This document shows positions 1-56,746 of a stretch of 56,746 nt of DNA, piece after piece. The number at the start of each line of letters is the position of its first letter. The stretch's first letter is position 1. Source of the DNA: a virus. The notes under the pieces are model-generated. The model was not told the DNA's origin, did no database searches, and saw nothing but the letters and a program-made list of their open reading frames with translations. A program made the position numbers and the translations under genes. The DNA is taken from positions 1 to 56,746 of the IMG/VR virus record IMGVR_UViG_3300045988_153221. One strand, written 5' to 3'.

Positions 1-9700: not shown

Positions 9701-11080
9701 AAAGGAACTTGGCTAACTATTAGAGCACAATTAGCAGCAAGTGGAGCAGATACTGCCGATGATATGAAAGATGTTGTAGATAGTATAAATAAAAATCTTG
9801 AAGTAATTGGAGATGTTGATGTATCTGGAAAAGGTGGAGAAACAATTAATGGTTATTTCCAAGAGATATTAAATAGCAAAGATGATAATTTACCTAGAGC
9901 AATTGTTGCATTAAAAGAAGCTGGATATGATATGTCAGATGCTTTAGTAGAGGGAGCAAGTTTAACTGAAACTGAAAAAGCAATTTTAAATAATAATTGG
10001 TCAAATGCTACTCAATTAGATAGTACAACAAGAAGCAGTATAATTCAATCTTTAAAAAATGATGGAGTTACAATAAAAAATGAATATGGAAATTCATTAG
10101 AGTTTACTGATGCAGAAAAGAAAATAATTAGCAAAATTTTAACCGACCCAACGCAAGTAAATGCAGGAGATAAAGCAAAAGTTTTAAGTAAAATAATCGA
10201 ATTTGGTGGAGAGGTAAAAGATGCAGAGGGAAATTCATTAGAATTTACTCAACAAGAAAAAGATACAATTAAAAAAGCATTAGATAGCCCTATGTTATCT
10301 TGGACAGAAAGTGACACGATAATTAATGCTACTACTAAATTTACAGATACAGCTATGAACAATATGATTTCAAATATATATAGCAAAACTTATGCTTCTA
10401 AAGATGCAGGAAAAGATGTTGGAAATGCAGCTGGAGATGGAATTATAACATCTATTCAAGGAAAGACACCAGAAGCTGCAAAATCTGCTCAAACATTAAC
10501 AACAAGTGTAAATAATAGTATGAAAAATAATATTAATACAACAGCAGCAGGAGAACAAGCGGTAAGTCAATTTGATAATGCAATGAACAGAGGAAAATGG
10601 GCAATTACAAATACTGCATCTAGTATTGGTTCTAGTGCTGGAAATAGTTTTTCAGATAGTTTAAAAGTAAATGATGGTTCTTTTAAAAGAAGTTTAAACA
10701 ATGTATTTTCAAGAACTATGCGTAATTTAAAATCAAGAAATAGTGGTCTTTTCTCAGCTTTAGGATTGGTATTACCTTCATTTAACTGGTTTGCTGATGG
10801 TGGTTTCCCAGAAACAGGTCAAATGTTTATCGCAAGAGAAGCAGGACCAGAACTTGTAGGAAATATAGGAAATAAAGCAGCAGTTGCAAACAATGACCAA
10901 ATTGAAGCAGGTATTGCTAAAGCTGCATATCAAGGTGTAAGCCAAGCTATGCAAGAAAATAGAGGAAATGAAAGACAACCAGTAAATGTTTACATTGGAA
11001 ATAAAAAAGTTTACTCTGGATATGGACAATATGTTTCTAGTGAAAACAATATGTATGGTACAAATATAATAAAAGTATAG
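6782..11080 (+). CDS. tail tape measure protein
   Basis: 1432 aa, with central TM-like hydrophobic segments, a Gly-rich stretch and internal GNSLEFT..EK repeats, downstream of the chaperones. Alternative start ATG 6791. Confidence 0.9.
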   Translation: MGNMETTIDEVSIEIGANSQSASSNLENLANSITKLTSVLNSGLKGLSSFSTNLAKVKEITSGFSIDTTGIEKIQTSLSGLTGFSKATNLSSMLTQLQKIPEISKKLSSTEISNFTSKIKELMNALSPLATEMTKVSTAFSALPSNVSKINSALSSTTKTAKQSSGVFSSGLFSGISGLAIKGGLLIATMKRLGSVLGSFVNESNAYIENMNLFTVSMGEAVQKAQKFTDRFSAALGVDPSNVMRYMGMFNTLVEGFGLTNEAAYTMSKNLTQLSYDMSSFLNIPIDQAMQKIKSGISGEIEPMRAIGIALDQATLQETAYTLGIDKKVASMTRAQKTELLYYQIMTKTTKMQGDMARTLITPANALRVLQQQFTLLARAVGNIFIPILTAAIPYIMLITQALTALANMIAKFFGFALPKVDYSSLSDGLGGVSSGIGDIGGSAKKTNKELDRMLNKFDELNVITFDKDSGAGAGGGAGAGGVGGSLGIPLPDYDALTGLAQQKLEKIKKQISKFIDKIKGLWDKVSPILKKFEPLLKGIGAMFLTAFAWGWIAKFLSKFKTMKTVGTLLTSIIGAVKLAISAFSSATTVTGGFAAAISSLWGSFKGYMQALTPMQKFKVSLVAMVGVFVTTYSAIKDFTKGTSDLGTVLLNVVPIITAAGVAMYAMLGPAGLVITAITAVTAGVIAYNKAQKEMADDRALARMFDGQGQSMESVIDYYTKLNDETSKYANTIISAGEDIDSNNEKFDETAVSIENLSSKMSSLFYSATDSDFDSMNSNFQQLGDIAQENLAKMVSGVITNINQLKNLGKIDDENAQKMIDNAIKVQQAQGNKVADLEFKMTQLNTAYRNGNKTQEEYRKEVAELLQEMARLNNGVSEAETKFKSFSDNMNATTLKINLESPEKAKKYIEELSGIYEEQVENIKNSNTQIENYYDNLIAQAEGDTALVKALEEDKTKMMAENQKHLEEIQGDYKGTWLTIRAQLAASGADTADDMKDVVDSINKNLEVIGDVDVSGKGGETINGYFQEILNSKDDNLPRAIVALKEAGYDMSDALVEGASLTETEKAILNNNWSNATQLDSTTRSSIIQSLKNDGVTIKNEYGNSLEFTDAEKKIISKILTDPTQVNAGDKAKVLSKIIEFGGEVKDAEGNSLEFTQQEKDTIKKALDSPMLSWTESDTIINATTKFTDTAMNNMISNIYSKTYASKDAGKDVGNAAGDGIITSIQGKTPEAAKSAQTLTTSVNNSMKNNINTTAAGEQAVSQFDNAMNRGKWAITNTASSIGSSAGNSFSDSLKVNDGSFKRSLNNVFSRTMRNLKSRNSGLFSALGLVLPSFNWFADGGFPETGQMFIAREAGPELVGNIGNKAAVANNDQIEAGIAKAAYQGVSQAMQENRGNERQPVNVYIGNKKVYSGYGQYVSSENNMYGTNIIKV

Positions 11081-11090
11081 GAGGAGAATT

Positions 11091-11474
11091 ATGAGTAATT
11101 TTAAAGGCTGGTATTTTAGGATTGGGAGTTGTTACTTTAATTCTCCTCTTCCTAAAAGAGATGGATTTGAAGTACAACCTCATTTAGTTCAAGTTACAGA
11201 TGCTGGAAGAGTTGCAAGTGGAAAATTAATAATAAAAGAATTACCACATAGACCTACAAAACTAATTATACAATTTCCAGTAATGAAACCAGAACAATTT
11301 AGAACATATTATTCAGTATTAGATAATATGTATTTAAAAGTTGAATATTATAATGAAGATTATGATAGATATGAAACTGCAACAATGTATCACACAGATT
11401 TGACATATAAACCTACTACTTATGAAGGAAGAAGAATGATTGACTTCCAACAATTTAGTTTAATAGAACATTAA
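11091..11474 (+). CDS. putative distal tail protein
   Basis: First ORF after the tape measure, with RBS GGAGG. Position-based. Confidence 0.45.
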   Translation: MSNFKGWYFRIGSCYFNSPLPKRDGFEVQPHLVQVTDAGRVASGKLIIKELPHRPTKLIIQFPVMKPEQFRTYYSVLDNMYLKVEYYNEDYDRYETATMYHTDLTYKPTTYEGRRMIDFQQFSLIEH

Positions 11475-11484
11475 GGAGGGAATT

Positions 11485-14193
11485 ATGTATAATTTTTCTA
11501 ATGAAGCTAAAATTAGAGTATTAAGTGGAAAAGTAACAAGGGGATATTTAAAAGTTTTAGCAACTGATACAAAACCAGAAATGATTATAGATGAAAATAA
11601 TTATTTAAAAGATTGCACATTTGAAGAATTACGATATGTTCCTGATGAAGGTTTTATTGGAGGTACAGTTGCAAAAAGAGTAACAGGTAATTTTAACAAT
11701 GTGGATAGCTCTTTTAGCATACAAGATAGAGAATTTGAATTGTATCTAGGTGTAGATTTAGAAGATGGAACTACTGAATATATAAAGTATGGAACTTTTA
11801 TAGTACAAAAGCCAGAAAATGACCAAGTAAATGATAATACTTCTTTTGAAGCACTAGATTATATGATAAAGCTAAATTTACCTTGGGTTGATAGAATGAC
11901 ATACCCTTGCACATTAAAAGAGTTATTTGATGACCTTGTGGCTCAATCAGGACTATCTACAAAAGTAACTTCATTTTTAAATCAAAATTTTATTGTAGAA
12001 AATAATCAATTTGAAGAAGGAACTACTAGAAGAGAGGTTTTAAAAGCAATAGCACAAATAGCTTTTAATTGGGCTAGAATAGATGAAGATAATGATATAG
12101 TTATGGATTTTGAGAAAAAAGATGAAGTTGCAGAAACATTAACTGCTGATAATTATTACAATTTAAAAAAACAAGATATGTATGGTCCAATAAATGTAAT
12201 TATTTTAAGAAATAGTCAAGTAGAAGGAGAAAACGTAACAATTAGAGATGAAAAAAGTATTGCTCAATATGGAGAAACAGAACTTGTTATTTCTGATAAT
12301 CCATTTGCTTATACTCAATCAAAGAGAGCAAAATTAATAGAAGCTGGAAGAATTTTGTTTGGATTGACTTATATTCCAATGTCAATGGATATGATAGGAT
12401 ATATGTATCTAAATTGCAAAGATAAAATAAAGGCAACAAATTTAAATAACGAAACATTTGAAACATATTTATTAAATCATACAATAGAATATACTGGTAC
12501 AATTTCTGATAGTATGGAAGCTCCTGCTGCGACAAAGACAGAAACTAAATACCAATTTACTCCACAAATGATAGAAGCATTAAAACATACTGAACTACTG
12601 ATTGATAAAGCAAATCAAAGAATAACAGAAGTTATAGAAAAGCAAACTGATTTTAGTAATGAACTAACAAAACAAGAAGCAAGTTTAAGTGGAATTTCTC
12701 AACAAGTATCAAAGATATATGATTTTAAGAAGTCAGTAAAAGGAATTGACGAAATAGTATTAGAAGATGCTTTACCAACAAATATATTAAAGTTTGAAGC
12801 TATTGCAAAAAATGTAGTAGGAATGTATCCAAAAAAAACACTTTATCCAAGTCCAGAATTATATCCTAAAAAAGGTGGAGCTACATTAACATTAGTATTT
12901 GGTAGAACAAGTAGAGGTTCAATACCTGACCCTATATTACCTAAAAAAACACTTTATCCAAGTTCGACATTATATCCTAGAGCTGATGGAAGTTATATAA
13001 GAGAATATAGTTTTTATATAGCTAATCCATTAAGAGAATATTTAGGAAAACACGACATATTCAGAGTTGAAAATGACACAGAAAAAGGTATAACTGTTGT
13101 CAAAGTAATAAGGTATGTAAAATATGAAAACGGACAATATGGTTTATATGACGAACCAATAGAAGAGATAATAGATGACACTCAACAATTACAATTATTT
13201 AAAGGCAACAACTTCGTTTACATTAAAGAATTTACAGATTGGGATATTTCAGCAGATTATATTTTTAACAATGAATTAAACAAGCAATATGCTCCAAGAG
13301 TTGAAACAAACGCAAACATAAAAACATTAAATAATGAAATAGAATTAAAAGTATCTGAAAAAGTAGGAAAAGATGAAGTAATAACAGCTATTAACTTAAC
13401 ACCTGAAAAAGCAAAAATAAAATCAAAGAACTTAGAACTTGAAGGAATTACAACAATTAACGGTGGATTTTCAATAGACGAAAAAGGAAATGCAAGTATA
13501 GCAAATGATACCGTAAAAATAAACGAAAAAGGTATTCAGTTGGCAGATGGTGCTTCTCTAGTTGGTGGCGAAGGTTTAATAACAAATTTACAATTTTATG
13601 GCAAAGTTACTCATGTTTATGGTGCCATGAACACAGAAGGATATTATGATGCGTTAGGATTTGAAGTTGACGAACTTACCGCTGGTGCTTGCGTTGCAAC
13701 TTCATGTACAATATCTGCCGATTTGCCAAAGAACTTTACAGTAGTAAGTGCATATGTAACTATAAAACATTATCCTACAAAATTTTATTTTAATAATAAT
13801 CATGGTTGGGGATATTCAAGAAAATTAAAATTATATCAAAGAAGTTCATCAAGTATGTATAGAGAATATAATATATTTGGAGGTGCACTAATTCCTAGTA
13901 ATTATGGAATAGAAGTACCTAATGCTTTTGGAGAAGAAAATTTTACACCATCAATTCCAAATGATACTTCACAAAAAGTTGATATAGTAACAAGCATTGA
14001 TTTAACTGAATATTTAAGTTCAGAAACAAATTACCAAAGCGATTTTATCATAAGAAGTTCTGATACTCCACCAGCATATACTGGCGACCAATCGACAGGA
14101 ATTGATTATGTGAATTGCGGATATAAAACTGGTATGGTAATGGCAGTATTAAATGTTTATGGATATTTAAGATTAGAAAATAAGGAGGAATAG
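11485..14193 (+). CDS. tail tip / baseplate structural protein (Tal-like)
   Basis: 902 aa, second gene after the tape measure. It contains an internal duplicated motif PKKTLYPS(P/S)xLYP. Confidence 0.55.
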   Translation: MYNFSNEAKIRVLSGKVTRGYLKVLATDTKPEMIIDENNYLKDCTFEELRYVPDEGFIGGTVAKRVTGNFNNVDSSFSIQDREFELYLGVDLEDGTTEYIKYGTFIVQKPENDQVNDNTSFEALDYMIKLNLPWVDRMTYPCTLKELFDDLVAQSGLSTKVTSFLNQNFIVENNQFEEGTTRREVLKAIAQIAFNWARIDEDNDIVMDFEKKDEVAETLTADNYYNLKKQDMYGPINVIILRNSQVEGENVTIRDEKSIAQYGETELVISDNPFAYTQSKRAKLIEAGRILFGLTYIPMSMDMIGYMYLNCKDKIKATNLNNETFETYLLNHTIEYTGTISDSMEAPAATKTETKYQFTPQMIEALKHTELLIDKANQRITEVIEKQTDFSNELTKQEASLSGISQQVSKIYDFKKSVKGIDEIVLEDALPTNILKFEAIAKNVVGMYPKKTLYPSPELYPKKGGATLTLVFGRTSRGSIPDPILPKKTLYPSSTLYPRADGSYIREYSFYIANPLREYLGKHDIFRVENDTEKGITVVKVIRYVKYENGQYGLYDEPIEEIIDDTQQLQLFKGNNFVYIKEFTDWDISADYIFNNELNKQYAPRVETNANIKTLNNEIELKVSEKVGKDEVITAINLTPEKAKIKSKNLELEGITTINGGFSIDEKGNASIANDTVKINEKGIQLADGASLVGGEGLITNLQFYGKVTHVYGAMNTEGYYDALGFEVDELTAGACVATSCTISADLPKNFTVVSAYVTIKHYPTKFYFNNNHGWGYSRKLKLYQRSSSSMYREYNIFGGALIPSNYGIEVPNAFGEENFTPSIPNDTSQKVDIVTSIDLTEYLSSETNYQSDFIIRSSDTPPAYTGDQSTGIDYVNCGYKTGMVMAVLNVYGYLRLENKEE

Positions 14194-14196
14194 AAT

Positions 14197-14757
14197 ATGG
14201 CTATTAACTTAGACAATATTACAATAAATAGAATAGGGTGGAAAGATGACCCTGATACAAGTACACCACTTGATAGTGGAAATTTAAAAGAAATGGAAAA
14301 TAATGCAGAAAGTGGAATAAATAAACTAAAAACAAATGTACAAACAGCATTTACAGATTTATTAAAATTAGTATTCCCCATTGGTTCAACATATATAACT
14401 CAAGACAACACAGACCCAAAATTAATCTTAGGCTTTGGAACTTGGGAAAGATTAAAAGGAAGAGTTTGTTTAGGTTTAGATGAAGATGATACAGATTTGA
14501 ACACAATTGGAAATGTAGGCGGAGAAAAGAAACACACATTAACCGTACAAGAGATGCCTCGACACAAGCATAATTTTCAAGAAAGTGGCAGAGTCGTTTA
14601 TTGGGATGCGGGATTAACTCCGATGGGAGGATTAACAACAGGGTCAAATGTTCAAGTTACATATAGCTCTAATACAAAAGATAGTGGTGGTAATCAATCG
14701 CACAATAATATGCAACCATATGAAGTAGTAGGATATATGTGGATTAGAAAATCTTAA
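14197..14757 (+). CDS. tail fibre / baseplate protein with tail-collar-like domain
   Basis: The motifs ...GGEKKHTLTVQEMPRHKH... and ...GGNQSHNNMQPYEVVGYMW... resemble phage tail collar domain proteins. Confidence 0.6.
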   Translation: MAINLDNITINRIGWKDDPDTSTPLDSGNLKEMENNAESGINKLKTNVQTAFTDLLKLVFPIGSTYITQDNTDPKLILGFGTWERLKGRVCLGLDEDDTDLNTIGNVGGEKKHTLTVQEMPRHKHNFQESGRVVYWDAGLTPMGGLTTGSNVQVTYSSNTKDSGGNQSHNNMQPYEVVGYMWIRKS

Positions 14758-14784
14758 TTAATACATAAAGATAGAAATAACTAC

Positions 14785-14813
14785 TAGACAAAAACAAAAA
14801 AAACAGGTATAAT
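14785..14813 (+). promoter_or_regulatory. sigma-70-like promoter TAGACA-N17-TATAAT
   Basis: Lies in the 87-bp gap before the XhlA-like gene. Spacing counted by hand. Confidence 0.45.
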
Positions 14814-14844
14814 AAATATATATAATTTAATAGGAGAATTTCAA

Positions 14845-15138
14845 ATGGATATTAATGAAAGAGTAGACCAATTAGACAACAGAATGTCTAAAATAGAAGA
14901 AAAAATTAATACTTCTATTCCTGAAATTCAATCTGGAATTCGAGAGATTAAAATTTTATTACAAGAAAGACCAATTCAAGAGCAATTAAAAAATGATATT
15001 CTTGAGAAAGATATTTTAAGTCTTGAAAGCAGAGTGAAAAAAATTGAGGATAATCAAAGTTGGCTGTGGAAAACAGTTGTTGGAGCAATAATAACAGTAG
15101 TTGTAGGAGCAATAGTTTTTACAGTTAAAATGATGTAA
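14845..15138 (+). CDS. xhlA: XhlA-like (haemolysin XhlA family) lysis-associated membrane protein
   Basis: 97 aa with an N-terminal coiled coil and a single C-terminal TM (WLWKTVVGAIITVVVGAIVFTV), the same architecture as PBSX XhlA. Confidence 0.6.
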   Translation: MDINERVDQLDNRMSKIEEKINTSIPEIQSGIREIKILLQERPIQEQLKNDILEKDILSLESRVKKIEDNQSWLWKTVVGAIITVVVGAIVFTVKMM

Positions 15139-15150
15139 TAGGTATTTAAT

Positions 15151-15708
15151 ATGGATTTATTAGAAATATTTTTAGGGCAAATACCAGAAACAATTTATTT
15201 TGCATTATTTATGATGTTTGCAAAAGATTTAAAAGAGAAGAGAATATTATATATTTTATTAATGGTTATAGAATATTTATTATTGAAACATTTTATAAAA
15301 TATAATATGTGGTTTCAGATATTATATACAATAATGCAATTTGTGATATTGAAAATTTTATATAAAGAAAAATCACAAATAACAGATATATTTACATTTA
15401 CGATAGCAAGTATAATATTGATACTATCTTGTTCAGTTTTATATTTTATAATTTGGGAAACTATAAATAATTTTATTATATATGTGATTTTAAATAGACT
15501 TTTATTGATATTATTTTTGATAATATTTCATAATAAACTTTATAAAATCCAAAAATTATATAAGAGATTATGGAATAGAAATGATAAAAACAAAAATAAA
15601 ATAAAATCCACAACTTTTAGAGCAATTAATGTCGTTATATTTAATATTATATTTTATATAATAAATTTAGGAATGTTGTTTATAATATTTCAAAATGGAG
15701 GTGTTTAA
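15151..15708 (+). CDS. polytopic membrane protein (5-6 TM), function unknown
   Basis: 185 aa, strongly hydrophobic with periodic K/R-rich loops. First gene of the agr-like cluster. Confidence 0.6.
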   Translation: MDLLEIFLGQIPETIYFALFMMFAKDLKEKRILYILLMVIEYLLLKHFIKYNMWFQILYTIMQFVILKILYKEKSQITDIFTFTIASIILILSCSVLYFIIWETINNFIIYVILNRLLLILFLIIFHNKLYKIQKLYKRLWNRNDKNKNKIKSTTFRAINVVIFNIIFYIINLGMLFIIFQNGGV

Positions 15709-15709
15709 T

Positions 15710-15763
15710 ATGGGTGGCTGGGATAGCTGGTTTTGGATTTTTGATGCAAAAGATGGAGAGTAA
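15710..15763 (+). CDS. 17-codon small ORF MGGWDSWFWIFDAKDGE (candidate signalling/pro-peptide)
   Basis: ATG lies 6 nt after a strong GGAGGTG RBS. The ORF exactly fills the gap between two membrane-protein genes. It has an aromatic core and an acidic tail. Confidence 0.35.
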   Translation: MGGWDSWFWIFDAKDGE

Positions 15764-15766
15764 GAT

Positions 15767-16336
15767 ATGGAGAAATTTAAATATATTTTTAGTAGTTTAA
15801 TTTTTAATATTGCAGAAACAATCCTAATTTTCTTGATAGGCAAACTATTATGTTTGCCTACCAATCATATTATAACAATTATGCTATGTTTTATGTTAAG
15901 TAGAGGTTGTTTTGGCAAAGCATTACATTTTAAAACTTGGTATCGTTGCTTAGTTTGGAGCTCACTCATATTATTAAGTTTATTTTTAATTTTAAAAGTA
16001 GATTTAATAATATCAATTTTATTTACCATATTTGCAGCATTTATAATGACTGGAAAATCTAATATAAATGATATGTATTTATGGAAACCTAATAATGAAA
16101 GTAAATATTCTGATATAGAAGAATACATTAAATATCATGAATATGATGATGAATTAATAGAATTTGAAGATAAAGTAAAGAAAAGAGATAGTAAACTTTA
16201 TTTAATTTATAAATATAGATTTAAAGACCATAAAACATTTAGTGAAATATCCGAACTTCTCGATATACCTACTAATAGAATTACAGAAGAATTGGATAAA
16301 GTAGCTTTTAGTTTAAGAATTTATTGCAAAATATAA
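15767..16336 (+). CDS. membrane protein with AgrB-like His/Cys motif fused to a C-terminal HTH
   Basis: N-terminal TM segments carry SRGCFGKALHFKTWYRC, with His-to-Cys spacing +7 as recalled for AgrB H77/C84. The C-terminus FSEISELLDIPTNRITEELDKVAFSLR resembles sigma-70 region 4. Confidence 0.55.
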   Translation: MEKFKYIFSSLIFNIAETILIFLIGKLLCLPTNHIITIMLCFMLSRGCFGKALHFKTWYRCLVWSSLILLSLFLILKVDLIISILFTIFAAFIMTGKSNINDMYLWKPNNESKYSDIEEYIKYHEYDDELIEFEDKVKKRDSKLYLIYKYRFKDHKTFSEISELLDIPTNRITEELDKVAFSLRIYCKI

Positions 16337-16338
16337 AA

Positions 16339-16366
16339 TCAGTTTTTAACTGGTTTTATTTTTTTT
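16339..16366 (+). terminator. weak rho-independent terminator
   Basis: Short hairpin cagtt-ttt-aactg followed by a T-run (ttttatttttttt). Confidence 0.45.
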
Positions 16367-16513
16367 GACTTTTTTATTATACACCGTGTAGAGAAAATAT
16401 TTTTAAATAGATATAATGGTGTCAGAAAGGAGATAAATATAAATTAATATCTGGTTGCCTATTACTGGAAAATTTGTGTTTATCTCTATTCATTTTAATA
16501 GGAGGGGTATAAT

Positions 16514-17008
16514 ATGTATAATAATTACCCAGTATATGGAAATAATCAAATGTATATGCAAGATTTACAAAATATGAGAGATAGAATTGATATGCAAATG
16601 AGGCAAATGCAACAAACTCAAACTCCAAATCAAGGTCAACAAACTCCATCAATAAATCAAACATTTCAATTAAGTAATCCTCAACAAAATGCTAATGATT
16701 TTGATGGGAAATATACAAATAATATTGATGAAGTAAAAAATACTTTAACACTAAAAAATACATTATTTGTAAATAAAGAAATGAATACATTATGGCTAAA
16801 AGATACAGCTGGAAATATAAAAACTTATTCTTTAAAAGAAGTTATTGAATTAGATGAAAAAGATAAAATGATTATTGACCTTCAAAAACAAATAGAAGAT
16901 TTGAAAGGAGTTGTTTTAAATGCAAAATCCGATGTTAAATATGATGATGCAAATGTTGCAAAGCAGAAATCCACAAATGTTTCAAATGATAAATCAAGCA
17001 AAAAATAA
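16514..17008 (+). CDS. Q/N/M-rich hypothetical protein
   Basis: Track ORF with RBS GGAGGGG. Its 3' 89 nt overlap the next ORF in another frame. Confidence 0.55.
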   Translation: MYNNYPVYGNNQMYMQDLQNMRDRIDMQMRQMQQTQTPNQGQQTPSINQTFQLSNPQQNANDFDGKYTNNIDEVKNTLTLKNTLFVNKEMNTLWLKDTAGNIKTYSLKEVIELDEKDKMIIDLQKQIEDLKGVVLNAKSDVKYDDANVAKQKSTNVSNDKSSKK

Positions 17009-17144
17009 TGGTACAAATCCACAAGATATGCTAAAACAAATGGTAGGAAATTCAAACCCTGAACAAATGCAAAATATTATTCAGCAAGCAAAATCAATGG
17101 GTTGTCCTGATGATATATTAAATCAATTACAAAATTTAAAATAA
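16920..17144 (+). CDS. Q/M/N-rich small protein
   Basis: ATG follows AAAGGAG. The composition matches the N-terminus of the upstream ORF. Confidence 0.55.
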   Translation: MQNPMLNMMMQMLQSRNPQMFQMINQAKNNGTNPQDMLKQMVGNSNPEQMQNIIQQAKSMGCPDDILNQLQNLK

Positions 17145-17203
17145 GGTAATATGTTCTTAATTGGACTTATTATAGATATTTTAAAAGAAAGGAGGAATAT
17201 ATT

Positions 17204-17884
17204 ATGGATACAATGCCTTTAACTGCTGCTGATGTCGGAGCTGTTGTTGGAAACAATAGAGGTTACAATGATGGTTATGGTGCTTGGGGTGGAGAATGGT
17301 TTTGGATTATTATAATATTATTTGCTTTCTGGGGAAATAATGGTTGGGGAAACAATAGAAACAACGAAGTTGATATTGATACTCGTTTCTTGGAGAGAGA
17401 TATATTTAATACTAACCAAAATGTTTCTAATACAGGTTGCCAAACTCAAAGAGATGTATTAGAAAATAGATATACAACTCAATTAGGTTTAGCAAATCTA
17501 GGAGCTCAAACACAAAATTGTTGTTGTGAAACTCAAAAAGAAATCCTACAAAACAGATATGACAATGCTTTACAAACTCAAACATTGTCTAGTCAATTAG
17601 CACAATGTTGTTGCGATTTAAGAGCCGAAAGTCTTGCTAATACTCAAAAAATATTAGATAAAATGTGTGAAAATGAAATTAATACATTGAGAACTGATTT
17701 ACAATCTGCTCAATTACAAATTTCTCAATTATCACAAACTTCTAATATTGTAAATTCGTTAAGACCTACACCAATTCCAGCATATTTAACATGTTCTCCA
17801 TACGAAAGTGCTTTCTATGGAAGATTTGGAAATTTTGGAAATTGTGGTTGCGGCTGTGGTTGTGGAAACACTACAATTATATAG
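17204..17884 (+). CDS. Cys-rich membrane-anchored protein with internal repeats
   Basis: 226 aa. It has a Gly/aromatic N-terminus plus a TM (GYNDGYGAWGGEWFWIIIILFAFWG), two TQ(R/K)(D/E)(V/I)L(E/Q)NRY repeats, CCC triplets and a C-terminal GNCGCGCGCGN. Confidence 0.7.
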   Translation: MDTMPLTAADVGAVVGNNRGYNDGYGAWGGEWFWIIIILFAFWGNNGWGNNRNNEVDIDTRFLERDIFNTNQNVSNTGCQTQRDVLENRYTTQLGLANLGAQTQNCCCETQKEILQNRYDNALQTQTLSSQLAQCCCDLRAESLANTQKILDKMCENEINTLRTDLQSAQLQISQLSQTSNIVNSLRPTPIPAYLTCSPYESAFYGRFGNFGNCGCGCGCGNTTII

Positions 17885-17931
17885 CAAATGCCAATAAGGT
17901 ATCTCGATTACGAGAACTTGCTATTTTTAAA

Positions 17932-17963
17932 AGAGATAGATAAGTTCTATCTCTATTTTTTTT
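17932..17963 (+). terminator. rho-independent terminator
   Basis: agagatag-ataagtt-ctatctct hairpin plus T8. Confidence 0.7.
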
Positions 17964-17979
17964 ACAAGGAGGAATAAAA

Positions 17980-18429
17980 ATGGGAAATTATATAGGAACA
18001 ATTAATTCAGTTCAAGAACCTGCTATAACATTAGCAAATAATTCATCTAATATTGCTCTTTCTACTGATGTTGTTAGAACTAGAAGTGCAAACTGTTGTG
18101 GGTGGTTAAATCATTCAACAGGAAGTACACAATATCAAATAACTAAAGCAGGAATATATGAGATTATGTTTAATACAAATGTAACAAGTGCTACAGCTGG
18201 AAAAATTGCATTAGGAATTAAAGCAAATGGAGAGTTATTAAGTGGAACTGAAATGGACACAACCGTTGCTGCAAATGTATTTACAAATGTTTCTGCCAAT
18301 AGACAAATTAGAGTTTGTTGCGATGGAAGTACAACAATAACAGTTGGAAGTTTACCAACATCTGAAGCAGATGCAACTCAAATACCTATTATAAAAAATG
18401 CTTCTCTAATAATTAAAAAAATTGCATAA
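17980..18429 (+). CDS. hypothetical protein, possibly BclA-C/C1q-like jelly-roll
   Basis: 149 aa. The pattern ...AGIYEIMFNTNVTSATAGKIALGIKANGELLSGTE... resembles BclA C-terminal/C1q-type domains. There are no collagen repeats. Confidence 0.65.
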   Translation: MGNYIGTINSVQEPAITLANNSSNIALSTDVVRTRSANCCGWLNHSTGSTQYQITKAGIYEIMFNTNVTSATAGKIALGIKANGELLSGTEMDTTVAANVFTNVSANRQIRVCCDGSTTITVGSLPTSEADATQIPIIKNASLIIKKIA

Positions 18430-18439
18430 ATAATTCATT

Positions 18440-18601
18440 ATGAATAATTATGACTATACTTGGTTTTTTATTATTATGACTTTGTTTAATTCTAGTTTAG
18501 GTATTAACAATAATGAAAGAAATATAGAACAAGAAGAAAAACAAGAAATAATAAATAAAAAACTTGATAAGATTTTAAGTTTATTAGAGGAGATAAAATG
18601 A
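18440..18601 (+). CDS. small protein with N-terminal hydrophobic segment
   Basis: 53-aa ORF below the track cutoff (MNNYDYTWFFIIMTLF...). Its stop overlaps the next start (ATGA). Confidence 0.45.
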   Translation: MNNYDYTWFFIIMTLFNSSLGINNNERNIEQEEKQEIINKKLDKILSLLEEIK

Positions 18602-18834
18602 ATAATGATGCAGATAGATTTGGAAGTTTTTGGTTTTGGCTTGCGGTTGTTTCTAATTATTGTCAAATAGAAAGCTACGAATTAAATAAAAAGCAAATTA
18701 GTAATGATGAATTATTAAAATATCTTGAACATCAAGATAACGATTATTTAAGAACAATAATAGAACAAAATATCCAATTAATAGAGCAGAATAATATAAT
18801 TATTCAACTCTTGAAAGGAGGCAAAAGTGCATAA
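18598..18834 (+). CDS. hypothetical protein
   Basis: Track ORF, translationally coupled to its neighbours. Confidence 0.6.
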   Translation: MNNDADRFGSFWFWLAVVSNYCQIESYELNKKQISNDELLKYLEHQDNDYLRTIIEQNIQLIEQNNIIIQLLKGGKSA

Positions 18835-19267
18835 AAAATACTTAAAAAAAATAATTGAAAAAGGTTCAAAAATTGATATGGAAAAATTAGCAGAATTTAT
18901 GGAAGAAACTATGGACCATATAAAAGAATGTGACCCTAAATTATATGATAAAATAGAATGTAAAATGTATGAAATGGCTTATGGAAAAATGTTGACAGAA
19001 GATATGGCTTCAAAATGGGTACATTCTATGAAACCATATGGAATGAAATGGACTAAAGAACAGACAGATGAAGTTATAAAAAAATATGGTTTAAATATAA
19101 ATGAAATAGATTTTTGGGCTATTATGAATGCAATGTATAACGATTATCGTAATATTTTTGATGACAATGTTGAAACTTATATAAAATTATCAAGAGATTT
19201 TATAAAAGATGAAGATGCAGTTGATGGAAAAGTTTATGAATATTGGAAATATATTACAAAACATTAA
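18827..19267 (+). CDS. hypothetical protein
   Basis: Track ORF (GTG start after GGAGG), followed by a terminator hairpin. Confidence 0.65.
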   Translation: MHKKYLKKIIEKGSKIDMEKLAEFMEETMDHIKECDPKLYDKIECKMYEMAYGKMLTEDMASKWVHSMKPYGMKWTKEQTDEVIKKYGLNINEIDFWAIMNAMYNDYRNIFDDNVETYIKLSRDFIKDEDAVDGKVYEYWKYITKH

Positions 19268-19290
19268 AAAGGTTTAATAGGCAACCTTTT
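19267..19290 (+). terminator. terminator hairpin
   Basis: aaaaggtt-taataggc-aacctttt. Confidence 0.55.
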
Positions 19291-19294
19291 ATGT

Positions 19295-19368
19295 GGTACA
19301 TTGGACAAAAGAAGTCGCTTTGACTGCAAATCAAAGAGAACGCAGGGCAGTACTGCGATGTACCTCCA
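19295..19368 (+). tRNA. non-canonical tRNA-like element, anticodon GCA (Cys)
   Basis: Hand fold: 7-bp acceptor GGTACAT/ATGTACC plus encoded TCCA, anticodon arm TTTGA-CTGCAAA-TCAAA and T stem CGCAG/CTGCG. The T loop is GGCAGTA (no TTC) and the D loop lacks GG. Confidence 0.5.
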
Positions 19369-19383
19369 AATTTAATATTTATA

Positions 19384-19412
19384 TTGACATATGTATTATA
19401 TAATATTATAAT
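19384..19412 (+). promoter_or_regulatory. consensus sigma-70 promoter TTGACA-N17-TATAAT
   Basis: Exact hexamers with a 17-nt spacer, 95 nt upstream of the HNH gene. Confidence 0.6.
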
Positions 19413-19507
19413 AAATATAGGCTAAATAGAGAGTAGCTACTCTATTGAAAAGCAACCCAACTTGCCTGCCTATTTTTATTTTTTAGTTGGGAGAAAGTTG
19501 GGTATAT

Positions 19508-19963
19508 ATGAGTGGAAAATATCATCGTTTAAGTCTTGGAAAAGATGAAAATGGAAAAAGAATATTTATCGATGAACATCGTTTTATAATGGAAAATTTT
19601 TTAGGGAGAAAACTTAATAGTAATGAAGTTGTCCATCATATAAATGGTAATAAAAGTGATAATAGAATTGAAAATTTACAATTAATGACTTTGGAAGAAC
19701 ATTCAAAATTGCATTCTAAAAATACTATTATAAGTAAAGAAACTAGACAAAAAATGATACAAAATCACTATAAAGGACCATCTAAAAATAGAAAATTAGA
19801 TGATAAAATAATAATATCTATTGCAAATAATTATAAAATTGGAATGAGTTTAAGACAAATAGATAAAAAATATAATTTAGCAAATGGTACTTCGGGAAAT
19901 ATAATAAACGGAAGAACTTACAAAGATAAACAAGTTATAATAAAAAGAATATTGACAAGTTAA
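19508..19963 (+). CDS. HNH homing endonuclease
   Basis: The HNH_3-type motif ...VVHHINGNKSDNRIENLQLMTLEEHSKLH... is present. The gene is free-standing between terminators, with ATG 19508 after GGGAGAAAG. Confidence 0.85.
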   Translation: MSGKYHRLSLGKDENGKRIFIDEHRFIMENFLGRKLNSNEVVHHINGNKSDNRIENLQLMTLEEHSKLHSKNTIISKETRQKMIQNHYKGPSKNRKLDDKIIISIANNYKIGMSLRQIDKKYNLANGTSGNIINGRTYKDKQVIIKRILTS

Positions 19964-20020
19964 AAGATATTAATTATAATATATTTGTATGAACAATATT
20001 TGGCTGTTAAATTCATCAGA

Positions 20021-20067
20021 ACAATAGAAAGTCTTGTTTTTTCAAGAAACTTCTATTGTTTTTTTAT
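20021..20067 (+). terminator. rho-independent terminator
   Basis: Long hairpin acaatagaa...ttctattgt plus T7. Confidence 0.7.
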
Positions 20068-20073
20068 TTTATA

Positions 20074-20082
20074 TGATATAAT
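20074..20082 (+). promoter_or_regulatory. extended -10 element TGATATAAT
   Basis: The same 9-mer recurs at 20175 and 44626. Confidence 0.35.
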
Positions 20083-20174
20083 TATATTGCCAATCAAAAA
20101 TTTTCTTAATATTTTTACCTTTTTATATTTTTTTATAGAATTAGATGTTTTTTATATCTAATTCTATTTTTTTT

Positions 20175-20183
20175 TGATATAAT
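20175..20183 (+). promoter_or_regulatory. extended -10 element TGATATAAT upstream of holin
   Basis: Lies 35 nt upstream of the holin ATG. Confidence 0.4.
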
Positions 20184-20217
20184 ATATATGTATAAAAAAT
20201 AAAAAGGAGGGATTGCA

Positions 20218-20502
20218 ATGGAAAATTTATTACAAATTACTGCTATTGCAATACTTGCAGAGGCTGTTTGGGAAAATTTAAAAATGATTTGGCAAGATGG
20301 AAAAGTAAGTATTGATAGAATAGGAGCTTTAATTGTTAGCATAGTTATTTCGATGGCTACGCAATTAGATGTATTTGCAATATTAAATTTTGGCATTTCT
20401 ATTCCATTTGTAGGTAGCTTTTTAACTGGAATTCTTATAAGTAGAGGTGCTAATTTTATTCACGATTTGTTAAATAAAATACAAACAATTTCTAATAGTT
20501 AG
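20218..20502 (+). CDS. holin
   Basis: 94 aa with 2-3 TM segments and RBS AAGGAGGG, directly upstream of the endolysin. Confidence 0.65.
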   Translation: MENLLQITAIAILAEAVWENLKMIWQDGKVSIDRIGALIVSIVISMATQLDVFAILNFGISIPFVGSFLTGILISRGANFIHDLLNKIQTISNS

Positions 20503-20513
20503 GGGGAAACAAA

Positions 20514-20630
20514 ATGGATAATATAACAGAAGAAACAGTTGAATTTTCACAAGAATTATATGAAAAGAATATAAAAGAAAACACATTTGAAACTGAATAT
20601 GAGGCAGGTGTTGATAATGCAAATAACTAA
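20514..20630 (+). CDS. small acidic ORF (38 aa)
   Basis: ATG follows AGGGGG. It fills the holin-endolysin gap and overlaps the endolysin start. Confidence 0.35.
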   Translation: MDNITEETVEFSQELYEKNIKENTFETEYEAGVDNANN

Positions 20631-21348
20631 TGTAACTTGTCCAAGTTCAAAATATCCTACAAAATGTCCTGATGTAACAGTAAAAAATGGAATATGCGTA
20701 CATAATACGGCAAATGATGCAAGTGCTATGTCAGAAATATCATATATGATAGGTAGACCAGATAAAGTTTCATTCCATGTTGCTGCTGATGATGAAAGAA
20801 TTGTAACAGGACTTCCATTTAATAGAAGTTGTTATGCAGCTGGAGATGGAAGATATGGAAGAGGAAATGCAAATAAAATTAATATAGAAATCTGTTATTC
20901 AAAATCAGGAGGAGAAAGATTTGAAAAATCAGAAGATAATGCAGCTGCTTATATTGCATATCTTTTAAGACAATATGGTTGGGGAATAGAAAAAGTATCA
21001 AAGCATCAAGATTATAGTGGAAAATATTGCCCACATAGAACTTTAGATATGGGCTGGGAAAGATTTTTAAATAAAATTAGGTATCATTTAGGAGAACAAC
21101 AAAAACCAGTTCCAGAAATTAAAGATAAAGGAGGAAATTTAGAAATGGCAAGAGTATATCAAAATGGAAGCACTCCAGAAACTGTTTATGCAGATACTGC
21201 ATTATCAAAAAAAATAGGTACTTTAAATCCATGGGAAAAAGCAGAATATCTTTCAATTGACAATAATAGACCTTTAGTAAGATATACAGTTGATGGAACT
21301 AATACTAAAAAATGTGGTTATGTATTATGGAAAGGTGGAGCAAAATAA
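20617..21348 (+). CDS. N-acetylmuramoyl-L-alanine amidase endolysin
   Basis: Amidase_2-type motifs are present: ICVHNTAN..., VSFHVAADD..., NINIEICY..., KHQDYSGKYCPH. The C-terminal about 70 aa is probably a binding domain. Confidence 0.9.
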   Translation: MQITNVTCPSSKYPTKCPDVTVKNGICVHNTANDASAMSEISYMIGRPDKVSFHVAADDERIVTGLPFNRSCYAAGDGRYGRGNANKINIEICYSKSGGERFEKSEDNAAAYIAYLLRQYGWGIEKVSKHQDYSGKYCPHRTLDMGWERFLNKIRYHLGEQQKPVPEIKDKGGNLEMARVYQNGSTPETVYADTALSKKIGTLNPWEKAEYLSIDNNRPLVRYTVDGTNTKKCGYVLWKGGAK

Positions 21349-21372
21349 AATGAGCCATTAGGCTCATTATAT

Positions 21373-21446
21373 GCAGATTTAGTGTAATGGTAGCATATCG
21401 GTCTCCAAAACCGTTGGTAATGGTTCAAATCCATTAATCTGTGCCA
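21373..21446 (+). tRNA. trnW: tRNA-Trp (anticodon CCA)
   Basis: Hand-folded cloverleaf: acceptor GCAGATT/AATCTGT (G1-U72), anticodon loop CTCCAAA, T arm AATGG-TTCAAAT-CCATT, encoded GCCA end. Confidence 0.8.
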
Positions 21447-21449
21447 ATA

Positions 21450-21478
21450 TTGACAAAAAATAAAAAATGAAATATAAT
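21450..21478 (+). promoter_or_regulatory. orphan consensus promoter TTGACA-N17-TATAAT
   Basis: Exact hexamers. It points at a bidirectional terminator only about 40 nt downstream, with no ORF in between. Confidence 0.5.
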
Positions 21479-21512
21479 GAAAATGATTAGCTCGTTGAAT
21501 GCATTTTTTTAC

Positions 21513-21545
21513 AAAAAGAAATAGAATATTTTTCTATTTCTTTTT
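21513..21545. terminator. bidirectional terminator hairpin at the convergence of plus and minus modules
   Basis: aaaaagaaatagaa-tatt-ttctatttcttttt, flanked by A/T runs. Confidence 0.65.
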
Positions 21546-22061
21546 GTTTATTAAATTTTCCATATACCAATCTATTAATTCAATTTTATCTTGTAAAAAG
21601 GCAATTACTTCAACTTTATCTTCCCAATTTTCTTTTGTTATTTCTTGCTTTAAATTATAAATAACTTTATTATATATTCTATATCTATTAGAAGCTTCAA
21701 TTAATTTTGAATTTATAATCGTTTTTCTTCTTTTTTCTTCTTCTCTTTTTAGTTTTTGTTGTCTTTGCAATTCTATTAATCTTTTTTTGTTTAATCTTCC
21801 TCTAGTTTTCAAACCTAAATTAAAATCATAATTTATTTTTTCCATTGCTTCTTGGAAATTTAAATTAAAATATTGCTTAACAAATTCAATTAAATCTCCT
21901 GTTCTATTACAAGAAAAACAATAAAAACTTTTTTTATAAACTTTCATACTAGGAGAATTATCTTTATGAAAAGGACAATGACACATATATTTTTTTATTT
22001 CTATTCCATATTTATTTAGAATATCTTTCATATTCAATATATTTAATATTTCATCTTTCAT
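21534..22061 (-). CDS. CHC2 zinc-finger (DnaG primase N-terminal-like) protein
   Basis: CHCPFHKDNSPSMKVY...FYCFSCNRTGDLIEFV motif. Confidence 0.75.
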   Translation of the reverse strand: MKDEILNILNMKDILNKYGIEIKKYMCHCPFHKDNSPSMKVYKKSFYCFSCNRTGDLIEFVKQYFNLNFQEAMEKINYDFNLGLKTRGRLNKKRLIELQRQQKLKREEEKRRKTIINSKLIEASNRYRIYNKVIYNLKQEITKENWEDKVEVIAFLQDKIELIDWYMENLINKKK

Positions 22062-22459
22062 TTTATACTTTCCTCTAATAATTTAATTTTATTTTTCTTT
22101 TCTTCAATTTCATCTTTTAATTTTAATATTTCTTGCTCTATTGAAAATTTTTTAATTCTTTTCTTAACTTCAATATTTATATTATATATAATAAATATTC
22201 CATAATCATGAATTGTTTTTATAATTAAATCTTCATTTTTTAGTTTCTTTTTAATTCTTCTAATTATAGTTAATAAAGGAGATTTGAAATAAGCATAATC
22301 TTCTTCACTAGTATTATATATATACATTATTAATTCTTTATATGTGCAATTTCTATATCTGTTTTTTATTAAAAATTCCATAAGTTTAAATTCATTTGGT
22401 GTCAATTTTATTTTTTTATTTCTTGTTACTAATTCTTGTGTATTTTCATCTAACATCAT
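22058..22459 (-). CDS. winged-helix (OmpR/PhoB C-terminal-like) DNA-binding protein
   Basis: KLTPNEFKLMEFLIKNRYRNCTYKELIMYIY resembles the Trans_reg_C pattern. Confidence 0.6.
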   Translation of the reverse strand: MMLDENTQELVTRNKKIKLTPNEFKLMEFLIKNRYRNCTYKELIMYIYNTSEEDYAYFKSPLLTIIRRIKKKLKNEDLIIKTIHDYGIFIIYNINIEVKKRIKKFSIEQEILKLKDEIEEKKNKIKLLEESIK

Positions 22460-22503
22460 TTATCTACCTTCTTCCACAAAGTTGTCCACAACTATGTGGA
22501 TAA

Positions 22504-22710
22504 CTATTTTATTTCAAATAGTGTAGATATTTCAAAATCTGGATTAATTAATTTAGTTATTGCATAAGCTAAAGTTTTACTACAACTTTGTTTTTTATTT
22601 AAAATTCTTGATAATGTTTCTTGAGAACAGCCTATTTCTTTTGCCATTTCTACTTGTGAAATATCTTTATTAATAACAATACCATCTTTTATAAAATACA
22701 TTTTATTCAC
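22504..22710 (-). CDS. XRE-family HTH protein (Cro/CI-like)
   Basis: VEMAKEIGCSQETLSRILNKK helix-turn-helix. 68 aa. Confidence 0.7.
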   Translation of the reverse strand: MNKMYFIKDGIVINKDISQVEMAKEIGCSQETLSRILNKKQSCSKTLAYAITKLINPDFEISTLFEIK

Positions 22711-22844
22711 TCCTTTCTATATCTTTATCTTAGCACATTCTTGACATGAAGTCAATAAAAAAATAAAAAAAATAGCCAAATTTTCATTTGACTATTTAAC
22801 AATAAAAAAATACCCTAATGTTTATATAAATATTTTGTAGGGTT

Positions 22845-22920
22845 TGGTTGCGAGAGCAGGATTTGAACCTACAACCTCTAGGGTATGAACCTAGCCATCT
22901 GCCATTGATAGTATCTCGCC
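22845..22920 (-). tRNA. tRNA with anticodon CAT (Met or Ile2)
   Basis: Reverse complement GGCGAGA..CTAGG-TTCATAC-CCTAG..GTAGG-TTCAAAT-CCTGC-TCTCGCA-ACCA, 76 nt. It has a G1-A72 mismatch and an irregular D arm. Confidence 0.7.
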
Positions 22921-23158
22921 AAATCCGTAGGTTGATTTTAGCTCAACCCACAAAGCTAAAAAGGGGATATTTCATTGTATATCCATAACTAGGTTTATGA
23001 ATTATCCTAGCCTGCAATACGATAAAAAAGGTGGTCCTAAAATATCATATCACGATATTAGTTATGTTTTTCTAATATCCACCCCATAGACTACTTTCTA
23101 TGGGCAAATCTATCTACAAAGATAGCCCTAATAAAACTCCGCCAAGAATTCTATTATT
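22921..23158 (-). ncRNA. structured non-coding leader/sRNA upstream of tRNA-CAT
   Basis: About 240 nt with no ORF and higher GC than its surroundings. Several hairpins are present (ccataga..tctatgg, ctatct..agatag, tttagct..agctaaa), plus an internal GGTGG...CCACC+T6 terminator-like element near 23024..23034. Confidence 0.35.
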
Positions 23159-23164
23159 AAAATT

Positions 23165-23193
23165 ATGATAACACATTTTTATGTCTTTGTCAA
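23165..23193 (-). promoter_or_regulatory. promoter TTGACA-N17-TATCAT (minus strand)
   Basis: Reverse complement of 23188..23193 is TTGACA and of 23165..23170 is TATCAT. The spacer is 17 nt. Confidence 0.55.
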
Positions 23194-23208
23194 TAGTGGT
23201 ATCAAAAA

Positions 23209-24585
23209 TTATAAAATTCTATTTCCATTTTTCCTATAAATTGTTTTTCTTGATTTAAACATATTGTTATGAAATTGAGTATCATCAACAATATCATAAA
23301 CTAAAGGAGTTTTTTTACCTTCAAATTTTCTTTCTACTCTTCCTACTGATTGAATTATTGTTGCTTTATCTCTATGAGGACTTGCTAAAATAAGCCTATC
23401 TAATCTTGGTATATCAAGACCTTCTTTTGCTAATCCATAAGTTGCAAATAATAAATTTTCTTTTCCATCTCTCATGTCTTGTATATATTGTTCTCTTTGT
23501 GCTTTTTTCTTTTTGCTTGTCATAGTTCCATCAATTTTTACACCATATCCTATTTTTTCTTGAAGATATGAAAGCTGGGTTAATCTATCTCCAAGAACTA
23601 GTGTATAATTATTTTTACACTCTTTTAATATATCTAATATTATTTCATTTCTATCTTCATTTTCTGATAAAAATGTTGTTAATTTTGAATAATCTATTGT
23701 TCCATCTGTTTTTTTAGCATCTCTAGGAATTTTAAAGTCAGTATAAATTGGTTGTATTTCTGCTTTAATAGTTCTTTCTGAAACTACTTCTTTTGGAACT
23801 TCACATATTATAGGTCCAATTAGAGAAAATAAAGCTTTTTCTGTTCCTTTTATATTTCTAAATGGTGTAGCAGTTAAGGCATACTTATATCTGCAAGATA
23901 AAGCATTTATGACTTTATAAAACATTCCTAATTGAGCAGGAGTTCCACAAATCCTATGACCTTCATCTACAACTATACAATCCCATTCATTTTTAAATTG
24001 TGATAAATCTAATTTTACTAATGTTTGGACAGTAGCAAAAGTAATATGAGTTCCTATATCTATTTTGCCTGCTGCTATTTTCCCAAGACCAACACTTTCC
24101 AAATTACTTTTTGCTCTATCAAAACTTTGATTTAATAAATCGTAAGTATGCGTAATCCAAAGAGTTTTTAAACCTAATTCACTAATTAATTGTAATGCAG
24201 TTTGTGTTTTACCACTTCCAGCTGGCATAACAATAACTCCATTTTTAGATTTTAAAGCTTCATTTTTTGCCTTTTCTTGATAATCAAACAATTTTATATT
24301 GCTTTTATAATAAATAATATTAGAATTTAAACATTTCAATAAATAATCTTCTTTAACTGGATAAATCTTATAAATATCTTTAAAACAACCAAAAGGTAAT
24401 ATATAGTCATTTCCATGTTTTTCATACCAATACAATCTTCTCGGAATATTATAAGTTGGAAATCCTAATCTTTCATTTTGTGCATATTGAGGATTATCTA
24501 TTTCTAAATTACTTTTACAATATTTTTCTATTATAGGTTCTGCATCTATTATTCTTAAAATATTATCAACAATTATTTTCATCAT
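23209..24585 (-). CDS. DEAD/DEAH-box (SF2) DNA helicase
   Basis: Walker A VIVMPAGSGKTQTA, DEGH box (CIVVDEGH) and C-terminal helicase motifs. Confidence 0.85.
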   Translation of the reverse strand: MMKIIVDNILRIIDAEPIIEKYCKSNLEIDNPQYAQNERLGFPTYNIPRRLYWYEKHGNDYILPFGCFKDIYKIYPVKEDYLLKCLNSNIIYYKSNIKLFDYQEKAKNEALKSKNGVIVMPAGSGKTQTALQLISELGLKTLWITHTYDLLNQSFDRAKSNLESVGLGKIAAGKIDIGTHITFATVQTLVKLDLSQFKNEWDCIVVDEGHRICGTPAQLGMFYKVINALSCRYKYALTATPFRNIKGTEKALFSLIGPIICEVPKEVVSERTIKAEIQPIYTDFKIPRDAKKTDGTIDYSKLTTFLSENEDRNEIILDILKECKNNYTLVLGDRLTQLSYLQEKIGYGVKIDGTMTSKKKKAQREQYIQDMRDGKENLLFATYGLAKEGLDIPRLDRLILASPHRDKATIIQSVGRVERKFEGKKTPLVYDIVDDTQFHNNMFKSRKTIYRKNGNRIL

Positions 24586-24967
24586 AAAATCCTTTCTTAT
24601 ATGGAGATATCTCTTTTAAATCTATACTCTTCTTGTTAAAATCTATATCATCAAAATCAATATAATATAAATTATTATTCCAAAGAATTGCTAATGAAAA
24701 TATAGTTTCTGGATTTCTACATTCTCTAATTCTTTCATAAGCAAGTCTTTGATTTTCTTCAATTCTTGATATTGGAAATAATCCACTTTTATTATTTAAT
24801 GTTTTACAATCATATAATTCAGGAAAATCTCTTTTTATTGCAATTATATCACAAGGCTGGCTTCCTATATGTGCAGTTCCTTCTATAAAATGAACCCAAT
24901 AATTTTTTGAAGCCAAAAAATTAGCAAAATCTTTTTCAAAATTTGAGCCTAAAACTTTATTATTCAT
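24566..24967 (-). CDS. PD-(D/E)XK nuclease, Holliday-junction-resolvase-like
   Basis: GSNFEKDFANFL...PCDIIAIKR...LYDCKTL pattern. 133 aa. Confidence 0.5.
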   Translation of the reverse strand: MNNKVLGSNFEKDFANFLASKNYWVHFIEGTAHIGSQPCDIIAIKRDFPELYDCKTLNNKSGLFPISRIEENQRLAYERIRECRNPETIFSLAILWNNNLYYIDFDDIDFNKKSIDLKEISPYKKGFYDENNC

Positions 24968-25143
24968 CTTATCCTCCTAATACAAGTACAACATTTAGAC
25001 ATCATACTTCTATATTGTTTATTTTTTATTTTGCTTATTTCTGAATTACACATTCCTATAATTCCAGTTTCATCATACAATTTAAAATCTCTACAATTTC
25101 CACATTTATTTTTCATATTTACACTATATTCACATATACTCAT
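24964..25143 (-). CDS. small Cys-rich protein
   Basis: ATG 25143 follows GGAGG and overlaps the upstream stop (ATGA). CGNC...C...CCTC. Confidence 0.55.
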   Translation of the reverse strand: MSICEYSVNMKNKCGNCRDFKLYDETGIIGMCNSEISKIKNKQYRSMMSKCCTCIRRIR

Positions 25144-25634
25144 TTTAAATCCTCCAAATTTATTTCTAATGCAGTACATTTAAAATTTTCATTAGTTCCT
25201 TCATGATGATTAACTATTAATTTTTTACCTAAAATATCTTTACAAGGTATCAAATATCCAACGCATAAACAACTTATTATTATATCATCTTTAAATTGCT
25301 CTTTCATATTATAGTAATCATCATGTATAAACTTTATTTTATCTGTTTGAACAGGCTCTACATCTTTATATATATCTATACCTATATATTCAATTCCTTC
25401 ATTTGCAAATAAATATCCAAACATATTAATATTACTACCTACATCAATAACCCTTTTTGGATTATACTTTTTAACTTTTTCTAATATAGCTTTATACCAT
25501 TCTAAACTTTCAGAACCTTCATCAATATTATATTGAAGCATATCTGACTTATATTCTCCATAATATCTATTAGGGTTATTTTCATTTATTTTATATAAAT
25601 AATCAATTACTTCTTTTAAATTATTAAACTTCAT
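25140..25634 (-). CDS. class I SAM-dependent methyltransferase
   Basis: Motif I-like VIDVGSNINMFG followed by IGIDI. ATG 25634 follows GGAGAG. Confidence 0.55.
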   Translation of the reverse strand: MKFNNLKEVIDYLYKINENNPNRYYGEYKSDMLQYNIDEGSESLEWYKAILEKVKKYNPKRVIDVGSNINMFGYLFANEGIEYIGIDIYKDVEPVQTDKIKFIHDDYYNMKEQFKDDIIISCLCVGYLIPCKDILGKKLIVNHHEGTNENFKCTALEINLEDLK

Positions 25635-25745
25635 TCTAATTCTCTCCAAAATCAATTTTAAGGCACTTTATTTTTAAAAGGGCATAACTTGTTTGGTTGA
25701 ACCTAAAATCAAGAAATACCCTTAAAATTTTATTAAATTTAATTA

Positions 25746-26141
25746 TTAGAATGGCAATGGTTCATCATTAAAATTGTTAGTTGTAGGTTCTGAATTTTCA
25801 AATTGCATATCATTTTGACTTTCTTTTTTGCTATCTGCAAAAAAACATTGCTCTGCAATTACTTCTGTTACATAATGTTTTTGTCCTTGGTCATCTTCCC
25901 AATTTCTTGTTTGTATTCTTCCTTGTATTGCAACTTGCATACCTTTTTGAAAATATTTGCTACAAAATTCTCCAGTTTTCCCCCATGCTAAAATATTTAT
26001 AAAATCAGCAGTTGGTTGACCCTCTTTAGTAAATCTTCTATTTACTGCTAATGTGAAATTAGCAATTGCTGTGTTATTTGTTTGAGTATATTTGATGTCA
26101 GGGTCTTTTGTTAATCTTCCTATTAAATTTACGCAATTCAT
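25746..26141 (-). CDS. ssb: single-stranded DNA-binding protein
   Basis: OB-fold signature NLIGRLTKDPDIKYT...ANFTLAVNR...WGK and an acidic C-terminal tail ...DEPLPF. Confidence 0.9.
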   Translation of the reverse strand: MNCVNLIGRLTKDPDIKYTQTNNTAIANFTLAVNRRFTKEGQPTADFINILAWGKTGEFCSKYFQKGMQVAIQGRIQTRNWEDDQGQKHYVTEVIAEQCFFADSKKESQNDMQFENSEPTTNNFNDEPLPF

Positions 26142-26650
26142 TATTTATCTTCTCCTTTTTTCTTTGTTGTTTTCTTTGTTTTCTTTGTTTTCTTTGTAGT
26201 AGTTTTTTTTGTTGCTTTTACTTTTGCTGTTTTTGTTGTTTTTTTAATAGTTTCTTCTTTTGGTTCTTCTTTTTGTTCTTCTTTTGGTTCTTCTCTTTCA
26301 GGTTCTGCACTATCAGGTTCTGTTTTAGAAACTATTTCATATTTTTCTAATAATTCTTTATAATCTTTTTCTAATTTTTTGTTTTGCTTTTTTATTTTAT
26401 TATTTATTTCATTTGATGTTTTTAATTCTGTTCTTAATCCTTCTTTTTCACTTTCTACTATATTCATTTTTTCATTCATATCTTCTATTTTTTCTTCTAA
26501 GCCCATTGTTTTATTTAAAGCATCGTTTTTCTTATTTCTATAATCTTCAACTAGTTCTTTTTCTTTTTTTAATTTTGCTTTATAATTTATAACAATGAAA
26601 ATATTTAAGATTAAAAGTATTATTAAAATTGCTATAATTGTAATTAACAT
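26141..26650 (-). CDS. membrane-anchored coiled-coil protein with K/T/E-rich tail
   Basis: N-terminal TM, central coiled coil and low-complexity KKT repeats (tandem 9-bp DNA repeats). Confidence 0.6.
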   Translation of the reverse strand: MLITIIAILIILLILNIFIVINYKAKLKKEKELVEDYRNKKNDALNKTMGLEEKIEDMNEKMNIVESEKEGLRTELKTSNEINNKIKKQNKKLEKDYKELLEKYEIVSKTEPDSAEPEREEPKEEQKEEPKEETIKKTTKTAKVKATKKTTTKKTKKTKKTTKKKGEDK

Positions 26651-26665
26651 TGCTTTCCCTCCTTT

Positions 26666-43965: not shown

Positions 43966-44230
43966 TTTTATTCCCCTTTCCTTTTTTAAGATAATCACAT
44001 TGTATATATATTTTTAGGAAATGTCAATACATTTTTTAGAATATTTTTATGCTTTTATGTAAATAAGTTCTGCTTTGCCTTGTTTTATCACACTTTTTTG
44101 TCTTTAATTTTATGAAATTTTTTTATTTTTTTTTCATTTTTTTGAAAAGTAAAATTTAACCAAGTGTCAGTTTTTACAAATTGGAATATTTTGTAAAATT
44201 TACTTTGGTTTCTTGCAGTTTATTTTCATC

Positions 44231-44248
44231 AGGGCAATCACTTGCCCT
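44231..44248. repeat. inverted repeat AGGGCAA-TCAC-TTGCCCT
   Basis: A perfect 7-bp-arm palindrome in the 660-bp ORF-free region. Related GGGGCAA/GGGCAAT motifs lie at 44312..44330 and 44479..44493. Confidence 0.6.
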
Positions 44249-44513
44249 TTACCCTAATGTAAAAAATTTACAAATGCTCGTAGCCGTTGAAACTCTAAGG
44301 AAATATTTTTTGGGGCAACAGGGCAATTTTACCCCCCTATATTAATATATATATATTATATTTTAATTTACATAATTTCTTTATATACTATATATTATAT
44401 TTTAAAAGAAAGTTACCCTTTTACCCTAAAAGCTGAAAAAGTATTGAAATATAGCAACTTTCGAATAGGGAAATTTTCGGGGCATTGGGGCAAAGTGTAT
44501 TTTGGTGTGCCCT

Positions 44514-44526
44514 AACCCTACTCCCC
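44514..44526. repeat. C-rich box AACCCTACTCCCC, copy 1
   Basis: Exact 13-mer repeated at 44549..44561. Each copy is followed by a T-run. Confidence 0.7.
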
Positions 44527-44548
44527 TCCATTTTTTTATCTCTTTTTT

Positions 44549-44561
44549 AACCCTACTCCCC
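44549..44561. repeat. C-rich box AACCCTACTCCCC, copy 2
   Basis: Exact repeat of 44514..44526. Confidence 0.7.
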
Positions 44562-44625
44562 CTCTGACTTTTTTTCCTTTTTTTATACCAGTACCCCCAT
44601 CTTACTAGACTTTTTACTTCTTCTT

Positions 44626-44634
44626 TGATATAAT
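44626..44634 (+). promoter_or_regulatory. extended -10 element TGATATAAT upstream of the small terminase gene
   Basis: Lies 23 nt upstream of ATG 44657. Same 9-mer as at 20074 and 20175. Confidence 0.45.
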
Positions 44635-44656
44635 TTGTTTAAAGAGGTGTTATTTT

Positions 44657-45187
44657 ATGGAAAAAATGGGTAGAAGAAATATTGGTGCTATGCAAAATAG
44701 AGATAATGTTCCTAAAGATGATGTTAAAAAAGCTCTTGGATTTTCTATGAAGGTTGCTAAACTTTGTCCTGATAGGGTTCAATCTCCAGAAGAACTTGCT
44801 GATAGATTTGATGTTCTTTTTGAAATGGCTTATCAAGAAGGTGTTTTGCCTAGATACGAACACTTGGTCTTGGTCTCTGGACTTCCTAAATCTACTTTCT
44901 TTGATTATGGTAATGAAAATTATCAACATAGTCCAAATCCTAAATTTTCGGTTGTCATAAAAAAAGCAAAGTCTTTAATCTCCGCTTCCGAGGCTAATTT
45001 AGCAGCAACTGGGAAGATACCAGCACCAGTTTATATATTTCGTGAAAAGAACTATGGAGGGCTTAGAGATGTGCAAGAAATTCAGGCAACTAATACTTAC
45101 AACACAGACCCTAAAGACCCAGAAGAAGTTGTTGCTGCACTTCCAGATGTAGATGAGAAAGACTTTATCGAAATAAAAGATGAGTAA
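44657..45187 (+). CDS. terminase small subunit (gp3-like DNA-packaging protein)
   Basis: ...SPEELADRFDVLFEMAYQEGVLPRYEHLVLVSGLPKSTFFDY...FSVVIKKAKSLI...APVYIFREKNYGGLRD... matches the gp3-package pattern (PT..GLA..LG..Y...F...IK.AK...F.LKN.FGW.D). Confidence 0.6.
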   Translation: MEKMGRRNIGAMQNRDNVPKDDVKKALGFSMKVAKLCPDRVQSPEELADRFDVLFEMAYQEGVLPRYEHLVLVSGLPKSTFFDYGNENYQHSPNPKFSVVIKKAKSLISASEANLAATGKIPAPVYIFREKNYGGLRDVQEIQATNTYNTDPKDPEEVVAALPDVDEKDFIEIKDE

Positions 45188-45199
45188 TTCTTTAATTGG

Positions 45200-45218
45200 G
45201 CTAGAGACTTTCGACTTT
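45200..45218. repeat. 19-bp direct repeat GCTAGAGACTTTCGACTTT, copy 1 (within a cluster of six GACTTT units)
   Basis: Exact copy at 45259..45277. ACGACTTTG units lie between the two. Confidence 0.8.
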
Positions 45219-45258
45219 GGAAGGCTAACGACTTTGAAAGGTTTTACGACTTTGGCGA

Positions 45259-45277
45259 GCTAGAGACTTTCGACTTT
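45259..45277. repeat. 19-bp direct repeat, copy 2
   Basis: Exact repeat of 45200..45218. Confidence 0.8.
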
Positions 45278-45343
45278 CAGGGTATTTTTGTCAAGGAAAA
45301 AGTGTAGATATCTAAGAAAAATATGTATAAATCCAATTAAAAA

Positions 45344-45368
45344 GAAGCGGATAGATTTTTTCCGCTTC
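45344..45368. terminator. hairpin gaagcgga-N9-tccgcttc, possible terminator
   Basis: 8-bp GC-containing stem. The T-run is weak on the plus side. Confidence 0.4.
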
Positions 45369-45467
45369 TTCCGAATTATGTAAATTACGCAAAATACTAA
45401 TTTTGTGCAATGTTTACGGCATTTTTTAGGATTTTCTTGTAAAAAATAAAGGATATTAGTAAATTAA

Positions 45468-45489
45468 TATACACTAAAACGCACTAAAA
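45468..45489. repeat. direct repeat TATACACTAAA-N3-CACTAAAA, left copy
   Basis: Matches 47112..47133. The two copies bracket the inverted three-gene cassette. Confidence 0.7.
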
Positions 45490-45593
45490 TCAATTTTAAA
45501 ACACTTTTATTTTTTAGCAATATAAAAACATTAATAAAAAAATAAAATGTCTTATTTTGTGTATTTGATTTACATAAAATAATAAAACATAAT

Positions 45594-45617
45594 AAAAAAA
45601 GAAGCTTTTTAGCTTCT
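45594..45617 (-). terminator. rho-independent terminator (minus strand)
   Basis: Minus strand reads aagaagc-taaaaa-gcttctt followed by T7, directly after the shifted-frame stop at 45618..45620. Confidence 0.6.
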
Positions 45618-46170
45618 TTATTTCATTAGCTTTACGCAACCGAATTATTATAAATAATATTAAAAGAATTGGTAACATTAATATTATAACAGGAATGAAA
45701 AGCAATGTCAATATAACACCGCCCCAATTAAAAGCAAATTTGTTTTTTGTTTCCGCTTCTGGGCTTGTTTTTAGGTTGTATAGTTCTTGTTGTTTTTGTT
45801 CTTGATGTGATTTTTTTAATATTGCGTTATATTTCTTGTCAAAATGTTGTTCAAGTTCTTTTTTGCTGGGGATTGTTTCAAATCCGTTTTTGTCAATTTG
45901 TTTTATTGTGTCAAAATATTGTCCCAGAATTTCTTTTTTCCTGTCTCTGTTGTAAAATTCAAATATATATTCACTACCAAATTCTTTGAAATATTGGTCA
46001 AATTCCGTTTTTAGATGTAGTTCCAATTCGTTTTTATATCTTTTTAAGTTCTCTTTTTGTTCTTGCTGCTTTTTCTTTTCTTTTCTCTCTTCTAATCGTT
46101 CAAGTTGTTCAAGTTTCTTTTGCTTTTGCAATTCTTTTGATATTTCATCAACACTTCTAATCAATCCCAT
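45618..46170 (-). CDS. coiled-coil protein with C-terminal TM anchor; probable +1 shift at in-frame CGG 45640..45642
   Basis: ATG 46170 follows AAGAAGGGAA. The zero frame reads through the terminator to 45514 as low-complexity sequence. Skipping the C gives ...LILFIII-GCVKLMK* ending just before the terminator. Confidence 0.5.
45639..45645 (-). other. putative +1 recoding site ATT-CGG-T
   Basis: This is the only in-frame CGG not flanked by A. The evidence is the stop/terminator geometry. Confidence 0.4.
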
Positions 46171-46216
46171 TTTTATTCCCTTCTTTTCAATCAAAGCGGC
46201 ATTTTGCCGCTTGTTT

Positions 46217-46435
46217 TTATTTTTTTATACTCCATGCATTTATATTATTACAAATATAATTTTTTTGTAAATGATTTATAAGTAATTCGCAAGTTGTCGC
46301 AATGTCAATCTCTAAACCGTTTATGTCATCATCTAACCAATTTAAAATATTCTCATCGTTCCAAAATTCTTGATTTTCTAATTCTTCCAATAAATTAACT
46401 AATTTTATTATTTTTTCTTTATTCATTTTTACCAC
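46217..46435 (-). CDS. hypothetical acidic protein
   Basis: Track ORF. Confidence 0.55.
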   Translation of the reverse strand: MVKMNKEKIIKLVNLLEELENQEFWNDENILNWLDDDINGLEIDIATTCELLINHLQKNYICNNINAWSIKK

Positions 46436-46607
46436 CTCTTAAACTTTTCTTTTTTATTTTATTGTTGTAATACAATTGTTTAAAATCCAAATACTTAAAT
46501 TCATGAATTGACATTCTAAAATTATAAATAATAATATACAATTGATTTTTTGTAATATTTTTTTTATTTTCTTTTCTGTTTTTCTTTTCATTTGTTCCGC
46601 TTCCCTT

Positions 46608-47000
46608 CTATTCTTCTTCGTTTTCTTCGTTTTCTTCGTATTCTTTTATTTTCTCTTTTAGTTCGTCGCTTATATATAAATTGTCGTATAAGTCTATTAA
46701 TCTTTCTGTTATTTCTTCAATATTATTTTTCAATTCTTCTTCTAGTTCATAACTTCCACAGCTTTCTAAATTCCCATAAGCATTTATTTTTACATATTCA
46801 TCAGTATAATTATAATCGCCATAACACACAGCCCTTACAGCCTCTAAAGTATTGCTATAATAAATATCGAAAAATTCCTCGTCGTTTTCTTGATAGTCTA
46901 ACCAATCTAAAGAACCATCATAGCTATTAATATCTCTAACAAGTTCCAATAAATCCTCATTTTCTAATATATAATTTTTTAATTCCTCCATTTTCTTCAC
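46608..47000 (-). CDS. highly acidic protein (possible DNA mimic / anti-restriction)
   Basis: 130 aa, very D/E-rich including the C-terminal EENEENEEE. The function is inference only. Confidence 0.6.
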   Translation of the reverse strand: MKKMEELKNYILENEDLLELVRDINSYDGSLDWLDYQENDEEFFDIYYSNTLEAVRAVCYGDYNYTDEYVKINAYGNLESCGSYELEEELKNNIEEITERLIDLYDNLYISDELKEKIKEYEENEENEEE

Positions 47001-47111
47001 CTTTTAAACCTTTCTTTTTTTATTTTTTATTAGAGAATTGCAAGGGCTTTTCTACTTTTCCAATAACACCATTTTACTTGCTTTTTTTCTCTTCTCTTTT
47101 ATTATCTATAT

Positions 47112-47133
47112 TATACACTAAACTACACTAAAA
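47112..47133. repeat. direct repeat TATACACTAAA-N3-CACTAAAA, right copy
   Basis: Matches 45468..45489 (19 of 22 positions identical). Confidence 0.7.
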
Positions 47134-47659
47134 GTCAAGGTTTTTTATATTTTTTTTTATTTTTTTTATATTTTTTTATATGTGCATACTATATAAATTT
47201 AGTATAGTATTATATAGAAAAATAGTAGTATATATATTAATAGTGTATATTATATAAAACCGCTTATTGTGATGTGTTTCACATCAACACAATTATTATT
47301 TTATATTTATATATAACAATAAAATAATACAATCATATTATTGCAATGTATTATATAATCATTATTATATATATGTGTGTGTGCTGCATGATACATCAAC
47401 ACAATTAAATCATAATAAAATTATTTTATATATATCTTATTGCTTAACCTTATATTTTTACTTTTGTTATTTTTTATTTTTGGAGCTGATACAAACAAAA
47501 ATATAATTTGTTTTATTTTTAAAAAAATATTTGTTTTAATTGAAAAAAACACACCCGCAAAGGTTTTATTTTGTACCCACTCCGCCCCCTATATCCCATC
47601 AAGCCCCCACGGTCGCAAGTCATGCCCAAGTTGCTGTAAACAAATCTAATCACCCCCTA

Positions 47660-47688
47660 TTGACATTAGAAACCCAATATGATAAAAT
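47660..47688 (+). promoter_or_regulatory. promoter TTGACA-N17-TAAAAT
   Basis: Lies 24 nt upstream of ATG 47712 (RBS AAAGGAG) and is preceded by C-rich boxes. Confidence 0.6.
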
Positions 47689-47711
47689 AAAACAAAAAGG
47701 AGAATTTAAAA

Positions 47712-48716
47712 ATGAATAATAAAGATTTCATAGGTAAGAAATTTAATAATTGGGAAGTAATAGATTGGGTAATAGGAGAGAGAAAAGAAGTAGAATGGAT
47801 ATGTAGATGCAAATGCGGAAATATAAAGCAGCAAAAAGTAGATAATATAAAAAATGGAAGAAGTAAAATGTGTAAGGAATGTGCTAATAAAAAAAGAAAA
47901 CAGGAGAAGAAAGAGAAGGAAGAAAAAATATTGAAAATAAGATTTAATAAACATCTTAATTGGACAGAAGAAAACACATTTATAGGAACATATAATGAAT
48001 TTTTAGAAGAATGTAAAAGAAGAAAAGAAAAGCAACAAAAGGAGAAGAAAGCAAAAGAAAAAGAAGAGATAGATAAAGAGTTAGGTAAAAAGTATGGGAG
48101 ATTGAAAGTAATAGAAATAATAAAGCCCAAAAAAGGATTAACAAAATGGAGATGTAAATGTGATTGTGGAAATGAATATATAGGAATAGGAAAATATATA
48201 AAATATGGAAATATAAAGAGTTGTGGTTGTATAGCAAAAGAATTACAAGAAAATGCAATAGTTTATAAAAGGATATACAAAGTATTTAGAGGAATGATAG
48301 ACAGGTGTTACAATCCTAATAATAAAAATTTTAAAAATTATGGAGGAAGAGGAATAACAATATGTGAAGAATGGAAAAAAAATCCAAGAGAATTTATAGA
48401 ATGGGCATACGAAAATGGATATGATGAAAAAGCAAAAAAATGGGATTGCACAATAGAAAGGATAGATGTAAACGGAAATTACGAGCCAAGTAATTGTAAG
48501 TGGGCAGACATGAAGATGCAAGCAAAAAATAGAAGAAGAAGTGGAAGAATAGCGAAAAAATATAATATATATGGAAAAGAAATGACATCAAAAGAAATAC
48601 AAGAAAAATATGGAATAAGTCAACAATTATTTAGTTATAGGGTAAAAAAAGGAATGAGTAATGAAGAAGCGGTAGAAACAGAAATCAAATTAGGGAAAAA
48701 GTATGACAAAAGATAA
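47712..48716 (+). CDS. hypothetical DNA-binding-like protein with duplicated Cys clusters
   Basis: Duplicated W(I/R)C(R/K)C(K/D)CGN motifs and a conserved-looking RCYNPNNKNFKNYGGRGITICEEW block. 334 aa. Confidence 0.7.
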   Translation: MNNKDFIGKKFNNWEVIDWVIGERKEVEWICRCKCGNIKQQKVDNIKNGRSKMCKECANKKRKQEKKEKEEKILKIRFNKHLNWTEENTFIGTYNEFLEECKRRKEKQQKEKKAKEKEEIDKELGKKYGRLKVIEIIKPKKGLTKWRCKCDCGNEYIGIGKYIKYGNIKSCGCIAKELQENAIVYKRIYKVFRGMIDRCYNPNNKNFKNYGGRGITICEEWKKNPREFIEWAYENGYDEKAKKWDCTIERIDVNGNYEPSNCKWADMKMQAKNRRRSGRIAKKYNIYGKEMTSKEIQEKYGISQQLFSYRVKKGMSNEEAVETEIKLGKKYDKR

Positions 48717-48788
48717 AATTTCAAAAATGGGTTGAAAACGGTATCAAAATATGATATAGTAAAAAAGAAGAAAGGAAAAGGTGGTAAA

Positions 48789-49049
48789 ATGAAAGAAAGA
48801 GAAAGAAGAAGGCTAGATAAAGAAGAGAGAAAAATCTCGGAAGTAAAAAGGGCATTAGAACTAGTAAAAAGTAGGAACTTTAAGGAGTTAGAGAAAGAAT
48901 TTGAGCCTGAAACAGAATGTGAAAAGTGTTATTTTTGTATGAAACCAAATGATTTAATAAAAGGAAAAGTGCCAAGAATGTGTTTAATTGGACCAAGAGC
49001 ACTAGGAGAGAATATAAAAGGTTGTTATGGAGGTTGGAGAAAGAGATGA
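48789..49049 (+). CDS. hypothetical basic protein
   Basis: ATG 48789 follows AAAGGTGG (track start TTG 48732). Confidence 0.5.
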   Translation: MKERERRRLDKEERKISEVKRALELVKSRNFKELEKEFEPETECEKCYFCMKPNDLIKGKVPRMCLIGPRALGENIKGCYGGWRKR

Positions 49050-49225
49050 TAGAGAGATATGGAGATAGATACGAATTGCAATGTGATTTTTGTAGCAATT
49101 TTGAAGGAGATTTTTTAGAATTTCAAGAAGCAGTAGATTTTAAGAAAGCGAATAACTGGAAGAGTGAAAAAGTAGGAGAACAATGGTTAGACAAATGTCC
49201 AGAATGTAGGAGGAAAAGCGAATGA
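49046..49225 (+). CDS. small zinc-ribbon protein
   Basis: ATGA overlap after GGAGG. CDFC...CPEC. Confidence 0.55.
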   Translation: MIERYGDRYELQCDFCSNFEGDFLEFQEAVDFKKANNWKSEKVGEQWLDKCPECRRKSE

Positions 49226-49377
49226 AAATAAGATGTAAAAAATGTGGAAGAATAATAGATTTAAAAACAAGGACAATAATAGAATACTATTTAAAGGGAG
49301 GCATAGTAAAGTGTGTTAATTGTTTATATGACAACAAAAATATAAGAGAAGAGGAAGGAGAAGAAGATGAGCGATAA
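49222..49377 (+). CDS. 51-aa zinc-ribbon protein
   Basis: ATGA overlap. CKKCG...CVNC. Below the track cutoff. Confidence 0.5.
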   Translation: MKIRCKKCGRIIDLKTRTIIEYYLKGGIVKCVNCLYDNKNIREEEGEEDER

Positions 49378-49573
49378 TGATTTATATTTACAATATGTAG
49401 ATGAAATAGTAGAACAACTTAATCAGAAAAAAGCCAAAACGAGAGATGATATTCAAGAATATTTTGATTATTTAAAGAACGATTATATGGAAAGATTAGA
49501 GAGTGCATTAGATGAAATATTTGAAGATTATTGTGAAGAAAATAATTTGCATTGGAGTGATGAAGATGAGTAA
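49367..49573 (+). CDS. hypothetical acidic protein
   Basis: Track ORF. Confidence 0.55.
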   Translation: MSDNDLYLQYVDEIVEQLNQKKAKTRDDIQEYFDYLKNDYMERLESALDEIFEDYCEENNLHWSDEDE

Positions 49574-49784
49574 AGAAAGAGAAGAAACATTAAATGAAAT
49601 AAAAGAAAAATACAAAATAGCATTATTTATGGTTATAAGAAACTCACAAGTAATGCCAGCAGGTATGAAATTAGGAAAAAGTAAGAAAGAGATAAACAAA
49701 AAAGCTTATGAAACAATGTGTGAAGTAATAAGTATGATTGATTATGATAATGCGAGAAAAGAATATGAAGAAGGAAAGGAATAG
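49566..49784 (+). CDS. hypothetical protein
   Basis: Internal ATG overlapping the upstream stop. Confidence 0.55.
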   Translation: MSKEREETLNEIKEKYKIALFMVIRNSQVMPAGMKLGKSKKEINKKAYETMCEVISMIDYDNARKEYEEGKE

Positions 49785-49789
49785 TAAAG

Positions 49790-50305
49790 ATGAAATTCAA
49801 AGAAATGAGTAAGAGAGCGAAGTTCCATATAATATTTATGTTTATATGTGGAGTAATTGACATAATATTAAGTATTTTATCAAAAAATATATTGACCTTA
49901 TTTGTTGGAATAATGTTTTTATTAGAAATTTTAGAAACATATACAAGGGAGGAAAAAGACAAAATAATAAATAAATATAATGATGTATGCAATAATCAAA
50001 ATGACATGCTTAAATGGGCGATAAAAAAAATAGATGAATTAACAGCAATAAAAAAAGAACATGACAGAATAGAGAAAATGGTCAACAGTATAACAAAAGA
50101 GGATTTAGATTATGCAATCGAGCAAGCAAACAAAGAATATGTAGAGAAAAAAGAATTAAAGAAATATTTAGAAAAAGAGATAGAATTAGCAGAAATGAAC
50201 ATGGAAAAAGTAGAATACAAATCGGAAGCATACTGGAGTTATGAAGGAATGATAGCAGAATGCAAAGCAGCCATGGCAAGATTTGAAATAAATGAGGAGG
50301 AATAA
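49790..50305 (+). CDS. membrane-anchored coiled-coil protein
   Basis: Two N-terminal hydrophobic segments. Confidence 0.6.
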   Translation: MKFKEMSKRAKFHIIFMFICGVIDIILSILSKNILTLFVGIMFLLEILETYTREEKDKIINKYNDVCNNQNDMLKWAIKKIDELTAIKKEHDRIEKMVNSITKEDLDYAIEQANKEYVEKKELKKYLEKEIELAEMNMEKVEYKSEAYWSYEGMIAECKAAMARFEINEEE

Positions 50306-50308
50306 AGA

Positions 50309-50791
50309 ATGCAAGAATACATACATTATGGAAACAAAGAATTTAAAGAAGAATTATTTAGACGAATAAAAAACAGAGAAAATTTTGTAAAACCAAATGG
50401 AGGGCTATGGGCATCAAGAATAACAAAAGAAAGACCTTATGGAGATTGGAGAGAATGGGTAGATGCAGAGAATTTTTCGAATGAATTTGGGGAAAAATAT
50501 GGAAGAGATAACTTTTTCAAATTCCAATTAAAGAAAGATGCAAATATATTAATAATAAAAAGAGCAGAAGAATTATTAGCATTGCCAAAGATAGGAGCTA
50601 TATTTCCATTACCATTTGTAGTGTTAGATTTTGAAAAATTAGCAAAGGAATATGATGGAATAGAAGTATTAATGAGTGAAGAAGATAAATTAGATTTAGA
50701 AATAGGAAAAGGATTATATTGGGAATTATATGGCTGGGATTGTGATAGTTTATTAGTATTTAATAAAGATATAGTGGAGGTGTTAGAATAA
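50309..50791 (+). CDS. hypothetical protein
   Basis: Track ORF. Confidence 0.6.
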   Translation: MQEYIHYGNKEFKEELFRRIKNRENFVKPNGGLWASRITKERPYGDWREWVDAENFSNEFGEKYGRDNFFKFQLKKDANILIIKRAEELLALPKIGAIFPLPFVVLDFEKLAKEYDGIEVLMSEEDKLDLEIGKGLYWELYGWDCDSLLVFNKDIVEVLE

Positions 50792-50952
50792 TGGCAAAGG
50801 TAGTAGAATATAGAGAAAATCCAAACATAACAGCAAGATACTTCTGTGGAAAATGTAATGAAGAAATAGAGAATTTTAAATATGAGGCAGTAAGCATAAA
50901 GAGATACAAATATTGTCCATATTGTGGAGAAAAAATAGATTGGGAAAAATAA
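50791..50952 (+). CDS. 53-aa zinc-ribbon protein
   Basis: TAATG overlap. CGKC...CPYCG. Below the track cutoff. Confidence 0.5.
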   Translation: MAKVVEYRENPNITARYFCGKCNEEIENFKYEAVSIKRYKYCPYCGEKIDWEK

Positions 50953-50964
50953 AGGAGGATAAAC

Positions 50965-51162
50965 ATGGAAGAAAAAATGTCATTTTGGGAAAAAGATGTA
51001 AATGAAAGTATAAAAGAAGCAGGAAAAATGATTATAGATAAAGCAGACATGGTTTCTAGTGATTTAAAAGGTGTTCTAGGAATTGAAATAATAGTCAATA
51101 TAGACCCTGCTGCAATTGCAGAATTAAAAATAAATAAAAAATATGGAGTATTTTTTTCATAG
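50965..51162 (+). CDS. hypothetical protein
   Basis: Track ORF with RBS AAGGAGG. Confidence 0.5.
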   Translation: MEEKMSFWEKDVNESIKEAGKMIIDKADMVSSDLKGVLGIEIIVNIDPAAIAELKINKKYGVFFS

Positions 51163-51170
51163 GAGGTAAT

Positions 51171-51782
51171 ATGGATAATTTATTAGTTTTAGAAAACAAA
51201 GATGGATTTAGAGCAAATTTAAATTCAGATATAGTAAAAGAAATTTATTTATCTTTAAAAAATAGATACAATGAAAACAAATATTCAAATGATGCAATGT
51301 GTGCAATAGCTTGTTTAGGTTTCACATTATTAAAAGATTTTGATTGTATTTTAGAAGAAGAAGCAACTAAAAAGCAAGATATTGAAAGAACTAAAAAAAC
51401 AATAAAAAAGCTAGATTATTTTTTTGATAATATAAACAAAACAGACAAAGCATTTGAAGATTTAAAAAGACTAGATGGATTAATAGAATTTTATAATAAC
51501 CATAATTGTAAAATTCATGTTTTTCCTATTAATGCTAATACAAAAACATTTTTAGGATTTTTAATGCAAATAAGGATAAAAATAAATTCAAGAAAACAAT
51601 TCAAAGAATGTAATATAACTAAAGAAAGAATAGATATAAATAGTAACAATTTTTATGTTTCTGATATATCAATAAATTGTATATATGAGGGAGAGATAAA
51701 ATTAACTTCATATGAAAAATATTCACAAAATGATATAGATTATTTATCAAAGAGAGGTGTAGATATATTTTATGGAAAATAA
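51171..51782 (+). CDS. hypothetical protein
   Basis: Track ORF. Confidence 0.6.
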   Translation: MDNLLVLENKDGFRANLNSDIVKEIYLSLKNRYNENKYSNDAMCAIACLGFTLLKDFDCILEEEATKKQDIERTKKTIKKLDYFFDNINKTDKAFEDLKRLDGLIEFYNNHNCKIHVFPINANTKTFLGFLMQIRIKINSRKQFKECNITKERIDINSNNFYVSDISINCIYEGEIKLTSYEKYSQNDIDYLSKRGVDIFYGK

Positions 51783-52158
51783 AAAAGGAGATGAAATTCA
51801 TGATTTATTAAAACAAACAATAGCCAGAAAAGACATAGAAAGACAAATAGCAGATTTATTTTATAAACTATGTCCTCATGTTCCACCACAATTATTAGCA
51901 ACAACAGTAATGCAAACATTGGATAATTTTAAAAACCTAGAAAAAATGTATATTGGTGGTAACAATAAAAGAGATTATAGAGATGATGCAGCAGATGCTT
52001 TAAGATATGCAGTAGAATGTAGGTTAAACCCAGAATTATTTAAATGTAGTTATCAACAATCTTTAATCCCTACTAATGAAAATCCAACAGAAATAGCAAA
52101 GAAAATAGAAGAAGAAATGAAAAGAAGTTTTGAAACTCATATTCCAAGAATAGATTAG
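51772..52158 (+). CDS. hypothetical protein
   Basis: Track ORF. Confidence 0.55.
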   Translation: MENKKGDEIHDLLKQTIARKDIERQIADLFYKLCPHVPPQLLATTVMQTLDNFKNLEKMYIGGNNKRDYRDDAADALRYAVECRLNPELFKCSYQQSLIPTNENPTEIAKKIEEEMKRSFETHIPRID

Positions 52159-52168
52159 GAGGAAAAAT

Positions 52169-56746: not shown

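What the first reader, a model, noticed from the sequence alone, without database searches (positions are those of the whole stretch)
15151..16336. Candidate phage-encoded agr-like peptide-signalling cassette: polytopic membrane protein, 17-codon aromatic peptide ORF and an AgrB-like/HTH fusion
The cassette lies downstream of the tail fibre and the XhlA-like gene, behind its own promoter (14785..14813).
- A 185-aa protein with 5-6 TM segments.
- A 17-codon ORF, MGGWDSWFWIFDAKDGE. It has a strong GGAGGTG RBS and exactly fills the intergenic gap.
- A 189-aa protein whose membrane half carries SRGCFGKALHFKTWYRC. The His-to-Cys spacing is +7, as I recall for the catalytic H77/C84 of staphylococcal AgrB (RRYAHGAHAPSSFWC). 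Its soluble C-terminal half looks like a sigma-70 region-4 HTH.

Phage-borne agr genes are known (C. difficile phage phiCDHM1). A peptide plus a half-AgrB fused directly to a DNA-binding domain, with no histidine kinase, would be a non-canonical one-component variant.
Basis: partly seen in the sequence, partly recalled or inferred. Interest (0 to 1): 0.7.

Follow-up and report, generated by a model that had tools for sequence, protein, structure and literature searches.

The report
Phage AgrB-half/HTH fusion with mini-peptide
A large, unnamed group of gut and rumen phages carries a three-gene module: a new six-helix membrane protein, a 15-19-residue tryptophan-rich peptide, and the catalytic half of the peptide-processing enzyme AgrB fused to a DNA-binding domain that appears to control the next promoter, which makes it a testable candidate for a new, compact kind of phage peptide signalling.

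Summary
All the described features are real. The 189-aa protein passes Pfam AgrB above the curated cut-off, but only over the N-terminal half. Its His54 and Cys61 align with the catalytic H77/C84 of AgrB. Cys61 is the only invariant column among 78 relatives of 20-54% identity.

The 17-codon ORF is a genuine gene. It is present in every related locus examined (over 100) and has a strong ribosome-binding site. Its invariant Ser is written with both codon families, and its core S-W-F-W-I followed by an acidic tail resembles clostridial autoinducing peptides without their leader.

The 185-aa six-helix partner matches nothing known.

New here: the HTH domain comes in at least three types. Each type is paired with its own conserved element next to the -35 of a promoter just downstream. 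This held in 46 loci and in 24 further loci scored with unchanged rules. A recombination breakpoint lies exactly at the membrane/HTH junction.

Best reading: an agr-derived peptide-processing and transcription-control module. Cell-to-cell signalling itself is not shown. No paper or named homologue was found.

The parts
14845..15138 (+). XhlA-like membrane protein (97 aa). It lies directly upstream of the cassette and is probably co-transcribed with it, but it is a frequent rather than obligatory neighbour.
   Evidence: Pfam XhlA 2.7e-12. An XhlA-like gene precedes the triad in about 12 of 42 related loci; in most others a tail-fibre-like gene does. It lies inside the 94-99% identity block shared with L038.
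15151..15708 (+). 185-aa six-helix membrane protein of a new family. Its role is inferred: partner of the AgrB-like domain, or exporter or handler of the peptide.
   Evidence: 975 homologues. It is always adjacent to the peptide ORF. AlphaFold pLDDT 73, six TM helices. Basic loops at 25-30, 72-76 and 130-152 predict N-out/C-out topology. No hit in Pfam, NCBIfam, PHROGs, PADLOC, PDB sequences or Foldseek. Unrelated to the AgrB-like domain, AgrC or Davies gp44/45.
15697..15703 (+). Shine-Dalgarno GGAGGTG of the peptide ORF, embedded in the last codons (N-G-G-V) of the 185-aa gene.
   Evidence: Sequence read directly. 41 of 44 distinct loci have such a motif 4-16 nt upstream of the peptide ATG.
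15710..15763 (+). 17-codon peptide gene, MGGWDSWFWIFDAKDGE. It reads as a leaderless AgrD-like precursor, with an inferred ring S6-W-F-W-I10 and tail FDAKDGE.
   Evidence: Present in all related loci. Ser is invariant and uses AGT/AGC and TCT/TCA codons. Third-position divergence is 0.43 against 0.22 and 0.23 at the other positions. The motif occurs once per locus and nowhere else in the window.
15767..16051 (+). Membrane domain (about aa 1-95, four TM helices) of the 189-aa protein. It is homologous to the N-terminal, catalytic half of AgrB. R46, G50, His54 (15926..15928) and Cys61 (15947..15949) sit at the cytoplasmic face.
   Evidence: Pfam AgrB 27.6 bits against a cut-off of 23. 37 of 78 relatives hit AgrB, best 5e-10. 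Cys61 is the only invariant column and His54 is at least 90% conserved. H/C align with S. aureus, Listeria and phage Davies AgrB. Helices.
16064..16336 (+). Cytoplasmic C-terminal domain (about aa 100-189) with a sigma-70 region-4-like HTH (helices at about aa 158-186). This is the class I type (…TNRITEELDK…).
   Evidence: pLDDT 80-93. Foldseek top local matches are sigma region 4, with rmsd about 2 A over about 60 residues, although E-values are not significant. Sigma70_r4 or r4_2 is hit by 7 of 78 relatives, best 4.3e-5. PHROG sigma factor 0.007.
16333..16366 (+). Intrinsic terminator (A+T-rich hairpin plus U-run) that ends the cassette transcript.
   Evidence: -9.4 kcal/mol, z -4.1. A hairpin plus T-run is present at the same place in related loci.
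16381..16392 (+). Conserved element ACACCGTGTAGA (dyad ACACnGTGT) overlapping the -35-like hexamer. It is the inferred binding site of the class I HTH domain.
   Evidence: It is the only copy in the 56.7-kb window. It is conserved in class I loci while the flanks diverge. The element type tracks the HTH type in 46 + 24 loci with no cross-class case.
16389..16417 (+). Promoter-like site TAGAGA-17-TATAAT for the downstream operon.
   Evidence: Consensus scan, 10 of 12 matches. The same layout (element, -35-like, about 17 nt, TATAAT) is seen in related and distant loci.
16425..16491 (+). Structured leader hairpin of the downstream transcript, of unknown role.
   Evidence: -23.4 kcal/mol, z -3.2. 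Nested hairpins with a YGCCUAUU loop recur in related loci. No Rfam match.
16514..19963 (+). Likely regulated operon. It encodes a Q/N-rich protein, a 74-aa protein, a Gly/Cys-rich membrane protein (PHROG 16490), a BclA_C-like protein (PHROG 20016), small proteins, a DUF7841 protein and an HNH endonuclease.
   Evidence: The first four gene types follow the triad even in distant, high-GC relatives. Strong terminators at 20020..20068 and 20137..20177 separate the operon from the holin and amidase genes.

Best explanation
This is an agr-derived, phage-specific module that joins peptide processing to transcription control.

Shown:
- Three genes are always found together and are translationally coupled.
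- The third protein is a four-helix membrane domain homologous to the catalytic N-terminal half of AgrB. The residues needed for AgrB peptidase activity are conserved and face the cytoplasm. This domain is fused to a cytoplasmic sigma-region-4-like HTH domain.
- The middle gene encodes a 15-19-residue peptide under purifying selection.
- Each HTH type is paired with its own conserved DNA element abutting the -35 of a promoter directly downstream.

Inferred:
- The peptide is the substrate of the AgrB-like domain. Cys61 would attack after the fifth residue from the invariant Ser and release the acidic tail ([FY]-[DNS]-x-x-[DE]-G-E). The Ser hydroxyl would then resolve the acyl-enzyme into a Trp-rich five-residue lactone with a 1-6-residue exocyclic N-terminus. 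No leader removal would be needed.
- The six-helix partner stands in for the missing C-terminal half of AgrB, or exports the product. Its conserved basic cytoplasmic loops would suit this.
- The fused HTH, held at the membrane, binds the element centred about 40 bp upstream of the predicted start site. It thereby switches the adjacent accessory operon according to the occupancy or acylation state of the peptidase domain. The operon encodes a Q/N-rich protein, a Cys-rich membrane protein and a BclA_C-like protein.

Whether the switch activates or represses is open. Whether the peptide acts between cells is also open.
For: AgrB homology:
- Pfam hit above the cut-off; 37 of 78 diverse relatives also hit AgrB.
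- H54/C61 align with H77/C84 of S. aureus AgrB, and with Listeria and Brevibacillus-phage AgrB.
- Cys61 is the only invariant column and His54 is at least 90% conserved across 20-54% identity.
- R46 and G50 correspond to R70 and G75, which are required for AgrB proteolysis and lie at the cytoplasmic end of helix 2 (PMC10196373).
- The topology from AlphaFold helices and loop charges puts the N-terminus, the catalytic loop and the HTH in the cytoplasm.

Peptide:
- Present in every related locus that was fetched with enough upstream sequence: 47 + 54 close relatives and 7 loci of distant ones.
- Shows a coding signature and a Ser encoded by two codon families.
- Strong SD in 41 of 44 distinct loci.
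- The DGE terminus is kept even where the stop codon lies 45 nt from the next start, so it is not merely that gene's ribosome-binding site.
- Ser-based and Trp-containing five-residue rings are known in clostridial and enterococcal AIPs: [SSWVA], [CLWFT], [CPWII], GBAP. The order agrD-agrB occurs in C. difficile agr1 (PMC12312760).

HTH and promoter:
- Class I pairs with ACACnGTGTAGA, class II with AGTCnGACTGACA-like elements, and class III with TAGGAACCCT. 31 of 46 loci were concordant and none was cross-class; 0 of 100000 permutations reached this.
- The same rules applied unchanged to 24 new metagenome loci gave 19 concordant, 5 unclassified and 0 cross-class.
- The element is about 100% conserved while the flanks are about 50%.
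- It occurs once in the window.
- A 28%-identical relative (L058) with a TARVT helix has GCACGGTGTAGA.
- Window versus L038: 94-99% nucleotide identity up to the membrane/HTH junction, then background. The HTH and the element are swapped together.
- HTH identity is uncoupled from the membrane parts (r 0.02-0.11), whereas the peptide tracks the AgrB-like domain (r 0.40).
Against: - No chemistry is shown. Cleavage, lactone formation and export are all inferred.
- Only half of AgrB is present (profile positions 20-113 of 185).
- The peptide fails the NCBIfam AgrD-type model at E<=1. It lacks the N-terminal amphipathic leader and the P-x-x-P tail, and its tail is 7 residues rather than 14-15.
- One distant branch (L051/L052) keeps H..C but has the peptide MNWPGKWFWGIKK, without Ser or an acidic tail. 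L058 has a different 24-residue peptide.
- The HTH and the element are adjacent on the DNA, so part of their association could reflect linkage rather than binding. The classes were defined after looking at the first data set, although they were then tested on new loci.
- The sigma-4 assignment rests on weak scores for this particular protein (E 0.11; Foldseek E>0.1).
- Confidence in the membrane-domain model is low (pLDDT 45-73).
- Most class II promoters have near-consensus -35 and -10 hexamers, so activation versus repression cannot be decided.
Confidence: 0.55

Rival explanations
1. Self-release model. The AgrB-like peptidase domain cleaves the juxtamembrane linker of its own or a neighbouring fusion protein and frees the HTH domain to act on the downstream promoter. 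The small peptide acts as a competing substrate or allosteric trigger rather than as a precursor of a secreted product.
For: - A DNA-binding domain tethered to a membrane peptidase domain invites regulated proteolysis.
- The linker motifs (TGKSNI.DMYLW, SKY, L.EFE) are highly conserved, and E134 is one of only four columns conserved at 90% or more.
- L054 carries a 109-aa AgrB-half without an HTH beside a full fusion, as if enzyme and substrate/regulator had been separated.
Against: - The linker has no obvious AgrD-like cleavage context.
- The peptide has the ring-plus-acidic-tail layout of an AgrB substrate.
- Membrane-bound transcription factors can act without release (established for ToxR/CadC-type proteins; my own knowledge).
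Confidence: 0.15
2. Interference or weapon model. The cassette's main product is a secreted Trp-rich cyclic peptide that targets the host's or competitors' own agr receptors, or acts as a membrane-active antimicrobial. The HTH merely autoregulates neighbouring genes, independently of the peptide.
For: - AIP analogues commonly cross-inhibit non-cognate AgrC receptors (PMC12312760).
- Phage agr cassettes without a response regulator are thought to work through host components (PMC3901668, PMC11945551).
- No kinase or receiver gene was found among the window ORFs tested.
Against: - The covalent fusion of peptidase and HTH is kept in nearly all of the 182 clusters at 50% identity. That argues for functional coupling.
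- The host is unknown, so no host agr system can be checked.
Confidence: 0.15
3. Degenerate-anchor model. The AgrB-like domain is only a membrane anchor or scaffold that has lost catalysis. The small peptide is a structural micro-subunit of a complex with the two membrane proteins, for example related to lysis or envelope functions near xhlA. The HTH is a conventional repressor of the next operon.
For: - The cassette often lies next to xhlA, holin or endolysin genes.
- The C-terminal half of AgrB is missing.
- The 185-aa protein has no recognisable enzymatic motif.
Against: - Invariance of exactly the catalytic Cys, with His, Arg and Gly, over 20-54% identity is hard to explain for a mere anchor.
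- The window has a separate canonical holin-amidase pair behind its own terminators.
- In L050 and L054 the triad lies beside the repressor, not beside lysis genes.
Confidence: 0.1
4. The small ORF is not a functional peptide gene. It is only a translational-coupling upstream ORF or a chance ORF.
For: - It is short and abuts both neighbours.
- In the window its last codons (GAT GGA GAG) double as the Shine-Dalgarno sequence of the next gene.
Against: - The amino-acid sequence is conserved in over 100 loci and about 70 distinct versions.
- Ser is kept through both AGY and TCN codons.
- Third positions vary twice as much as first and second positions.
- The DGE end is kept where the next start codon is 45 nt away.
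Confidence: 0.03

Closest known systems
AgrB/AgrD of the staphylococcal, listerial and clostridial agr systems (Pfam PF04647; cyclic (thio)lactone autoinducing peptides)
   Same: - The membrane domain is homologous to AgrB, with R/G/H/C equivalents and the H-x6-C spacing at the cytoplasmic face.
- A peptide gene is adjacent.
- The peptide has a nucleophile (Ser), four hydrophobic or aromatic residues, then an acidic tail.
- Ser rings and Trp-rich rings occur in clostridia and enterococci.
- The peptide-then-AgrB order is as in C. difficile agr1.
   Different: - Only the first four helices are present; AgrB profile positions 114-185, including the K129-131 loop, are absent.
- The domain is fused to a DNA-binding domain.
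- The peptide is 15-19 aa with no amphipathic leader and no P-x-x-P. Real AgrDs fetched here are 47, 36 and 39 aa.
- There is no AgrC or AgrA.
- A new six-helix protein is the constant third partner.
Phage-borne agr cassettes: C. difficile phage phiCDHM1 (agrD, agrB, agrC) and Brevibacillus phages Davies, Emery and Abouo (AgrB, putative AgrD, membrane proteins)
   Same: - They are phage-encoded, lack a response regulator, and sit in accessory or lysogeny regions.
- Davies gp46 AgrB matches this family's profile with H..C aligned (PMC3901668).
   Different: - Those AgrBs are full length (172-197 aa) and are not fused.
- Their AgrDs are 39-46 aa with P-x-x-P.
- phiCDHM1 has a kinase.
- The Davies membrane proteins gp44/45 are unrelated to the 185-aa family.
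- tblastn of both window proteins against 50,697 GenBank phage records finds nothing at E<=0.1.
Arbitrium (AimP/AimR/AimX) of SPbeta-like phages
   Same: Both are phage-encoded short peptides genetically coupled to a phage transcription regulator that controls an adjacent transcript. Both show mosaic specificity types.
   Different: - AimP is secreted through a signal peptide, trimmed outside the cell and re-imported.
- AimR is a soluble TPR receptor.
- Here there is no signal peptide and no TPR, and the regulator is membrane-embedded and enzyme-like. No sequence relationship exists.
Membrane-bound one-component transcription regulators (ToxR/CadC type), and sigma region 4 or ECF-sigma -35 recognition
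   Same: - The HTH domain is tethered to the membrane by an N-terminal membrane part.
- The domain folds like sigma region 4.
- The target element lies at or next to the -35. The class III element contains GGAAC, reminiscent of ECF -35 boxes (my own knowledge).
   Different: - There is no periplasmic sensor domain; the membrane part is a peptidase homologue.
- There is no sigma region 2, so the protein cannot be a sigma factor by itself.
- The -10 is a housekeeping-type TATAAT.

Membership tests
AgrB (PF04647) | Profile match above the curated threshold | tested here: met
   27.6 bits against a gathering score of 23, E 2.2e-6. 37 of 78 diverse relatives match, best 5e-10. The NCBIfam AgrB-like equivalog is not met (14 bits against 282).
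AgrB (PF04647) | Catalytic His and Cys seven residues apart (H77/C84), plus R70 and G75, at the cytoplasmic face | tested here: met
   H54/C61 align with H77/C84 of S. aureus, Listeria and phage Davies AgrB. Cys is invariant and His is at least 90% conserved. R46 and G50 are conserved. Roles of the AgrB residues are from PMC10196373.
AgrB (PF04647) | Full six-helix architecture, including the C-terminal half (K129-131 loop needed for AIP formation) | tested here: not met
   Only profile positions 20-113 of 185 are matched. The model has four TM helices followed by a soluble domain.
AgrB (PF04647) | Cleaves the AgrD C-terminal tail and forms a (thio)lactone | not testable with these tools
   This needs biochemistry or LC-MS.
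AgrD / cyclic lactone autoinducer peptide precursors | Profile match (NCBIfam AgrD-type models) | tested here: not met
   No NCBIfam family at E<=1 for the 22-aa reading. The peptide is very short, so the test has little power.
AgrD / cyclic lactone autoinducer peptide precursors | N-terminal amphipathic leader of about 24 aa | tested here: not met
   Only 1-6 residues precede the W-x-S core in about 70 distinct versions.
AgrD / cyclic lactone autoinducer peptide precursors | Cys or Ser followed by four residues, then a charged C-terminal tail, encoded next to agrB | tested here: met
   Ser is invariant, followed by a five-residue hydrophobic or aromatic stretch and then [DNS]-x-x-[DE]-G-E. 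The tail is 7 aa rather than 14-15 and has no P-x-x-P. For comparison with known AIPs see PMC12312760.
Canonical agr quorum-sensing locus (AgrBDCA) | AgrC histidine kinase and AgrA LytTR response regulator | tested here: not met
   No HATPase, HisKA, receiver or LytTR hit among the 47 window ORFs scanned, including all ORFs of 300 aa or more. Not every small ORF was scanned. None was seen in the neighbour lists of related loci.
Sigma-70 region 4 (PF04545/PF08281) HTH | Profile match | tested here: inconclusive
   For this protein E is 0.11, at 12.5 bits against a cut-off of 24.1. 7 of 78 relatives match at E<=0.01, best 4.3e-5. PHROG sigma factor 0.007.
Sigma-70 region 4 (PF04545/PF08281) HTH | Region-4 fold | tested here: inconclusive
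   The C-terminal domain is modelled at pLDDT 80-93. The best local Foldseek matches are sigma region 4 (SigA, SigW, SigE, SigD, SigR), with rmsd about 2 A and target-normalised TM-score 0.63-0.79, but all E-values exceed 0.1.
Sigma-70 region 4 (PF04545/PF08281) HTH | Sequence-specific recognition of a -35-region element | tested here: inconclusive
   The co-variation of HTH type with the element at the -35 is strong and was replicated. It is comparative evidence only, and linkage is a caveat.
Arbitrium (AimR/AimP) | Signal-peptide-bearing propeptide and a TPR receptor/regulator | tested here: not met
   The peptide has no leader. No TPR or AimR-type Pfam hit was found in the cassette.

The most novel reading that the evidence does not exclude
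A one-protein phage quorum-sensing switch. The same AgrB-derived domain that matures a leaderless, membrane-permeant Trp-rich lactone would also report its level. It would do so through acyl-enzyme occupancy or product binding, passed directly to the fused DNA-binding domain. Infected cells or lysogens could then count each other without a kinase, a response regulator or an import system. Exchangeable HTH-operator pairs and diverging peptides would provide private channels for different phages.
Probability: 0.3. Interest if true: 0.9.

Novelty: new variant of a known kind. Interest (0 to 1): 0.8.

Why it matters
Peptide communication in phages is so far known mainly from arbitrium, plus a few phages that carry host-like agr genes.

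This module is agr-derived but has a different architecture: half a peptidase fused to a transcription-factor domain, a minimal leaderless precursor, and a new membrane partner. It is common, with about 1000 clusters at 90% identity and 182 at 50%. All come from unnamed gut, rumen and other metagenome phages, in both A+T-rich and G+C-rich lineages.

If the peptide is processed as proposed, the module would:
- show that the N-terminal half of AgrB is a self-sufficient catalytic unit;
- offer a small, tractable system for the still unsolved questions of AgrB mechanism and AIP export;
- define a new class of phage regulatory switch with a predicted ligand, a predicted operator and a predicted regulated operon, each directly testable.

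The natural HTH-operator swaps also provide ready-made orthogonal parts.

Tried and rejected
Searches that found nothing:
- DNA similarity to GenBank phages: none. tblastn of both proteins against the same collection: none.
- PDB sequence searches with family profiles: no AgrB or other meaningful hit.
- Foldseek of the 185-aa model: nothing.
- PADLOC: no defence-system match for the cassette.
- Rfam: no family for the leader hairpin.
- Source names for five NCBI-derived clusters: none carry any name.
- Five literature searches: no description of an AgrB-HTH fusion.

Ideas tested and rejected:
- The 185-aa protein as a paralogue of the AgrB-like domain: rejected (hhalign probability 0.2%).
- The 185-aa protein as an AgrC-type sensor, or as a relative of Davies gp44/45: no similarity.
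- The 185-aa protein as the phage holin: rejected. A canonical holin-like gene (20218..20502) and an Amidase_2 endolysin (20587..21348) lie elsewhere, behind their own terminators.
- Read-through fusion of the peptide to the AgrB-like protein: rejected, because the frame relationship varies between loci.
- Autoregulation through a second copy of the element: rejected, because there is only one copy in the window.

Runs that failed or had limited power:
- Three viral-contig scans with single distant relatives returned nothing, and one alignment was too diverse to scan with.
- My class II element pattern was too narrow. It left 8 + 5 class II loci unclassified, although by eye those I re-read (L020, L026-type, L055) carry variants such as GTCTGACTGACA.
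Full report
**1. What is there**

The window is an A+T-rich (about 27% G+C) phage genome of about 57 kb. Late genes run on the + strand and replication genes on the - strand.

After the tail-fibre or baseplate gene at 14197..14757 (Pfam Gp10_C) come the following genes.
- An XhlA-like gene, 14845..15138.
- A 185-aa membrane protein, 15151..15708.
- A 17-codon ORF, 15710..15763, encoding MGGWDSWFWIFDAKDGE.
- A 189-aa protein, 15767..16336.

The peptide's GGAGGTG ribosome-binding site lies in the last codons of the 185-aa gene. The last peptide codons overlap the ribosome-binding site of the 189-aa gene.

The promoter-like site 14785..14813 is a good consensus match. However, it precedes xhlA, and such matches are no commoner here than in shuffled sequence.

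**2. A large, unnamed family**

- The 189-aa and 185-aa proteins have 1055 and 975 homologue clusters at 90% identity.
- A full HMMER scan of 1.84 billion representatives finds 182 clusters at 50% identity. Nearly all are 185-220 aa and cover both domains.
- No source gives any of them a meaningful name.
- Loci come from animal-gut, rumen and human-gut metagenomes, IMG/VR viral contigs, and MAGs whose bins have inconsistent taxonomy. That is what mis-binned phage contigs would look like.
- No GenBank phage has a detectable homologue.

**3. The AgrB-like half**

- Pfam AgrB is matched above the gathering score, but only for profile positions 20-113 of 185. 37 of 78 diverse relatives match on their own, best 5e-10.
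- In the alignment of those 78 relatives (20-54% identity), Cys61 is the only invariant column and His54 is at least 90% conserved.
- A profile of the family aligns ..alHYkkwikC.. with GAHAPSSFWC of S. aureus AgrB (H77..C84), with Listeria GLHSDSEFVC, and with KGYHAKSLTTC of the full-length AgrB of Brevibacillus phage Davies.
It retrieved staphylococcal agrB at 60% identity, and the other AgrBs were read from fetched records.
- R46 and G50 correspond to R70 and G75. Together with H77 and C84, these are required for AgrB proteolysis and lie at the cytoplasmic end of helix 2 (PMC10196373).
- The AlphaFold model has four TM helices (2-27, 32-49, 55-76, 80-94). Because the HTH domain must be cytoplasmic, the N-terminus and the 45-61 catalytic loop are cytoplasmic as well, as in AgrB.
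- The C-terminal half of AgrB is absent.

**4. The peptide is a real gene and looks like a stripped-down AgrD**

- It is present in all 12 genome loci and 35 viral loci, and in all 54 metagenome loci with enough upstream sequence. The seven metagenome loci that my strict pattern missed carry obvious variants.
- The consensus is M-(x0-5)-W-[DNPRKH]-S-[WF]-[FLC]-[WFL]-[IFLAV]-[FYL]-[DSN]-x-x-[DE]-G-E-stop, 15-19 residues long.
- Among 41 distinct nucleotide versions, Ser is invariant yet encoded by AGT, AGC, TCT and TCA. Third codon positions differ twice as often as first and second positions.
- 41 of 44 distinct loci have a GGAGGTG-like site upstream.
- The G-E end persists where the next gene starts 45 nt away, so it is not only that gene's ribosome-binding site.
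- The motif occurs once per locus and nowhere else in the window.
- The layout is a nucleophile, four hydrophobic or aromatic residues, then an aromatic residue and an acidic tail. It parallels known AIP precursors. Known rings include C. difficile [SSWVA] and [CPWII], C. perfringens [CLWFT], Listeria [CFMFV], and the Ser-lactone GBAP. Some clostridial loci lack agrCA, and C. difficile agr1 has the order agrD-agrB (PMC12312760).
- Unlike AgrD, the peptide has no amphipathic leader and no P-x-x-P, and its tail is 7 residues long. AgrDs fetched here are 47, 36 and 39 aa (PMC10196373).
- Distant relatives keep the triad:
  - L050: MKDGWPPMNSWLIFCDTEEGE.
  - L054: MPIWSWLLFCDSEKGE.
  - L053: (V)IWSFFGFVNSETGE.
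  - L059: MGWIPSLFFFWHKDGE.
  - L057: MWDTFWGMSATYGE, with Thr in place of Ser.
- L051/L052 have MNWPGKWFWGIKK, and L058 has an unrelated 24-mer.

**5. The 185-aa partner**

- The model shows six TM helices at pLDDT 73. The basic loops (25-30, 72-76 and especially 130-152, with nine Lys/Arg) predict an N-out/C-out topology.
- Most conserved residues face the cytoplasm (LYKEKxQITDIFTF, LWNRNDK, KSTTFR), or are Asn/Phe in the last helix.
- It matches nothing: Pfam, NCBIfam, PHROGs, PADLOC, PDB sequences, Foldseek, the AgrB-like domain, AgrC, or Davies gp44/45.
- It is the most variable part (mean identity 49%) and can differ while the peptide and AgrB-like domain stay nearly identical.
- Its role as AgrB-complement or exporter is inference only.

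**6. The HTH domain and its probable target (new)**

- The C-terminal 80-90 residues are confidently modelled (pLDDT 80-93). The best local structural matches are sigma region 4, although without significant E-values. Seven of 78 relatives hit Sigma70_r4 or r4_2.
- Downstream of the gene, almost every locus has a hairpin plus T-run terminator. In the window this is 16333..16366, z -4.1.
- A promoter-like site follows. In the window this is TAGAGA-17-TATAAT at 16389..16417.
- A conserved 10-14-nt element abuts or overlaps the -35. Its sequence follows the type of HTH domain:
  - class I (…TNRIT.ELDK…) pairs with ATACAC[CA]GTGTAGA (window 16381..16392);
  - class II (…[DNS]PR[IV][VA]E.LDK.AFAIR…) pairs with AGTCnGACTGACA, ATTCnGAATGACA and related elements;
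  - class III, with an entirely different C-terminus (…NTI[IT]K[KR]ECATIYSILERPL.LPP…), pairs with TAGGAACCCT[AG]ACA.
- In 46 non-redundant loci, 31 were concordant and none was cross-class (5 of 5 class I, 9 of 9 class III). None of 100000 permutations reached this.
- I had defined the classes after seeing those data. I therefore applied the unchanged rules to 24 new non-redundant metagenome loci. Of these, 19 were concordant (1 of 1 class I, 4 of 4 class III, 14 of 19 class II), 5 were unclassified and 0 were cross-class.
- Within a class the element is close to 100% conserved while the flanks are about 50%.
- The element occurs once in the whole window.
- Distant relatives keep the layout with their own short dyads:
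  - L058 (28% identity, TARVT helix): GCACGGTGTAGA.
  - L059 (high G+C, TRRIN helix): ACCCCGGGTAGA.
  - L050: AGTGGACACTGACA.
  - L054: an inverted repeat flanking TGACA.
- A natural swap supports the pairing. The window and L038 are 94-99% identical from 14800 to about 16050, covering xhlA, the 185-aa gene, the peptide and the AgrB-like domain. They then drop to background. L038 carries a class III HTH and the class III element.
- Across 37 distinct triads, HTH identity is uncorrelated with the membrane parts (r 0.02-0.11). The peptide correlates with the AgrB-like domain (0.40) and with the 185-aa protein (0.34).
- The element is centred roughly 40 bp upstream of the predicted start site. 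That position is compatible with activation. However, many class II promoters have near-consensus hexamers, which would suit repression. The direction is therefore open.
- Caveat: the HTH coding region and the element lie about 50 nt apart, so descent contributes to the association.

**7. Context and output**

- The triad usually follows the last tail-fibre gene or an XhlA-like gene, at the end of the late operon.
- In L050 and L054 it lies in the early region, beside a LexA/CI-type repressor. L054 has an AgrB-half without HTH plus a second full fusion.
- The genes behind the regulated promoter are themselves conserved, even in high-G+C relatives. They encode a Q/N/P/Y-rich protein, a 73-aa protein, a Gly/Cys-rich membrane protein ending in CGCGC (PHROG 16490), and a BclA_C-like protein (PHROG 20016).
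- In the window, two strong terminators separate this operon from the holin-like gene and the Amidase_2 endolysin.
- No integrase, kinase or receiver was found among the ORFs scanned.

**8. How it most likely works**

Shown:
- the gene triad and its coupling;
- AgrB-type catalytic residues under the strongest constraint in the family;
- a selected peptide with an AIP-like core;
- HTH-type-specific elements at the adjacent promoter;
- modular exchange at the domain junction.

Inferred:
- the peptide is cleaved after the fifth residue from Ser and cyclised to a lactone by the AgrB-like domain;
- the six-helix protein assists or exports;
- the tethered HTH sets transcription of the adjacent operon according to the state of the peptidase domain.

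Whether the product acts between cells (true quorum sensing), only within the producing cell, or on host receptors cannot be decided here.

**9. Relation to what is known**

Phage agr genes are known. phiCDHM1 carries agrD, agrB and agrC. Brevibacillus phages Davies, Emery and Abouo carry AgrB, a putative AgrD and membrane proteins (PMC3901668). Reviews list nothing like the present fusion, and five literature searches found none.

The membrane domain is a divergent, truncated member of the AgrB superfamily. The protein as a whole, the leaderless peptide and the 185-aa partner form an architecture not described in the held literature.

Noticed in passing
window 34402..34872 (-): A 156-aa phage protein carries a Spo0A C-terminal DNA-binding domain (Pfam Spo0A_C, 2.2e-15). 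The distant relative L050 has a Spo0E-like gene (L050 3288..3473) directly after its triad. Both suggest that these phages interfere with the sporulation control of a spore-forming host.
   Followed up: no
window 16425..16491 (+); also L001, L002, L009, L010, L038 and L046 downstream regions: The leader of the operon behind the regulated promoter folds into a long hairpin (-23.4 kcal/mol, z -3.2). Related loci keep nested hairpins with a YGCCUAUU loop. Class III loci add a terminator-like second hairpin that repeats GCCUAUU, so this may be an attenuator. No Rfam family matches.
   Followed up: partly
window 16514..18429 (+); L004, L005, L009, L051, L053, L055, L059: A conserved gene set of unknown function follows the triad, even in high-G+C relatives. 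It comprises a Q/N/P/Y-rich protein of about 140-180 aa, a protein of about 73 aa, a Gly/Cys-rich membrane protein ending in CGCGC (PHROG 16490), and a BclA_C-like protein (PHROG 20016). The composition is reminiscent of spore-coat or exosporium proteins, but that is only an impression.
   Followed up: partly
window 16920..17008: The 164-aa gene (16514..17008) and the 74-aa gene (16920..17144) overlap by 89 nt in different frames. In L051 the homologous genes do not overlap.
   Followed up: no
L054 3021..4151: This locus has a split arrangement. The peptide MPIWSWLLFCDSEKGE is followed by a 109-aa AgrB-half that keeps H..C but has no HTH, and then by a second, full AgrB-half/HTH paralogue. The locus lies beside an HTH_3 repressor.
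   Followed up: partly
L051 3433..3474 and L052 1951..1992: A distant branch keeps the XhlA gene, the membrane protein, a peptide and the AgrB/HTH order, and keeps the H-x6-C motif. Its peptide, however, is MNWPGKWFWGIKK. The W-F-W core is retained, Lys stands where Ser would be, and the tail is basic rather than acidic.
   Followed up: no
window 16166..16168 (Glu134 of the 189-aa protein): Glu134, in the conserved L.EFE..LK helix of the cytoplasmic domain, is one of only four columns conserved at 90% or more across 78 diverse relatives (with Met1, His54 and Cys61). It might be a third catalytic or interface residue. This is unexplained.
   Followed up: no
window 22058..22459 (-) and 21373..21443 (+): A 133-aa protein consists of an OmpR/PhoB-type Trans_reg_C DNA-binding domain without a receiver domain. 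A tRNA gene sits just after the endolysin.
   Followed up: no
L060 (Brevibacillus phage Davies, KC595518) 26243..28283: This is a canonical phage agr cassette next to the integrase. It has two unrelated membrane proteins (gp44, gp45), a full-length AgrB (gp46, 172 aa) and a 39-aa AgrD-like peptide with a PVAPKEL tail (gp47). It is a useful contrast to the fusion described here.
   Followed up: partly
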